This document shows positions 1 to 64,000 of a DNA stretch of 64,000 bases, piece after piece; position 1 is the stretch's first letter; each line of letters starts with the position of its first letter. Below the pieces are notes generated by a model. It was not told the origin of the DNA. It did no database searches and saw nothing but the letters and a program-made list of their open reading frames with translations. This DNA is from Treponemataceae bacterium (lineage in GTDB: Bacteria > Spirochaetota > Spirochaetia > Treponematales > Rectinemataceae). The position numbers and the translations under genes are program-made. The DNA lies in NCBI GenBank assembly GCA_963677895.2, contig CAXXGJ010000038.1, positions 288,001-352,000 on the forward strand, in the 5' to 3' direction.

Positions 1-1
1 G

Positions 2-124
2 GTGGTAAAGCGGCCGGATTTGCTCCAGAGGATCCCCCAATATCAGATAGCCAGTTATCTTGGCATAAAGCCCGAATCCTTGAGCAGGATACGCAAGAGG
101 CTTTCCCTCCCGACGAAGGAATAA
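2..124 (+). CDS. Crp/Fnr-family transcriptional regulator, C-terminal HTH end (5'-truncated by window)
   Basis: Frame 2 reads [40 protein letters not shown]; '[15 protein letters not shown]' is the Crp-type HTH. Not in ORF track (no start in window). Confidence 0.85.
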
Positions 125-141
125 AACATTTCCGATCGATC

Positions 142-155
142 TTAACCCAGATCAA
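142..155. promoter_or_regulatory. Putative Crp/Fnr-type operator TTAAC-N4-ATCAA
   Basis: Resembles the FNR box TTGAT-N4-ATCAA (right half exact); lies 17 nt after the Crp/Fnr gene stop and upstream of the next gene. Confidence 0.5.
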
Positions 156-262
156 TGACATCCATGACGATTTTGCCTATTCTTCCCCTGTCTTTCATGG
201 AGGAAGAGTATCCGCGCGGCATTCGGGAAGATAATCGTTTAATTCTTTTAAAAGGGGCTTTT

Positions 263-694
263 ATGGCAAGGAAATTCTCTCTCGCGGAACAAAAAGTAAA
301 TACTAAGCTCATCATAATGTCTGCATGGATCGCTCTGATGTGTCTCTACATTTATTGCGACATCTTTTCGCTGTTTCGGCCCGGAACCATCGACAGCATT
401 ACAAGCGGTAAGATGGGATTTCTTGATGTTTCGCAAATGAGTCTTTTTTCCGCGTCACTTCTGATGGTTATCCCAAGCATCATGATTCTCGTCTCGACGC
501 TCGCGACCGCGAGAGTATGCCGCATCATAAACATGGTCACCAGCGCGATCTACTTCCTGGTGAATATCGGTAATCTGGTCGGCGAGACCTGGGCATACTA
601 TTTTCTGTTCGGACTGCTTGAAATCGGAGTGGTCATTCTCATCTTCTTCATTTCGCTTCGCTGGCCTAAGGAGGGCGATGCGATCGTTGGTTGA
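263..694 (+). CDS. DUF6326-like small membrane protein
   Basis: ATG at 263 after AAGGGG SD-like motif; 'W...MCLYIYCDIFSLFRPG', about 4 hydrophobic segments, C-terminal 'RWP'. Confidence 0.7.
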   Translation: MARKFSLAEQKVNTKLIIMSAWIALMCLYIYCDIFSLFRPGTIDSITSGKMGFLDVSQMSLFSASLLMVIPSIMILVSTLATARVCRIINMVTSAIYFLVNIGNLVGETWAYYFLFGLLEIGVVILIFFISLRWPKEGDAIVG

Positions 695-775
695 AACCGC
701 TCTCCCTAAGCCACATATGTTCGATACCGCACAGACCGTTCCCGCTGTCCTATTTACTATTGTGGTGGGATAACG

Positions 776-2254
776 ATGATGAAAACAAACGAGCATAGAG
801 ATCGTGGCTTTCTCGACGAGATCGCGCACAGGGTAATGATTGAGCGGGGACTTGTTCCCGATTTTCCAGGAGCGGCGCTCGCCGAACTTGAGAAAATCAA
901 GGGACCGGCGATCGAATCAGGCGCGACGGCATTGAGCGATGCGCGGAATCTTCTCTGGTGCTCGCTCGACAACGACGATTCGCGCGATCTCGACCAGCTG
1001 ACCGCCGCGGAATCATCGGACAATGGCGAGGTCAGGATACTGGTGGCTATCGCCGATGTGGACGCCATCGTCAAAAAACAATCAGCCATCGATCTTCATG
1101 CGCAGCAAAACACGACATCCGTCTATACGGCTTCCGAAGTCTTTTCCATGCTTCCCGAAAAACTTTCCACGGACATCACTTCCCTCAATTTTGACGCCGA
1201 CCGCCTCGCGCTAGTGATAGAAATGACGCTCGACCCCAACGGCGCCATACAACGCTCTTCCCTTTATCGGGCGAAGGTACGCAACCGGGCTCGACTCTCC
1301 TACAACAGCGTTGCGGCCTGGCTCGACGACAGCGGCCCAATTCCGAAGGAAATCAGCGCCGTCGTCGGCATGGAGGAGAGCCTTCGCCTGCAGGATTCCA
1401 TGGCGCAGAAGATGAAAAAACTGCGACACGAGCAAGGCGCGCTCGTGTTGGAAACGATAGAGGCAAAGCCCGTTTTTCTGGGCGATACCCTTGTCAACCT
1501 GGAGCCGGAAACGCGCAACCGGGCAAAAGAAATCATAGAGGAAATCATGATAGCCACGAACGGCATAACCGTTCGTTTTCTTGCCTCCAAACATTTCCCC
1601 GCGATGCGCAGGGTCGTCCGGACGCCCAAGCGATGGGATCGAATAATGGCGATCGCCTCGGAACGCGGCACGACCTTGCCCCTCAAACCCGATCCGAAAG
1701 CGCTGGAAAATTTTCTGGCGGCATCGAAAAAGACCGACCCTCTTCATTTCCCCGACTTGTCCCTCAGTATCATCAAGCTTCTCGGCAGAGGCGAATATGT
1801 CGTCCAGACGCCAGGAAACCCTAGCGAAGGACATTTCGGCCTCGCCGTGGGGGATTACGCGCATTCCACGGCGCCGAACCGCCGCTATCCGGACCTTATC
1901 ACCCAAAGGCTGCTGAAGGCCGCCATCGAAGGACTTCCCGTCCCCTACTCTATCGAGGAACTCGAGATTCTCGCTCGGCACTGTACCGAAGCCGAGGATG
2001 CGGCTCAGAAAGTCGAGCGGCAGCTCATCAAGTCCGCGGCGGCGATCCTCCTTGAGAAAAGGATCGGCGATCGGTTCGATGCCACTGTCACCGGCGCGTC
2101 CGAGAAGGGCACGTGGGTGCGCATCACCGAGCCTCCTCTCGAAGGAAGGCTCGAACGAGGGTATGAGGGGCTGGACGTGGGGCAAACCCTGCGGGTCCAA
2201 CTGGTCGGCGCCGATGCGGAGCGCGGTTTCATAAACTTCAAACGCGTACAGTGA
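776..2254 (+). CDS. RNB-domain exoribonuclease (RNase II/R family, short form)
   Basis: [12 protein letters not shown] acidic motif, [26 protein letters not shown]-terminal S1-like region. Confidence 0.9.
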
Positions 2255-2273
2255 TTTTTCAAAGGAGTCCATC

Positions 2274-3098
2274 TTGAGCATTATCGCTATGAAAGACGGC
2301 ACGAAAATTTATTATAAGGATTGGGGCAGCGGGCAACCCGTGGTTTTCTGTCACGGCTGGCCCCTCAATTCCGACAGCTGGGAAGCGCAGATGGTATTCC
2401 TCGCTTCCAATGGATTCCGCTGCGTCGCGCACGATCGAAGAGGGCATGGCCGCTCGGAACAAAGCTGGATTGGCAATGACATGGATACCTATGCCGACGA
2501 TCTTTCGACGCTCATCGAAACGCTCGATCTGAAAGACTTGGTCCTGGTCGGGTTCTCAGCTGGCGGCGGCGAAGCCGTCCGCTATATCGGCCGCCATGGC
2601 ACGAAGCGAGTGTCCAGGCTCGCGCTGATAGCCGCCGTCCCTCCCCTGATGCTTAAAACGCCAAGCAATCCGAAAGGTCTGCCGATCGAGGCGTTCGACG
2701 CGATTCGCGCCAACTCCATCGCCGACCGTTCCCAATGCTACCGCGACATCGCCTCAGGTCCCTTTTTTGGCGCGAATCGCGCCGGATCGAAGGTGTCCCA
2801 GGGAATGATAGATTCGTTCTGGCTTCAAGGTATGCAGGCAGGCCACAAGAATACGCTGGACTGCATCGCGGCTTTCTCCGAAACCGATTTCACCGAAGAC
2901 CTGAAGAAAATCGATGTGCCGACGCTGATCATTCACGGGGACGATGATCAGATAGTCCCGATCGGGGCTTCCGCCCTTCGCTCCACCGCGCTTATCAAGA
3001 ACGCCACGTTGAAAATCTACCCCGGCGCGCCGCACGGACTTTCCTATACGCACCAGGCAAAGCTCAACGCCGACCTTCTGGCTTTTCTCAAAAAATGA
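2274..3098 (+). CDS. cpo: Non-heme chloroperoxidase / perhydrolase-type alpha/beta hydrolase
   Basis: TTG start after AGGAG; HGWP oxyanion loop, [15 protein letters not shown] nucleophile elbow, [14 protein letters not shown]. Confidence 0.9.
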
Positions 3099-3114
3099 AA
3101 AAGGAGTAAAAAGA

Positions 3115-3750
3115 ATGGATACTGACAAGACCCAAAAAGCGACCGTCATCGTTCTTCCGCCTCTGCCTTATTCGGATAGCGCGCTCTCCCCGGTAATTTC
3201 CGCGGAGACAATCGGCTTTCACTATGGCAAGCACCACAAAGCCTATGTCGACAACCTGAACAAGTTCATCGCTGGAACGGAACTTTCGGCGTTGACGCTC
3301 GAGGAAATCATCCTTCGGACAGCCGGGAAGACCGATAAAGCGGCGATCTTCAACAACGCGGCCCAGGCATGGAACCACGCATTCTATTGGCGCAGTCTCG
3401 CTCCCCTCTCCGGCGCCGAGCCTTCCGCCGCGTTGAAGAAGAAAATCGACGCCTCGTTCGGTTCCCTGGACGCCTGCAAAAAAGAGTTGCTGGCCGCGGC
3501 TACCGGTCAGTTCGGCAGCGGCTGGGCTTGGCTCGTTTTAGACGGCGGCACGTTGAAGGTAGTGAAGACGGGCAATGCCGAGACGCCGATGACGTCGGGG
3601 TTGAAGCCGCTGCTGACCATCGACGTTTGGGAACACGCGTACTATCTGGATTACCAGAATAGGCGCGCGGACTATGTCGGCCTGGTTCTGGAAAAACTTA
3701 TGAACTGGGAATTCGCCGAATCCAATCTGTCATCCAATCTATCGAACTGA
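3115..3750 (+). CDS. sodB: Superoxide dismutase, Fe-type
   Basis: [16 protein letters not shown] (AAQ = Fe-type signature), [16 protein letters not shown]. Confidence 0.93.
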
Positions 3751-3774
3751 TCATGAGATTATAGGAGAACGCAT

Positions 3775-4239
3775 ATGAAAGGAAATGAAAAGGTAATCGA
3801 GAAAATGAATGCGCTGCTCAGCGATGAGCTGGCCGCGTCGAACCAGTACATTCTCCACGCCGAGATTTGCGCGAACTGGAAGTATAGGAAACTGCATGAT
3901 TCCATGCAGAAGCGCGCGATCGATGAGATGAAACACGCGGAAAAACTCATCGAACGCATCCTCTTCCTCGAAGGGCGACCTGTCGTCAGCAAACTCGGCG
4001 CGATCAACATAGGCATCGATGTCGAGGAGATATTCAAGAAAGACTGGGCCGCGGAAAAGAAAGCCATCGACGATTACAACGGAGCTATAAAGACGGCTCA
4101 GGATCTCGGCGACAACGGAACGAAGGAACTTCTTGACTCCATACTGGGTGACGAAGAATCGCATATCGACGTGATCGAGGCGCAACGCGACCAGATCGCC
4201 CAGATGGGCATAGCCACCTATCTCAGCCAGCAGATTTAA
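3775..4239 (+). CDS. bfr: Bacterioferritin
   Basis: MKG start, EL.A.NQY, IDEMKHAEKLIERILFLEG with heme-ligand Met, DEESHID ferroxidase ligands; SD AGGAG. Confidence 0.93.
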   Translation: MKGNEKVIEKMNALLSDELAASNQYILHAEICANWKYRKLHDSMQKRAIDEMKHAEKLIERILFLEGRPVVSKLGAINIGIDVEEIFKKDWAAEKKAIDDYNGAIKTAQDLGDNGTKELLDSILGDEESHIDVIEAQRDQIAQMGIATYLSQQI

Positions 4240-4250
4240 GGAGCCGATCC

Positions 4251-4856
4251 ATGAAAATCGCGATTGTCTTTTATTCGATGTACGGCCATATGTATCAGAT
4301 GTCGAAGGCTGCCGAGGAAGGCGCGAAAAGCGCGGGAGCGGAAGTGAAGCTCCTGCGCATCGCCGAGACGCTGTCGCCCGACATACTCTCCATCACGCAC
4401 TCGATCGAGGCTCAAAAAGCCTTCGCGGGTGTGGCTCTCGTCGCGCCGGAAGACCTCGAATGGGCTGACGGCATCATTTTCGGCGTGCCCACCCGATACG
4501 GGAATATGCCGAGCCAGGTGGCCGCTTTCTTCGATTCCACCGGACCGGTATGGGGACGCGGGGGTCTCGTGGGCAAAGTGGGATCCGTTATGAGTTCGAG
4601 CGCTACCCAGCACGGCGGCGCCGTCACGACGATTCATCACGTGCATAGCACGCTCCTCGCCCACGGCATGGTCGTCGCCGGCCTGCCCTACGCGAAATAT
4701 CCGCCCCTTTTCGACACCACGGAAGTCAATGGCGGTTCGGTTTTCGGCGCGACGACCATAGCCGGCGGCGACGGCGCCAGGATGCCGAGCGAACACGAGC
4801 TCGGAGCCGCGAAGGCGCAGGGCGCGTGGATCGCCGAGCTGGCTGGCCGCATTTAG
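4251..4856 (+). CDS. wrbA: NAD(P)H:quinone oxidoreductase WrbA
   Basis: FYSMYGH, DGIIFGVPTRYGNM, ATQHGG, GGS.FGATT motifs. Confidence 0.92.
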   Translation: MKIAIVFYSMYGHMYQMSKAAEEGAKSAGAEVKLLRIAETLSPDILSITHSIEAQKAFAGVALVAPEDLEWADGIIFGVPTRYGNMPSQVAAFFDSTGPVWGRGGLVGKVGSVMSSSATQHGGAVTTIHHVHSTLLAHGMVVAGLPYAKYPPLFDTTEVNGGSVFGATTIAGGDGARMPSEHELGAAKAQGAWIAELAGRI

Positions 4857-5980
4857 AGATATTGGCCGAGTCGGCCAGCTGAAAGCTCTTCGTAGGCCGG
4901 CAGCCCCTCCACGACGAGAGGTTTTTCAGGATTCTGGTTCGTAAAGGTGCCAAAGACGGCCGCTACCGACGCCACATGCCTGCCCACTCTCGTCGAGAGC
5001 GGCCAACCCTTCTCGTCGAAAGGCACGAAGAGTCGCCCGAGCTTCTGCGCGCGAACGTACATCTCGTCCTTGCCTTCCAGTATGAGGGCTTCGTCGGTCT
5101 TGCCCCGAAGCCTGCCCTGCGATGGATTGGTATCCTCCAGCAAGATGGCCAGCGTATTGGTGGCGTCGCCCAGTTCACGGTGAGAAAGGCCACGAAGGCT
5201 TTTCGGCGACGGTTCGAGGCCCATCGTTATGTCCTGGAACTCGAGATCGAGCAAGACTTCCGAGGCCAGGGGCATCGCTCGTTCGTGGGCCACTATCGCG
5301 TTGATCACAGGGTACTCCGGCGACGCCTCATGGAGATCTATGGTTATGTCGATGGCTTCCTTCTCGATGAGGCTCGTGATCGCGTAGGCGACCTTTTCGG
5401 TGAAGGTGCCGTTGGGCCTGCCGGGATAGGCCCGATTCAGGTTCCTCGTCTCCGAGCCCGAAAGCTGCTGGCCAGAGGCCGCGTGGATGTAGATGTCCGG
5501 GTCGGGCCACTGGTCTATGGGGTTCGTGGCCCTCGATCCGAAGCGGAAACTGCGTTTTCCGGAAGCGGCCTCTATCGTGATGCTGTGCGGCGTGCCTTCC
5601 ATAGGATCGGCGTGCGTGAGTCCCGAGGCGTTCGCTTGGGGTATGACGAAGAGGCGCCCCTCCGCGGGGACGGCGTTCTCGACGAGAACGATGGCGGCCA
5701 TGAAGCCCGCCGGTTCGTTCCCATGGGTCCCGCCGAGCACCAGGGCGCTGCCGCCGGGTTTTCCGGAATCGAGAATATAGACATCGGTATCGCCCACCGT
5801 GCCCTTTATTCCCGCGAAATATTCCGAGAGATGCGCGATTCGGGTCACGCCGGGCCCTTTCCGTATGACGTCGGGTTCGCGCATCGCGAGATAGCTCGGT
5901 GACGCGATTCCTATGACCGCGGCGGCGCAGGCCAGGAGGAAGATTGAGACGTAGGTGTTTTGTTTTTTGTTGAGTTCCAT
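4853..5980 (-). CDS. Succinylglutamate desuccinylase/aspartoacylase (M14-like Zn deacylase) with N-terminal membrane anchor or signal
   Basis: GGTHGNE, RNLNRAYPG and IDLHE motifs; hydrophobic N-terminus; SD GAGGAG. Confidence 0.85.
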   Translation of the reverse strand: MELNKKQNTYVSIFLLACAAAVIGIASPSYLAMREPDVIRKGPGVTRIAHLSEYFAGIKGTVGDTDVYILDSGKPGGSALVLGGTHGNEPAGFMAAIVLVENAVPAEGRLFVIPQANASGLTHADPMEGTPHSITIEAASGKRSFRFGSRATNPIDQWPDPDIYIHAASGQQLSGSETRNLNRAYPGRPNGTFTEKVAYAITSLIEKEAIDITIDLHEASPEYPVINAIVAHERAMPLASEVLLDLEFQDITMGLEPSPKSLRGLSHRELGDATNTLAILLEDTNPSQGRLRGKTDEALILEGKDEMYVRAQKLGRLFVPFDEKGWPLSTRVGRHVASVAAVFGTFTNQNPEKPLVVEGLPAYEELSAGRLGQYL

Positions 5981-5999
5981 TTTGTGTTTCCTCCTCGCT

Positions 6000-6146
6000 T
6001 TAGACTATCATCAAGGCGCGCAGCACGAGCGGGATGATGACGATGGCCGCGTTCATCTTCAGCTTGAGATCCTTCTGGGAAAAAAGTTCGACCACGACGA
6101 AGCCAGCCGCGGCCACGGTGATGATGCGATAACATATGGTAAGCAT
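6000..6146 (-). CDS. 48-aa two-helix membrane microprotein (below ORF-track cutoff)
   Basis: MLTICYRIITVAAAGFVVVELFSQKDLKLKMNAAIVIIPLVLRALMIV*; starts 3 nt after the permease stop with GGGAG upstream, and fills the gap to the SD of the deacylase gene. Confidence 0.7.
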   Translation of the reverse strand: MLTICYRIITVAAAGFVVVELFSQKDLKLKMNAAIVIIPLVLRALMIV

Positions 6147-6149
6147 AGA

Positions 6150-7424
6150 TTACACTCCCAAGAACTTTCCGATGGGGTTCGCGAAAATGATCACGACGAC
6201 TCCAACGATGACTGTCAGAACTGCTGGCAGCGCGCAATAGCGGTTGATGCGTCCATATTTCGGCTCGCCGATGAGGCCCGCGGTCACGACCGGCGTGAGG
6301 GCGACTGGCGGCATATAGCTGCCTATGGCCGCGATGAGAGAGAGCGCCGAAAGTACGACGATTTGGTTCTTGCCGAGGAGAGCCAAGGCGAAGGGCACTC
6401 CGAGAATGGACGCCGCGCCGAACACCGAGATGCCACCGAAAAGCGGAATGATGAGGGCGATGCTCACCAGCATGAGCGATGAGGGAAGAGACAGCGCCGC
6501 CACGACGATGCCGCCCCGCATGCCGGTCAACGTCATCACCTCGATGAGCATGCCGACGCCGAAGAGCAGCCCCACGACGGGAAGAATGTCCGAGATGCCT
6601 TGTTGCGCGACCTTGAAAATTTTGAAGCGCTTGCCCGTCACGATTCCGATGAGCGTGCCGATGAGAAAAGTCAAAGGCAGCATGAGGTCGGGGAACCAGC
6701 GCGGAAAGGCCTTGGGTCCGATCATGAGGACGATGACGACAATCAGGGGAATATAGATGGTCCAGCCGGTTTTCTCTTTCGTCTTCCTGTTCTCGGCGAC
6801 GACTATGGAGAGTTTATTCCTGTCTACGTACCTGTAGCCAATGTAGAGCGTCGTGAGAATGGCGAGAGGAAAGGTGATGAGGGCTAGTATGCCGTCGAAG
6901 CCGACATAGGGCAGGTCTATGCCGCCGCCGATGATCATGACGGGGATGTTGACGGGCGGAGCGATCATGCCGAACACCGAGGCGCTGGTGATGACGGCGC
7001 CGGCCACGGCCAGAGGCATGCCCATCTGCATAAGTATGGGCGCGACGAGGGCGCCCGTTCCGAGCACCGACGCCGTGCAGGAACCCGTGATCATGCCGGG
7101 GAACATAATGATGATGGTCAAGGCGACGAGGAGAAGCAGCGGAGATCGGCCGAAGGCCGAGATGACCGCGCGGGTGAGTTCGGCGAGCATGCCGTTCGCC
7201 TCGATGACCTTGATGAAAACCATCGCCGTGATGAGGACGAGACAGGTGTCCAGATAGCCGAACATGCCTTCCACGAGCTTGTCGAGGGGAAAACCCGCGC
7301 CGGCCACCAAAGCCACCACGATCGAGGTGATGACGAGGCTGAGAGAGGCGGGAAGCTTCGCGAGAAGGACGAGGAGGACAAAACAGGCTATCATCAAGCC
7401 GAGCAGCAGAAGATAGGTTGTCAT
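6150..7424 (-). CDS. TRAP DctM-like / ion-transporter superfamily permease
   Basis: About 12 TM segments, 'FPGMITGS' and 'GMIAPPVNIP' motifs; likely ATG at 7424 after GAAAGG (ORF track extends to 7451). Confidence 0.75.
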   Translation of the reverse strand: MTTYLLLLGLMIACFVLLVLLAKLPASLSLVITSIVVALVAGAGFPLDKLVEGMFGYLDTCLVLITAMVFIKVIEANGMLAELTRAVISAFGRSPLLLLVALTIIIMFPGMITGSCTASVLGTGALVAPILMQMGMPLAVAGAVITSASVFGMIAPPVNIPVMIIGGGIDLPYVGFDGILALITFPLAILTTLYIGYRYVDRNKLSIVVAENRKTKEKTGWTIYIPLIVVIVLMIGPKAFPRWFPDLMLPLTFLIGTLIGIVTGKRFKIFKVAQQGISDILPVVGLLFGVGMLIEVMTLTGMRGGIVVAALSLPSSLMLVSIALIIPLFGGISVFGAASILGVPFALALLGKNQIVVLSALSLIAAIGSYMPPVALTPVVTAGLIGEPKYGRINRYCALPAVLTVIVGVVVIIFANPIGKFLGV

Positions 7425-7481
7425 CTGAGTCCGCCTTTCATCGTAAACCATTTCATGAGAATGACCTTCCTTTCGATGAAT

Positions 7482-7511
7482 ATGGGTGCCGCTACGTTAG
7501 GCGGCACCCAT
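7482..7511. terminator. GC-rich hairpin between ggt and permease
   Basis: 11-bp perfect inverted repeat ATGGGTGCCGC-N8-GCGGCACCCAT with a poor U-tract, so it may be a stabiliser or partial terminator. Confidence 0.5.
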
Positions 7512-7539
7512 TAAACGCTATGGTGCTAGAGAGAATAGT

Positions 7540-9225
7540 TTAGAAGGCCGCAGCCTGTCCATCACGTCGGGGGTCGGCGCCTCCATGAAGGATACCAGCG
7601 GTATAATCGTAGAGGACGGCGTGCACGCCGCCGAAATAGGCATCCCAGTCACCGCGAACCGTGACCGTATGGCCCAGCTTCTTGAGCGCTTCGTAGGTGT
7701 TAATGGAATAGCGGCCTTCGAGATTGAGGGCGCCTGAAGCCATCTGGAAGACTCTGGGAGCGAGAATGGCTTCCTGGATGGGCATGCCGAAATCGATCAC
7801 GTTGGAGATGACCTGCGCGACCGTCGGGAAGATGCGCGTCGCGCCGGGAGAGCCGAGCGTCATGAAGGATCTTCCCTGGGGATCGAGGACGAGGGTCGGG
7901 CTGATGCTGGAGAGGGGACGCTTGCCGGGTTCGACGGAGTTGACGGAGCCGGGAGTCGGCACGAAATCGTCCATCTCGTCGTTCATGATGATGCCCGTGC
8001 CGGGAACGACGACGCCCGAACCGAAGAAGTAGTTGATCGTCTTGGTAATGCTCACCATGTTGCCTTCCCTGTCCATGACGGCGAGGCTCGTCGTGGAGCC
8101 GGATTCGTATTTGGAGGGATCACCGGCGGTGGCGGAGGCCATGGGTTTGGCGACGTCGATCTTGGCGGCGAGGGTTTTCGCGTACTCTTTGGACGTGAGG
8201 CCGGCGAGGGGAACTTTCACGAAATCGGTGTCAGCCATGTACTTGGAGCGGTCCGCGAAGGTCATCTTAAGCGTCTCGGCCCATAGGTGGGCGTTGGCCG
8301 CCGAACCCTGGACGGATTTCGCGACATCGAAATTCTCCATGATGTTGAGCATTTCTATAAGATGCGTCCCGCCCGAAGATGCGGGGGGAACGGAGAGAAT
8401 CCTATATCCGCGGTAGGTGCCCACGACGGGTTCACGAATCTTCACCTCGTAGTTCGCGAGGTCTTCCATCGTCATGATTCCGCCGCGTTTCTGGACTTCG
8501 GCGACGATCGCCTGGGCAATTTCGCCCTTATAGATGGCGTCTTCGCCGTAGATCCCGACCTTCGCAAGGGTGTTCGCGTAATCCAGGTTGGTGAAGGTGT
8601 CACCTATTTCATAGGGAAGCCCTTCGTTCAGGAAAATCTTCGCGCCTTCCTCATACTGCACGAGCTTCTTGTAATTATCATTGATGATCTGGGCAAGGTT
8701 GACCGTTACGGGCACGCCCTTCAGCGCCCAGCCGATGGCCGGCTGCACGAGATCCATACGCGATAGATTTCCCGAACCGAAATGATCAAAGGCATAGAGA
8801 AGGCCCTTCACTTCGCCGGGCACGCCGATGGAAAGTCCGCCCTCGAAGGTGGAGCCGGGAATGACTTTCCCGTCCTTTCCTAGATACATCGTCGGGGTGG
8901 AGGCTCCAGGGGCGCATTCGCGGAAGTCGACGACTACGGCCTTGTCCATGTTGGCCATCTTGATGATCATGAATCCGCCGCCGCCTACGCCGGAAGCGTT
9001 GGGTTCCAGGACGTGGAGCGCGAATGCCGTGGCGACGGCGGCGTCGACGGCGTTTCCGCCTTTCTTGAGAATATCGATGCCTACCTGCGAGGCTTCCGGT
9101 TTCGCCGCGGCGACTACGCCATTTTTACCTTGGGCGCCACGGCCATAGAGATTGACGGGCGTCTGGGCAAAGGCTGCGGATATACCAGCGGTCAGTAAAA
9201 TGAAGATTGCCAACAATTTTTTCAT
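7540..9225 (-). CDS. ggt: Gamma-glutamyltransferase (exported)
   Basis: Signal peptide (AFA), GGNAVDAAVA, SGVGGGGF, autoprocessing site ESGS|TTS, KRPLSS, GSPGA, GGADPRRDG. Confidence 0.95.
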   Translation of the reverse strand: MKKLLAIFILLTAGISAAFAQTPVNLYGRGAQGKNGVVAAAKPEASQVGIDILKKGGNAVDAAVATAFALHVLEPNASGVGGGGFMIIKMANMDKAVVVDFRECAPGASTPTMYLGKDGKVIPGSTFEGGLSIGVPGEVKGLLYAFDHFGSGNLSRMDLVQPAIGWALKGVPVTVNLAQIINDNYKKLVQYEEGAKIFLNEGLPYEIGDTFTNLDYANTLAKVGIYGEDAIYKGEIAQAIVAEVQKRGGIMTMEDLANYEVKIREPVVGTYRGYRILSVPPASSGGTHLIEMLNIMENFDVAKSVQGSAANAHLWAETLKMTFADRSKYMADTDFVKVPLAGLTSKEYAKTLAAKIDVAKPMASATAGDPSKYESGSTTSLAVMDREGNMVSITKTINYFFGSGVVVPGTGIIMNDEMDDFVPTPGSVNSVEPGKRPLSSISPTLVLDPQGRSFMTLGSPGATRIFPTVAQVISNVIDFGMPIQEAILAPRVFQMASGALNLEGRYSINTYEALKKLGHTVTVRGDWDAYFGGVHAVLYDYTAGILHGGADPRRDGQAAAF

Positions 9226-9384
9226 TCACTCCTCCCTTTTAAAATAAAAGTTCACGAACGGCTCAATGATGGGGCGGGCTCTCCCTTCCTGTCAAGGGAA
9301 ATCCCGACCAAATATGAGGATTGGGCCTTGTGAATATTGGCTATTCAGGAATCTCGGGAAGCTCGTGAATATTTTTACTAAGAA

Positions 9385-10779
9385 TCAAAGACCATAGCGC
9401 TTTATCTTGTATTGAATGTTCCGTCTGCTTATGCCAAGCGCCTCGGCGGCTTTGCTGCGATTGCCTCCGCAGTTTTTAAGCGCCTGCGAGATGGCGTCCT
9501 TTTCGATTTCGTCCATCGATTCAGAGGCTGCTTCTTTTCCGGTGGATTCATTTCGGCCGTACGGAATCCCCGCGGTTTCGGGCTTTCCCGACAGGGAGCG
9601 CGCCAACGCGGGACGATCCTGATTCGGAAGGGCGAAGTCGAGGTCGGCCACCTCTATGAGGCTGTTCTCGCAATAGATCATAGCCCTTTCGAGGACGTTT
9701 TCCAATTCCCGGATGTTCCCGGGGAACTCGTAGGCGGAAAGCCGCTCCATCGCGTCGGCGCTGAGCGTTTTCGGGGCCTTCCCCATGCGGTCGCAGAGCT
9801 TCTGGAGGACGTGGCGCGCGATAAGGGGGATGTCTTCCTTCCTCTCCCTCAAGGGAGGAATCCGGATTCTCACCACGTTCAGGCGGTAATACAAATCTTC
9901 GCGGAATCGGCCTTCGGCGACGAGATCGTCGATATTCTTGTTGGTGGCGGAGAGTATCCTGGCGGCCACGGGGAGGTCCCGCGTCCCGCCCAGTCTCCTG
10001 ATCCTGCGTTCCTGAAGCACCCGCAGCAACTTTACCTGAAGCGGGAGGGGCATGTCGCCTATTTCGTCGAGGAAAATCGTGCCGGCTCCGGCCAGCTCGA
10101 AAAGTCCCGGTTTCCTGGCGTCGGCGCCCGTGAAAGCCCCCTTTTCGTGGCCGAAAAGCTCACTCTCCACGAGTTCGGCGTGCATGCCGCCGATGTTTAC
10201 CGCCACGAAAGGTTCCCCCGCCCCCTTCGAGGCGCCGTGGATCTCCCTGGCGACGACTTCCTTGCCCGTCCCGCTCTCTCCGGTTATGAGGACGGTGCTG
10301 TCCGTCGCCGCCACCCTCTCGATGACGGACCTGAGCGAACGTATCGAAGGGGACTCGCCTACGAGCCTCGAAGGGGCTCCCGCCGTCCTCGTGTGGGCTT
10401 CCAGCGCGTCGTCGCGCTTCCTGTTGAGCGCAGCGCTCCTCACTTTGCGTATGAGTTCTTCCGGATCGAAGGGTTTCAGGAGATAATCTTCCGCGCCCGA
10501 CTTAAGAGCCCTCACGGCGTCGGATATCTCGCCCAGGGCCGAAATCATGATGACCGGCGAACGAATCCCTTCGGACACGATCCACTCGAGGAGGGCCTGC
10601 CCGCCCATTCTCGGCATGCGCAGGTCCAGGATAATGGCGTCGAAGTTCTGGCCTGTGAGAGTCTCCTTGCCTTCTATGCCGTCCGAGGCTGTCGTGACGC
10701 TGATGCCTTCCAGGCCAAAAAGCTTCTGGATCGAATCGCGTATGTTTTTTTCGTCGTCGACGACCAGCACTTTCATCAT
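9385..10779 (-). CDS. Sigma54-dependent response regulator (NtrC/AtoC/ZraR family)
   Basis: Receiver (VVDDE, DLRMP), GESGTGKE, GAFTGA, FLDEIG, Fis HTH. Confidence 0.93.
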   Translation of the reverse strand: MMKVLVVDDEKNIRDSIQKLFGLEGISVTTASDGIEGKETLTGQNFDAIILDLRMPRMGGQALLEWIVSEGIRSPVIMISALGEISDAVRALKSGAEDYLLKPFDPEELIRKVRSAALNRKRDDALEAHTRTAGAPSRLVGESPSIRSLRSVIERVAATDSTVLITGESGTGKEVVAREIHGASKGAGEPFVAVNIGGMHAELVESELFGHEKGAFTGADARKPGLFELAGAGTIFLDEIGDMPLPLQVKLLRVLQERRIRRLGGTRDLPVAARILSATNKNIDDLVAEGRFREDLYYRLNVVRIRIPPLRERKEDIPLIARHVLQKLCDRMGKAPKTLSADAMERLSAYEFPGNIRELENVLERAMIYCENSLIEVADLDFALPNQDRPALARSLSGKPETAGIPYGRNESTGKEAASESMDEIEKDAISQALKNCGGNRSKAAEALGISRRNIQYKIKRYGL

Positions 10780-12134
10780 GAGACCGCCTCCGGCAAGGCG
10801 AGCCTGGCGCGGGTTCCGCCGCCTTCGCGCCGTTCAAGGCTGATCGTGCCGCCCACTTCTTTCGCGAACCGCACGCAGATGGCCAACCCGATGCCGGTTC
10901 CCTGACTTTTCGTGGTGAAGAAGGGGTCGAAAACGCGGGCCTTATCCGCCGGGGCTATCCCCTTCCCCCTGTCCAGGACATCGATGTTCACTTTTCCGTT
11001 CCTGGCTTCCATGGCTATACTGATTTCTTCCGGATTACCGCCGCTTTCTATGGCGTTGCGCAGAAGGTTTTCGAGGATCGAACGGTAACGCTCCGGATCC
11101 ATCAGGATTCTCAAACCAGAGGTTCCGGCCTCGACGAGGGATCGCCCGCAGAGCCGCAAGCCGGCTTCCGAGGCAATTTCGGCCGGGTCGAGGATAGTTG
11201 GAAAGCCCTTGGGGTCGCGCAGATAGTCGTTTACCCTCGTGGTGAGCCTGGAGAGCCTCTCCACTTCGGTATTGATGATGCCCACCTCCATTTTGGATTC
11301 CTCCGGAAGCGTCTTTTCCAGGATGCTGGTCTGGAGCCTTATGGCGAGCAGAGGATTCTTGATTTCGTGGGCCAATGTGCTCGCGGCCGTCCCGAGCACG
11401 ACGAGGTTTTTCTGCTTCTCCAGCCTGTCGAGGAACTCGCGGTTTCGAACCACGAGAAGCCGGATGAAAAAGACGAGACCGGCAAGGATGATTTCGACGA
11501 TGGGGAAAAGTATTCTCATGAGATAGGTTTTTCGCCACAGTTCGGGCTGGCGCAGCTCCAGGAAGACGACGTCGCTGTCGCGAAGCAGTTCCAGCATGAA
11601 AGAGCGCGGCTTGGGGAAGTTATTGTCCGCTTCATAAGCGGCGGCGGCCGCCGCCGCGATCGCCATCTTTTCGGCGGCTGTCGTTTCGGCCGCCGCCGCG
11701 CCGGTGTATGCGGGGAACCCCTCGCGGGGATGAGGCGGAGGGATCATCCGCGTCGGCCGTAGGATGAGCACGAGGGAATGGTTTTTTTCGTTCTCGCTGT
11801 AGAGGCGCACCTGGTTGCCTTCGTCCAGGGCGGGCAGTCCGGCCGCGCTGTACGTCGCCGGTACTTCGCCCCAGGAATAGAGCCCCTTGCCCTGGACGTC
11901 GTAGAGCCCAAGGCCGAGGACGCGATCCTTCAGCGTCGCGTTCTGTTCTATGGCCGACCCGAAATCGTCGTACACCTTCTGGCTCGTGAAAAGGGCGTTC
12001 ATGGTCTGTTCGGCTTCGTTCCGGCTCTCGAGACGATAGAGGAGACTCTGGCCCCTGAATATCATCCCGTTCGCGAGGGAGAGAAGGATAAATACCAGAA
12101 CGGCGATCGCGGCCGATGCCTTATGCCCTTTCAC
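10776..12134 (-). CDS. Membrane sensor histidine kinase
   Basis: Two TMs, LAHEIKNPL H-box, NLLRNA, DRGKG, FFTTK..GTGIGL; 4-nt overlap with the regulator. Confidence 0.92.
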   Translation of the reverse strand: MKGHKASAAIAVLVFILLSLANGMIFRGQSLLYRLESRNEAEQTMNALFTSQKVYDDFGSAIEQNATLKDRVLGLGLYDVQGKGLYSWGEVPATYSAAGLPALDEGNQVRLYSENEKNHSLVLILRPTRMIPPPHPREGFPAYTGAAAAETTAAEKMAIAAAAAAAYEADNNFPKPRSFMLELLRDSDVVFLELRQPELWRKTYLMRILFPIVEIILAGLVFFIRLLVVRNREFLDRLEKQKNLVVLGTAASTLAHEIKNPLLAIRLQTSILEKTLPEESKMEVGIINTEVERLSRLTTRVNDYLRDPKGFPTILDPAEIASEAGLRLCGRSLVEAGTSGLRILMDPERYRSILENLLRNAIESGGNPEEISIAMEARNGKVNIDVLDRGKGIAPADKARVFDPFFTTKSQGTGIGLAICVRFAKEVGGTISLERREGGGTRARLALPEAVS

Positions 12135-12171
12135 GAAAACCTCCAGGCTTTCCGCCCTATGGCTCAGAATA

Positions 12172-13506
12172 TCATTGCAGCAGCGATAGAAGAAGTGCTT
12201 CGTCGTCCAGGCCGGCCAGATTCCTGAGGGCGGACAGGCCGTTGAGGAAGGTATAGCGCGCCGAGATGAGCGACGAGCGATTGCTGCTCACGAGCAGCTC
12301 GGCGTCCGATAGATCGGAGGAAGAAGCCTTGGACAGCCTGAAAAGTTCCAGCTCGACCTCGTAGTTGCTCTCCGCGTATTCGAGCGCTTTCCCTGAAGAG
12401 GAGACCGAACGCGCCGCCGAGATGAGGTCGTAGGCGGCGCTCTGGATGCCGAGGCTCAAGTCCTCGATGTCGGATTCCATGCTGAGCGCGGTTTTCTTGG
12501 CCTCTAGCGTCTTGGTCTGGACCGTATTCTTCGTGACGTAGCCATCGAGGGGGATCGAGACGGACAGGCTGAGGCTTCCCTTGGAGGCCATATCCAGTCC
12601 GGCGGCGTCATATGAGGCGGCATGGGTCCATCCCGCGGTAACGGAGGGCAGATACCCTGTCTTGGCGGCCTCTATTTCCTTCTCCGCCTGGCTCAAGGCC
12701 AGTGAAGATACCGCCAGAGTCGGATTGTTCGCTAGGGCGGAAGCCTGCAGTTTCGCGATGAAAACATCGGTCGACAAGTCGTCGAAGGACATGAGAGTCG
12801 CCATCAGCGTATCGTATCGGGAAAAAGCGATGGCTTCCGGCGTCAGCGCGGAACCGGTGACCGACTTCATTTTCGCCTTGGCCACGGCCAAGGTCCTTCG
12901 CGCCTGGCTCAGCGCCGTTTCCTTCGATGCCGTCTCCGCCTGCGCTTCCATCACCAGGGCCTTTATGACGATACCAGAGTCGAATTTGGCCTGCGCTATG
13001 GCCTGGTGCGCCTTGGATGCCGAGAGGTCGCTCTCGGCCGCCTCGACGACCGCCTGAGCCTCCAGCACCGCGTAGTATGCCGAATCGGTGGACTCGAGCA
13101 CATCGAGATAAGCGGCTCGGGCTTCTTTCCTCGCGCTCTCGGTGGCGAGCTTATCGATCGCCAGAAGAATGGCGTTCTTGCCCCCGTCGTAGACGGTCTG
13201 CGACAGGGAGACAGATGCCGTTACCGTCGCCGAATCGGCGATGGTCGATGCGCTGCCGGCAGGATAGCTGATTCCGCCGCTCAAGTCCAAGGAAGCTTGC
13301 GGATACAGTTCGTAACGCTGGGCCTTTTCGGCCAGAAGGCTGGAATCCACGCTGAGCAGGGTTTGCTGTAAAGTGTTGGATTTCGCGAGGGCGAGCTCCC
13401 TCGCCTTTTCAAGGCTCAAGCCTTGGCTCGCGGCATCTCCCGCCCAGAGGTTCATTCCCCCGAGCACGAAAAAAGCCAGAAAGACTATCGCACATTTGGA
13501 TTTCAT
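12172..13506 (-). CDS. tolC: TolC-family outer membrane efflux protein
   Basis: Signal peptide, LSLEKARELAL, two YP/YLP repeats, helical OEP pattern; operon context. Confidence 0.85.
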   Translation of the reverse strand: MKSKCAIVFLAFFVLGGMNLWAGDAASQGLSLEKARELALAKSNTLQQTLLSVDSSLLAEKAQRYELYPQASLDLSGGISYPAGSASTIADSATVTASVSLSQTVYDGGKNAILLAIDKLATESARKEARAAYLDVLESTDSAYYAVLEAQAVVEAAESDLSASKAHQAIAQAKFDSGIVIKALVMEAQAETASKETALSQARRTLAVAKAKMKSVTGSALTPEAIAFSRYDTLMATLMSFDDLSTDVFIAKLQASALANNPTLAVSSLALSQAEKEIEAAKTGYLPSVTAGWTHAASYDAAGLDMASKGSLSLSVSIPLDGYVTKNTVQTKTLEAKKTALSMESDIEDLSLGIQSAAYDLISAARSVSSSGKALEYAESNYEVELELFRLSKASSSDLSDAELLVSSNRSSLISARYTFLNGLSALRNLAGLDDEALLLSLLQ

Positions 13507-13519
13507 GATTTTCTCCTTG

Positions 13520-14716
13520 TCATTCGTAGCGAAGCGCTTCGATGGGATAGAGCCGCGACGCTTTCTTCGCCGGATAATAGCCGAAGAACACCCCCACGAC
13601 GGCGGCGAAGCCCGCCGAAACGGCCACGACGAGCGGGTTGATGATGGCCGGAATCTGGGCGAAACTCCCGAGCAGCTTCACGATGACGAAGGCGAGCGCG
13701 ATGCCTATGATGCCGCCGCAGAGGCTCAGCAGTATCGACTCGGACAGAAACTGCAAGAGAATGTCCTTGCTTCGCGCGCCGACCGCCATGCGTATGCCGA
13801 TTTCCCTCGTCCGCTCGGTCACCGAGACGAGCATGATATTCATGATGCCGATGCCGCCGACGATCAGCGATACTCCGGCGATGGCGGCGAGCAGGGTCGT
13901 GAGCGTCGCGGCGCTCGCCGAGGCCGTGGCGATGATCTCGGCCTGGTTCATCACGTCGAAATCGGCCTCGTCGTTCTGCCCCAGCCTATGGGCTTCGCGC
14001 AGTATCGTCGTGACCTCGGCCTGCGCGGCATCCATGAGATCCTCGCGGGTCACGCTCATCTCGATGGAATTCAGGTACTTGCTCTTCTGGAGCCGCGCCA
14101 GCGCCGTGGAGAGCGGCACCATCACGACATCGTCCTGGTCCTCGCCCATGCCGCTGCTCCCTTTGGATTCGAGGACGCCTATCACCGTGAAGATCGTGGA
14201 TCCGATCCTCAGCCTTTGTCCCACCGGGTCCGTATCGGCGAAAAGCTCTTTGGCCACCGTGCTGCCGATGACAGCCACCTTATTCCTGGATGTTTCGTCG
14301 CTTTCGGTGAAGAACTCTCCTTGCGCCATGGTCCACTGTTTTATGATTGTATACCCGGTCTGCACGCCCCTGACGGTGGTGGGCCAGTTGCCGGAGCCTC
14401 CCACCACTTCGGTGTCGTTGCTCTGCACCGAACCGGAGATCGCGGAGATATAGCTCGATTCGGCCATTATTTTCTCGATATCGCTCTCGGTGATCCTGTT
14501 GGCCTCGCGGGGACCGCGGGGCGGCATCACCATGAGGAGGTTGGTGCCCATCGACGCTATGTTCTTCGCTATCTGAGCCTGGGATCCCTGGCCTACCGCG
14601 ACCATCACGATCACCGAGCAGACGCCGATTATGATTCCCAGCGAGGTGAGCAGGCTCCGCATCCTATTCCTGAGGATGCTCCTCGTCGAAAGAGAAAGTA
14701 GTTTACCGATGCTCAT
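13520..14716 (-). CDS. macB: MacB-family ABC transporter permease
   Basis: RSLLTSLGIIIGV, GGIGIMNIMLVSVTERTREIGIRMAVGA, PIEALRYE. Confidence 0.92.
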   Translation of the reverse strand: MSIGKLLSLSTRSILRNRMRSLLTSLGIIIGVCSVIVMVAVGQGSQAQIAKNIASMGTNLLMVMPPRGPREANRITESDIEKIMAESSYISAISGSVQSNDTEVVGGSGNWPTTVRGVQTGYTIIKQWTMAQGEFFTESDETSRNKVAVIGSTVAKELFADTDPVGQRLRIGSTIFTVIGVLESKGSSGMGEDQDDVVMVPLSTALARLQKSKYLNSIEMSVTREDLMDAAQAEVTTILREAHRLGQNDEADFDVMNQAEIIATASASAATLTTLLAAIAGVSLIVGGIGIMNIMLVSVTERTREIGIRMAVGARSKDILLQFLSESILLSLCGGIIGIALAFVIVKLLGSFAQIPAIINPLVVAVSAGFAAVVGVFFGYYPAKKASRLYPIEALRYE

Positions 14717-15453
14717 GCCGCCCCCCTTATCTTCTTAGCCGCCAGGTCGGCCGCCGCGTTCCCCGGCTTTTCCACGGCGGTGTCGGAGATGATGGCGCCG
14801 TCCCTCATCGTGATGATCCTGTTCGTGTAAGCCGCCACTTCGGGTTCATGCGTCACCATCACGATCGTTATTCCCTTGGCGTTCAGCTCCTGGAACAACG
14901 ACATGACTTCGAGCGTCATTTCCGAATCCAGGTTGCCGGTGGGTTCGTCGGCCAGCACGAAGGCCGGGTTGTTGATCATCGCCCGCGCTATGGCCACCCG
15001 CTGCTGCTGTCCGCCCGAAAGCTGGGAAGGCAGGTGATAAAGCCTTGAGCCAAGCCCTACGGCTTCGAGCACTTCCACTCCTCTCTTGGCGGGATCGCCG
15101 TCGAGACCGCCTCGCCGGTAAAGGAGCGGCAGCTGGACATTCTCCAGCGCCGTCGTCCTGGCGAGAAGATTGAAGCCCTGGAACACGAAACCGATCTTTC
15201 TGTTGCGGATGTCCGCGAAGGTATTGTCGTCGGCCGCGGCGATATCCTCGCCGTCGAGGAAGTAGCTTCCCGCCGTGGGCTTGTCCAGGCAGCCGAGTAT
15301 GTTCATGAGGGTCGATTTTCCCGATCCTGAAGGCCCCATGATGGAGACGAACTCGCCCGAATCGACGTCCAGATCCAGGCCTCTTATCGCTTTTACGGTT
15401 ATGTCGCCCAACTCGTAGTGGCGCTTTATGCCGCGCAGCTCGATGATTGCCAT
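14713..15453 (-). CDS. ABC transporter ATP-binding protein (MacB/LolD type)
   Basis: [31 protein letters not shown]. Confidence 0.94.
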
Positions 15454-15457
15454 ATGC

Positions 15458-16834
15458 CTACTCCGCCTTTTCGCGAAGGATGATGTTCATCCCTTCCAGA
15501 TCGTCGGCGCCGATTATTTCAGTGCGCGCGCCATCGGTCGATCCTACGCCAACCATTCTCACGGCGAGTTTCCCCTGGCTGTCCAAATACCAGAGCGCCT
15601 TCTTCGCCACGGTTGAATCCGCCGCCGCCGAGACGGACGCGTCCGATGCGGTCCCTGTCTCCGTCCCCGTAGATGCCGTTTTCTTGTTTCCGAATCCGCC
15701 GGGACCGCCGGGGCCACCCTGACCGCCGCCGGTCAGTATGCCGGAAAGACCGCTCGTCTTCGTCGAGCCCGCGCTCTTGGCGAGATCGGTAGCCTTCAGC
15801 GCTGCGTCGTATTCGGCGAGCGCGGCTTTTTTCGCGTCTTCGGAGAGATCCGCAAGGCCGGCAGCGTAGACCATGCGCTGGATTTCCTGGGCGCCGAGGC
15901 TGGACGGCTGGTATCGCAACGCCGAATTCTGGACGAGGAGAGCGTTCTCCCTGGTTTCCTTGATGAACTCCACGTTGGCCGTCATGCCGGGCAGAAGCGT
16001 GCCGTCCTCGTTCTCGGCTTTTATGATCACGTAATAGTTGACGACGTTGTCCGTCGTTTCCGGCACGAGCCTGATGGTCCCCACCGATCCCGAGTATGTC
16101 TTTCCGGAATTGGCCTCCACGGTGAAGCGCACCGCTTGCCCCACTTTTATGGAGCCGATGTCGAGCTCATCCACTTCGGCCTTTATCTCCATCTTGGAGA
16201 GATCTTCGGCCAGGGTGAAAAGCGCGGTCGCGTTCGAGCTCGACCCTTCCACGACGCTCTGCCCGACATCGACGTCCTTCTCGAGGACGATGCCGTCTAT
16301 GGGGGACTTTATCTGCGCGTACTGGGTGAGCTGGGTTTCGATGACCTTCAGCGCGGACTGGGCGGAACTGAGCGTCGCCTTCTTCACGTCGAGCGTGGTT
16401 TTGCTCGATTTCAGGTCGTATTCGGATACGAGGCCTTTGGCGGCCAGCGTGGAATTGTTCTGATAATCGAGGGCCGCGAGATTGTAGTTGGCTTGGGCTA
16501 TGTTGAGGTCGGCCTGCGCTTCCTTCTGTTCGAGCTCGAGCATGTCGGTGTTGAGGGTGACGAGAACCTGTCCTTTCTTGACGGTATCATTGTAGTCCGC
16601 GAAAACTTTCTCGACTCTGCCGCTCATCTGCGAGAGGACGCTGACGCTTGAGACAGGCGCCAGGGTGCCGGAGCTTGTCACCACGGTTTCGAGGGTGCCC
16701 CTCGATGCCGCGGTAAATTCATAATTGCTTTTTGATACGTTTGCCTTTTCGCCGGTTCGGATGCTCAAAAGCAGCATCGCAGCGCTCGCTACTAAAACCG
16801 CGGCCATAATTCCTGCTATCCATTTCTTTTTCAT
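15458..16834 (-). CDS. macA: MacA-like periplasmic adaptor subunit
   Basis: N-terminal TM, SQMSGRV..V.ADYND.VKKGQ, IKSPIDG, LLPGMTANV. Confidence 0.9.
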   Translation of the reverse strand: MKKKWIAGIMAAVLVASAAMLLLSIRTGEKANVSKSNYEFTAASRGTLETVVTSSGTLAPVSSVSVLSQMSGRVEKVFADYNDTVKKGQVLVTLNTDMLELEQKEAQADLNIAQANYNLAALDYQNNSTLAAKGLVSEYDLKSSKTTLDVKKATLSSAQSALKVIETQLTQYAQIKSPIDGIVLEKDVDVGQSVVEGSSSNATALFTLAEDLSKMEIKAEVDELDIGSIKVGQAVRFTVEANSGKTYSGSVGTIRLVPETTDNVVNYYVIIKAENEDGTLLPGMTANVEFIKETRENALLVQNSALRYQPSSLGAQEIQRMVYAAGLADLSEDAKKAALAEYDAALKATDLAKSAGSTKTSGLSGILTGGGQGGPGGPGGFGNKKTASTGTETGTASDASVSAAADSTVAKKALWYLDSQGKLAVRMVGVGSTDGARTEIIGADDLEGMNIILREKAE

Positions 16835-16863
16835 TGCGGGTTCTCCTTCCTCGCAATATATAA

Positions 16864-16880
16864 AGCAGGAATCGTGCCAA
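16864..16880 (-). promoter_or_regulatory. Sigma54 (-24/-12) promoter of the macAB-tolC-TCS operon
   Basis: Minus strand TTGGCACGATTCCTGCT: GG-N10-GC with canonical TGGCACG, 30 nt upstream of the macA ATG. Confidence 0.8.
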
Positions 16881-16971
16881 TTAATAATTGTATTTTTATT
16901 TTATTTATATATATAGAATTAATTAAATTAATAGACTATTTACAGATGATGATCGGCTTTTTTTATCCAAA

Positions 16972-17025
16972 AGCGCAATATTTGCGCATCTATACTTTTC
17001 CTCAGGTGCGCATTTCGTGCGCACC
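16972..17025. promoter_or_regulatory. Tandem enhancer (UAS) palindromes GCGCA-N5-TGCGC
   Basis: AGCGCAatattTGCGCA (16972-16988) and GGTGCGCAtttcgTGCGCACC (17005-17025), separated from the sigma54 site by a very AT-rich tract (16881-16945). Confidence 0.65.
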
Positions 17026-17042
17026 CGAGATATCTTGATTGA

Positions 17043-18431
17043 CTACTCCGGCGCGACTGTCTTTTCAACCGCGAGGTTTTTCACCCAATGCTCTTTTTTC
17101 AGCCACCACATCGCCAGGAAGGTTTTCGGGAAGTCCGACAGTTTCGCCACGCCATAGAGAAGGACAGGCCCCCAGGAACTGATCCGCGAGATTATGATGG
17201 CCGCGGGAATGAAAATCGCGTAGCTGATCCCCACGTCGACCCACACGCCCATGAGGGTATCGCCGCCGGCCCGAGACACGGCGAACTGGGCGTTGAGGAG
17301 GCACCAGAGCGGAAGGTAAGCGGCTATGACGAAGACAAGCCCTATAGTCACTTTTTTGGCTTCCCCGGAAAGATTGCCGAAGACCAGGGGAATGCCGAGG
17401 GTCGAAGCGCTTGCCACGAGACAGGCCGCCAAGCCGAGGATGACCGACCCCGATTGTATCCAGCGGGCTTTCTCCCTGGCTTCGTCCAGTTTTCCCGACC
17501 CAAGGGTGGATCCGACGATGATGCCCGTCGCGGCATGGATAGCCGGGAACACGAGAAACATGATGTTCGCTATGGTCCAGCCCGCGGCCATGCCCGCCAC
17601 TGTCTCGGCCCCGCCCCTCCCGTTGTAGAGAGCGGTGATGATTGTCTCCGATACGACCCAGGCGGTTTCCGAGAAAAGCATCATGCCCGATTTCGAAAGC
17701 ACTTCTCCGAAGAGCCTTCGGTCTATGCGGAACAGCGCCGAAAGCTTGAATCCGAATCCCGGCTTCTTGCGCCAGAGCATGGCGGCGAAAGCGAGAGCTT
17801 CCACGACACGCGCGATAACCGTTGCGATGGCCGCCCCGGTGACTTCCAGCCTCGCCGCGCCGAGATTGCCGTATATGAGCATCCAGTTGAAGAAGGTATT
17901 GACGAGGGCCGCGCAGACCGACACGAGGAGCGGCACCTTGGTGACGCCGGTATCGCGGAAGGAAGTGCTCATCGCCGAAGAAAGGCCGATCGGGATGAAG
18001 CTGGGGGCCACCGCCCGAAGGTACTTAGCGCCCTCCCTTACGATTTCCTCCCCCTCCGAATTGCCGCCCAGCATCATCCGTATCAGGGGTTCCGCGAACA
18101 ACAGGCAGATGAGGGTATACAGGGCGGAGATGCCCAATGCCAGGATAAGCTTGAACCTGAAGGCCTGGCGCATCCCTTCCTTGTGGCCGGCTCCCCTGTG
18201 CTGGGAAAGATAAATGCCTCCCGCGGCGCATATCGTATTGATGATGACGAGATAGATGAAGTTGATCTGGTTGGATACGTTCACTCCCGCCATCTTGGAG
18301 TCGCCAAGGGCGGCCACCATGAAATTGTCGATAAGGGAGACAAGTCCCGTCAGGAGGGTCTGGATCATTATGGGAATGACCACCACGAGCGCGCTGCGAT
18401 AGAATTTTGCGGGTCCGAATAGAGCTTTCAT
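17043..18431 (-). CDS. MATE-family efflux transporter
   Basis: IP...Q......SLIDNFMV..LG, GAAIATVIAR, RAGGD; about 12 TMs. Confidence 0.88.
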   Translation of the reverse strand: MKALFGPAKFYRSALVVVIPIMIQTLLTGLVSLIDNFMVAALGDSKMAGVNVSNQINFIYLVIINTICAAGGIYLSQHRGAGHKEGMRQAFRFKLILALGISALYTLICLLFAEPLIRMMLGGNSEGEEIVREGAKYLRAVAPSFIPIGLSSAMSTSFRDTGVTKVPLLVSVCAALVNTFFNWMLIYGNLGAARLEVTGAAIATVIARVVEALAFAAMLWRKKPGFGFKLSALFRIDRRLFGEVLSKSGMMLFSETAWVVSETIITALYNGRGGAETVAGMAAGWTIANIMFLVFPAIHAATGIIVGSTLGSGKLDEAREKARWIQSGSVILGLAACLVASASTLGIPLVFGNLSGEAKKVTIGLVFVIAAYLPLWCLLNAQFAVSRAGGDTLMGVWVDVGISYAIFIPAAIIISRISSWGPVLLYGVAKLSDFPKTFLAMWWLKKEHWVKNLAVEKTVAPE

Positions 18432-19807
18432 CAGTTTCCTTTGTCCAGGTCGTATTCTTTTATCTTATTGAGTAAAGTACGCCTTGTTATCCCCAACTCC
18501 ACCGCCGTTTTCTCCCGGTGGTTCGCGTTGCGGCTCAATGCCTCGATGATGGCCTGTTTTTCCATCGTCTCGAGAGTCCTCGCCGCGCCAATTCCGCCTA
18601 TCGCTCCGGCAGCCTTTTCGACGCCTTCGCCCCGAAGACCGGGTCTCGTATCCCTAGGCGAAATGAACTCGAAATCGCGGGACTCAAGCACGTCGGCTTC
18701 GGTGAGGATGCACGCCCGCTCGATCGCGTTCTCCAGTTCGCGGATATTTCCGGGAAAATCGTAGCGCATGAGAAAATCCATAGCCTCGCTCCCGATGCCC
18801 TCCACCTTCCTTCCCATATCCGAAGAAAAGCGCGAAAGAAAGGCCCCGGCAAGCAGGGGAATATCATCCCGACGTTCCCGCAGCGGAGGCAGCCGCACCC
18901 TGATCACATTGATGCGATAATAGAGATCCTCCCTGAACCGACCTTCCTTGACTTCCTTTTCGAGATCGCGATTTGTGGCGGCCACGACCCGTACCTCGAT
19001 GGGCGTGCCTTTAAGCGAGCCCAATCGCTGTACCTTGCGTTCCTGCAGGACACGGAGCAGCTTTACCTGCAGGTGGAGGGGCAACTCAGCTATCTCGTCG
19101 AGAAAGAGCGTTCCGCCCTGGGCGCTTTCAAAGAGGCCTTGTTTCCGGGAATCCGCTCCGGTGAAGGCGCCTTTCTCATAGCCGAAAAGCTCGCTCTCCA
19201 GAAGGTGTTCGGGAAAAGCTCCCATATTGATGGGCACGAAAGGTCCCTCGCGTCTCGAAAGGTTGTGGACGAGACGGGCGGCCACTTCCTTGCCGGTTCC
19301 GCTCTCCCCCGTGAGGAGAATTGTAGCGCCCGAAGGAGCCGCCTTGCCGAGGATCCTCACGATTTCCTTCATTTTCTGGCTCTCGCCTATCATCTCTCCG
19401 GTGGCTTTTTTCCCGCTTTTTCCCGCCCTGAGCGACAGCGTGAGGCGATGATTCTCCACCGCTTTCTTTATGCGTATGAGTAGTTCGTCGGGGTCGAAAG
19501 GCTTGACGAGATAGTCATAAGCGCCGGTCTTCATCGCCTCGACGGCGTCGCGGATTTCACCATGCGCCGATATCATGATGACGGGAATGTTCGGCCCTTC
19601 TTCCTTCACCCAATGGAGCAGCTGCATGCCATCGAGTCCGGGCATCCTCAGATCGGAGACGAGAGCGTCATAAGCCTGTTCCTCGAGCTTCTGCCTCCCA
19701 GTCTTTCCGTCCAAAGCGATGTCGGCTTCGATCCCGTCCGGTCCGAAATAATCCTTGAGCGAAAGGGCAAGCTGTTTTTCATCGTCCACTATCAGAATTC
19801 GCATCAC
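18431..19807 (-). CDS. Second sigma54-dependent response regulator (no adjacent kinase)
   Basis: ILIVDDE, DLRMP, GESGTGKE, GAFTGA, Fis HTH. Confidence 0.92.
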   Translation of the reverse strand: MMRILIVDDEKQLALSLKDYFGPDGIEADIALDGKTGRQKLEEQAYDALVSDLRMPGLDGMQLLHWVKEEGPNIPVIMISAHGEIRDAVEAMKTGAYDYLVKPFDPDELLIRIKKAVENHRLTLSLRAGKSGKKATGEMIGESQKMKEIVRILGKAAPSGATILLTGESGTGKEVAARLVHNLSRREGPFVPINMGAFPEHLLESELFGYEKGAFTGADSRKQGLFESAQGGTLFLDEIAELPLHLQVKLLRVLQERKVQRLGSLKGTPIEVRVVAATNRDLEKEVKEGRFREDLYYRINVIRVRLPPLRERRDDIPLLAGAFLSRFSSDMGRKVEGIGSEAMDFLMRYDFPGNIRELENAIERACILTEADVLESRDFEFISPRDTRPGLRGEGVEKAAGAIGGIGAARTLETMEKQAIIEALSRNANHREKTAVELGITRRTLLNKIKEYDLDKGN

Positions 19808-19872
19808 CGCATCACTCCGTTTTTTCCCTTAATCGCATTGAATTTAATGAATCTGCGCTTATACTCAAAGAT

Positions 19873-20727
19873 ATGAAAAATAAAACCGATGCCTCCCGAA
19901 GGGATACATCGCAGTTCACGCGCACTGCCGTCGTGTCCGGTCTGTTCTATCCCGCGTCCCCGCAGGAACTCGCGCGGAGAATAGGCACCCTGCTGAACGA
20001 AGCGGCCCCTCGGACGGATCGTTGCGCCGCGATCGTCAGCCCCCATGGGAGCATCGATTATTCCGGCGCCATGGCCGCAAGGGCATGGAAGGCGGCCGCC
20101 GATGGCGATATCGATACTATCGTAATCGTGAGTCCTTCGCATCGAAGCTTCGAGCCGGGCATCTTCATGCCGGAAGCGCACGATTTTTCCGTTCCCACCT
20201 GTACTTTCCAAGTCGACAGGACCGCGGTCAAGCAGCTGCTTCATTGTAGCACAAGCCTCAGCCTCAGCGATATTCCCCATTTCGAGGAACACTCGATCGA
20301 AATGCAGCTTATCTTCGCCGCGCATTGTTTTCCCAAGGCCCTGATCCTGCCCATCATCGTCTCCGGCGCCGACGACCAGACGCTCGATGGGCTTTTCTCC
20401 AATCTGCGATTCATACTGGGCGGACGCCTGGAATCGACCCTTTTCGTGCTCACCACCAATCTGGCCGTCGACGAGGACGCCGTGGCCTGTCTCAGGCGGA
20501 GCGGCGCCATCGTGGAATCCATCGAAAAAAGGGCGATGGAGGAGCTGCGCGCATTCTGCGATTCGGCTCCTTCTTTCTGCGGAGGCAGGATAATTGCCGG
20601 ATATATGCGTTCGGCGCTTTCCTCGGGAACCAAGCCGCTCCTCTACGGGCTGAGCAGCTCGGCCGTTCTCGCCGAAGCGGGCGAACCTATCGTCGGCTAC
20701 GCCGCAATGGGCTTTGCGAGGATATAG
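19873..20727 (+). CDS. amrB: AmmeMemoRadiSam system protein B (MEMO1-like), divergent
   Basis: R..VVSGLFYP, SPH, SPSH, EEHSIEMQL, FCG, VGYAA motifs. Confidence 0.8.
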   Translation: MKNKTDASRRDTSQFTRTAVVSGLFYPASPQELARRIGTLLNEAAPRTDRCAAIVSPHGSIDYSGAMAARAWKAAADGDIDTIVIVSPSHRSFEPGIFMPEAHDFSVPTCTFQVDRTAVKQLLHCSTSLSLSDIPHFEEHSIEMQLIFAAHCFPKALILPIIVSGADDQTLDGLFSNLRFILGGRLESTLFVLTTNLAVDEDAVACLRRSGAIVESIEKRAMEELRAFCDSAPSFCGGRIIAGYMRSALSSGTKPLLYGLSSSAVLAEAGEPIVGYAAMGFARI

Positions 20728-20729
20728 CC

Positions 20730-21341
20730 ATGGATCTAGTCTTATCGCTCGATGAGAAGCGCGCGTTATGCGCCATCGCCAGGGAGAGCATAGAAGCGCG
20801 CCTGTTTCATAGGGCTCAGGCGATGCCCGCCTCGGGGAAAGGCTTCCGCCGGCGCGCGGGCGCCGCGGGGTCTACGGGTTCCGCGGTATCCGCGGGAGCC
20901 TTCGTGACGCTGCATGAAAACGGACAGCTTCGCGGCTGTATCGGCCGCATGCGCAGCGAATTGCCGCTCGACGAGACCATAAGCGAGATGGCTCAGGCCG
21001 CCGCCTTCGAAGATCCCCGCTTCGACCCGGTCAGCCGCGCGGAAATCGCCGACATCACGATAGAGATCACCGTGCTGGGCATTCTGCGAAAAATCGCCTC
21101 CGCCGAAGAAATCGTCGTGGGGAACCATGGAATCTATATCATCGCGAGAGGAAGGTCGGGAGTCCTCCTCCCCCAGGTCGCCACGGAATATGGATGGAAT
21201 CGCCTGGAATTCCTGGACCATGTATGCCTCAAGGCGGGGCTTCCACCAAGGGCATGGCAGGATGCGGATACGCAGCTTTTCATATTCGAGGGAATCGTGT
21301 TCGGCGAAAGCGATCCGGAGATATCAGGGTTTTCTGGCTGA
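20730..21341 (+). CDS. amrA: AmmeMemoRadiSam system protein A (AMMECR1 domain)
   Basis: GAFVTL..NGQLRGCIG, AAFEDPRF, GVLLPQVA, CLKAG; start reassigned to ATG 20730, 2 nt after the amrB stop. Confidence 0.9.
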   Translation: MDLVLSLDEKRALCAIARESIEARLFHRAQAMPASGKGFRRRAGAAGSTGSAVSAGAFVTLHENGQLRGCIGRMRSELPLDETISEMAQAAAFEDPRFDPVSRAEIADITIEITVLGILRKIASAEEIVVGNHGIYIIARGRSGVLLPQVATEYGWNRLEFLDHVCLKAGLPPRAWQDADTQLFIFEGIVFGESDPEISGFSG

Positions 21342-22481
21342 TCCTTTGAGCATTTTCTTGATCTTCTTGAACCAGAACAGGCGCAAGGCTTCAGCCTTTC
21401 TGAAGAGGTCATAGCCAAGGGGCAGCAGGGGATAATCCACGCATCCGACGCGATGCACGATTTTTCCGCCAAAACCCGTCTTGAAGAAATAAAGTCCCGC
21501 CATCGGATGGTGGGGATCTTCGTCGGGCGGAATTCCGAAAAAATCATAGTCGACGCAGCCTTCCGCTTTGGCGGCCTGGATGGCCTTCCACTGTAGACCG
21601 TAGGCAGGCATCAGGTTGCGTTTTTCGCCCGAGGAAGCGCCGTACAGATAGGTCGCGTGTCCGCCCTGGAAGAGCGTGATGATCGAGGCCAGAGCCTCTC
21701 CCTCATGTCGCGCCACCCAAACCGAAAGCTTGGGAGAAAGCGAATCCGACGATTCATCGGCGTCTTTGGCCGTGGCAAAAAGGTTTTCATAGTAAGCCAG
21801 GGGGTGGATGGCAATGCCGTCCCGCTTCGCCGTTTCCAGATAGAGGGCATAGAATTCACCCAGCGCCGCGGCGCCTTCCCTGCTTATTACCACGCCCTTC
21901 TTTTCCGACAGCTTGATGTTGTAGCGCCACTTCGGTTTCATCTCCGAAAGGATTTCATCTTCCGGTCTTCGCAGGTCGAGGAGGACGGTATCCGGCACCT
22001 GGACCGCCGTACCCCGCCTCAATTTCCCCTCGCCCTTCCCTATTGCGTCGAGAAGGAGCCTGCCAGCGGCGCCTTCTCGATCCCAAGCGAGGTCGAAGCG
22101 CAGAAAGAGTATCTTTTCCTTTATGGCGGCCGCTATCGTCGCGGCAAGGGATTCGAGATAAGCCGAAGGAGCGGAAATTTCGGGAGTCAGAACCGGAGCG
22201 TGAGGAACATAGGCGAAGCTGAATCCAAGCCTAAGCGGGCGGACGAGAACGACGATATCGCCGTCGCCCTTTCCGTCCGCCGCGGCCGCGCGATTCCCTT
22301 CAGGTTTGCCGCCGGGAAAAGTATAGACCTTCCAGCCCGTCCTTTCCTTGAAACGGGCCCAGAAGGAGCTCTGCATGAAACTCGGGCTTAGGCTTAGGCT
22401 TAGGCTGGGGCTCGGACTCGGGCTCGCGGAGCTCTCGTCGCCGCTGTCACCATCTGCCGCCGGCAAGGTTTTTTCGTCCAA
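21324..22481 (-). CDS. femX: FemABX-family peptidoglycan bridge aminoacyl (lipid II:glycine) transferase
   Basis: FMQS.FW..FK, KPKWRYNIKLSEKKGV, YLYGAS, YDFFGI, FKTGFGG; start uncertain (TTG, followed by an SP/SL dipeptide stutter). Confidence 0.85.
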   Translation of the reverse strand: MDEKTLPAADGDSGDESSASPSPSPSLSLSLSPSFMQSSFWARFKERTGWKVYTFPGGKPEGNRAAAADGKGDGDIVVLVRPLRLGFSFAYVPHAPVLTPEISAPSAYLESLAATIAAAIKEKILFLRFDLAWDREGAAGRLLLDAIGKGEGKLRRGTAVQVPDTVLLDLRRPEDEILSEMKPKWRYNIKLSEKKGVVISREGAAALGEFYALYLETAKRDGIAIHPLAYYENLFATAKDADESSDSLSPKLSVWVARHEGEALASIITLFQGGHATYLYGASSGEKRNLMPAYGLQWKAIQAAKAEGCVDYDFFGIPPDEDPHHPMAGLYFFKTGFGGKIVHRVGCVDYPLLPLGYDLFRKAEALRLFWFKKIKKMLKGSARKP

Positions 22482-22483
22482 AA

Positions 22484-24859
22484 TCAGCCGATCTCGCCGT
22501 CGAGCACGGTCTGGAGCTTGAGCGGATTGCCGTCGACGCTGAGACGGGCGGAACCTGCCTGGGCATAGCCGGACTTGGCCGCCAGCGGTACGGAGAAGAA
22601 AGCGTCCACGTCGATCTGGGCTTCGGCGGGACCTTCGGCTTTCATCCCTTCAAGCGAGACGGGCGTTCCCGGCGCGGCCCAGGGAGCGCTCAACACCTCC
22701 ACCGCTTCCTTGCCGTCTGGTCCGGAAAGCGATGCAGCGAGAAGCATTCCCTTCGACTCCACACCTCGCAGTTTCGCGGGCTTCAGGTTGTCGACGAGGA
22801 TGATGTGCTTGCCGAGGAGTTCCTCTTCTTTATAGAAAGGCACGAGGCCGGATACGATCACGCGTTCTACGCCGGAGCCGTCGTCGAGGGTTTCAATATA
22901 GAGCTTGTCCGCCTTGGGATGGCGTTCTATCTTGACGATTTTCGCCACCTTAAGGGCGATGAGCTTAAGAAAGCGCTGCTCCACGGGCAAATCCGCGTAG
23001 GGTATAGCCTTGGGAGCCGGTGCTTCCTTGGCGGCGGGCGCGTTTGCAGCGGCCGCGTTTGCTGCGGACGCGTTCACAGCGGCCGCGGGCTTGGCGTCAG
23101 GGGCAGGTGCCTTGGCGTCGGGGGCTGGTACCTTCACGTCAGAGACCGGCGCCTTCGCGTCGCCTGCCGCTAAATCCCTGTCGGCTCTTTCCTTCTGCGA
23201 GCCCGAATAGCGCTCGCGCAGGGTCGCGATATATTTTTCATCCAGCTTGGCGAACAGCACGTCGGGTGTCTTCACTTCCGAAAGCCCCTCCGTCTTGCCG
23301 AGGACGGACCAGTCGAGGCCGCCTTGGCCCAGTTTCTGCCCAAGCATCGCCGCGAGCTTTTCGGCGGCGTGGGGCATATAGGGCTGGGTGAGCACGGCGA
23401 TGTCCCTGAGGATGTAGCAGAGGTCCGACACGAGGGAGGCCGCCGCTTCCGGATCGGAAATCCTGGTTTTCCACGGCGCGCCGTCCTGGAAACGCTTGTT
23501 CGCGATATCGGACAGCTCGAAAATGGCGCGGAAGGCTTCGCGCAGGTCAGCCCTCTCCAGGGAAGCGGTGATTCTCGCCTCGATCTCCTTCGCCCTTTCC
23601 CAGAACTCCGCATCGGGCTTGCCTGCGGGGATCGCTCCCTCGTAGTAACGCGAGACGAAGGTCAGGGTGCGGTTGGCCAGGTTGCCGAGGTTGCCGATGA
23701 GTTCGCCGTTCACTTTTTCCAGGAAATCGGACCAGGTGAAGGTGTAGTCCGAAGTCTCGGGTCGGTTCCAGAAAATATAGAATCGCCACACGTCGGCCGG
23801 GATGCCGGTCTCCATGACGTCGGTGCCGAAAACGCCGATTCCCTTGGATTTCGAGAACTTGCCCGATTCATAGTTCAGGTATTCGCTCGACGACATGTGG
23901 TGAAGCATCGTCCAGTCCCGTCCGGAGCCCAGGAGGCTGGAGGTGAATATGACTGTATGGAAGGGAATGTTGTCCTTGCCGATGAACTGGAAGAGGTCGA
24001 CGTTCTCGGGATTCTGCCACCAGGATTTCCAGTCGAAGCCCTTTTCGGCCGCGAGTCCCGCCGTCATCGAAATGTAGCCGATGGGGGCGTCGAACCAGAC
24101 GTAGAATACCTTGTCCTCGTAGCCTTTCAGGGGAACGGGAATGCCCCATTTCAGGTCCCGGGTGATGGCGCGAGCCTTGAGGCCGTCCCTCAGCCAGGCC
24201 TGGGTCATCTGGACGGCGTTGTTGGACCAGAATCCCTTCTCGCTCGCTTCCCTGATCCAGGGTTCGAGCTTGGGCTTAATGGCCGGCAGGTCGATGTAGA
24301 GATGCGTCGTGGCCTTGAGATGAGGCGTGGCGCCGCAGCTGGAACATTTGGGGTTGATGAGCTCGGTAGGCTCGAGAAGCTTGCCGCAGTGCTCGCACTG
24401 GTCGCCCCGGGCACCGTCGTAGCCGCAGGAGGGACAGGTTCCTTTGACGTAGCGGTCGGCCAGGAACCTTCCGCAGGAATCGCAGTACAGCTGTTCTATG
24501 GTCTGGCTTTTTATGTAGCCGTTCTTTTCGAGATCGAGGAAGATCGATTGCGTTATGGCGGTCTGTTCTGGCGCCGATGTGCGCCCGAACTTGTCGAAGG
24601 AGATGCCGAACCATGAATAAATATCGCGGTGGAGGGCGTGGAATCTGTCACAGAGCTCGCGGGGAGTAATGCCCTCTTCCTGCGCCTTCGTCTCGGTGGC
24701 GGTGCCGTATTCGTCGGTTCCGCAGATATAGAGGGTATCGTAGCCCCTCAGGCGGCAGAATCTGGCGAACACGTCGGCCGAAAGTACTTGTATGAGGTTC
24801 CCCAGATGGGGGACGTTGTTCACATAGGGCAGCGCCGAAGTGATTAGTCTGCGTTTCAT
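22484..24859 (-). CDS. metG: Methionine--tRNA ligase with C-terminal tRNA-binding OB domain
   Basis: TSALPYVNNVPHLGN, Zn knuckle CxxC motifs, YVWFDA, KFSKS, Trbp111-like C-terminus after an Ala/Pro/Lys linker. Confidence 0.97.
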   Translation of the reverse strand: MKRRLITSALPYVNNVPHLGNLIQVLSADVFARFCRLRGYDTLYICGTDEYGTATETKAQEEGITPRELCDRFHALHRDIYSWFGISFDKFGRTSAPEQTAITQSIFLDLEKNGYIKSQTIEQLYCDSCGRFLADRYVKGTCPSCGYDGARGDQCEHCGKLLEPTELINPKCSSCGATPHLKATTHLYIDLPAIKPKLEPWIREASEKGFWSNNAVQMTQAWLRDGLKARAITRDLKWGIPVPLKGYEDKVFYVWFDAPIGYISMTAGLAAEKGFDWKSWWQNPENVDLFQFIGKDNIPFHTVIFTSSLLGSGRDWTMLHHMSSSEYLNYESGKFSKSKGIGVFGTDVMETGIPADVWRFYIFWNRPETSDYTFTWSDFLEKVNGELIGNLGNLANRTLTFVSRYYEGAIPAGKPDAEFWERAKEIEARITASLERADLREAFRAIFELSDIANKRFQDGAPWKTRISDPEAAASLVSDLCYILRDIAVLTQPYMPHAAEKLAAMLGQKLGQGGLDWSVLGKTEGLSEVKTPDVLFAKLDEKYIATLRERYSGSQKERADRDLAAGDAKAPVSDVKVPAPDAKAPAPDAKPAAAVNASAANAAAANAPAAKEAPAPKAIPYADLPVEQRFLKLIALKVAKIVKIERHPKADKLYIETLDDGSGVERVIVSGLVPFYKEEELLGKHIILVDNLKPAKLRGVESKGMLLAASLSGPDGKEAVEVLSAPWAAPGTPVSLEGMKAEGPAEAQIDVDAFFSVPLAAKSGYAQAGSARLSVDGNPLKLQTVLDGEIG

Positions 24860-24927
24860 AACTCAGCACAATATCCACGCCATAAGGGGGTGTCAAGAAT
24901 GCGGGTGCGTGATACTATTATTGCGAT

Positions 24928-25218
24928 ATGGTCGTATCCATGCTTCTGCTTATCGTGGAGCTGCCGGAAACCACGAGCATCAAAGACAAGCGCAAGGTGA
25001 TTTCCGGGATGAAAAGCAGGATGCAGAGGAAATTCCGGCTTTCCTGCGCGGAAGTCGATCTCCAGGATTCGCTCGGCTTCGCCGAAATCGGCGCGGCGAT
25101 CGTATCCAACTCCCAGACCTTCGGGGAGAAGGTTCTAAACGAGGCGGTGAGGTTCGTGGAGGACGGTTTCCCCGTGAACATCTATGAAGCGCAAATTCAT
25201 TCCGAGGTATATGACTGA
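24928..25218 (+). CDS. DUF503 (YlxP-like) protein
   Basis: LP..TSIKDKR..I..MK......F.LSCAEVD.QD pattern. Confidence 0.85.
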   Translation: MVVSMLLLIVELPETTSIKDKRKVISGMKSRMQRKFRLSCAEVDLQDSLGFAEIGAAIVSNSQTFGEKVLNEAVRFVEDGFPVNIYEAQIHSEVYD

Positions 25219-25237
25219 CATTATGAAAGGGGACACG

Positions 25238-25870
25238 ATGATTTCCAAAAACTGCAGGGCCGTCCTTGGCTGCCTCGCCATGATGATTCTGATGACTTCC
25301 TGCGTCGGCATCGATACGAAGGTCAAGATTTCGGAGAATGGTTCGGGGAAAGTCACCGCCGAGTACAGGCTTTCCGAGGAACTTGTCTCCTTCGGGGAAC
25401 TGGAGGCCAACAAGGCCATGCTTCCCGTCCCGCTGACGAGGGCCGATGTAGAGAACAGCCTCAGGGGCGTAAAGGGATTGGCGCTGGATTCGTGGTCCAG
25501 CAGAAAGGATGGCACGGACCTCCTCATCAAGACCGTGATATCCTTCGACAGTCTGGACGCCTTCATGCGCTATCTGGATCCTAAGGGAGAGCTCGCGAAG
25601 CACAGCCAGGACTCGAGCGGGCACCATATCGTCTTCACCGTGGGCGAGAGCCTTCCCACCTTCGATGCCGACATGAAGCAGATCGCCCAGGAAGCCTTTG
25701 CCTCCTATACCTTCAAATTCGCCGTCGAACTGCCCTCGCCCATCAAGGAAGCGACATCACAGCATCCGGCCGTCGCGGTGCGGCAGGAAGGCAATACGGC
25801 GATCTTCGAAGGGCAGATGAAGGACATTGTCGCGAGCGAAATCCCCCCGTCAATGAGGCTTTCCTGGTAG
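25238..25870 (+). CDS. Hypothetical lipoprotein
   Basis: ATG after AAAGGGGA; lipobox LMTS|C followed by 'VKISENGSG'. Confidence 0.65.
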   Translation: MISKNCRAVLGCLAMMILMTSCVGIDTKVKISENGSGKVTAEYRLSEELVSFGELEANKAMLPVPLTRADVENSLRGVKGLALDSWSSRKDGTDLLIKTVISFDSLDAFMRYLDPKGELAKHSQDSSGHHIVFTVGESLPTFDADMKQIAQEAFASYTFKFAVELPSPIKEATSQHPAVAVRQEGNTAIFEGQMKDIVASEIPPSMRLSW

Positions 25871-27019
25871 GAATTTTGCCCTTACAAGTTTGCCGGCACC
25901 CTTTCTGCCTATTTCCTGCGCCACCCTGCGCACTTCCTCCGATTTGCCGTTTTGGGGCGCGAAGAGCTGGCCTTGGAGACAGGCGCCTTTCTGGAGCCTG
26001 TGCAGACCAGCGCCTACGAGACGCAGGGGATTTTTTCCGTCCCAATTCCTGTCGAGCAGCATGATCGCGTCGTCGTAGATTTCGTCGGCGGAGGAATAAG
26101 GTTCCGCTTTCGTGCACTGCCGGGAGATCGACGAGAAATCGCCGAAACGAAGCTTGAGGTCCAGCGTGCAGGACCAGGTTCCTTCATCGCACATCCGGGC
26201 CGCCAGATCGTCGGCGAGCATGCGCAGTACGTCGCACACCGCTTCCCTGTCTGTGGTATCCCTCTCGAACGTGCGCTCGCCGCTCATCGACTGCGACTTG
26301 GTCTCGCCCGAAAAAATTCCAGGATCCTCGCCCCTCGCCGCGGCGAAGAGAAATGCCGCGCCGGCCTTTCCGAACTTCGACTCCAGAATGGAAAGCGAGA
26401 TTTCCTGAAGTCCGGCTATCGTGGTAATTCCTATATCCTTCAAGGATTTTCTGGTTTTCTCGCCGGCCCCCCATAATTTTTCCAGAGGGAGCGAACTCAT
26501 GAACTCCATTTCGGAGCCCTCGGGAACAAAGACGAATCCATCGGGTTTCCGGATTCCCGAAGCGATCTTCGCCACATATCGGTTGGCGCTTGCGCCTATC
26601 GAAACGGTCAGCCCCGTTTCATCGAAAATATTTTTCTTTATCGCAGCCGACGCGCTCTCCGGTCCGCCCCATAGGCGTTGGGTTCCCGTCATGTCGAGCA
26701 TGGCTTCGTCTATGGAAATCTGCATGGTGTCGGGAGTGAAACCCGTCAGAATGTTCATTATTTGCCGGGAAACCTCCGAGTATCGCCGCATCCGTACCGG
26801 AAGATAAATGCCTTGGGGACAAAGCTTGAAAGCCTGGGAAATGGGCATGGCGGAATGCAGGCCGAACGCTCTGGCCTCGTAGGAACAGGTCGAAACTACG
26901 CCGCGATGTCCCGGCGCCGCGCCGACTATCAGCGGTTTTCCCTTATATTCGGGATGGTCGCATTGCTCCACCGAGGCGAAAAAAGCGTCGAGGTCGACGT
27001 GGAAAAATATATGCTTCAC
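25850..27019 (-). CDS. dinB: DNA polymerase IV
   Basis: HVDLDAFFASVEQ, SYEAR.FG, ISIDEA, KIAS..RKPDG. Confidence 0.95.
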   Translation of the reverse strand: MKHIFFHVDLDAFFASVEQCDHPEYKGKPLIVGAAPGHRGVVSTCSYEARAFGLHSAMPISQAFKLCPQGIYLPVRMRRYSEVSRQIMNILTGFTPDTMQISIDEAMLDMTGTQRLWGGPESASAAIKKNIFDETGLTVSIGASANRYVAKIASGIRKPDGFVFVPEGSEMEFMSSLPLEKLWGAGEKTRKSLKDIGITTIAGLQEISLSILESKFGKAGAAFLFAAARGEDPGIFSGETKSQSMSGERTFERDTTDREAVCDVLRMLADDLAARMCDEGTWSCTLDLKLRFGDFSSISRQCTKAEPYSSADEIYDDAIMLLDRNWDGKNPLRLVGAGLHRLQKGACLQGQLFAPQNGKSEEVRRVAQEIGRKGAGKLVRAKFLPGKPH

Positions 27020-27095
27020 GCAAATATCATGTACCCGACGAAGCTGTTTAAGTCAATGGCGAAGGGCTGGATCGCATAACGCCATCCGCGCTTTC

Positions 27096-27124
27096 TTGAC
27101 ATAGAGCTTTCTTTCTATTAGTTT
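27096..27124 (+). promoter_or_regulatory. Putative sigma70 promoter of ppdK
   Basis: TTGACA-N17-TAGTTT. Confidence 0.55.
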
Positions 27125-27209
27125 ACTCCAGTGTGATTTGAACTAAGCAAATCGCTTTTCATGCGAAGCATTGCTTCGCGATTCATTTTCCTTTCGGAGG
27201 ATATGCCTA

Positions 27210-30200
27210 ATGGCTAAAAAGAAATTCGTGTACGCGTTTGGAAGCGGTATCGCAGAGGGCGCCGGAATGAGCAAAGACATTCTCGGCGGCAAAGGCGCCG
27301 GACTCATGGAGATGACCAAGATCGGTCTTCCCGTTCCCGCCGGCTTTACGATCAGCATTCCCTCCTGTGAGGAGTATTTCAAGGCCGGACGCAAACTCCC
27401 GAAGGCGATCGTCGACGAAGTGAAAACCGCCGTCATAAAGCTGGAAAAAATGGTCGGCAAGAAACTCGGCGATTCCAAGGATCCCCTCCTCGTCTCCGTC
27501 CGCTCAGGCGCGGCGCGCTCCATGCCCGGCATGCTCGAGACTATCCTCAACCTCGGCCTCAACGACGAATCCGTTCAGGGTCTCGCCGCCGTCACGAATA
27601 ATCCCCGTTTCGCCTACGACAGCTACCGCCGCTTCATCCAGATGTATTCCACCACGGCCATGGGGCTTTCCAAAGAGCCTATGGAAGAAATGCTAAGCGA
27701 GATGAAGAGCAAGCTCGGATTCAAGAACGACACCGAACTCAGCGCCGACAACCTCAAGGAACTCTGCGAGGAATTCAAGGCGTTTTATAAGAAAAACAAG
27801 AAAGATGATTTCCCGCAGGATCCGATGGAACAGCTCTGGGGCGCCATCGACGCCGTCTTCAATTCATGGGAAGCGGACAAGTCCGTAACCTACCGCCGCG
27901 TCGAGAAAATCACCGACCTCAAGGGCACCGCCGTGAACGTCGTGCAGATGGTGTTCGGCAACAAAGGCGACAACTCCGGCACCGGCGTATGCTTTACCCG
28001 CGACCCCAACTCCGGCGAGAACGTTTTCTACGGTGACTGCCTCATCAACGCCCAGGGCGAAGATGTCGTCGCGGGAATCCGCACGCCCATGAAGCTCGCC
28101 GAACTCGGCACCAAGCTTCCCAAGGCTTACAAACAGCTACTCAAGGTCCGTAAGACCCTCGAGAAGAACTTCAAGGAAATGCAGGACCTCGAGTTCACGA
28201 TTGAGGACGAGAAGCTCTACATGCTTCAGTGCCGCACCGGCAAGCGCCTTCCCTCCGCGGCCTTCAAGATCGCGGTGGATATGGTCAACGAAGGACTCAT
28301 CACAAAGGCGGAAGCCATTTCCCGCATAAGCCCCGAGCAGATCGAGGGCGTCTTCTATCCCATCATCGACGTCGCCGCCACCGGCGCCGCCAGGCTCAAG
28401 GAACTGAAGCTCGCCACGGGCATCGACGCCGTCCCCGGCGCCGCCGCGGGCAAGCTCGTGTTCAACGCCGCCGACGCCGAAGCCATGGCTCTGGCCGGCG
28501 AGAAGACCATTCTCATCCGCCGCGAAACCAGCCCCGAAGACGTCGGCGGCATGTTCGCCGCCCAGGGCATCCTCACCGCGACTGGCGGCAAGACATCCCA
28601 CGCGGCCGTCGTGGCCCGCGGATGGGGCAAGTGCTGCATCGTCGGCTGCGAAGCCCTCGATATCGACGAGAAGGCCAAGACCGTAAAAGTCGGCGGCAAG
28701 ATTCTCAAACAGGGCGATGAAGTGACCATCAACGGCACCACCGGCGACGTATTCATCAGCGCTCTCCCCCTGAAAAAGCCCGAACAGACCAAGGAATTCA
28801 AGACGCTGCTTGGCTGGTGCGACGAAATTCGCACCCTCAAGGTCCGCACCAACGCGGACACGCCCCACGACGCTCAGAAGGCTGTCGAGCTCGGCGCCGA
28901 AGGCATCGGCCTCTGCCGCACCGAACACATGTTCTTCAAGGATTTCAAAGTCCCCGCCAATTCGGAAAAGCGCCAGCTCGCCATCCAGGAAATGATCATC
29001 GCCGACGATGTCGAAACCCGCAAGAAGGCGCTCGCCAAGCTCCTTCCCTTCCAGCAGGGCGATTTCGAGGGCATCTTCGAGGCCATGAACGGCAAGCCCG
29101 TCACCATCCGCCTCATCGATCCTCCCCTTCACGAGTTCACGCCCAAAGATGACGCGGGCGTCGACAAGCTCGCCAAGATCACCGGCAAGACCCCCGAATT
29201 CATAAGGATGCGCTGCGACCAGCTCCATGAGTCCAACCCCATGCTCGGCCACCGCGGATGCCGCCTCTGCATCACCTATCCCGAGATTCTCGACATGCAG
29301 GTGACCGCCATCATCCAGGCCGCCGTCAACATGGAGAAGAAGGGCATCAAAGTGCTCCCCGAGATCATGATCCCCCTCACCATCGACAAGAAAGAGTTCA
29401 AGATCCTCGCCGATCAGACGAGGGGCGTGGCCGATCCCATCATCGCCAAGGCAAAATCCAAGATCACCTACATGGTCGGCACGATGATCGAGATTCCCCG
29501 CGCCGCCCTCCTCGCCGACGAGATCGCCGAGGAAGCGGAATTCTTCTCCTTCGGGACGAACGACCTCACCCAGATGACCTTAGGCCTCTCGCGCGACGAC
29601 GCCGGCCGATTCCTCCCCGATTATGTTAAGGCCGAGAAAGAAGGCGGAAAAGAGATCTTCGCGAACGATCCTTTCGTAAGCATCGACCAGGCAGGCGTGG
29701 GCAAGCTCGTGAAAATGGGCATAGCCGGCGGCCGCTCGACGCGCAAGAATCTCAAGGTTGGCATCTGCGGAGAACACGGCGGCGAAGCCAAATCCGTCAA
29801 GTTCTGCCACGCCGCGGGAATGAACTACGTTTCCTGCTCGCCTTTCCGCGTGCCTATCGCCCGCCTAGCGGCCGCCCAGGCCGTGATCGAGGAAAAAGCC
29901 GCTGCCAAGGCCGTCAAGACTGTAAAAGCGCCGGCTAAAAAGGCAAGCTCCGCCGCCAAAAAAGTCGCCGTGAAAGCGGCCGACGTCAAGGCAAAACGCG
30001 GCAGACCGGCCGCCAAAGCCGAAAAAGCCATGGCCCCGGCCAAGGCATCGAAAACCCTCAAGGCAGCCAAAGTCTCCAAGACCGGCGCAAAACCGGCGGC
30101 GAAAGCCCCCGCCAAGAAAGCCATTGCCAAGAAAGCCGCTGTCCGAAAAACCCCCGTCAAAGCGGCGGTTAACGAGGTTAAATCGACTCGAGGAAGAAAG

Positions 30201-30404
30201 CCGACTGCAGTAAAAGCGCTGTCGACCAAGACGCCCGCCGTCAAGAAGACGGTCAAGACCGCCGCCAAGGCCGCAGTCAAGACCGCTGTGAAAACAGCAG
30301 CCAAAACTCCGGCTAAAGCAGCCGCGAAGACCAAGAAAACCGCGGCGGCGGTTTCCACGAAACGCCATGTTGGCAGGCCCAAGGGAACGTCCAAGAAATC
30401 ATGA
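27210..30404 (+). CDS. ppdK: Pyruvate, phosphate dikinase with C-terminal Lys/Ala-rich histone-like extension
   Basis: LGGKGAGL, LLVSVRSGA..SMPGM, GGKTSHAAVVAR (phospho-His), EGIGLCRTEHMF, SFGTNDLTQ, GICGEHGG; ATG 27210 after GGAGG. Confidence 0.96.
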   Translation: MAKKKFVYAFGSGIAEGAGMSKDILGGKGAGLMEMTKIGLPVPAGFTISIPSCEEYFKAGRKLPKAIVDEVKTAVIKLEKMVGKKLGDSKDPLLVSVRSGAARSMPGMLETILNLGLNDESVQGLAAVTNNPRFAYDSYRRFIQMYSTTAMGLSKEPMEEMLSEMKSKLGFKNDTELSADNLKELCEEFKAFYKKNKKDDFPQDPMEQLWGAIDAVFNSWEADKSVTYRRVEKITDLKGTAVNVVQMVFGNKGDNSGTGVCFTRDPNSGENVFYGDCLINAQGEDVVAGIRTPMKLAELGTKLPKAYKQLLKVRKTLEKNFKEMQDLEFTIEDEKLYMLQCRTGKRLPSAAFKIAVDMVNEGLITKAEAISRISPEQIEGVFYPIIDVAATGAARLKELKLATGIDAVPGAAAGKLVFNAADAEAMALAGEKTILIRRETSPEDVGGMFAAQGILTATGGKTSHAAVVARGWGKCCIVGCEALDIDEKAKTVKVGGKILKQGDEVTINGTTGDVFISALPLKKPEQTKEFKTLLGWCDEIRTLKVRTNADTPHDAQKAVELGAEGIGLCRTEHMFFKDFKVPANSEKRQLAIQEMIIADDVETRKKALAKLLPFQQGDFEGIFEAMNGKPVTIRLIDPPLHEFTPKDDAGVDKLAKITGKTPEFIRMRCDQLHESNPMLGHRGCRLCITYPEILDMQVTAIIQAAVNMEKKGIKVLPEIMIPLTIDKKEFKILADQTRGVADPIIAKAKSKITYMVGTMIEIPRAALLADEIAEEAEFFSFGTNDLTQMTLGLSRDDAGRFLPDYVKAEKEGGKEIFANDPFVSIDQAGVGKLVKMGIAGGRSTRKNLKVGICGEHGGEAKSVKFCHAAGMNYVSCSPFRVPIARLAAAQAVIEEKAAAKAVKTVKAPAKKASSAAKKVAVKAADVKAKRGRPAAKAEKAMAPAKASKTLKAAKVSKTGAKPAAKAPAKKAIAKKAAVRKTPVKAAVNEVKSTRGRKPTAVKALSTKTPAVKKTVKTAAKAAVKTAVKTAAKTPAKAAAKTKKTAAAVSTKRHVGRPKGTSKKS

Positions 30405-30429
30405 GGCTTGATGGCTCCATGTAGAAACT

Positions 30430-30466
30430 AAAAAAGGGTTGTCCGGAAACGGACAACCCTTTTTTT
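30430..30466. terminator. Bidirectional intrinsic terminator (ppdK / dtd)
   Basis: A6-GGGTTGTCCG-GAAA-CGGACAACCC-T7. Confidence 0.9.
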
Positions 30467-30495
30467 ATTCCGGCGACCTCGCCTCGGCAATTTTC

Positions 30496-30957
30496 CTAAA
30501 AAAGTTTTTTGGAATCGAGGAGGATAGTGATGGGGCCCTCGTTCACGTAGGCGACGCGCATGATTTCCCCGAAGCGGCCTGTCTCGACACGGATTCCCCC
30601 GGCCGAGAGCGATCGGCAAAAATGTTCATAGAGGCTGAAAGCCGCATCGTTTCCGGCCGCGTCGGAGTAAGACGGCCGCCTTCCCTTCCTCGCGTCCGCA
30701 TAGAGGGTGAACTGGGAAACCGCTAAAACCCCATAGCCGAGATCGACGAGGGATAGATTCATTTTTTCCTCATCGTCCATGAATATCCGGAGATGGGCGA
30801 CCTTGTCCGCCAGGTATTCGGCGTCCGTTTCGGAATCGTCCTTGCCCACGCCCAGATACACAAGAAGCCCCTGATCGATGGCTCCGGCGATAGCGACGTT
30901 ATCGGCCTCCCCTATTGTCACGCTCGCCGAGGATACTCTCTGTACGACGGCTCTCAT
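30496..30957 (-). CDS. dtd: D-aminoacyl-tRNA deacylase
   Basis: MRAVVQRV, SQFTL, KGRRPS, NEGPIT; start reassigned to 30957. Confidence 0.95.
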   Translation of the reverse strand: MRAVVQRVSSASVTIGEADNVAIAGAIDQGLLVYLGVGKDDSETDAEYLADKVAHLRIFMDDEEKMNLSLVDLGYGVLAVSQFTLYADARKGRRPSYSDAAGNDAAFSLYEHFCRSLSAGGIRVETGRFGEIMRVAYVNEGPITILLDSKKLF

Positions 30958-31015
30958 CGCTTCGCCCTCTTGGGGAAAGCTTTCGACGCCTTCGCGTTCA
31001 CGATCGGGACGAGAC

Positions 31016-31690
31016 TCAACAGACGGCCCCCTTCCTGTATGCGTTCCGCATGTCGCGGACGACGGAATCCCTGTCTTCGGCATTGAAAAACGCCGAGCCG
31101 ACGACAAGCACCTCGGGACCGGCCTCTGCGACTTCGGCGATGGTCGAAGGGCCTATGCCGCCATCGGCCGAGATCAGGAACTCCAGCTTCATGGAAGAAC
31201 GCATGTCCTTCAGGCGCTTGATTTTCTCCAGGCAGAAAGGAAGGAGCTTCTGTCCCCCATATCCCGGATTAACCGTCATGATGAGGACAAGATCGACGAA
31301 AGGAAGCAGTTCGACAATGGACGACAGCGGGGTGGAGGGAACGATCGAAAGACCTGCCTTTTTTCCGCACTCCCGAATGGTCTGGATCGCGCGATGCGCA
31401 TGGACGCATGCCTCCGCGTGGAAGGTAATGATGTCGGCGCCGGCTTCGGCGAATTCCGTAATCATCCGTTCCGGCTCTTCCGTCATGAGATGAACATCGA
31501 GGGGGAGCGTTGTTCGGGCGCGGATATCCGATACCATCTTCGCGCCGAAGGTGATGGGCGGCACAAAACGCCCATCCATTACGTCCAGGTGAATCCAGTC
31601 CGCTCCGGAACGCCTCACGGCTTCAAGGCCGGAAGAAATGTCCGTAAAATCGGCGGAAAGGATGGAGGGAGCGATCAAAGGAAAATTCAT
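31016..31690 (-). CDS. rpe: Ribulose-phosphate 3-epimerase
   Basis: IAPSILSADF, HLDVMDGRFVP, DVHLM, MTVNPGYGGQ, DGGI. Confidence 0.97.
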   Translation of the reverse strand: MNFPLIAPSILSADFTDISSGLEAVRRSGADWIHLDVMDGRFVPPITFGAKMVSDIRARTTLPLDVHLMTEEPERMITEFAEAGADIITFHAEACVHAHRAIQTIRECGKKAGLSIVPSTPLSSIVELLPFVDLVLIMTVNPGYGGQKLLPFCLEKIKRLKDMRSSMKLEFLISADGGIGPSTIAEVAEAGPEVLVVGSAFFNAEDRDSVVRDMRNAYRKGAVC

Positions 31691-31841
31691 ATCTGAATAG
31701 TAACATCATGGCCCGCAATTTTCCACCGGTTTTCTTTCCGTGAATTCATCCATCCTTCAACGAAAGCACGAAATCCTATCAACGATTGACTCTTTCCGCA
31801 ACGATGGGTTAGTATGAAAAGATAGTGATGTTCGGAACTGG

Positions 31842-32786
31842 ATGTACATGGTAAATCTAGATCGCGTCCCTTCGCTTCTGGCACTGGGATATGAATGCCT
31901 CAAGAACGCCGATCTCGGCAACGCTTCACGATTTTTCGACGAAGCGCTTTATGAGGATTTTGACAACGGCGAGGTCCTTTTTTCCATGAAGTGCGCCCAG
32001 TTCTGGCGCGAACGAATCGATGAGGCGGGCCTATTGGAGACGCCGCTTCTGAAAGGCGACCAGATCGTGGCGAGGTGGAAGACCTTCCAGTCTTTTCTCT
32101 CTAGGATCACCGGCGATTTCGAGATGGCGAAATACGCTTTCAGACGTATGGCCTTCAGCGTGGCCTTGGATTTTTTCCTGGCCATTCCCGATGAGGAAAA
32201 GACGGCCCTCGGTGCCGAATTCGATTTCCGTCTGGGAAGATGCAGGAAAGCGCTGGGCGATTACGAGACGGCTCAACAGCATCTTGAGCGGGCGGTGAAG
32301 TGCAGGAAGGATGAAGCGCGCTATCTGGCTGAACTGGCCGACTGCCACGCTCTTTCCGGAGAGCATCGCCAATCCAAGGTTCTTTTTCGGGAGGCTTTTT
32401 TTATTGGCCCCGACAAGATAGACCTCGAGTTGCTGGAATCCGATACGATCCACAAACTCGTCGAAATAGCGAAGGGAAAGGGATTTCCGGAAAAGGAAGT
32501 TCCTGAATGGATTCCGGTCTATGGCGAACTCACCGGTCTGTTCGGGGTAAAGCGCGAACTGGGCCCTTCGGAAAGCTCGCGGCTCAATTCTTCCATGTTC
32601 CAGCTGGAGAACGATCTCCGCGAGAATCCCGCGATGAGCGCCACGCTGAAGCCTCGCCTTCTGAACCGATATTTCTGGATTCTGGATCATTACGAGGCGT
32701 CCGGCGCCGAAAAGGCGCGGAGCGAAAAAATATTGCTGAAAATCCGGCTGCTCGATGAGGATATCTTCAAGCAGTATGTATCATAG
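31842..32786 (+). CDS. TPR-like hypothetical protein upstream of greA
   Basis: TPR-like helices (LGRCRKALGDYETA..HLERA); TTGACT-N18-TAGTAT upstream (31786-31815). Confidence 0.7.
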   Translation: MYMVNLDRVPSLLALGYECLKNADLGNASRFFDEALYEDFDNGEVLFSMKCAQFWRERIDEAGLLETPLLKGDQIVARWKTFQSFLSRITGDFEMAKYAFRRMAFSVALDFFLAIPDEEKTALGAEFDFRLGRCRKALGDYETAQQHLERAVKCRKDEARYLAELADCHALSGEHRQSKVLFREAFFIGPDKIDLELLESDTIHKLVEIAKGKGFPEKEVPEWIPVYGELTGLFGVKRELGPSESSRLNSSMFQLENDLRENPAMSATLKPRLLNRYFWILDHYEASGAEKARSEKILLKIRLLDEDIFKQYVS

Positions 32787-32799
32787 AGAGGAGAACGCT

Positions 32800-35484
32800 A
32801 TGGCAGAAACCCAGCTTGCTGGCAAAGTGCAAGAAATGCTCAACGAAGAGAAATGGACGAGATCGACGCTCCAGAACTATTCCGTCAACAGCCTGAAAGA
32901 GCTGGATGCACTTATCGAAGAGGCCGAAGCGAGCTCTGCCGTAGAAGAACTTTTCCAGGTTTGCGACGAACATCTCACGCAGACGAAGAGCAGCGTCATC
33001 GCTCTCTATGTGGCCGGAATCATCGCCCTGCGCAAGCAGCCTTCCGACGAATCCTACCTTTCGCAGCTCATGGATCTTTTCGCTGAAGGCAAACGCACGA
33101 ACATCGTCGAGTTCGTATGCCTGAGGATTCTCGATTACGGCGAGAACAGGATCGCCCTGGCCCGCCTCGCGGAATGCTATGAGAGCGACGAGAAAACCGA
33201 AGAGCGTTATGCGACCTGGGAAAGGCTCATCAAGATAGACTACGAGGAAGCGGACATCGTCAAGATGATCGCCGAGCGCAAAGACAAGCTCGGGCTTCGC
33301 GAAGACGCGATCGACTTCTACAAGAAAGCTCTCCTGCGCTACATCAACAAGGGTCTGCCCACCAACGTGCGCGAGATATGGCTCAAGCTTGTCGATTATT
33401 GTCCCGAGGACATCGATTATTTCTTCCATGTCCAGAAAAAAATCGCCTCTGTGATTTCCCCGGACAAGGCCGCCATGCTGCTCATGGACCTCTACGCGAA
33501 CTACAAGGCTAAAAAGGAATGGAGCACGGCCCTCGATATCCTGAAGCTGGTCATCGATTACGACGAGAAAAATCCCGCCATGCGCAAAGAACTCATCGAG
33601 TGCTATTCGGGCAAGTACGCCGGGCACTCCAGGCTCCAGGATTATCTCAAACTCTCCAATATCAACCAATCATACCGCGCCCTGCATGAAGCGATGGACG
33701 ATTTCGAAAAGCACATCGTATTCGACGTTGGCAACTTCGTCTTTCACAGAACCTGGAACATCGGCCGCATCGCTGTAGTCAAGGGTGACGAGGTCACCAT
33801 CGATTTCGCGAAGTCCAGAGGGCATAAGATGTCCCTGAAGATGGCCATCGACAGCCTCATGCCTCTTTCCAAGGATCATATTTGGGTGCTCAAGGCTATC
33901 TGGCCCAAGGATAAGCTTCGCGAGAAGATTAAGACCGATATCGTCTGGACGCTCAAGAACATCATAAAGAGCTTCGACAACAAGGCAGAACTGAAGCGCG
34001 TAAAGGCCGAACTCGTGCCCGCCGTCCTCACCGCCAGCGAATGGAACAGCTGGAGCGCCAAGGCCAAGGAAATTCTCAAGACCGACGCTTCCTTCGGCAA
34101 CGCCGCCGACGATATCTCGACCTTCATCGTCAGGGACAGGCCTCTATCCTACGAGGAAAAAGTCTACATCCAGTTCAAGGCCGAGAAGAATTACTTCGAC
34201 CGCGTCGTGTATTTCAGGGATTACATCGAGACCAACGATTTTGATTCGGATTATTTCTCTGAGATGCTCACCTATTTCCAGAGCTTCCTCAAATCCTACC
34301 AGTCGGTGGATGAGCACGTCATCGCCTCCTACCTCCTCCTGAAGGAACTCGCGACTAAGTACCCGAGACTCCAGCAGGGCGTTCAGATCAAGTTCGCCGA
34401 TCTTTTCGCCCAGATAGACAATCCCCTGGCCATATACCTGAACCTCAAGGACAGCGATCTCAGGAACGCCTATATCCTGCACATCAAGAACTTCATCCCC
34501 AGCTGGCCGGAAATCTATATCAAGCTGCTGCCCTATGCCCGTTCCATGCGCATGCTCGACGCGCTCAAGACCGCTGGACATTCAGCCAAGCTCAAGAAGA
34601 TGGGCATGGACATCGTCGAGAACTACAAGGACTACCGGGAAGCCTTCATCTGGCTCATCAAGGATCTCCGCGAGGAGCCCTGGTTCGCCGAACTCGGCAT
34701 CGTGTACGAAAAGATACTCCTCACCCTTCTCCATATCCTCGACATCACGTTCAAGGAAATCGACAACCACAAGGACACCTCGGAAAACCGCAAGGTCAAC
34801 AGGCTGGTCCAGAACATCCTCTTCAAGGAAAACGTGCTCGAGAAGTTCCTCCTCGAGACCAACATTGAAACCACGGAGCGCGTCTACGCCCTCCTCATGG
34901 ACATCAAGGAAGTGGATCCCGCGATCAAGCTGAGCATCAAGCACAAGATTTCCGAGAAGTATCCCAACCTCCGCTTCTTCGGCGAAGAGGAAAAGCTCAC
35001 CGTCTCGCGCGGGCTCATCGTCACTTCGGAAAAATATTCGGAAAAGCAGAAGCTCCTTCAGTCGATCATGGAAGTGGACGTGCCGCTGAACCAGAAGGAA
35101 ATCGCCTTCGCCCTGTCCCTGGGAGATCTGCGCGAAAACGCCGAATACAAGGCCTCCAAGGAGAAGCAGGACGAGCTGAACGCCAAGGTCGGCAAGCTCA
35201 AGAATGAGCTGGAAAAAGCCCAGATCTTCGACAAATCCACGATCACGACCACGAAGATTTCCTTCGGGACGAAGGCGACGCTCGCCAACGAACTGACGGG
35301 CGAAAAGGAATACTACACGATCCTCGGCCCCTGGGAATCAGACCCGGCCAAGGACATCATTTCATACCTCTCGCCCCTCGGCAAAAAACTCTTCAACCAT
35401 AAAGTGGGAGAGCGCCTGACCTTCGCGATACACGACAGGAAGTTCCAGTATCTCATCGAGAGCATCGAAGTGGCTGATCTTTGA
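32800..35484 (+). CDS. greA: Transcription elongation factor GreA, long spirochaete form
   Basis: C-terminal GDLRENAEY, TILGPWESD, ISYLSPLG; about 740-aa N-terminal extension; ATG 32800 after GAGGAG. Confidence 0.9.
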   Translation: MAETQLAGKVQEMLNEEKWTRSTLQNYSVNSLKELDALIEEAEASSAVEELFQVCDEHLTQTKSSVIALYVAGIIALRKQPSDESYLSQLMDLFAEGKRTNIVEFVCLRILDYGENRIALARLAECYESDEKTEERYATWERLIKIDYEEADIVKMIAERKDKLGLREDAIDFYKKALLRYINKGLPTNVREIWLKLVDYCPEDIDYFFHVQKKIASVISPDKAAMLLMDLYANYKAKKEWSTALDILKLVIDYDEKNPAMRKELIECYSGKYAGHSRLQDYLKLSNINQSYRALHEAMDDFEKHIVFDVGNFVFHRTWNIGRIAVVKGDEVTIDFAKSRGHKMSLKMAIDSLMPLSKDHIWVLKAIWPKDKLREKIKTDIVWTLKNIIKSFDNKAELKRVKAELVPAVLTASEWNSWSAKAKEILKTDASFGNAADDISTFIVRDRPLSYEEKVYIQFKAEKNYFDRVVYFRDYIETNDFDSDYFSEMLTYFQSFLKSYQSVDEHVIASYLLLKELATKYPRLQQGVQIKFADLFAQIDNPLAIYLNLKDSDLRNAYILHIKNFIPSWPEIYIKLLPYARSMRMLDALKTAGHSAKLKKMGMDIVENYKDYREAFIWLIKDLREEPWFAELGIVYEKILLTLLHILDITFKEIDNHKDTSENRKVNRLVQNILFKENVLEKFLLETNIETTERVYALLMDIKEVDPAIKLSIKHKISEKYPNLRFFGEEEKLTVSRGLIVTSEKYSEKQKLLQSIMEVDVPLNQKEIAFALSLGDLRENAEYKASKEKQDELNAKVGKLKNELEKAQIFDKSTITTTKISFGTKATLANELTGEKEYYTILGPWESDPAKDIISYLSPLGKKLFNHKVGERLTFAIHDRKFQYLIESIEVADL

Positions 35485-35544
35485 TAGCCGCGAAACCGCT
35501 CGAGTTAGCCGAACCGAACCGATAGGCCCGGGAGCCGATTCAAT

Positions 35545-35572
35545 AAAAAAGCCGCTGAAAAGCGGCTTTTTT
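35545..35572. terminator. Bidirectional intrinsic terminator (greA / nlpC)
   Basis: A6-GCCGCT-GAAA-AGCGGC-T6. Confidence 0.88.
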
Positions 35573-36162
35573 CATATTTTGAGCCGGCGGACCCCGTAGA
35601 GCCTTGCGCTCCAGTTGCCCTCATAGAGGCTGGAGATGATGACGCCCGTCCTAGCCCCCTCCGACGCTGAATGGATGAAGGTGCTCGCGCTCAGGGCGAA
35701 GCCCACATGATAGATCGCCTGATCGTAGGCGAACAGAAGGATATCGCCAGGTTCGATCGTCGCGGTTTTCTCGCCTACGGTCGAGTACTCGTCGCTGCGC
35801 CTCGGGAAGGGTCCTAGCTTCGGCACGGCCGCGTAGAGCACCCTGGAGACGAACCCCGAACAGTCGACCCCGGAACGGGAGGAACCGCCAAGCTGGTAGG
35901 GCGTCCCGAGCCAGGCCAGCGCCCCCGCGATGAGGGAAAGCCCATCCACAGCCGCCTCGTCGGGCAGGATAGTCCCCGTCTTGCCTACCTCCTCGCGGGG
36001 CTCGTTGAAATCGAGGCCCCTGACGGGCGGCAGCAGGTTGGAAATATCCACAATGGGAGGAGAAGCCGCCGACGGCAATTCCTGCGCATGTCCGTTGCCG
36101 AAGATGGGCCAGAACGCCAGCAGAAGGACGGCGACGCTCCGCTTAATTCTCATCCTCGACAC
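35572..36162 (-). CDS. NlpC/P60 (C40) cell-wall peptidase
   Basis: Signal peptide; LGTPY.LGG, DCSGF, YHVG, FIHSAS catalytic motifs. Confidence 0.9.
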   Translation of the reverse strand: MSRMRIKRSVAVLLLAFWPIFGNGHAQELPSAASPPIVDISNLLPPVRGLDFNEPREEVGKTGTILPDEAAVDGLSLIAGALAWLGTPYQLGGSSRSGVDCSGFVSRVLYAAVPKLGPFPRRSDEYSTVGEKTATIEPGDILLFAYDQAIYHVGFALSASTFIHSASEGARTGVIISSLYEGNWSARLYGVRRLKI

Positions 36163-37300
36163 TCTTCTGTCCTGAGTAACGCTTAAGGAATTCGGCGCGG
36201 AAGGCCTCGAACCGATCCTGAAGGATGGCGAGCCTGATGCTGCGCACGAGATCGCCGAGGAAATGGAGATTATGTCTTGTAGCGAGTATTGAATAGAGGA
36301 TTTCCCCGTTCCGGTACAGATGGCGCAGATAGGCCCTCGAATGATTGAGGCAGACCGGGCAGGAGCACTCAGGATCTATGGGGGAGAAGTCGTGCTCATA
36401 GACCGCTTTCTTGATGACGATCTGTCCGGCTGAAGTGAATAAAAGGCCATTGCGCGCGGTTCTGGTGGGGTACACGCAATCGAAGACGTCTATGCCGTTG
36501 CGGACTGCCTCCAGTATGTAATCGGGCGTTCCTATGCCCATCAGGTAACGCGGTTTGTCCGAGGGGAGGAGAGCCGCCGTATGCTCGAGCATTTCATTGA
36601 AGACTTCTTTGGGTTCGCCCACTGAGAGTCCGCCTATGGCGATGCCGGGGAGATCCAGCTCGGCGATCCGCTCGACGCTTTCCTGCCTGAGGGCTTTGTA
36701 GAAATTGCCCTGGACGATGCCGAAGAGCTTCCCCTGGTAGCCATCCTCGTCCCTCGCCTTCTCCCAGGCCGTCTTGGCGCGGCGCGCCCAGGCATGGGTG
36801 AGGTCCATGTCCTTCTGCGCTTTCTTCTCATCCTCGCCCCAGGGCGAGCAGATATCCAGCTGCATCTGTATATCCGAATTGAAAGCCGTCTGGACTTCCA
36901 CCACCTTTTCGGGGCTCAGAAAATGGCTGGAGCCGTCTATGTGCGAGCGGAATTTCACGCCTTCCTCGGTTATCTTCCTGAGCGGAGAGAGCGAAAACAC
37001 CTGGAAGCCGCCCGAGTCGGTGAGGAAGTTGCCCTTCCAGCCCGAAAAACCATGCAGCCCTCCGGCGGCCTTGATGAGTTCGTGGCCGGGCCTGAGATAG
37101 AGGTGATAGGTATTGGCGAGGATTATCTTAAAACCCATGGCCTGCAGGTCTTCCGGCGGAACTGCCTTCACCGTCGCGTTGGTACCCACGGGCATGAAAG
37201 CGGGAGTCTGGACAATCCCATGAGGAAGATGGATCTCACCGGTCCTTGCCCGCGAACCCGAGTCCCTGTGCCCTTCGACGAATATTCGGGAATTGATCAT
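36143..37300 (-). CDS. tgt: tRNA-guanine transglycosylase
   Basis: TPAFMPVGT, NTYHL, TDSGGFQVFSL, GIVQG, GGLSVGE, C.C..C Zn site. Confidence 0.97.
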   Translation of the reverse strand: MINSRIFVEGHRDSGSRARTGEIHLPHGIVQTPAFMPVGTNATVKAVPPEDLQAMGFKIILANTYHLYLRPGHELIKAAGGLHGFSGWKGNFLTDSGGFQVFSLSPLRKITEEGVKFRSHIDGSSHFLSPEKVVEVQTAFNSDIQMQLDICSPWGEDEKKAQKDMDLTHAWARRAKTAWEKARDEDGYQGKLFGIVQGNFYKALRQESVERIAELDLPGIAIGGLSVGEPKEVFNEMLEHTAALLPSDKPRYLMGIGTPDYILEAVRNGIDVFDCVYPTRTARNGLLFTSAGQIVIKKAVYEHDFSPIDPECSCPVCLNHSRAYLRHLYRNGEILYSILATRHNLHFLGDLVRSIRLAILQDRFEAFRAEFLKRYSGQKSVEDEN

Positions 37301-37310
37301 TCGCGATCCT

Positions 37311-38402
37311 TTATGTTTTAGCTTTCAGATAGCCCAGCGTCGAGACGACGATGAAGGCGACGGTAACGCTCCAGATGCCGAAACCGGGCGAAACCCAGCC
37401 GGTCTTGGATGAAAGCGCGCCGAGCATCTGAGCGACATAATATACCGTGGCGGTGTTGAGGCTGAAAAGGAGGCTCATCAGCAGCGAGTTCTTCCTGAAA
37501 AGCCCGGCGAAGGCGATGGAAAGCCCATAGACGATAAAAGGCGTGAAGATAAGGGAAAATCGCTTGTGGTATTCGGTTTGCGCCTCAACGGAGGGCAGTC
37601 CGGAATCCCGGAGCACCCTGATGTAAGACGCGAGTTCGGCGGTTTTCATGAGAGGGGGCTTTTCCCTCAATATTCCGAAGGAATCGGGTCCCTCGTTCAG
37701 GTCAGGGCGGGAATAATCAGCCTCGGTCTTTTCCGTCCATCCACCCGATGCCTGCCGGAAAAATATCCTCGCTTCCTGGAATTTCCAGCTCTCCCCCGTC
37801 CAGTCGGCGCGCGGCGACTGAATTCTAGCGAGGAACTCGCCCGAAGCATTCCTCTCGATAATATCTACATCCACGATTCTTTTGGCCGTGGGATCGTAGT
37901 ATCCCACCCTGTAAACGAAGGAGCCTCCATCGGCCATGATCGTGATGTCCGATATCTGGCTGCCCTGCCCCTTTTGCCCTGTCATCGTCCTGAAGAGGCG
38001 GTCGCGCTCCGCCGAGGCCGGAATCGTAACCATGTCGTTCGCGACGAACATGGTTCCCGCCATGATGGCGGAAAAAGCCAGTATGGGAAGGCTCAGGCTC
38101 TGCACGCTGATGCCCGAACCCCAGACGACGAGCAGTTCTCCGTCGGCATGCATCTCGGCGAGGCTCAGGGTGATGCCGAAGAGGTAGGCGATGGGAAGCA
38201 CTTCCGTGACATGGGCGGGAATTCCGGCGGCGAGCCAGACAAGGATGCCGCCAAGGGGAGCGTCCATGGCCAGAAGGCGCCACATGGAGGAGAAGAGATC
38301 GGCGAGCATCATTATCCCGACCAAAAAGGCTTCACCGCCCAAAAAGCGCAGCATGGTCTGCCTGAAGAGAAGTCGCCGCAGGAGTCTGGGACCGGTTCTC
38401 AT
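37311..38402 (-). CDS. lptG: LptF/LptG-family permease (LptG-like)
   Basis: LP.A..............GEL....SGIS motif, 3+3 TMs around a periplasmic domain; start reassigned to 38402 (4-nt overlap with the upstream gene). Confidence 0.8.
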   Translation of the reverse strand: MRTGPRLLRRLLFRQTMLRFLGGEAFLVGIMMLADLFSSMWRLLAMDAPLGGILVWLAAGIPAHVTEVLPIAYLFGITLSLAEMHADGELLVVWGSGISVQSLSLPILAFSAIMAGTMFVANDMVTIPASAERDRLFRTMTGQKGQGSQISDITIMADGGSFVYRVGYYDPTAKRIVDVDIIERNASGEFLARIQSPRADWTGESWKFQEARIFFRQASGGWTEKTEADYSRPDLNEGPDSFGILREKPPLMKTAELASYIRVLRDSGLPSVEAQTEYHKRFSLIFTPFIVYGLSIAFAGLFRKNSLLMSLLFSLNTATVYYVAQMLGALSSKTGWVSPGFGIWSVTVAFIVVSTLGYLKAKT

Positions 38403-39721
38403 ATGCTTCGCCTCTGGCCTTTGTGGCGTATCACCCAGGCCAGGATAGCGGCAATCAGGACGAGGGCGTTGGGCGCCCACATGGCGAAGGCCGGCGAAAT
38501 GCGGCTGCGCAGTCCGGCGGTCTGGCCGGCGAAGAGAAGGCCCCAGTAAAGCGTGGACAAAAGCAGCGCCATGCCGAAGCCGGCCGTTCTTCCGGCTCTT
38601 CTCGTCCCCAGTCCAAGGGGAAAGGCCAGGAGCGAAAAGAAAAAAGCCGCCGCTGGAATGGCGAACTTCTTGTTGTATTCGAGTTCATAGATTTGTAGCG
38701 ATCTGTCCGAAGGAGGCGATGTCTGGACCTGACGAAGAACGGTGATGGATCGCTGGAGTCTCTTTTCGTTTTCCGAGGAATCCGGCCGGCTCTCGGGCAG
38801 AGAATCCTTCTGTCGGTAGTCATCCATCATGCGGGCTCTCGCTTCGGCGCTCTGTTTGGCCACATCTCTTTTCCGAGCTTCAAGGGTGCTTTTTTTCTTC
38901 CTCAGATTGACAAGCAGATCCCCGGAACTCATCTCCGAAGGGCTGTTGCCGGAAAAACCGACTATTGGCTCCTTGAGCACGAAACGATAGAACAACGTGT
39001 CGGCCCGGGAAACCGAAAACTTGTTGTCCTCGGCCAGGACGATGGAGTGTTCCAGTACATCGGTCATTTTTATGACCGCGTCGTTTCCGCTCGGATCTAT
39101 GACGATGCTGGCCCTTCCCGCCGCCATGACCTTGTCGGCCGTTTTCCCGCCCGACTCGAAAAGGAGAATATCCCCTATGTCGCCGCTTTTTCCCGCTCCC
39201 GTCACGACCACGGCCTGCGAATAGCGCTTAACCGAAAAAGGCGTCAATTCGATGGAAGCCGAACGCGCGACGAGCTGGCCATAGACCTTGCGAAAAGCCA
39301 CGGCGCTGCGAGGCAGGAAATAATCGTTGGCCGCGAAGGACAGGAGGGAGGCTACGAGGCCCATGACGAGAAAGGGAGCATAGAGCGCGGCCGGCGAAAT
39401 CCCGACAGCGGAAAAAGCGAGTATTTCATTGTCGGTATTCATTCTGGCCGATGTCATGAGGGCGCCGGCCAGGGCGGAGAACGGGGCGGCGATGGCGACG
39501 ACCGAGGGAAGGGAATACAGAAGAAGAAGGAGGGTCTGGTCCAGGGGGGCGCTCTTGGCAAGGATATCCTCGGCCAGGAGAAGTATCTGGTTTATGAAAA
39601 AGACGACAAAGAAGAAAAGAAAGGAAATAGCGAAGGAAAGGCAGAATTCGCGGACGATATAGAAGAGCGCGGTGAAAGGAAATCCGCGCGATATGGCCGC
39701 ATCCGTCCTCCTTGCCATCAA
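38399..39721 (-). CDS. lptF: LptF/LptG-family permease (LptF-like)
   Basis: RMNTDNEILAFSAVGIS, KKFAIP, LAFPLG, AMWAPN; SD AGGAGG. Confidence 0.82.
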   Translation of the reverse strand: MMARRTDAAISRGFPFTALFYIVREFCLSFAISFLFFFVVFFINQILLLAEDILAKSAPLDQTLLLLLYSLPSVVAIAAPFSALAGALMTSARMNTDNEILAFSAVGISPAALYAPFLVMGLVASLLSFAANDYFLPRSAVAFRKVYGQLVARSASIELTPFSVKRYSQAVVVTGAGKSGDIGDILLFESGGKTADKVMAAGRASIVIDPSGNDAVIKMTDVLEHSIVLAEDNKFSVSRADTLFYRFVLKEPIVGFSGNSPSEMSSGDLLVNLRKKKSTLEARKRDVAKQSAEARARMMDDYRQKDSLPESRPDSSENEKRLQRSITVLRQVQTSPPSDRSLQIYELEYNKKFAIPAAAFFFSLLAFPLGLGTRRAGRTAGFGMALLLSTLYWGLLFAGQTAGLRSRISPAFAMWAPNALVLIAAILAWVIRHKGQRRSI

Positions 39722-39737
39722 CGAAGACCTCCTGGGA

Positions 39738-39827
39738 CTTGCCGGTGTAGCGCTTGCCGGCGCGCCGCCTGCTGGCGCGATGCCTGCAGGCGCTACACCT
39801 ACTGGCGTTACGCCTACTGGCGTTACG
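39738..39827. repeat. Six degenerate 15-bp tandem repeats between dut and lptF
   Basis: CTTGCCGGTGTAGCG / CTTGCCGGCGCGCCG / CCTGCTGGCGCGATG / CCTGCAGGCGCTACA / CCTACTGGCGTTACG x2. Confidence 0.8.
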
Positions 39828-40263
39828 CTCCGGTCGAGCCGAATCCCCCATCGCCGCGATCGGATTTTCCGATCGCCATTTCAGGCTCGAAGGCAGCCTC
39901 AGTATACCTTGCGATCACAAGCTGCGCTATCCTGTCGCCTGGTTCGATGCGCGCTTCAGCATTGCCCAGATTGACGAGAATCACCTTTATCTCGCCTCGA
40001 TAATCCGAATCGATCGTGCCCGGGCTGTTGAGACAGGTGACGCCCTTCTCCAGCGCCAGCCCGGATCTCGGCCTGACCTGGGCTTCATACCCGGGGGGAA
40101 GCTCCATTCGAAGCCCCGTCGGAACGGCCCGTCTCTCCATGGGCATGAGCCGAATGGTCTCGGGTATGTTCGCATAGAGGTCGGCGCCAGCCGATCCCCT
40201 GGTTTTGTATTCGGGGAGCCGGGCTCCCTCGTCGAGGATTACCGGTACGCGGATCGAATCCAT
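39823..40263 (-). CDS. dut: dUTP diphosphatase
   Basis: GSAGADL, RPRSGLA, GTIDSDYRGEI, RIAQ, RGDGGFGSTG. Confidence 0.97.
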   Translation of the reverse strand: MDSIRVPVILDEGARLPEYKTRGSAGADLYANIPETIRLMPMERRAVPTGLRMELPPGYEAQVRPRSGLALEKGVTCLNSPGTIDSDYRGEIKVILVNLGNAEARIEPGDRIAQLVIARYTEAAFEPEMAIGKSDRGDGGFGSTGA

Positions 40264-40264
40264 C

Positions 40265-41604
40265 TTATATCTCCTCCAGGCCGAGCGTCCGAGCCGTTCT
40301 GGGCTTTATGCTGCCGTAGGCGTAACGTCCCCTATGGGCCGATGCGAGCCGCCTCAGCAAGGCCGTGACATCGTCCATTTCCACGTTGAGGTACATTCGC
40401 CTCTCTTCCTCCATATCGGGAACCTTTCCCAGCGTCATATACCAGCTGGCCAGCCTTCTGATCCTGGATTCGGGATCCTCGAGGGAAAGGACGAAGCCGC
40501 CGGCCAGCCTCGATGTGGCTTCGGCCAGTTCCTCGTCCGAGAGCGGCGATGAAAGAGGGTATTCGTCTCTTCGTCCACCGCGTTCACGCACTCCACGAAC
40601 TTCTTGTCTCCCGTCACCACTTGGACGGCGATGAGCGCCTCGGTACGGGAAAAAGACAGCGAGGACTGGACCGTATAGGCCAGACCTAGCTTTTCCCTCA
40701 CCTTCTGGAAAAGCCTGGAGGTGGAAGCTTCGCCCAGGATGCCGTTGACGGTGCTCAGGCTGAAGAAATCCTTCATGGCGAGGGGGGCGTCGAGCTGGAT
40801 AGCGTCGAAATAATAGACTTGCGAACTGGGGGCCTTCGTGTAAGCCCTGAAAGTCCTGGCGGCGGGAGTCCCCGGATACGCGAGGGGGAAAACCGCTCGG
40901 CCGGCGCCGTCGGCGCCGGCCGAGGCTCCAGTTGTGGCTCCTCCATCTGCGGTTCCGACCGAGGCACCAGCCGAGGCCGCGGCCTTAGCTATCGCCTCAT
41001 CCATGAATTCCGCGAGTCCGGCCTCGTCAAAATCGCCCGATGCCGCGATTATCGCGTTCGAAACGGTGAACAGGCCGCGGTAGAAGTCGAATAGCCGGTC
41101 GCGGTCTATGGCTTCCACTTCGGCGCAGCTGCCCCCGATGGGCTTGGCGGCGGGATGGTTCGGCCAGAAATGGGCGAGGAAGGCATCGAAGGCGGTCTCC
41201 TCGACATCGTCCTCGATCTGCAGGATTTCCGAAAGGATCACCTGCTTTTCCTTTTCGAACTCCTGCGCGGGAAAGGTGGAGGAAAAAGCCACTTCCGCGA
41301 TGAGTTCCGCGGCAAGGCGCCAGTCCTTGGAGGGAACGCAGCAGTAAACACAGAGGCAGTCGCGCTCGGTGAAGCCGTTGGCGTAGCCGCCGGTGCGTTC
41401 GATGGCCCGCCAGAGCGAGAAAGCGTCGTGCAGTTTCGTGCCCTTGAAGAGCATGTGCTCGACGAAATGAACGAAGCCCCGATTCATCGGGGCTTCATTC
41501 CTGGATCCGTAGGGAAACCAGATTGAGACGGTAAAACTGGGAGAATCCCGCCGGCTTTCGGAGAGCAGAGCCGCTCCTGCCGACAGGATTTTGGGTTGTA
41601 TCAT
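40265..41604 (-). pseudogene. M16 (pitrilysin-family) peptidase split by a 1-nt frameshift (pseudogene or sequence error)
   Basis: HFVEHMLFKGT inverted zincin and SRLFQKVREKLGLAY in ORF 40435-41652; the C-terminal 'SDEELAEA..RL' continues in another frame (40265-40591), switching at about 40553. Confidence 0.75.
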
Positions 41605-41617
41605 AAAAGCGTCAGAT

Positions 41618-43807
41618 TCAGCGTCTGCGGGACGAATCCCTCCGGTCGTCAAACCTGCGAGGCTCCCTGGGACCGCGGTCGTCTCTCGGCGGCCTGTCGT
41701 CGCGGCTCTGGGGCGGCAGCTGTCCGTTCTCGTCGAGGGCTTCGAGCATGGCGAGGTTGAGTCTTCCCATGTGATCGATTTCCATGAGCTTGACCTTTAC
41801 CGCGTCGCCTTCCTTGACCACATCGGTTACGCGTTCCACTCGGCCCTTGGCGAGTTTCGATATATGGCAGAGTCCTTCCTTGCCCGGCATGATCTCGATG
41901 AAGGCGCCGAATTCCATGACTCGCTTGACGGTGCCGTCGTAGATCTTCCCGATCTCCGGTTCCTCGACCATGCTCAGAACGGCGTCGCGCGCGTCATAGG
42001 CGGCTTTCTGGTTCTTGCCGTAGATGGTGACGGTGCCTTCCTCGTCGATATTGATCTGAACGTCGTACTTCTCGGACATTCCCTTGATGTTCTTGCCGCC
42101 CGGCCCGATGATGGCGCCGATCTTCTCCTGGTCCACCTTTACGCTGACGACCTTGGGAGCGTATGCGGAGATGTCTTCCGAGGGCACGGAGAGCGTCTTC
42201 TCCATGATGCCGAGAATGTGCATTCTACCGCGCTTCGCCTGGGCGAGGGCCTTGGTGAGGATTTCGGTGCTGACCGAGGAAATCTTGATGTCCATCTGGA
42301 AGGCGGTGATGCCGTCCTTCGTTCCGGCTACCTTGAAGTCCATGTCGCCGAGATGGTCCTCGTCGCCGAGGATGTCGGTGAGCACCGCGAAGCGGGTCTC
42401 GTCGGTGATGAGTCCCATGGCGATGCCCGCCACGGGTTTGCGCATCGGAACGCCGGCGCTCATCAGGGAGAGGGAGGAACCGCAGACGGTCGCCATGGAG
42501 GAGGAACCGTTGGATTCCAGGACCTCGGAGACGACGCGGATGGTGTACGGGAACTTGTCTTTGGGCGGGAGCATGACTTCGATGGCGCGGCGCGCGAGGC
42601 TGCCGTGGCCGATTTCGCGTCTTCCCGTTCCCAGACGTCCGGTTTCGCCGACCGAGAAGGGGGGGAAGTTATAGTGCAGCATGAAGCGGTCGCGACGATC
42701 GCCTTCGATGTCGTCCAGGATCTGCTCGTCGAGGATGGTTCCGAGCGTGGTGACGGCGAGGGCCTGGGTTTCGCCGCGCGTGAAGAGGGCCGAACCGTGG
42801 GTCCTCGGGAGAACGTTGATTTCGCAGGTGATCGGTCGCACGTCCTCGAGACCGCGGCCATCGACGCGCAGTCCCTTGTCGAGGATGCCGTTCCTGAGAA
42901 TATGGTACTGGAGGTCCTCCATGAGGGCGGAGAAGAGCTTCTGCTGCACCTCGCTGTCGAGGACTTCGGCGAAGGCTTCCTGGGTCTGCTTGATGGCGGC
43001 GCGCACGGCCAGGTAGCGCTCCTGCTTCACTTTCACGAAGAGAGCGGCGGAGAGAAGCGGCGCCGCGAAAGCGCGGATTTCTTCTTCCTTGTTCAGGGTG
43101 ACCTTGAGGGGCGCGAGGGGGAGCTTATCCTTGCCGGCGAGACCGCGAAGTTCCACGATCATGGCGCAGATCTTGGCGATAGGCTCCTTGGCGCACTCGA
43201 TGGCCCCGATCATCTCCTCTTCGGAGACTTCGTGGGAGCCGCCCTCGACCATGGTGATGCCCGCCGCGGTACCCGAAACGGTGATCTCGAGTTTGGCTGT
43301 CTCGCACTGCTCGAAGGTGGGGTTGACGACGTACTTGTCATCGACAAGAGCCACGCGGACGGCCGCGATGGGACCGGCGAAGGGAATGTCGGAGATATGG
43401 ACGGCCGCGCTGGCCGCGTTGACCGCCACGATGTCCGGAGGATTGACGTTGTCCGTCGAAAGGCAGGTCGGAACGACCTGGATTTCCCTGCCGAAGGCCT
43501 TGTCGAAGAGCGGGCGCATGGGCCTGTCGATGATTCGCGATACGAGGATTTCCTTGTCCTTGGGACGGGATTCCCTCTTGATGAATCCGCCGGGAATCTT
43601 GCCGGCGGCATAGTATTTTTCGTTGTACTCGACGGTGAGGGGAACGAAATCCAGGCCTTCCGTCACTTTTTCGGAGCAGCAGGCGGTCGCGAGGACGGCG
43701 GAACCGCCGTAAGTCGCGAATACCGCGCCGCCAGCCTGTTTCGCCATGCGGCCGGTCTCCAGGACCAGGGTTTCGTTGCCGATCTGGCAACTTACTGAAT
43801 GTACCAT
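41618..43807 (-). CDS. pnp: Polyribonucleotide nucleotidyltransferase (PNPase)
   Basis: ETGRMAKQA, GKIPGGF.KRE, RREIGHG, SNGSSSMA, GDMDFKVAGT, KH and S1 domains. Confidence 0.98.
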   Translation of the reverse strand: MVHSVSCQIGNETLVLETGRMAKQAGGAVFATYGGSAVLATACCSEKVTEGLDFVPLTVEYNEKYYAAGKIPGGFIKRESRPKDKEILVSRIIDRPMRPLFDKAFGREIQVVPTCLSTDNVNPPDIVAVNAASAAVHISDIPFAGPIAAVRVALVDDKYVVNPTFEQCETAKLEITVSGTAAGITMVEGGSHEVSEEEMIGAIECAKEPIAKICAMIVELRGLAGKDKLPLAPLKVTLNKEEEIRAFAAPLLSAALFVKVKQERYLAVRAAIKQTQEAFAEVLDSEVQQKLFSALMEDLQYHILRNGILDKGLRVDGRGLEDVRPITCEINVLPRTHGSALFTRGETQALAVTTLGTILDEQILDDIEGDRRDRFMLHYNFPPFSVGETGRLGTGRREIGHGSLARRAIEVMLPPKDKFPYTIRVVSEVLESNGSSSMATVCGSSLSLMSAGVPMRKPVAGIAMGLITDETRFAVLTDILGDEDHLGDMDFKVAGTKDGITAFQMDIKISSVSTEILTKALAQAKRGRMHILGIMEKTLSVPSEDISAYAPKVVSVKVDQEKIGAIIGPGGKNIKGMSEKYDVQINIDEEGTVTIYGKNQKAAYDARDAVLSMVEEPEIGKIYDGTVKRVMEFGAFIEIMPGKEGLCHISKLAKGRVERVTDVVKEGDAVKVKLMEIDHMGRLNLAMLEALDENGQLPPQSRDDRPPRDDRGPREPRRFDDRRDSSRRR

Positions 43808-43860
43808 TTTTCTTCCTTTTTACGGCCTAGACCGCAGATTCCGGGCAACCCCGGAACAAC

Positions 43861-43905
43861 AGGAAAAGGCCCGTGCGCAAAGACTGCGGCCGGGCCTGAT
43901 TTCCT
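43861..43905 (-). terminator. rpsO-pnp intergenic stem-loop (terminator or processing site)
   Basis: Minus strand AGGAAA..AGGCCCG...CGGGCCTTTTCCT; a second hairpin TTCCGGG..CCCGGAA lies at about 43840-43857. Confidence 0.5.
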
Positions 43906-43920
43906 GGAACTCATCCACAA

Positions 43921-44190
43921 TCACTTCCTGATCTGAAGCTTCTCGACGAGCGCTCTGTAACCTTCGAGGTTGGTCCTCTGAAGATATTTGAGCAGCTTGC
44001 GTCTCTGACCGACAACTTTCAGCAGGCCGCGCCTGGAGTTTGTATCCTTTTTATGAGTCTTGAAATGATCGGTGAGGTCGGTGATCCTTTTGGTGAGCAG
44101 GGCTACCTGCGTCTCGATCGATCCGGTATTCTTCTCGTTGGTGCCGTACTCGAGTACGACCTGGGCCTTGTCCTCTTTGGTCAATGCCAT
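43921..44190 (-). CDS. rpsO: 30S ribosomal protein S15
   Basis: NTGS.E.QVALLT.RI..L..H...HKKD..SRRGL, 89 aa. Confidence 0.98.
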
Positions 44191-44203
44191 CTTCTATTTC
44201 TCC

Positions 44204-44989
44204 TTACCACTCTTGTGATACCAAGTTTATTATCGCGGCGCGTTTCACGTCGCGTTGTTCAAAAGTTCCCGTGATGATCTCCCCATTCTCGATACGGGCT
44301 GAAATCATCGTATTCCCCGTATCCGGATCGATGATGATCCTGTAGACCCCGGCGGGCGGAAGCACCGCGTCTTCCACCGGCTTTAAAACGAAACCGCCGG
44401 AAACGCGTGTATCCACCGTCTCAATATCGACGATATGAGGCCTTCCCAGCATATCGGCGGCCTCGCCCAGCCTTCCTTCCAGAATCGCGTTCCTTATCCT
44501 GCTCGAGCTCACCGGATGTCCGCCGTACATGACCGGCTCGGCTATCCGCGCTTCCATTCCCAGCGTCCCGCAGATTTCAGCGAGGGCCTGCGCGTTCGTA
44601 TCCATCTTGTAGCCGCATCTGAAATTCGGACCTACACAGACGAATTTAACCCCCGCATTCGCAAGCAGCGAAAGGAATTCCGCGCCTGAAAGTGTACCGA
44701 AATTCTGGGAAAAGTCAATCAGTACGCAGAGATCGAAACTCGCCCGGGCGAAAGCGTCGGTCTTCTGCCTGAGGCTGAAGATGCTTCCCCTGAAAGACTG
44801 AGGATGGAGTATCTTCTTGGGATTGTTGGCGAAGGTGATGACCGCGCTTTTCATGGCCGGTTTCTTGGCCAGAACGGCATCCAGCAGCCTTTGATGTCCC
44901 CGATGGACGCCATCGAATACGCCTATGGTCACGGAAAGCGGTTCATGGCCTTTAAAGGCGACGAACTCTGACCAGGTCAGGATTTTCAT
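44204..44989 (-). CDS. ribF: FAD synthetase (RibF N-terminal adenylyltransferase; kinase part degenerate)
   Basis: TIGVFDGVHRGH, VG.NFRCG, VSSSRIR; lacks the GFPTAN kinase motif. Confidence 0.85.
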   Translation of the reverse strand: MKILTWSEFVAFKGHEPLSVTIGVFDGVHRGHQRLLDAVLAKKPAMKSAVITFANNPKKILHPQSFRGSIFSLRQKTDAFARASFDLCVLIDFSQNFGTLSGAEFLSLLANAGVKFVCVGPNFRCGYKMDTNAQALAEICGTLGMEARIAEPVMYGGHPVSSSRIRNAILEGRLGEAADMLGRPHIVDIETVDTRVSGGFVLKPVEDAVLPPAGVYRIIIDPDTGNTMISARIENGEIITGTFEQRDVKRAAIINLVSQEW

Positions 44990-45876
44990 CGGGCGCCCGC
45001 CCCCTTCGGCATGACGAATTTATAGGCGAGAAGGCCCGAACGACGCTCCACGACGCCCAGGAATCTCCCATCGCCGGAGAATGCCGCCAGATCGCCGTCG
45101 CGCGAAAGGCCGGCCCCGAGTTCCACAAGGAGGGCAGGAAGGCCGTTCGTGAAGGCGGCTTCCACTTCCCTGGCGATGCTGATGGTTCCCAGCCCGAGGA
45201 TTCCGGCCGTCTCGGGGGTGAAGCCATGGAGCGTCTGGACGCTGGCCTCTTCGGGCGATTGAATGGCGTCCCTTACCGAAAAGGCCCCGACCTTCGTCCT
45301 TCTCAGCGCGCCGACATGGGCGCAGGTGCCGCAGGCCGCGGCTATGTCCCTCGCGAGGGAGCGGATATAGGTACCGGATGAACAATGAACTTTCACTGAC
45401 GCTTTGCCGTCTTTATAATCGACAAGATCCAGGGAGTGGATGGTGATCGGCCTTGCCTGAAGCTTTACGGCCTCGCCTTTCCGCGCCATGTCCGACGCCC
45501 TCTTCCCTTCAACATGTATGGCGGAGTATTCAGGGGGGATCTGCTCTATAAGGCCCCTGAATGAGCCAAGGGAGGCTTCCAGGGCGGCAAGGGAAGGAAT
45601 CTCTCCCGTGGCGGTTACGGCGCCGCCTGGATCGAGCGTGTCGGTTCCCAGGCCAAACCTAATTTCGGCTTCATACTCTTTGTCGAGCCCCGTGAACCAG
45701 GGCGTGAGGTGGCTGTAGCTTCCCACCACCACGACAAGCAGTCCCGTGGCGAAGTTGTCGAGCGTACCCGTATGGCCCACGCGGGCCCCGGGAAAAATTT
45801 TCCTGAATCCGCCAAGCGCGGCGAAGGATGTCCTGCCCGCTGGCTTGTCGAAGAGAAGGAAGCCGGATGCTGTCAT
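44986..45876 (-). CDS. truB: tRNA pseudouridine(55) synthase
   Basis: DKP.G.TS, GHTGTLD, PP.YSAI, SGTYIRSLARD. Confidence 0.96.
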   Translation of the reverse strand: MTASGFLLFDKPAGRTSFAALGGFRKIFPGARVGHTGTLDNFATGLLVVVVGSYSHLTPWFTGLDKEYEAEIRFGLGTDTLDPGGAVTATGEIPSLAALEASLGSFRGLIEQIPPEYSAIHVEGKRASDMARKGEAVKLQARPITIHSLDLVDYKDGKASVKVHCSSGTYIRSLARDIAAACGTCAHVGALRRTKVGAFSVRDAIQSPEEASVQTLHGFTPETAGILGLGTISIAREVEAAFTNGLPALLVELGAGLSRDGDLAAFSGDGRFLGVVERRSGLLAYKFVMPKGAGAR

Positions 45877-46226
45877 TCCTTGAGGAGACCCTTTATCTTT
45901 TCGGTCATCTCGAAGCCTTCCCGGATGCCCAGGTCAGCCACGAAATGAAGGACGGGAGTGAGACGGAGTCTCACTCTTCGCGCTATCTGGGACTGTATGA
46001 AACCTGCCGCGCTGGTGAGTCCATCCACGGCGGCGTAAAGTTCCTTGTCGTCTTCCGTGATGCAGCTCACCCAGACTTTCGCGGTGGAGCCGTCTCTGTT
46101 GGCTTCCACGCGAGTGATGGAGACCAGGGACCCGACGCGTGGATCCCTGATTTCGCCCGATGCGATGAGCGCCGCGATTTCTTCGCGCAGAAGCTCTTCG
46201 AGCCGCCTAAGCCTTATCTGATCCAT
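45873..46226 (-). CDS. rbfA: Ribosome-binding factor A
   Basis: [24 protein letters not shown]; start reassigned to 46226 (overlaps the infB end). Confidence 0.93.
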   Translation of the reverse strand: MDQIRLRRLEELLREEIAALIASGEIRDPRVGSLVSITRVEANRDGSTAKVWVSCITEDDKELYAAVDGLTSAAGFIQSQIARRVRLRLTPVLHFVADLGIREGFEMTEKIKGLLKE

Positions 46227-49200
46227 TGCCTTCAGCTTTCCCAAGGGTACGCGCCACTTCGATCGTTTCGTAGATCTCGAGCATGTCGCCTTCCTTGAGG
46301 TCGTTGCAGTTTTCGATTCCAATACCGCACTCGTAGCCGGCGACCACTTCCTTGGCGTCGTCCTTGAACCTTCTGAGCGAATTGATCTTGCCCTGGAAAA
46401 TTTCGATGGCGTCGCGGATGACGCGAACCTGGCTGTTCCTGTGCACGGCGCCTTCGAGCATGTAACAACCGGCGATGATGCCGATCTTCGGGACCTTGAA
46501 TATGTTCCGCACTTCGGCCTTGCCGATTTCCTGTTCCTTGAGCTCGGGAGACAGCATGCCTTCCATGGCCTTGAGGATATCCTCCTGGGCCCTGTAGATG
46601 ATGTTGTACTTCCTGATGTCGACCTTTTCCCTGTCGGCGAGCAGCTTGGCCGAGGCGATCGGCCGTACGTTGAAGCCTATGATGATGGCGTCCGAGGCGG
46701 AAGCCATCATGACGTCGTCGTCCGATATGGCGCCGGCGGCCGCGCGCAGGACATTCAGGCGCACTTCCTTGGTGGAAAGTTTCTCCAGCATGCCTTTGAG
46801 CGCCTCGACGGAGCCCTGGACGTCGCCCTTTATGATCACCTTGAGTTCCTGCACCTCTCCGGCCGAAATCGTCTCGTAGAGGTTGTCCAGGGTGACTTTC
46901 TTGACGTTCTTCCCTTCTTCGTACTTCTTGAGTTCCTGGCGCTTGTCGGAGATGGCGCGGGCGTATTTTTCCTCTTCGACAACCTCGAAGGGATCGCCGG
47001 CGTTGGGTATGCCTTCGAAACCCAGGACCTCGACCGGCGTGGAGGGCGTCGCTTCTTCGACACGGTTGCCCTTGTCGTCGAACATGGCCCTTACCCTTCC
47101 GGGGTAAATGCCCGCCACGAAGGAATCGCCGATGCGCAGAGTTCCCGTGGCCACGATGATGGTGGCGACGATGCCTCTGCCCTGATCGATGCGCGATTCG
47201 ACTATCTTGGCTTCCGCGAGGCGCTTGTAGCTGGCCTGCAGTTCGAGTATTTCGGCTTGCAGCAGTATGGCGTCGAGCAGTTCGGGAATACCCTTTTTCT
47301 GAAGGGCTGAAATCTCGCAGAACTGTGTCGTGCCGCCCCACTGCTCGGGAATCAGCCCCATCTCGGAAAGCTGAGTCTTGACCCTGTCCGGATTGGATTC
47401 GGGCAGGTCGATCTTGTTGATGGCCACGATGATGGGAACCTTGGCGGCCTTGGCGTGATCGAGCGCTTCCTTCGTCTGGGGCATGACGCCTTCGACGGCC
47501 GAAACCACAAGGATGACGATATCGGTTATCTGGGCGCCACGGGCGCGCATCTTCGTGAACGCGGCGTGTCCCGGCGTATCCAGGAAGGTGATCTTGTTGC
47601 CTTTGGCCGTAACCACCTGGTAAGCGCCGATATGCTGGGTTATCCCGCCGTATTCGTGGGCTACCACATCGGTCTTCCGGATGGCGTCGAGCAGTTTCGT
47701 CTTTCCATGGTCGACATGGCCCATGACGGTGACGATGGGAGGACGGGCGCGGAGGTCGTCGGGATTCTCGGCTTCCTTTTCGATGACCGTCTCGTCGTAG
47801 AGGCTGACGATCTTGACCTCGCAGTTGTATTCGCTGGCGAGGATCGTCGCCGTTTCGGCGTCGATTTTCTGGTTGATCGTAGCCATGACGCCGAGCGCCA
47901 TGAGCTTGCCGATGAGCTCGGCCGGCTTTATGTTCATTTTCTTCGCCAGATCGCTGACGGAGATGTTTTCCATGATGTCGATGGACTTGGGAATGGCGAT
48001 GGCGCGAGCCTCGGCCTTTTTCTTGAGCTGAAGCTCCTTCTCTAGTTCCACATCCTCGCGACGGACGAAGCCCGGTTTTCTTCTCGGAGCCGGCTTGCGC
48101 TGGGCCGTCTTGCTGCTTTCGAGGGGAGAAGGACCATTGGCAGGACCTCGGGCGCCGCCATAGCCGCCGCCTCTCGGTCCGCCCGACATATTGCCGCCCC
48201 TGCCCGCCGGTCTGCCCTGCGCGGGATAGCCGGGACGGTAGCCGCCGGGAGCGCCGGGGCCGCCTGGGCCCTGAGGACGGGGACCGCGCGGGTATCCGCC
48301 CGGAGCCGAGGAAGGATACTGAGGCCTTGCCCCGGGAAAGCTTCCCGGCGGGCCCTGGTAGCCACCAGATCCCTGATATCCTCCAGATCCTTGGTATCCT
48401 CCGGAACCCTGATAGGGTCTCTGCCCCTGATAGCCGCCGCCTGTGCCTTGATAGCCGCCGCCAGTTCCCTGGTATCCTCCAGAACCCTGGTAGCCGCCTG
48501 AACCTTGGTAGCCCTGCGGTCTGGGTCTGTTGGGATCGTAAGGCTGGGATGAATTCCCTCTATAACCGCCCTGGTAGCCGCCCGAACTCTGGCCGCCGCC
48601 CTGGCCCTGATAGCCGCCGCCGGTACCTTGGTAGCCGCCCGAGCCTTGGTAGCCCTGAGGCCTCGGCCTGTTGGGGTCGTAGGGCTGAGAGGAATTCCCT
48701 CTGTAACCGCCCTGGTAGCCGCCCGAACTCTGGCCGCCCTGGCCCTGGTAGCCGCCGGAACCTTGGTATCCGCTTGAGCCTGAGGGTCCCTGATATCCGC
48801 CGCTTCTGCCCTGGTAACCGGAAGGTCTGGGCGCATCGCCCGGAGCGCGGTTGGCGGGGTAGCCGCCGACGGTTCCGGCAGTCCCGTGAGGTCTTGCCGG
48901 ATTGCTTTGATAGCTTCCGCGATAGCCGCTCGGGGACGAGCCAGGCTGCGGAGGGGTTTGATTGCTTGATGACGCGGGTCTGACCGGCTGAGCTGGCCTT
49001 GCGGGGGATTCGCGGCGTATCGGCTGACCGACAGGCTGAGACGCAGAGGCATCAGCCGGCCTGCTCGCCGCCGACGCCGCGGGCGCGCCGTGAGCGGAAG
49101 GTGAGGATTGCGCGTTATCCGTTGCTGCCGCGGAAGAAACCGACGCCGCGGGCAACGCGGTCGAAAGCGCTTCGCCTGAGGCGGCGAGAACGGATGCGGG

Positions 49201-49620
49201 AGCTTTTTTCTGGTCCGCGTCCGAACCTTCATCGCGCGAAAGCCCGACTTCAGGTTGCGCCATACCAGGAGAAGCGGCAGGACTTGATGCCTGCTCGGCC
49301 GTATGGTGAACGCGGGTCGACAACTTCTCAGAGGGCTGTGCGTCAGTCTTTTCATGCTGGACCTGAACAGTTTGGACCTGAGGGACGTCAGCAGGCTGCT
49401 CTCCGCCTTCAAGATCGTGATGGGCAACGACTTTCGCCTGCACCTTCTTCAGCACGATCTTTTTCTTCACCACAACAACCTTCTTCCTCTCGGCCAGGGC
49501 TTCTTCTTCGGGCTTTTCGTGCGAAACAGGAACCTGCATCGCGGGCGCCTCGCCTTGGGCCGGTTTCGGCTGTTTGATGAGATGGACTTTCTTCTGAGAG
49601 TTCTCGGTATTATCCGTCAT
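46207..49620 (-). CDS. infB: Translation initiation factor IF-2 with long low-complexity N-terminus
   Basis: [46 protein letters not shown]. Confidence 0.98.
48352..48819 (-). repeat. Coding GYQG repeat array inside infB
   Basis: 18 YQG units plus two copies of [36 protein letters not shown]. Confidence 0.9.
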
Positions 49621-49630
49621 ATCCTACCTT

Positions 49631-51094
49631 TTACGCTTGCTGGTCGTCGCTATTATATTCAAAACTCAGTTCAACACCGCACGATGGGCAATTCTTCATG
49701 TCGGGAGTGACTGCCGTGCCGCAATCCGGGCAGGTATATTCCTCGGATGCCGTTTCGGCGGAATCCTCGGTCTCTTCCTGGACGATCTCGATATTTTCCT
49801 CGATGATGCCTTGGACCATCTGGATTTCCTCGGTGGACAGACCGGATGCTCTGGCGAGCTCCTCGTCGTCCTTTTCGAGGAAGTCCTCGACGAGGCTCAC
49901 TCCGGCGGCGTCCAAAGCCGAAAGCCACTCGGGCTTCATGCCCGGCAGGTCGGACAGGAGAACGGATTCTTCCGCTTCCTCTTCGATCTGTTCATTGGCG
50001 TCGGAGAAAAGACTGTCGGCCGCGCGCTTGAGCTCGATGTTCCTGCCGTCCTGCAGATACTGCTCCTCGGTCTTCACATCGATATTCCAGTCGCAGAGGC
50101 GATTGGCGAGCTTCACGTTCTGCCCCATCTTGCCGATCGCTATCGAGAGTTCCTTGTCGGCCACTATGGCCAGCGCCGTATGCTTGGCTTCATCCATGAT
50201 ATGGACGGTCTTCACTTCCGCGGGCGACAGGGCGTTCTTGATGAACTGGCGGGAATCGACATCGTACTTGACGAAGTCGATCTTCTCCCCTTCGAGTTCC
50301 TGACTGATGAGCTGGCTGCGCATTCCCTTGGGGCCGACGCAGGCTCCAACGGGATCCACATCGTCCCTCTTGGAGAATACGGCTACCTTGGTCCTGTAGC
50401 CGGGCTCGCGGACTATTTTGAAAATCTCTATCGTCTTGTCGTAGATTTCCGGTATTTCCAGCTCGAGAAGCTTGGTCACGAACTCGGCATGGCTCCTGGA
50501 AAGTATGATCTGCAGACCGTTCTTTCCCTTGTCCACCTCATAGATGAGGGCTTTGATGCGATCGCCGACGTGGTAGGCTTCCCTGGGAGACTGATATTTC
50601 TTGGGGAAAATGCCCTCGACCTTGCCCAGGTCGACATAGATGACATTGTTCCTTTCGCGCTGGAAGTAGCCGATTATCAGCTCGCCCTGCTTCGATTTGT
50701 ATTCGGCGTAGAGCGTGTCGCGCGAAATATCGCGGAAGTTCTGCCTGGTCGTCTGTTTCGCCACCATGACGGACTGGAGATCGAATTCCTGGGGATCGAC
50801 GGGCATTTCGAGAATATCGCCGACCTCGGCGTCCTCGGCGTAGTCATGAGCCTCTTCCAGCGTCATCTGGAGAACTTCGTCCTCCAGGTCGTCGTCGGCC
50901 ACGATGACTTTCTTGGCGTAGATATCCACGCCTTCGTAGTTGTCCCGAAAGCGGATGATGGCGTTTTCGCTCGTTCCGAATTTCTTCTTATATGCCGCGA
51001 GCAGGGCTTCCTGCAGCGTATTGACGATGAGTTCCTCGGAAATGCCCTTCTCGCTGATCAGCTGTCGAATGGCTTCCGCCATGTCAGATGCCAT
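49631..51094 (-). CDS. nusA: Transcription termination factor NusA with C-terminal zinc ribbon
   Basis: REPGYRTKVAV, DPVGACVG, AIGK.GQNVKLA; ends CPDC-x10-CPSC. Confidence 0.97.
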   Translation of the reverse strand: MASDMAEAIRQLISEKGISEELIVNTLQEALLAAYKKKFGTSENAIIRFRDNYEGVDIYAKKVIVADDDLEDEVLQMTLEEAHDYAEDAEVGDILEMPVDPQEFDLQSVMVAKQTTRQNFRDISRDTLYAEYKSKQGELIIGYFQRERNNVIYVDLGKVEGIFPKKYQSPREAYHVGDRIKALIYEVDKGKNGLQIILSRSHAEFVTKLLELEIPEIYDKTIEIFKIVREPGYRTKVAVFSKRDDVDPVGACVGPKGMRSQLISQELEGEKIDFVKYDVDSRQFIKNALSPAEVKTVHIMDEAKHTALAIVADKELSIAIGKMGQNVKLANRLCDWNIDVKTEEQYLQDGRNIELKRAADSLFSDANEQIEEEAEESVLLSDLPGMKPEWLSALDAAGVSLVEDFLEKDDEELARASGLSTEEIQMVQGIIEENIEIVQEETEDSAETASEEYTCPDCGTAVTPDMKNCPSCGVELSFEYNSDDQQA

Positions 51095-51097
51095 TGC

Positions 51098-51547
51098 TTA
51101 CTCTCCCTTATGCGAAGAATCCAAGCGCGCTTTCGCGATGGATGAAATGTCGATGGTGACGGGTTCTCCGGCGACGGAAAAACTGATTTTCCCATCGGAA
51201 TACCCGGTCAGCTCCCCGGTGATCCATTCTTCCCGGCCATGCAGCAGCACTTTGACCGCCTTGCCGACGAAGGCTTTCCACTCCCTCGACGATTTGATGA
51301 TCCTGTCAATGCCTGGGCTCGAAATTTCAATATCGGGAGTTTGCGCGTCGAAAGCGAGCTGAATTTGGGGGAGGATGAGTCTGTGCGCCTTCGCGCATTC
51401 ATCCGTTCCCGTCCCTGAAGGCGAATATACGACCGCCTTAACCTTGATGCCCCCCTTGTGCTTGAAAAGCGAAAAATCAAGGAGATGCAATCCCGCGTTC
51501 CCCAGGATCTCTTCGATCCTTGGTTCCAAATCTTTGTCGTCCGCCAC
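51098..51547 (-). CDS. rimP: Ribosome maturation factor RimP
   Basis: EC...H, EISSPGIDR motif, I.KARL; GTG start at 51547 after GAGG; position upstream of nusA. Confidence 0.88.
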   Translation of the reverse strand: MADDKDLEPRIEEILGNAGLHLLDFSLFKHKGGIKVKAVVYSPSGTGTDECAKAHRLILPQIQLAFDAQTPDIEISSPGIDRIIKSSREWKAFVGKAVKVLLHGREEWITGELTGYSDGKISFSVAGEPVTIDISSIAKARLDSSHKGE

Positions 51548-51625
51548 GCCGCCTCGCCTGCATTTGTTCCGGATATTGTCCGGCAACGGATAGATTTGAA
51601 CTCTCAGCATGCTGGAGATCAAACC

Positions 51626-51652
51626 AAAAAAAAAGAGTCGTAGAACGACTCT
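51626..51652 (-). terminator. Leader terminator/attenuator upstream of rimP-nusA-infB
   Basis: Minus strand AGAGTCGT-TCT-ACGACTC followed by T9. Confidence 0.7.
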
Positions 51653-51693
51653 CCTTATTTCTAAAAAGAATCATGCGCTTTTTACATGCCATT

Positions 51694-51722
51694 ATAGTAG
51701 TATTCTACAATGGGTTAGTCAA
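51694..51722 (-). promoter_or_regulatory. Putative sigma70 promoter of the rimP operon
   Basis: TTGACT-N17-TACTAT (overlapping TATAAT). Confidence 0.65.
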
Positions 51723-51791
51723 TAGCCGGAAGGATATCGCCAAGGCGGCGGCGACGCTCGCATAAAGCCCGGGAACCCTTCCGGAAAGTCG

Positions 51792-52538
51792 TCAATCCGC
51801 GGCGATGACAAGGGCGCAGACATTTACGGCTCCGTTTTCGCGCAGGGCTTTCGCGCATGCCTCGATCGTGGCGCCCGTCGTGTAGACGTCGTCCACGAGA
51901 ACGACATCGGCCGGCATTCGGGAGACCCTGGCGGGAATGACCGAATAAGCCTTTTCGGCATTTGTCTTCCTCATCGCCTTGTTCAGCTTTTTCTGCTGAG
52001 CGCCGGCGTGCCGCTCGAGAATACGTTCGACGCGATAGCCTCGCTTCTCCAGCGCCGCGACGATAGCCTCCACCTGGTCCCATTCCCTCCGCCTTATCTT
52101 CTCGGGACGCGGAGGCACGGGAACGATGGTTCTGCCGGGCCAGCGGGCATCGATGACCTCGGACAGGATACCAGCCCAAAAGGGCGCGAGGGAGCGCCGT
52201 TTTGAGGACTTGTATTCCCTCACGAGAACGGCCGGCAACCCTACATACTTGAAGAGCGGGTAGATTTCGGAACAGGATCTCTCGATATCTCTGCATCCAT
52301 AACAAATATCCTGCTCGGAATAAAGCTCCTGGCCGCATTTCCCGCATCGCCGGCCGCCTATCCGCGTCAGTTTGGCCGCACAACGGACGCAAAGGGGAAT
52401 TGATGGAGAGGAGCTCGCCGTCGCCGCCGCTGCCGCCGCGTCCACGCGCCCGCCGCATATGGCGCAATAATGGGGAACTATCCATGCGGCGGCGGTCGAG
52501 ACCAAGGCTCTTATGACTTTTGCAGGCTTTACATACAT
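51792..52538 (-). CDS. comF: ComF-family protein (double zinc ribbon plus PRTase)
   Basis: Four CxxC motifs, IVPVP, VLVDDVYTTGAT. Confidence 0.9.
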   Translation of the reverse strand: MYVKPAKVIRALVSTAAAWIVPHYCAICGGRVDAAAAAATASSSPSIPLCVRCAAKLTRIGGRRCGKCGQELYSEQDICYGCRDIERSCSEIYPLFKYVGLPAVLVREYKSSKRRSLAPFWAGILSEVIDARWPGRTIVPVPPRPEKIRRREWDQVEAIVAALEKRGYRVERILERHAGAQQKKLNKAMRKTNAEKAYSVIPARVSRMPADVVLVDDVYTTGATIEACAKALRENGAVNVCALVIAAD

Positions 52539-52590
52539 CAGCCTATGGACGCGTCCGATGGAGCGCTTTGCTTCAGCGGAGCGCTTTGCT

Positions 52591-55224
52591 TCAATTGAGC
52601 GTCGCGCGGAGTTCGGAAAGAAACTGAAGGGCTTCCAGCGGAGTCATGCGATCCGGATCGATGCCTCTGAGTTTCGCTATCGCCATGTCGTCGGCCGAGA
52701 ACAGCTCCCGCGAGGGCTGCCGCTCTTTGATCCGAGGCGGGGGCGCGACGGCGAGGGGTTCGGCTTCCGCCAGCGGCGAGAGGCTCCGCTCGAAACTGAC
52801 GAACCTTTTCTGTAGCGCCTTGGCCCGGGCGAGGACTTCATCGGGAATGCCAGCCAGCCTGGCGACATGGAGTCCGTAGGACCCGGCCGCCGGCCCTTCC
52901 TTAAGCCGTTTCAAAAAGACGATTTCGCCCTCGTTTTCTAGGACGGCCATGCTGAGATTGACCAGATGGGGATGCATTATCGAAGTGAGTTCGTGGTAAT
53001 GGGTGGCGAAAAGCGTCCTGCAGCGCACGGCGTCCAGAAGCTGCTCGCTCACCGCCCAGGCGATGGAGACTCCGTCGAGCGTCCCGGTTCCCCTTCCCAC
53101 CTCGTCCATGATGACAAGGCTTCGTGGAGTCGCCGTATTGAGGATGTAGGCCGTTTCGTGCATCTCCACGAGGAAGGTGCTCTCTCCCCTCGCGAGATTG
53201 TCCTGGGCGCCCACGCGGCAGAATATCTTGTCCGTGATCCCTATTCTGGCCGTTTCCGCCGGCACGAAGGAACCGATATGGGCCATGAGGGTGATGAGAG
53301 CTGTCTGCCTGAGGATCGTGGACTTTCCCGCCATGTTGGGTCCGGTGATGAGCGCGAAGCAGGCGCCTTCCGTATCCAGTTGCAGGTCGTTCGGCACAAA
53401 ATCGCCCACGGGGAGGCAAGCCTCCACGACAGGATGGCGTCCCTGCTTGATCGATATGACCGACTCTTCGAGGAGTTCAGGCCTGCAATAGGCCCCCTCC
53501 GTGGCCGTTTCGGCAAACGAGGCGAGGCAATCGGTGGCGGCGATGACGCGCGCCAGGCGTTCCATCGACTCTATATGGATTTTCAGGCTTTCCCTGACTT
53601 CGAGGAAGAGCCTCTTTTCCAGCTCGGCGATTTTCTCCGTGGCGCCGTTGATTTCGCTCTCTATTTCGGCCAGTCGATCGGTCGTGTAGCGCTCGCCCGC
53701 GACGAGGGATTGGCGCCGGATGAAGTGCGCCGGCACGGCGTCGATCTTGCCCTTGGACACTTCGAGATAGTATCCGATGATTTTATTGTAGCGTATCCGA
53801 AGATTCTGGATGCCTGATCCGTTCTTTTCCTCCTCGAGATATTCCTCGAGAATCTGGTTGGAATCCTTCTTTACGGAACGGAGATGATCCAGATCCGCGC
53901 TGTAGCCATCCATCATAAGATTGCCCTCGGTGAGGAGAATGGTGGGATCTTCCTTGATCGAACGCTCGACGATGTCCGAGACCAGCGCGCAGCCTTTCTC
54001 GACTTCCTCGTCCAGGCCCTCGGTGAGAAGAGCGGGCGCGCCCCTGCCTTTCAGCAGGCTGCCTATGGAGAGCGAAGCCCGCAGAGAATCCCCGAGGGCC
54101 AGAAGGTCTTTGGCATGGGCTTTATCCATGGCGAGACGCGCGATGAGCCGTTCGGAATCCAGGACGGCGCCCAGTCGCCTGCGCAGGTCGTTGAGGAGAA
54201 GCTGGTCCCTATAAAGGTATTCCACAGCATCCAGCCGGGCCTCGATGATCTCTTTGCGCCTCAGCGGCTGGAGAATCCATTGCCTCAGCAGCCTGAATCC
54301 CCCGGCGGTTTTCGTCTTGTCCAGCACCGAAAGCAGCGTATCCCGCTTCCCCGAATCGGACAGGTTCCTAACGAGTTCCAGGTTCCTGCGGGTGGCTTCA
54401 TCCAGCGAAAGATGATCGTCCCGGTCATAGGGAAGAAGGGATCTGATATGAGGACTTCGCGTCTTGGCGTTCTCGTCCAGGTATTCCAGAAGAATCCCCG
54501 CGGCGGCCAGTTCCGGCGCATCGTCGGAAAAACCGAAACCTTTCAGGGAGGCTACGCCGAAACGTTCCTTGAGTTCCCCCAGCGCTTTCGTCCTGTCGAA
54601 GCTCCAGTCCGGGCGGCGTTCCACGAGGATTCCTTCCATTTCCCGGATGATCGCTCCCATCTCGGGACGCTCGTACAAAGACTGCTGGATGATGATTTCC
54701 CTCGGCGCCAGCCTGTACAGCTCGGAACGAAGGAATTCGGCCCCAGATCCGGCTCCTGCTCCTACCCCGCCCTCGTCCGGACTGGAATAAGCCCTGAATT
54801 CGCCGGTGGACACATCGAGACAGGCAACGCACATCCGCCCCTCGAGGCTGCAAAGGCTTGCCAGATAGTTATTGGACGCGTGATCGATGAAATCTTCCTC
54901 GATGGTCGTCCCGGGCGTCACGACTTCGATGACGTCGCGCTCAATTATACCCTTGGAGCCTGGCGCCGTGAGCTGTTCGCAGATGGCTACTTTCTTGCCC
55001 GCCTTGAGCAGCCTCGCGATGTAGGGCTTGTATGCGTGATAGGGAATCCCGCACATGGGCTGCCCCTGCCTTTTCGTGAGCGTGAGATCGAGGAGGGAGC
55101 TGGCCACGATCGCGTCGTCGAAAAACATCTCGTAAAAATCCCCGAGACGAAAAAAGAGGATGGCGTCGCGATAACGCGCTTTAATCCTGCGGTATTGATC
55201 CAGCATTGCAAGGCGTTCAGGCAT
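52591..55224 (-). CDS. mutS: DNA mismatch repair protein MutS
   Basis: FFRLGDFYEMF, GRHPVVE, TGPNMAGKST, STFLVEM, DEVGRGT, FATHYHEL, SYGLHVA. Confidence 0.98.
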   Translation of the reverse strand: MPERLAMLDQYRRIKARYRDAILFFRLGDFYEMFFDDAIVASSLLDLTLTKRQGQPMCGIPYHAYKPYIARLLKAGKKVAICEQLTAPGSKGIIERDVIEVVTPGTTIEEDFIDHASNNYLASLCSLEGRMCVACLDVSTGEFRAYSSPDEGGVGAGAGSGAEFLRSELYRLAPREIIIQQSLYERPEMGAIIREMEGILVERRPDWSFDRTKALGELKERFGVASLKGFGFSDDAPELAAAGILLEYLDENAKTRSPHIRSLLPYDRDDHLSLDEATRRNLELVRNLSDSGKRDTLLSVLDKTKTAGGFRLLRQWILQPLRRKEIIEARLDAVEYLYRDQLLLNDLRRRLGAVLDSERLIARLAMDKAHAKDLLALGDSLRASLSIGSLLKGRGAPALLTEGLDEEVEKGCALVSDIVERSIKEDPTILLTEGNLMMDGYSADLDHLRSVKKDSNQILEEYLEEEKNGSGIQNLRIRYNKIIGYYLEVSKGKIDAVPAHFIRRQSLVAGERYTTDRLAEIESEINGATEKIAELEKRLFLEVRESLKIHIESMERLARVIAATDCLASFAETATEGAYCRPELLEESVISIKQGRHPVVEACLPVGDFVPNDLQLDTEGACFALITGPNMAGKSTILRQTALITLMAHIGSFVPAETARIGITDKIFCRVGAQDNLARGESTFLVEMHETAYILNTATPRSLVIMDEVGRGTGTLDGVSIAWAVSEQLLDAVRCRTLFATHYHELTSIMHPHLVNLSMAVLENEGEIVFLKRLKEGPAAGSYGLHVARLAGIPDEVLARAKALQKRFVSFERSLSPLAEAEPLAVAPPPRIKERQPSRELFSADDMAIAKLRGIDPDRMTPLEALQFLSELRATLN

Positions 55225-55289
55225 AGGCTTGAATTATACGTATCGGACGGTTACTCTACAAGGCGAAAAAACGCTTCCAGCGGACTGGA

Positions 55290-55802
55290 ATGGAACGAAA
55301 GAAGAAGGTTATGACAGCAGAGCAGATTTTTTTCGGTTTAAAGGATTCGAATCTCGTCATCATCCCAGTCGGTCATATCACGGCCACGCTTTGCCCGGAA
55401 CTCAAGGTCAGGCTTCAGGCGCTGCTTGGGCCGGACTCAAACCTGCGCTCACTGCGTTTCGATTTCTCCGACTGCCTCTATATGGACTCGACATTCCTGG
55501 GTCTCATCGTCTATCTAGCCAAGACGACCCATAATCTCGGAATCGGCCAGCCTGTAATACATCACGCCAACACGCAGTGCATGAGCCTATTCAGAACCAT
55601 GGGAATGACGAAAATGCTGGAGTTCTCCGACGAATCCTGCCCGGAGCCCGCGGAAAAGACGGAACTCACGGCGCAGGAGGCGCTGAACGTCAGCTTCCTT
55701 CTGGATGCCCACAAGGAGCTGAGCATGCTTTCGGCCGAAAACGAAGAACGATTCCGCTCCCTGACTTCAGCCCTCGCGGACAGCCAGAACCAGGAAGACT
55801 GA
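55290..55802 (+). CDS. STAS-domain protein (anti-sigma factor antagonist-like)
   Basis: FDFSDCLYMDSTFLGL, LF.TMG motifs. Confidence 0.8.
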   Translation: MERKKKVMTAEQIFFGLKDSNLVIIPVGHITATLCPELKVRLQALLGPDSNLRSLRFDFSDCLYMDSTFLGLIVYLAKTTHNLGIGQPVIHHANTQCMSLFRTMGMTKMLEFSDESCPEPAEKTELTAQEALNVSFLLDAHKELSMLSAENEERFRSLTSALADSQNQED

Positions 55803-55807
55803 GCGCT

Positions 55808-56353
55808 TCACCGGGAAGCGGGAATCGCCTGTATGACCTTGTCGGTTATGTCGATGGAGGCGCTGTTCCACAGCACCACGCTCGCGTTCTGATCCTGGGG
55901 CTTGAGATTCAGCACAAGGGAATAACCTTCGGCTTCGGCCACTTTAGCGATCGTAGAGCCGAGCTTTTGCACGAATGAAGCGCTTGAGCTCAGCGCCTTG
56001 GCGAGAAGATCCAGCTCATTCTGCCTGGCGCTGACATATTCCTTCAAAGCTTCCGTTTTTTGTTCAATCTCCCGTGTCAGGTCGAAAGCCCGGTCGCCTT
56101 CGCCGAAGGTATCGGCATTGGCCTTTTTACTCTGCAGATTCTTGATTTCGGCCGCTCTCCTGTCCACCTCAGCCTGGATTTCCGCTTTTTTCGCCTCGAA
56201 GTTCTTGAGGGCGGCGGTATCGGCGGGAAAAGCCGACAGGACTCGGGCGAGGTCGACGACGGCTACGCGCGTTATCTGCTGCGACACGACAGGAGCCGTC
56301 GCCAGGATGAGAAAAATCACGCATATCGTTCCCGCTTTCGCTATCTTATTCAT
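55808..56353 (-). CDS. skp: OmpH/Skp periplasmic chaperone
   Basis: Signal peptide, TRVAVVD, coiled coil, AEAEGYSLVL, DITDKVI; start reassigned to 56353 after GGAGG. Confidence 0.88.
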   Translation of the reverse strand: MNKIAKAGTICVIFLILATAPVVSQQITRVAVVDLARVLSAFPADTAALKNFEAKKAEIQAEVDRRAAEIKNLQSKKANADTFGEGDRAFDLTREIEQKTEALKEYVSARQNELDLLAKALSSSASFVQKLGSTIAKVAEAEGYSLVLNLKPQDQNASVVLWNSASIDITDKVIQAIPASR

Positions 56354-56439
56354 GTCCTTACCTCCATGCATCCGCGCCGATACCCCGGCGATGCCTGTCG
56401 CCATGCGACAGGCGGTCCCAAGCGATTGCCGGTCCCCGA

Positions 56440-58950
56440 TCAATAGAGCGGCTGCGTTATGCTGAGCACGAAATCGAAGTCCGTGCCCGTGGTCTTCCAG
56501 GTTATAGCCGAACCGTCGAAGGTGAAACGCTTCGCGAAATAGAATCTGAAGGGGAACTGGGGGATGGTAAACCTGAATCCCAGGCCCGTGCTGAAAGCGA
56601 AATTCTCCCACGAAAGGCTGTTGGATCCGGTGGCGGCAGGCGTCGACAAGGTCATATCGACCATGCCGTTCCTCGTCTTCATGGCGCCCGCGTCCACGAA
56701 AAGATCCATCCAGAGCATCTGGTCTATCACCGGCATTCTCAGCTCCAGGGAATTCTCCCAGAGCATCGTGCCTTTCGAGCCGTACAGATCGTCCCATCCG
56801 CGCACGTTGAAGGTTCCATCGAGACTCACCCAATCTTTCGTGACCCTGAAGTCGGCCCAAGGCTCGGCCATGAGCGCCTGGAAGCCGGAATGGGCCATCA
56901 GAACCCATTTAAATTTCCAGGTCTCGCTGAGAGGAATGGTGAAAAGCGTCGCGTAGCCGTCCAGGCGGGTTTCGGACTTGATATAGTGCTGGCGCTCGAA
57001 AGGAAGGAATCCGGTGACGGTCATGCGCTGACTGGCGTAATAGCCCGTGGAGGGGTTGTACCAGTAGTCCAGATTGTTCAGGTAGGCGCGGCCATAGATC
57101 CTGTTGGTGAGCAGCCAGTCCTGGTTGGTCTCGCGGAACTCGGCTTCGTAAGGCCTGTACTTATCCTCGTCGTAATTGATCATGCCCAGACCTGAGGACA
57201 GGCCGCCCGTCGCTCCGAGATCACCTATCCTTGTCTTGAGGGTGTATCCAAGATTGAAACCCAGGCTGAAATCCCAGTTTTCATAGGGCATGAGATACTG
57301 GTCAGGGACGGAGGAAAGCGAGCCGCTCCATTCGTTCGTGCCGCTGCCGATCCCCACGAAAGGATCGGGGATATCCTGGTTCGTGAATACGGGGCCGAGA
57401 ATATCTTGTCCCGTCGTTTCAGTGCTATGCCCTACTTTCAGGCTCAGGCCGCGCGAGATCCTCTTGTTGAGGAGCCAGCTTTCGCTGAATGAAGTTTCCA
57501 CCGACTGTTCCGTCGGCGAGAGCGTCACATTGGCCTGGAGGTTCTGACCATTGCCGCCCAGGTTCCTGTCATTCCATTTTACGTAGCCGGAGAGCGGGAA
57601 AGAGTCGCTTTGGCCCAGACCGCTCAGCGTGACGCCGAACTGGACTTCAGCAGTGCTCATCTCCTCGACGTTGACGACGAGGTCCATCAAGTTTTCGGCG
57701 CTCCCCTGGTGGATCTCAGGCTCCACCGCGGAGAAATACTGAAGATTATACAGATTCCGAAGGCCGTCTATGATTTTTGCCTTGGAGAAAATATCTCCCG
57801 CCTCCAGCGGCACTTCTCTGGCCAGGACGAATTCCTTGGTTTTCTCGTTGCCCTTGAAGCTCAGGTTTTCGATGTGGGCCCTGTCGCGTTCGGTCACGGT
57901 TATCGTGAACAGGATGGAACCGGCGTTCTCGTCTCTCGTCTCCGCCAGGTTGATCTGGTTGAAGATGTATCCTGACTCATAATAGAGATCGTCAATCTTC
58001 TGTTTTTCCAGCTGGAGCTTCTTGTAGTTGAGGACGGAGCCCTGCTTCAGGGTGACGAGGCCCTTAAGCTTGTCCTCGGCGAATACCTTGTTTCCCTCGA
58101 AGGCCATGCCGCCGTATTTCCACTGTCTGCCTTCGGAAAGGGCCAAGGTAAGTATCAGCCAGTTTTTGCCCGTGGCAGCGTCTTTTTCATATTCCTTGAA
58201 TACATCGATGATCTTGGCGTCCACAAAGCCCTTGGACTGGTAATAATCGATGATCGCTTTCTTGCTCTCCTCAAGCTTGGTCTCCTGGAAGGCTCCACTC
58301 TGGAAAAGAGCCGCTTCCTTGAGCGTCATTTGCCCTTTGAGCGTCTTGGCTGACATCGACGTGTTGCCCGTGAACTTGATCGTTCGGAGGGAGACCTGCA
58401 CGCCTTCGACCGCCTTGAAGGTCAGGATCAGGAGCGAAGGATCAGCCGAAGCCGTCGCTTCGTGAGTGACAAGGGCGTCCGGATAGCCCTTTTCGTTATA
58501 GAGTTTCTTGATGGCCACATCGTCGAGGTTGGCTTTTGTAGGATTGTATATATCGCCTGATTTGACGCCGATCGCTCCCAGAATGTCCGAGGACCTGACT
58601 CCCGCGTTGCCGCTTACGCGCACGGAGAGGACCGAAGGCTTTTCCTTCACCACGAAACGAAGAATGAGCTGCTCTTTCGAGTCTTCGATCCGCACGGCGA
58701 GGGGTTCTATCGTTTCGAACCATTCGAGTTCATACAGCCTCGACTGCATCTCAAGCCAAAGATCGGGCGTGAATGGCTTGCCTATGTAATTGCGGAGGAG
58801 AGCGTCCAGTTCGTTCTTGTTCGCTTTCTTGATTCCATCCCACTGCACGGACTGGATGGACTTGTCCCAGAACCATTCTTCCGAGGATTCCTGCGCGCCC
58901 ACCATACCGAAAGCCAGGATCAGGACAATAGCCAGCAATGTTTTTCTCAT
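56440..58950 (-). CDS. bamA: Outer membrane protein assembly factor BamA
   Basis: Signal peptide, POTRA repeats (GN....., Y...GY), NVRGW lid-loop motif, barrel C-terminus. Confidence 0.93.
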   Translation of the reverse strand: MRKTLLAIVLILAFGMVGAQESSEEWFWDKSIQSVQWDGIKKANKNELDALLRNYIGKPFTPDLWLEMQSRLYELEWFETIEPLAVRIEDSKEQLILRFVVKEKPSVLSVRVSGNAGVRSSDILGAIGVKSGDIYNPTKANLDDVAIKKLYNEKGYPDALVTHEATASADPSLLILTFKAVEGVQVSLRTIKFTGNTSMSAKTLKGQMTLKEAALFQSGAFQETKLEESKKAIIDYYQSKGFVDAKIIDVFKEYEKDAATGKNWLILTLALSEGRQWKYGGMAFEGNKVFAEDKLKGLVTLKQGSVLNYKKLQLEKQKIDDLYYESGYIFNQINLAETRDENAGSILFTITVTERDRAHIENLSFKGNEKTKEFVLAREVPLEAGDIFSKAKIIDGLRNLYNLQYFSAVEPEIHQGSAENLMDLVVNVEEMSTAEVQFGVTLSGLGQSDSFPLSGYVKWNDRNLGGNGQNLQANVTLSPTEQSVETSFSESWLLNKRISRGLSLKVGHSTETTGQDILGPVFTNQDIPDPFVGIGSGTNEWSGSLSSVPDQYLMPYENWDFSLGFNLGYTLKTRIGDLGATGGLSSGLGMINYDEDKYRPYEAEFRETNQDWLLTNRIYGRAYLNNLDYWYNPSTGYYASQRMTVTGFLPFERQHYIKSETRLDGYATLFTIPLSETWKFKWVLMAHSGFQALMAEPWADFRVTKDWVSLDGTFNVRGWDDLYGSKGTMLWENSLELRMPVIDQMLWMDLFVDAGAMKTRNGMVDMTLSTPAATGSNSLSWENFAFSTGLGFRFTIPQFPFRFYFAKRFTFDGSAITWKTTGTDFDFVLSITQPLY

Positions 58951-58969
58951 GTATGTTCCCTTAGGTAAT

Positions 58970-61900
58970 CTAATACACATATCGCCAGCTCAGGCTCAAT
59001 TCCTGCCCGGTGACGAGAGAGCCTTCGTCTATGGAAGGCGTGATGCTCCAATTAATAAGGCCTATTGGCGAATCCAGTTCGATGCCGAATTCGGAGTCTA
59101 GACGTAAACGCGACGAACTCACAAGGGGGTCCTCGCGGAACTTCAGACCGGCATGGAGGAAGGCCGAATCGGTTATATATTTCCCGACATAGAGCTCGCT
59201 CTGATCCAGATAGCGCGCCAGAGGATCCTCGGGATTCGCTTCGGTGGCCGGCTTCGTAAGGTCGAGAAGCCAGCGCTGCATGAAGGACGAACGTATGAAC
59301 ACGATATCCAGACCAAGCGCGGTCTGTACTTTCCTTTCGAATGACTTGAAAATATTGAACTGGGGAATGAATTCCGAGGAGGCGATGGCGGCTTCCCTTA
59401 TATTGAGGGTTTCGGATGTATCGGCGGCCAGGACTCCGCCCGACATCATCGCGATCAGCTGGGTTTCGCTGTAGAAAGGCACCGAACTGAGCGTGGGATT
59501 CAAATGCTCCAGAGGCGAGTTTTCGGCGTTCAGCATGATCTTGACGGTTCCGAGGGCGTTCGACTCCCTCAATTCCGCTACGGCTGTGATGAGAGGATTG
59601 AATTTCGTGCTGTTTTCAGAGAAATAGATGCTTCCGCTTTTCAGGAAGAAGCTTCGCAGATAATAGAGCACATAGCCCGTTCTGAGGTCGATTTTGCCGT
59701 CGAGGGAGAAATCCTGGGAGGAGGAATCGTACTGGAGCGTCAGATAGCTGCCTGGAGACGTGTAGCCCCGGACGAGCGGAATCTTGTTGTCGGGAAGGTA
59801 GACTTCGAGCTGCTTGCCGAAGGTCATCGCCGCCTTGATCCTGAAGGCCAACGCGTCGGGATCGACTGGGGCGGCGTTTTCCGGCTGGAATCCCTGCGGA
59901 TCGATCATGACCTGTCCTCTCTCGAGATACACGGACCCTTCGGCGACGAGGACGTCGTTTTCTATCGAAAGGACCATGTCCACCTGCGCCTTGGCATCCA
60001 CGACCGTTATACCAGCGATCTTGGTCGAAACGTTGACCACGCTGTCTTTCTGCGACACGACATTGAACTTGAGGTCGGTCAAAGCCCACTGATCCAGGAG
60101 GCCCGAGGCCGAGACCTCCACGACTCCCTTCTCCAGAGGCACCGTCGCGGGAGCCATTTCGATATTCTTGCCGGTAAAGTTGAGTGTCGTGGAGAATGGA
60201 CCCAGCTCGCCCAGCACCAATTCCCTGGATAGGATCTTGGCCTTTTTCAGGGTGAGCGCGCCGTTAATCTCCGGGTCGGATATAGGACCTTTGAGCGTCA
60301 GGTCGCCGGTCAGGACTCCATCGAGCAAGGAGATTTTTCCCGTCGGCAAAACCGAACTGAATTTCTTCAGATCGATCTCGAGATTTTCCATGGATGCGGT
60401 CACGATATTACCCGACATGGTCCCCTTTATGTTTGCGGAAACGGGAAATCTATCCTTCATTGTAACTTCGAAGGCTCCATCGGCGGCAATATTCGCCGTC
60501 AGCGCTCCCCTGTCGCCTTCAAAGGAGAGGTTCCCGTTCCCGTATGTACCAGAAAACTCCCAGCGATCCACTAAAGTTTCACGATATTTCGCATTTAGTA
60601 TCTTTCCGGAGAATTCGGCGGAAAAACCCTTGTTTTCCGCGCTCGCGTTAGCGGATGCGTCGGCGGATGCCCCATGTACCCGAGCCTCGGCGACGACGCT
60701 GGTCTCCAGGCGTTCGCTCCCCAGCACCGTCCTGTAGTCAAAGCTGAGATTTATCCTGCCTTCGGCCGGCAATATCGCCGCGCTGATATTTTCCGCCTGG
60801 TGATTCAGATAATCAATCTTGGGCGAAACGATCTTGAGAAGACCATTTTCAAGCGATCCGGAAGCCGTCATCTTGATGGGGATGTTCCTATACTCTCCCC
60901 CGATCAATTTAGCGTCTAGCTTGACGGGAGGCAGGATTTTCAAGTCCAGCTGATCCAGCTTTATCGCCGCCCGATCGATCGGCCCCAGGATGCTTATGGT
61001 TCCCTCAATCGCGCCCTTTATGTCTTTTTTGACATATCGCTCGAGCGGGAAGCCCGCGATGCCTATTTTCGCGTCGAGGATGCCATCGATATAGGTCGCG
61101 TTTACGTTGTACGTCTCAACGGCGTTCTTCGCGCTCCTCAGCGATCCATCCAGGGTAATGGTGGGTTTCGTAAGCAAGTTTTTATACCCGACGTTCAGAT
61201 ACCCCGAAAGTCCATAGTCCTTGCCCGTAACCGTCAGCGTGCCGACATCCAGCTTGCCTTCGCTGATCTTTACTCCTTTCATACCAAGCGTCGGATACTC
61301 GTTCTCGCCTTCATATTCATAGCGGAGACCGACCTCGTCTCCGTCGATCTGCCAGACTTTATCGGCGCCAAGGGTCCCGCGAAGCGAAAGATCTCCATAG
61401 ACCAGGCCATCGGCCATCGTCAATGGGAAGCCCTTAGCCTTAAGAGCACCCTTGTACGTGCCGTCGTCGCCGATCAGCACTTCGCCCTCAAGCCCATAAT
61501 CGCCATTAAACCTTACCAGACCCTTTTCATAGACTCCTTCCAATCCATAATTCATCCCCCGGAATCCGACATCTCCTGCGAACTTGATACCGGCGCCATA
61601 CTCGCCCGTGCCTTTCACGCTGATATTTTCCGCGCCCGTCTCGAGATTCAATTCCTTGATCTCAAACCGGCTTCCATCCCCTATGCCGGAACCCTTTACG
61701 ATTACCTTGCCGCTTTCGAGCTCCAGTTCCCCTTTCAGATTTCCGACAGCCCAGGCGACCTTCTCATAGTCTCCGCTGAGGCTGAATCCTCCGCTGACAA
61801 GGGCTTTTTTAAGCCCAATTTCGGGAACCTTGAGCCCAAATACCTCCGCGAGCCGCAGCAGGCCCATGATCTCGGTATCCTGAAGGCTCATGCGTCCTTC

Positions 61901-64000
61901 GTAGCCTTTCTTCCCTTTCAATAGAGAGCCTTCAGCCTCGATCTTCCCTCCCGCAAGCTCCCCGTTCAACCTTATATCGTAACGCTCTGCCTTTTCCTCA
62001 ACCGCGGCCAGCAGGCCCTGAAGCCTGATGCCCCCCAGCGCGCCCTCTCCCACCGAGAGTTCATAGGCTCCTTTTTCTCCCTTGACCGATCCCAGAACGG
62101 CTTCCTCGCCCTTCGACAAGGACAGAGCTCCCGCTATTTTCAGACCCTCGTAGGAAAGCGATCCCCCGTAGCCGAGCGTATATCTCTCGAAGGAACCCTT
62201 CAGCGTGAGTTCACTGAAGCCGGTCATGTCTCCCTTTCCGACAACCTCCAGGAGCATGCCTTCCACGGACTGTCCACCAATTTTACGGCCGGCTTCCCCC
62301 TGCACGACGATGTCGCTCCCGTAGGTCAGACCGCTCTCGCCGTACGCGAATACCGCTTTGCCGCCATATTTCAGGCCCAGGAGATCTTTCAGGATCCCGT
62401 CCATGCCGATGATATCTTTTTCGGGCGAATATCCATCCAGGGCGATTTCGCCGCCTATGGATTTCGCCCCGAGGGTATAGCTCACCGCTCCCTCGAATCC
62501 ATTCTTGTTTCCGACGCTCAGGGTGAGCAGATCGCCGGTCTTGCGCAGCTCCAATCCCTGATCGGAAAGGGTCATGGCATCGCTGAAGAGTCCGGCTTTG
62601 CCCCTCATCACCCATGTGTCCAGCTTCCCCAGCTCTCCCTTGACGAGCTCCCCCCACGAGAGGTCGCCGGATCCGGCGAGGAAGGCATTCGCCCTGTATC
62701 CCTTCAGCCCCGCGAGACCCAGATCGTAGCCGTCGACCCCAAGCCGGATTCTGCCACGGCCTTCGCCATAGCCGATACTCAGCTCATATATCGCCGATCC
62801 GCCGCCCAAGGCTTTTTCCCCGATGAAGATGCCGCTGCCCTCTATCGCCTCGGTGCCTTCCCCTCCATAGCTCCCCTTCAGGCTTCCGGAGAGACCATAG
62901 CCCTCTCCCTCCAGCGTTAGGGCATCCACCTCCGCCCTTCCGCCGCCGATTCTCAAACCCTTCATTCCGACGACCGGATATTTTTCCTTTCCCTCGTAAC
63001 GAAGGCCGACTTCATCGCCTTCCACCCACCAGGATTTATCCTTCCCGTAGGCGCCTCTGAGCGAAAGATTTCCATACACCATGCCGCCATCCACCGCCAA
63101 CGGCAAATCCCTGGCGCTCAGGCTTCCCTCTATCGCATTCCCTCCGCCTATGACCAGCTTGCCTTCGAGGCCGTATCCGCCCTTCAAGGTCAGCAGGCCG
63201 TCTCCGAAGGTTCCATCCAGGCCATAGGTGACGCCTCGATAGCCAAGCTCCGCGGCAAACTTCAGATCCGTTCCGTATTCACCCGTTGCCTTGACCCGTA
63301 CCGTTTCGCCGTCCTTATCCAGTTCCCCGCTCAAGGTGAGACCGTAGCTATCGGCTTTTCTTTCCAGCCCGGCCGCCAAGCCCTTTATTCCGATGCCCAT
63401 TATTGAGGCTTGCCCAACCGTAAGCTCGTATATGCCCTTATCGCCCTTCAGATTCCCCCGAACGATATCGGCCCCTGCCGAGAACGACAGGCCGCCGGCC
63501 ACTTTCAATCCCTCATAGCCCAGCGAACCATCGAAATTGAGTTCATAGGTTCCAAGAACGCCTTTTAAAGCCACTTCGGCGAGCCCGATCCCATCCCCTT
63601 TTCCCGCAACCTCAAACCTCGCGCCATCGGCGGACAGGCCGCCCACCAGACGACCGGCTTCCCCGAGAGCCAGGATCCGGCCTTCATAGGATAATCCGCT
63701 TTCGCCATAGGAAAGGGTGGCTCCACCTTCGAACAAAAGCCCGGAAAGATCCCGCAGCAGAGGGATTCGCGTCACGATATCAACCTCTGGTCTGTACGCG
63801 GCAAGCGATACTTGGCCTTCAAGCTCTTTCCCGCCCAGGCTGTACCGCAGCAGTCCTTCGAATCCCTTGCCGTTTCCCAGCCTCAACGAAAGCAGGTCGG
63901 CGGCCTTCGTTATCTCGATGTCCTGATCGTTCACCGTCAAGGCATCGCCTTCGAGTCCGGCTTTTCCTCTCAGCGCCCAGCCATCCAGTTTTCCCAACTC
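58970..64000 (-). CDS. tamB: TamB/AsmA-like translocation-assembly or lipid-bridge protein, 5'-truncated, repeat-expanded
   Basis: Continuous amphipathic beta-strand pattern, G.L.L.G.ISDPEI.G motif, DUF490-like C-terminus (G.I....G......R.F....G.I.F, NP.I...AE, LSS.P..SE), directly upstream of bamA; frame open to the window edge. Confidence 0.85.
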   Translation of the reverse strand, partial: ELGKLDGWALRGKAGLEGDALTVNDQDIEITKAADLLSLRLGNGKGFEGLLRYSLGGKELEGQVSLAAYRPEVDIVTRIPLLRDLSGLLFEGGATLSYGESGLSYEGRILALGEAGRLVGGLSADGARFEVAGKGDGIGLAEVALKGVLGTYELNFDGSLGYEGLKVAGGLSFSAGADIVRGNLKGDKGIYELTVGQASIMGIGIKGLAAGLERKADSYGLTLSGELDKDGETVRVKATGEYGTDLKFAAELGYRGVTYGLDGTFGDGLLTLKGGYGLEGKLVIGGGNAIEGSLSARDLPLAVDGGMVYGNLSLRGAYGKDKSWWVEGDEVGLRYEGKEKYPVVGMKGLRIGGGRAEVDALTLEGEGYGLSGSLKGSYGGEGTEAIEGSGIFIGEKALGGGSAIYELSIGYGEGRGRIRLGVDGYDLGLAGLKGYRANAFLAGSGDLSWGELVKGELGKLDTWVMRGKAGLFSDAMTLSDQGLELRKTGDLLTLSVGNKNGFEGAVSYTLGAKSIGGEIALDGYSPEKDIIGMDGILKDLLGLKYGGKAVFAYGESGLTYGSDIVVQGEAGRKIGGQSVEGMLLEVVGKGDMTGFSELTLKGSFERYTLGYGGSLSYEGLKIAGALSLSKGEEAVLGSVKGEKGAYELSVGEGALGGIRLQGLLAAVEEKAERYDIRLNGELAGGKIEAEGSLLKGKKGYEGRMSLQDTEIMGLLRLAEVFGLKVPEIGLKKALVSGGFSLSGDYEKVAWAVGNLKGELELESGKVIVKGSGIGDGSRFEIKELNLETGAENISVKGTGEYGAGIKFAGDVGFRGMNYGLEGVYEKGLVRFNGDYGLEGEVLIGDDGTYKGALKAKGFPLTMADGLVYGDLSLRGTLGADKVWQIDGDEVGLRYEYEGENEYPTLGMKGVKISEGKLDVGTLTVTGKDYGLSGYLNVGYKNLLTKPTITLDGSLRSAKNAVETYNVNATYIDGILDAKIGIAGFPLERYVKKDIKGAIEGTISILGPIDRAAIKLDQLDLKILPPVKLDAKLIGGEYRNIPIKMTASGSLENGLLKIVSPKIDYLNHQAENISAAILPAEGRINLSFDYRTVLGSERLETSVVAEARVHGASADASANASAENKGFSAEFSGKILNAKYRETLVDRWEFSGTYGNGNLSFEGDRGALTANIAADGAFEVTMKDRFPVSANIKGTMSGNIVTASMENLEIDLKKFSSVLPTGKISLLDGVLTGDLTLKGPISDPEINGALTLKKAKILSRELVLGELGPFSTTLNFTGKNIEMAPATVPLEKGVVEVSASGLLDQWALTDLKFNVVSQKDSVVNVSTKIAGITVVDAKAQVDMVLSIENDVLVAEGSVYLERGQVMIDPQGFQPENAAPVDPDALAFRIKAAMTFGKQLEVYLPDNKIPLVRGYTSPGSYLTLQYDSSSQDFSLDGKIDLRTGYVLYYLRSFFLKSGSIYFSENSTKFNPLITAVAELRESNALGTVKIMLNAENSPLEHLNPTLSSVPFYSETQLIAMMSGGVLAADTSETLNIREAAIASSEFIPQFNIFKSFERKVQTALGLDIVFIRSSFMQRWLLDLTKPATEANPEDPLARYLDQSELYVGKYITDSAFLHAGLKFREDPLVSSSRLRLDSEFGIELDSPIGLINWSITPSIDEGSLVTGQELSLSWRYVY

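Follow-up and report, generated by a model that had tools for sequence, protein, structure and literature searches.

A basic C-terminal tail with AT-hook-like motifs on the PPDK of Rectinemataceae, a candidate tether to the nucleoid

Why would an enzyme of central metabolism end in ~170 basic residues that resemble a DNA-binding chain? The question is raised by ppdK in the window, i.e., the 64,000-nucleotide stretch of DNA analyzed here from a Treponemataceae bacterium (GTDB family Rectinemataceae), where an initial annotation described a normal PPDK end followed by an open frame of about 169 basic codons. This description was borne out: ppdK (27210..30404, + strand) is a single ORF running from the ATG at 27210 to the TGA at 30402–30404 and encodes 1064 aa, with a Shine-Dalgarno-like GGAGG (27196..27200, + strand) located 9 nt 5' of an ATG whose Met is shared as the start by orthologues. 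The catalytic core, residues 1–890 (27210..29879, + strand), matches PF01326, PF00391, and PF02896 as well as solved bacterial PPDKs at full length (E=0). In the Pfam search, the nucleotide-binding, phosphohistidine, and PEP/pyruvate domains follow one another in that order across residues 67–891, and no domain was found in the product past residue 891. His464 in the TSH motif (28599..28601, + strand) aligns with the histidine that serves as phosphocarrier in solved PPDKs and is invariant in 20/20 aligned family sequences, while Cys853 in the CGEHGG motif (29766..29768, + strand), placed by alignments to family sequences and solved PPDKs, is presumably the catalytic cysteine. The enzyme thus shares with canonical PPDK (EC 2.7.9.1; PDB 1KBL, 1DIK, 9PZL, 1VBG, 5JVJ, 2X0S) the same three-domain core over residues 5–895 and intact His464/Cys853 motifs. 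However, the solved structures have no match to the tail: 10 of 11 solved PPDK sequences align only to residue 892–895 and the trypanosome enzyme to 903, whereas the window's enzyme adds ~170 basic residues and three hooks. No other PPDK was found in genome G000, the search returning only ppdK and a weak match in a 582-aa frame that we take to be PTS enzyme I; the PPDK regulatory protein (PF03618) was not found in this genome, which is 93% complete.

The tail of 174 aa (29880..30401, + strand) is a Lys/Ala/Val/Thr/Pro chain, carries a net charge of +47 without any aromatic residue, and is predicted to be disordered beyond residue 903, with residues 904–1064 modeled by AlphaFold2 as coil at pLDDT below 50. 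Recounting the 169 codons of 29895–30401 (A50, K45, V17, T17, P10, S9, R7, G5) reproduced the composition first reported, i.e., 3 acidic residues and no F, W, or Y. The tail is H1-like in being long, rich in Lys/Ala/Pro, acid-poor, aromatic-free, and disordered by prediction. It has no match to the HC2 profile PF07382, and the 44.8 bits scored on this profile by the G024 tail, above the cut-off of 40, are probably a compositional effect. The terminator noted 3' of the gene was recovered as an intrinsic-terminator-like hairpin (about 30430..30468, + strand) with flanking A and T runs, located between ppdK and the convergent dtd (−29.8 kcal/mol, z −5.2, 0/200 shuffles equally stable); a terminator scan of the window did not report it. 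An assembly fusion of two genes was ruled out, and the tail is genuinely joined to the core: a contig of run X3 (study P2) spans 29475–30500 with 0 differences, contigs of X4 (P3) and X9 (P4) also cross the core/tail junction, a check that rests on assembled contigs rather than raw reads, and orthologues are tailed as well. The RNA runs contained only 0.05–0.16 of the words. Two antisense ORFs, 29825–30394 and 29865–30368, were considered as true genes but dismissed as shadow ORFs. In 52/61 family tails, one antisense frame is open (the other frames in just 4–31/61); a stop there requires sense Tyr, His, or Gln codons, which are nearly absent from the tails.

Three motifs punctuate this chain. 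Hook 1, KRGRP (residues 929–933; 29994..30008, + strand), can be read directly from the sequence as a full RGRP core; hook 2, TRGRKP (residues 993–998; 30186..30203, + strand), has an RGR core with K for P, like AT-hook 2 of MeCP2 (PMC5028900); and hook 3, the terminal KRxVGRPKG(S/T)xKK (residues 1051–1063; 30360..30398, + strand), is a Val variant of the type-I AT-hook (PMC4209074). AT-hooks are defined by a GRP core with close K/R flanks (PMC11354804, PMC4615771), and type-I AT-hooks by GSKNK after RGR (PMC4209074). In the window, the K/R-flanked GRP core is present in hooks 1 and 3, the RGR(P) core reads RGRP, RGRK, and VGRP in hooks 1 to 3, and the polar extension of hook 3 follows G(S/T)(S/T/G)KK, as in most relatives, with the exact GSKNK seen in genus g17 (Rectinema-type). 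GR(P/K) occurs 3 times in the tail, where 200,000 shuffles that preserved its composition averaged 0.064 (p 1.5e-5), for a pattern picked after the motifs had been seen. Among g17 tails, 8/11 end in RGRP-x-GSKN(K/R), and all 11 match Pfam AT_hook PF02178 at E<=0.062, the cut-off being reached in 5/11. The first reading of these motifs as AT-hook-like is strengthened, with all three confirmed in the tail and the terminal one canonical type-I in Rectinema-type relatives. As a qualification, PF02178 gives no score for any motif of the window or for the window's tail as a whole. Since the window's terminal motif is without the first core Arg, "AT-hook-like" is the right label for this genome, and by sequence we class the window's motifs as AT-hook-like and those of g17 as AT-hooks.

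Neither the tail nor its GRP motifs are limited to this genome. All 61 complete orthologues in the family carry a basic tail, 40–189 aa long and with a net charge of +0.19 to +0.38 per residue (56/61 aromatic-free), while the median extension beyond the corresponding anchor is 7 residues at 78 more distant PPDK loci. Across the family tails, GR(P/K) was observed 83 times vs 4.4 expected, a ~19-fold enrichment (maximum of 12 in 1000 shuffles), and RGRP 37 times vs 0.09; residue order matters, with 66 GRP vs 0 GPR, 0 RPG, and 3 RGP. RGRP is carried by 31/62 tails, the G088 tail included. GR(P/K) is absent from 24/62 and the terminal hook was found in 0/26 tails in eight genera, so that hooks are dispensable. 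Where hooks occur, pN was lower in motif windows than in linkers in 9/9 genome pairs compared for pN/pS, out of 11 chosen. Between G000 and G001, differences affected 0/55 non-synonymous motif sites, linker pN was 0.076 vs a pS of 0.325, and both internal indels were in frame. At the first core position of hook 3, Val occupies 21/30 genomes and is invariant in 21/21 database proteins bearing the terminal motif; the Arg that it replaces enters the DNA groove in the canonical core (PMC4209074).

The company kept by this terminal motif was evaluated with a profile of 18 rows, 16 of them with Val. Only two matches were obtained among 177,635 PDB sequences, HMGA1 hook 2 (2EZD, E 1.4e-4) and WhiB7 (E 1.6), while 1.84 billion representatives yielded 113. 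When the best 68 of these 113 were scanned, 19 belonged to some Pfam family apart from AT_hook; of these, 16/19 act on DNA: 9 DDE transposases, an S24 repressor type, a phage integrase, Ros/MucR, ORC2, an HMG box, an iron repressor, and an exonuclease. With 46/68 scanned carriers having no Pfam family, the DNA association rests on these 19. Val and Arg forms also adjoin within one protein, e.g., P0164, P0168, P0175, and P0183.

The terminal hook and the enzyme it is attached to follow different trees (FastTree and quick IQ-TREE). The hook requires 2 changes on the RpoB/RpoC tree vs 5 on that of the PPDK core, a single clade of hook-bearing cores was rejected (p-AU 2.7e-41), and both unrelated PPDK core types are located between dinB and dtd. 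As judged from these sequence comparisons, hooks track the species tree, while one and the same locus holds either of two unrelated PPDK cores; in some relatives, a different version has likely taken the place of the enzyme part with the tail kept. Such retention can reflect crossover geometry, without selection. A mosaic PPDK in G088, which combines a foreign first ~760 aa with a resident end and tail, was considered as a recent core swap and rejected, given its single junction and its upstream genes, which are non-syntenic and have few matches in G000; it is likely a chimeric assembly and was left out of the swap evidence.

Several known systems resemble parts of this arrangement. HMGA1, whose hook 2 is matched by the profile, likewise strings three hooks along a disordered basic chain, and its 2EZD sequence differs from the G018 terminal motif at one of 13 residues, while plant AHL type-I AT-hooks share the GSKNK extension with g17. 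Unlike HMGA1 and AHL, the PPDK hooks are fused to a metabolic enzyme, come without an acidic segment, and are spaced by long Lys/Ala linkers, and the window has Val for the first core Arg in hook 3 and RGRK in hook 2. Myxococcus xanthus CarD has a disordered basic C-terminal domain whose RGRP hooks bind AT-rich minor grooves and for which HMGA or histone H1 can substitute (PMC8156234), an interchange that parallels the hook-bearing and hookless PPDK tails; however, CarD is a regulator that binds RNA polymerase and contains an acidic segment, whereas the PPDK tail is attached to an enzyme for which no DNA role is known. The PAKKA tails of mycobacterial Ku and Hlp (PMC3553676) and chlamydial Hc2 are likewise low-complexity Lys/Ala/Pro chains that contact and appose DNA, but they modify proteins that already bind DNA. 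The pyruvate kinase PykA of Bacillus subtilis, whose PEPut domain is a TSH domain like that of PPDK, also belongs to the PEP node; it affects DNA replication but works through replication proteins, while PPDK differs by its putative DNA-binding tail (PMC9009071).

On balance, we consider it probable that the disordered HMGA/H1-like tail tethers an active PPDK dimer to the nucleoid, one of the options raised by the initial annotation, whose interpretation is supported in part. For bacterial PPDK, the active form is regarded as a dimer held together via the C-terminal PEP/pyruvate domains. A dimer interface through the C-terminal domains is described (PMC5556012), so that two tails with up to six hooks would extend from that end of each enzyme. 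The dimer would then be located on the nucleoid with catalysis retained, could bridge DNA segments, and may be plentiful enough to serve the nucleoid as an accessory protein; in hookless relatives, a pure H1-like tail would give the enzyme the same role at lower specificity. Possible gains include chromosome organization, even partition of the enzyme, or local regeneration of ATP from AMP and PPi. Against such a tether, the window's motifs miss PF02178, hook 3 mostly has Val, and RGRKP-type hooks like hook 2 are much weaker binders in MeCP2 and barely AT-specific (PMC5028900). In addition, the HU family is represented by three genes in G000, which also encodes a stand-alone H1-like protein, leaving no obvious need for another nucleoid protein (an ESM Atlas search with the H1-like protein returned nothing useful, best 0.75). 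A further-reaching version, in which PPDK would be a true moonlighting nucleoid protein whose three-hook HMGA-like tail bridges AT-rich DNA, couples chromosome structure or transcription to PEP/AMP/PPi status, and survives repeated in-place core replacement by foreign PPDK genes, appears doubtful on the sequence evidence.

Other targets have to be weighed against the nucleoid. PPDK uses PEP to turn AMP and PPi back into ATP, and a tail binding RNA (ribosomes, tRNA, or RNA-rich condensates) would place the enzyme where aminoacyl-tRNA synthetases release AMP and PPi. We regard this as rather unlikely, even though RNA is also a ligand of AT-hooks, both canonical and extended, with the extended type binding it ~tenfold better than DNA (PMC4615771, PMC11354804), ATP formation by PPDK is described in bacteria (PMC5556012), and the Val variant deviates from the DNA-binding core: the basic residues sit directly beside the GRP core, as in canonical hooks, and the annotated carriers of the motif mostly act on DNA (16/19). 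A family-I soluble pyrophosphatase was not found in G000, but a membrane H-PPase is encoded there, as is a DHHA2 protein of the family II type, making PPi disposal independent of PPDK; for the same reason, the idea of PPDK as an obligatory remover of nucleoid PPi was dropped as unsupported. Polyphosphate granules are a very improbable destination. PPK1 is encoded in G000, a Ppx/GppA protein with AT-hooks (P0140) is among the motif's carriers, and in Caulobacter a basic tail of 22 residues serves as the localization signal that sends Ppk1, also a phosphate-transfer enzyme, to granules, with no AT-hooks reported in the available excerpt (PMC3806658). However, charge should suffice for such targeting, with no need for a conserved RGRP-x-GSKNK, the PPK1 of G000 is without such a tail, and the canonical type-I form of the orthologous terminal motif in Rectinema-type genomes favors DNA over polyphosphate.

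The tail may also have no specific target, being a polybasic extension under weak selection that lengthens through slippage and confers no more than general stickiness. Its range of 40 to 189 aa, the poor alignment of its linkers across the family, the short basic ends seen on many unrelated PPDKs, the 24/62 tails without hooks, and a GC3 of 0.65 in the tail vs 0.81 in the core are consistent with this, yet the presence of a tail in 61/61 complete orthologues and the enrichment and conservation of motifs relative to linkers make it quite unlikely. Moreover, only 5 of 19,503 six-frame ORFs in G000 pass a basic low-complexity filter, the ppdK tail being the longest, which argues against a genome-wide drift. 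Slimmer than all of these is the chance that the terminal KRxVGRPKGxxKK docks a protein partner or protease, with the remaining tail as a spacer: although its position at the extreme C-terminus is fixed and its Val so constant, the g17 orthologue is the canonical DNA-binding form, and the Val form is also found internally and repeated in other proteins, next to Arg forms.

For the nucleoid tether, tails with hooks, with the Val variant, and without hooks occur naturally within the family and can be compared. The PPDK of the cultured Rectinema cohabitans HM (SPBIB_v1_100094) carries all three motifs, in unchanged order, on a 69-aa tail, and MS/MS counts in its proteome (PPDK 557, GAPDH 559, pyruvate kinase 109, in a protein-level table where counts scale with length; PMC6052044 supplements) suggest a high abundance of this orthologue. 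With its short tail, canonical hooks, and deposited proteome (PXD005624), DNA binding is testable now in this strain. Bacterial AT-hooks are described as rare (PMC8156234), and the cases that we encountered are regulators or other DNA-acting proteins; here, hooks ranging over 13 genera are carried by a central-metabolism enzyme, and our literature search found no paper on a basic or AT-hook-tailed PPDK. If the binding is confirmed, this tail would connect the chromosome directly and physically with the PEP/ATP/PPi node, a connection that has so far been argued indirectly from B. subtilis PykA.

In the window, ppdK is a single open reading frame (ATG at 27210 to TGA at 30404, + strand; 1064 aa) with a GGAGG at 27196–27200 (+) on its 5′ side. 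The three PPDK domains detected by a Pfam scan of the whole protein cover residues 67–891, alignments to solved PPDKs run from residue 4–5 to 892–895 with E-values near 0 (the trypanosome enzyme reaches 903), and both His464 (the TSH histidine) and Cys853 (the CGEHGG cysteine) lie inside the aligned region. The same scan found no Pfam family in the tail, i.e., the 174 residues past the last conserved core residues (A51 K45 V18 T17 P10 S9 R7 G5; net charge +47; no aromatics). Its composition confirmed the initial annotation, which had described a 169-codon stretch with just three acidic residues and no aromatic ones, and the terminator reported behind it is present as a strong hairpin flanked by A and T runs, 3′ of the stop (z −5.2). 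Residues 904–1064 are predicted to be disordered: in AlphaFold2 the last helix stops at 903 and the remainder is coil with pLDDT < 50, and since this model is shallow (20-sequence alignment; mean pLDDT 62.9) and parts of the core also score low, composition counts for as much in this prediction as the model does.

An assembly artefact could be ruled out as the origin of this joining. Contigs from other studies cover the core/tail junction: run X3 (study P2) spans 29475–30500 without a difference (compared over 29300–30500), X4 (P3) spans 29300–30046 with 3 differences, and X9 (P4) spans the junction, differing at 25 positions and lacking 3 bases. This check used contigs throughout, from 4 of the 21 listed runs, among which X1 may be the source run of the assembly. 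Only 5 of 19,503 six-frame ORFs of the window's genome (G000) passed a basic low-complexity filter, the PPDK tail being the longest.

Contrary to a tail private to this genome, PPDKs of the window type were found in 62 of 69 Rectinemataceae genomes (no match of this type in the other 7), and all 61 tails uncut by a contig end are basic (+0.19 to +0.38 net charge per residue) and 40–189 aa long (median 96). Tail ends are damaged in three genomes (G031, G084, and G092); in G031 (L038, C48), a frameshift in a short repeat leaves the terminal motif continuing in another frame, which reflects either an assembly error or a real truncation. Extensions at 78 more distant PPDK loci (80 before removal of 2 duplicates) have a median of 7 residues and reach ≥40 in three (two spirochaetes and one Phycisphaerae). 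For same-order genomes outside the family, the best PPDK was read in 15 of 24, with tails of 28–119 aa in ten and 7–8 aa in five. Many relatives (e.g., G008:C70, G011:C22, and G013:C1) also carry a second, divergent PPDK-like gene (~45–51% identity), not found in G000. Separately, G090 (L238, C218) has a second, tailless PPDK grouping with Bacteroidales, possibly contamination (this genome is 7% contaminated).

AT-hooks are described as a GRP core with K/R flanks, in which the RGR arginines enter the minor groove (PMC11354804, PMC4615771, PMC4209074), the type-I form continuing with GSKNK (PMC4209074). Hook 1 of the window (KRGRP, 29994–30008) is a complete RGRP. Hook 2 (TRGRKP, 30186–30203) contains RGRKP and ends identically to MeCP2 AT-hook 2, for which weak DNA binding and little AT preference are reported (PMC5028900). 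In hook 3, the terminal KRxVGRPKG(S/T)xKK motif (30360–30398), Val precedes GRP. None of the three scores against the Pfam AT_hook model PF02178. Of the 30 genomes with the orthologous terminal motif, 21 have Val before GRP, 8 have Arg, and 1 has Pro, and all Arg forms belong to the Rectinema-type genus g17, with the sequence RGRP-x-GSKN(K/R). All 11 g17 tails match PF02178 at E ≤ 0.062, 5 of them reaching the cut-off, and the sole PDB match of the G018 tail is the HMGA1 hook-2 peptide 2EZD. Likewise, a profile of 18 terminal segments retrieved two of 177,635 PDB sequences, 2EZD (E 1.4e-4) and WhiB7 (E 1.6). Against 1.84 billion representatives it matched 113 proteins; among the best 68, 46 had no Pfam family at E ≤ 1e-5, 3 had AT_hook only, and 19 had another family. 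Sixteen of these 19 act on DNA, the three without an established DNA role being Ppx/GppA, DUF5771, and DUF5568. Because Val and Arg forms alternate inside single proteins, the Val form of hook 3 is best read as a variant AT-hook. The initial AT-hook-like reading gains strength from the canonical type-I form in g17, while the window motifs themselves miss the Pfam model. We also noted a protein of the Ppx/GppA family carrying six AT-hook repeats (P0140), another phosphate-metabolism enzyme with hooks, and two PPDKs (P0014 and P0020) with 3–5 tandem GRP repeats in their tails, apparently independent hook expansions.

Next, we evaluated whether these motifs exceed what composition would yield. 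The window tail holds 3 GR(P/K) against 0.064 expected (p 1.5e-5, 200,000 shuffles; pattern picked after the motifs had been inspected). Over 62 family tails, which include kin and are therefore non-independent, there were 83 against 4.4 expected (maximum of 12 in 1000 shuffles), RGRP occurred 37 times against 0.09, and GRP 66 times compared with GPR 0, RPG 0, and RGP 3. The GRP motifs are indeed kept in relatives, within limits: in thirteen genera, 36/36 tails have at least one GR(P/K) and 30/36 the terminal hook, while in eight genera the terminal hook is absent (0/26) and one GRP occurs in 2/26. When proteins were searched with the C-terminal region of the window's PPDK, the same terminal motif closed 21/22 tails of ≥110 aa and 0/71 of 40–109 aa, in a list biased toward the query (119 of 121 proteins anchored, query included). 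Finally, pN was lower in motif windows than in linkers for 9/9 pairs, with the caveats that the pairs overlap and that aligning low-complexity sequence is uncertain; between G000 and G001, 0/55 non-synonymous motif sites differ, with pN 0.076 and pS 0.325 in linkers and two in-frame indels. Judging from these sequence patterns, the hook motifs are under selection.

The tail also has a history distinct from that of its enzyme. Family PPDK cores form two groups, ~68% identical along their whole length: quick trees without bootstraps place core A, to which the window's PPDK belongs, with Omnitrophota and Planctomycetota sequences, and core B with other spirochaetes. Both are located between dinB and dtd (e.g., B in G015, G016, and G012; A in G005, G017, G019, G021, and G036), and in most of these loci the flanking genes have diverged to about the same degree. 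An RpoB/RpoC tree built from 44 genomes places the window inside an 18-genome clade (SH-aLRT 100), in which core B occupies the early and core A the later branches and every member with an intact, complete PPDK has the terminal hook. The hook requires 2 changes on this tree vs 5 on the core tree, with row sets differing between trees; core type, mapped on the species tree, requires 8. A topology constrained to unite the hook-bearing cores, a group defined by motif after inspection of a first tree, was rejected (p-AU 2.7e-41). Most simply read, the catalytic core was exchanged at its locus on more than one occasion and the resident tail was retained. This pattern shows vertical tail inheritance but does not on its own demonstrate selection, since the geometry of recombination could be enough to spare a 3′ tail. 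We discarded G088 as a recent core swap: within L239 (C23:20000–37000), a foreign-looking region, which we take to read uvrC, recO, glyQ, glyS, ppdK, is joined to the resident ppdK 3′ end at ~residue 760, and the contig is probably chimeric.

Bacterial PPDK forms ATP and is considered active as a dimer via its C-terminal PEP/pyruvate domains (PMC5556012), so that each dimer would extend two tails from that end, together carrying up to six hooks. We hold it reasonably probable, from sequence, that the tail is a tether, as initially proposed: hooks would enter AT-rich minor grooves, Lys-rich linkers would lie on the DNA backbone, and PPDK would be held on the nucleoid, able to bridge DNA. In Myxococcus CarD, HMGA-like and H1-like basic domains are interchangeable (PMC8156234), which fits the hook-bearing and hookless PPDK tails of different genera, and PAKKA tails aid Ku and Hlp in apposing DNA (PMC3553676). 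G000 also encodes pyruvate kinase, another route from PEP to pyruvate besides PPDK.

Other roles can be envisioned for such a polycation. Binding to RNA or ribosomes, where AMP and PPi would be recycled locally, is a minority possibility; G000 encodes a membrane PPase and a DHHA2 protein, and no family-I PPase match was found there. Weakly selected stickiness appears unlikely. Targeting to polyP granules, paralleled by Caulobacter Ppk1 (PMC3806658), was among the initial suggestions and is rather improbable. G000 encodes PPK1 and carries three HU-family genes. A protein-docking role for the hook motif seems the most doubtful.

Besides PPDK, 10 of the 61 genomes (genera g1, g4, g16, g20, and g21) encode a stand-alone ~132-aa H1-like protein (L131:4893–5291; G000:C25:359892–360290, +; relatives L155–L163). 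Its ~35 N-terminal residues are conserved, a Lys/Ala/Pro linker follows, and the protein ends in a (K/R)RGRP hook in 9 of 10 cases (the tenth is cut by a contig end). With weak Pfam matches only (HC2, E 0.003; AT_hook, E 1.4) and no ESM Atlas match, it is a candidate undescribed nucleoid protein of the clade. Shorter basic Lys/Ala N-terminal extensions occur on two G000 proteins (C38:508428–510749, −, and C25:305010–305798, −), presumably topoisomerase I and ribosomal protein L5 from their motifs. The window also encodes a 909-aa protein (32755–35484, +), 80–99% identical in most family loci read, whose C-terminal domain we take to be GreA-like.

A cultured relative carries the same architecture. 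In the supplements of PMC6052044, the Rectinema cohabitans HM PPDK has a 69-aa tail with RGRP, RGRKP, and a terminal RGRP-x-GSKNK, ordered as in the window and with the g17 type of terminal hook. There, glucose-grown cells yielded 72 PPDK peptides (75.4% coverage, reported without positions) and 557 MS/MS counts, which scale with protein length, compared to 559 for GAPDH, 109 for pyruvate kinase, 102 for “DNA-binding protein HRL18”, and 310 for a “Transcription elongation factor” encoded in the same neighbourhood as the 909-aa protein is in the window; “dikinase” is absent from that paper's main text. Literature on PPDK, AT-hook-tailed bacterial enzymes, and Rectinema (titles and abstract starts, few subscription journals) revealed no such tail. 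In the sources seen, the closest functional parallel is offered by PykA of B. subtilis, which acts at the PEP node and influences replication by contacting proteins (PMC9009071). Taken together, the PPDK tail is real and belongs with the H1/HMGA-like tails on bacterial proteins; new here are its family-wide conservation test, a canonical type-I form, a tail independent of its core, and a cultured organism in which to test it.
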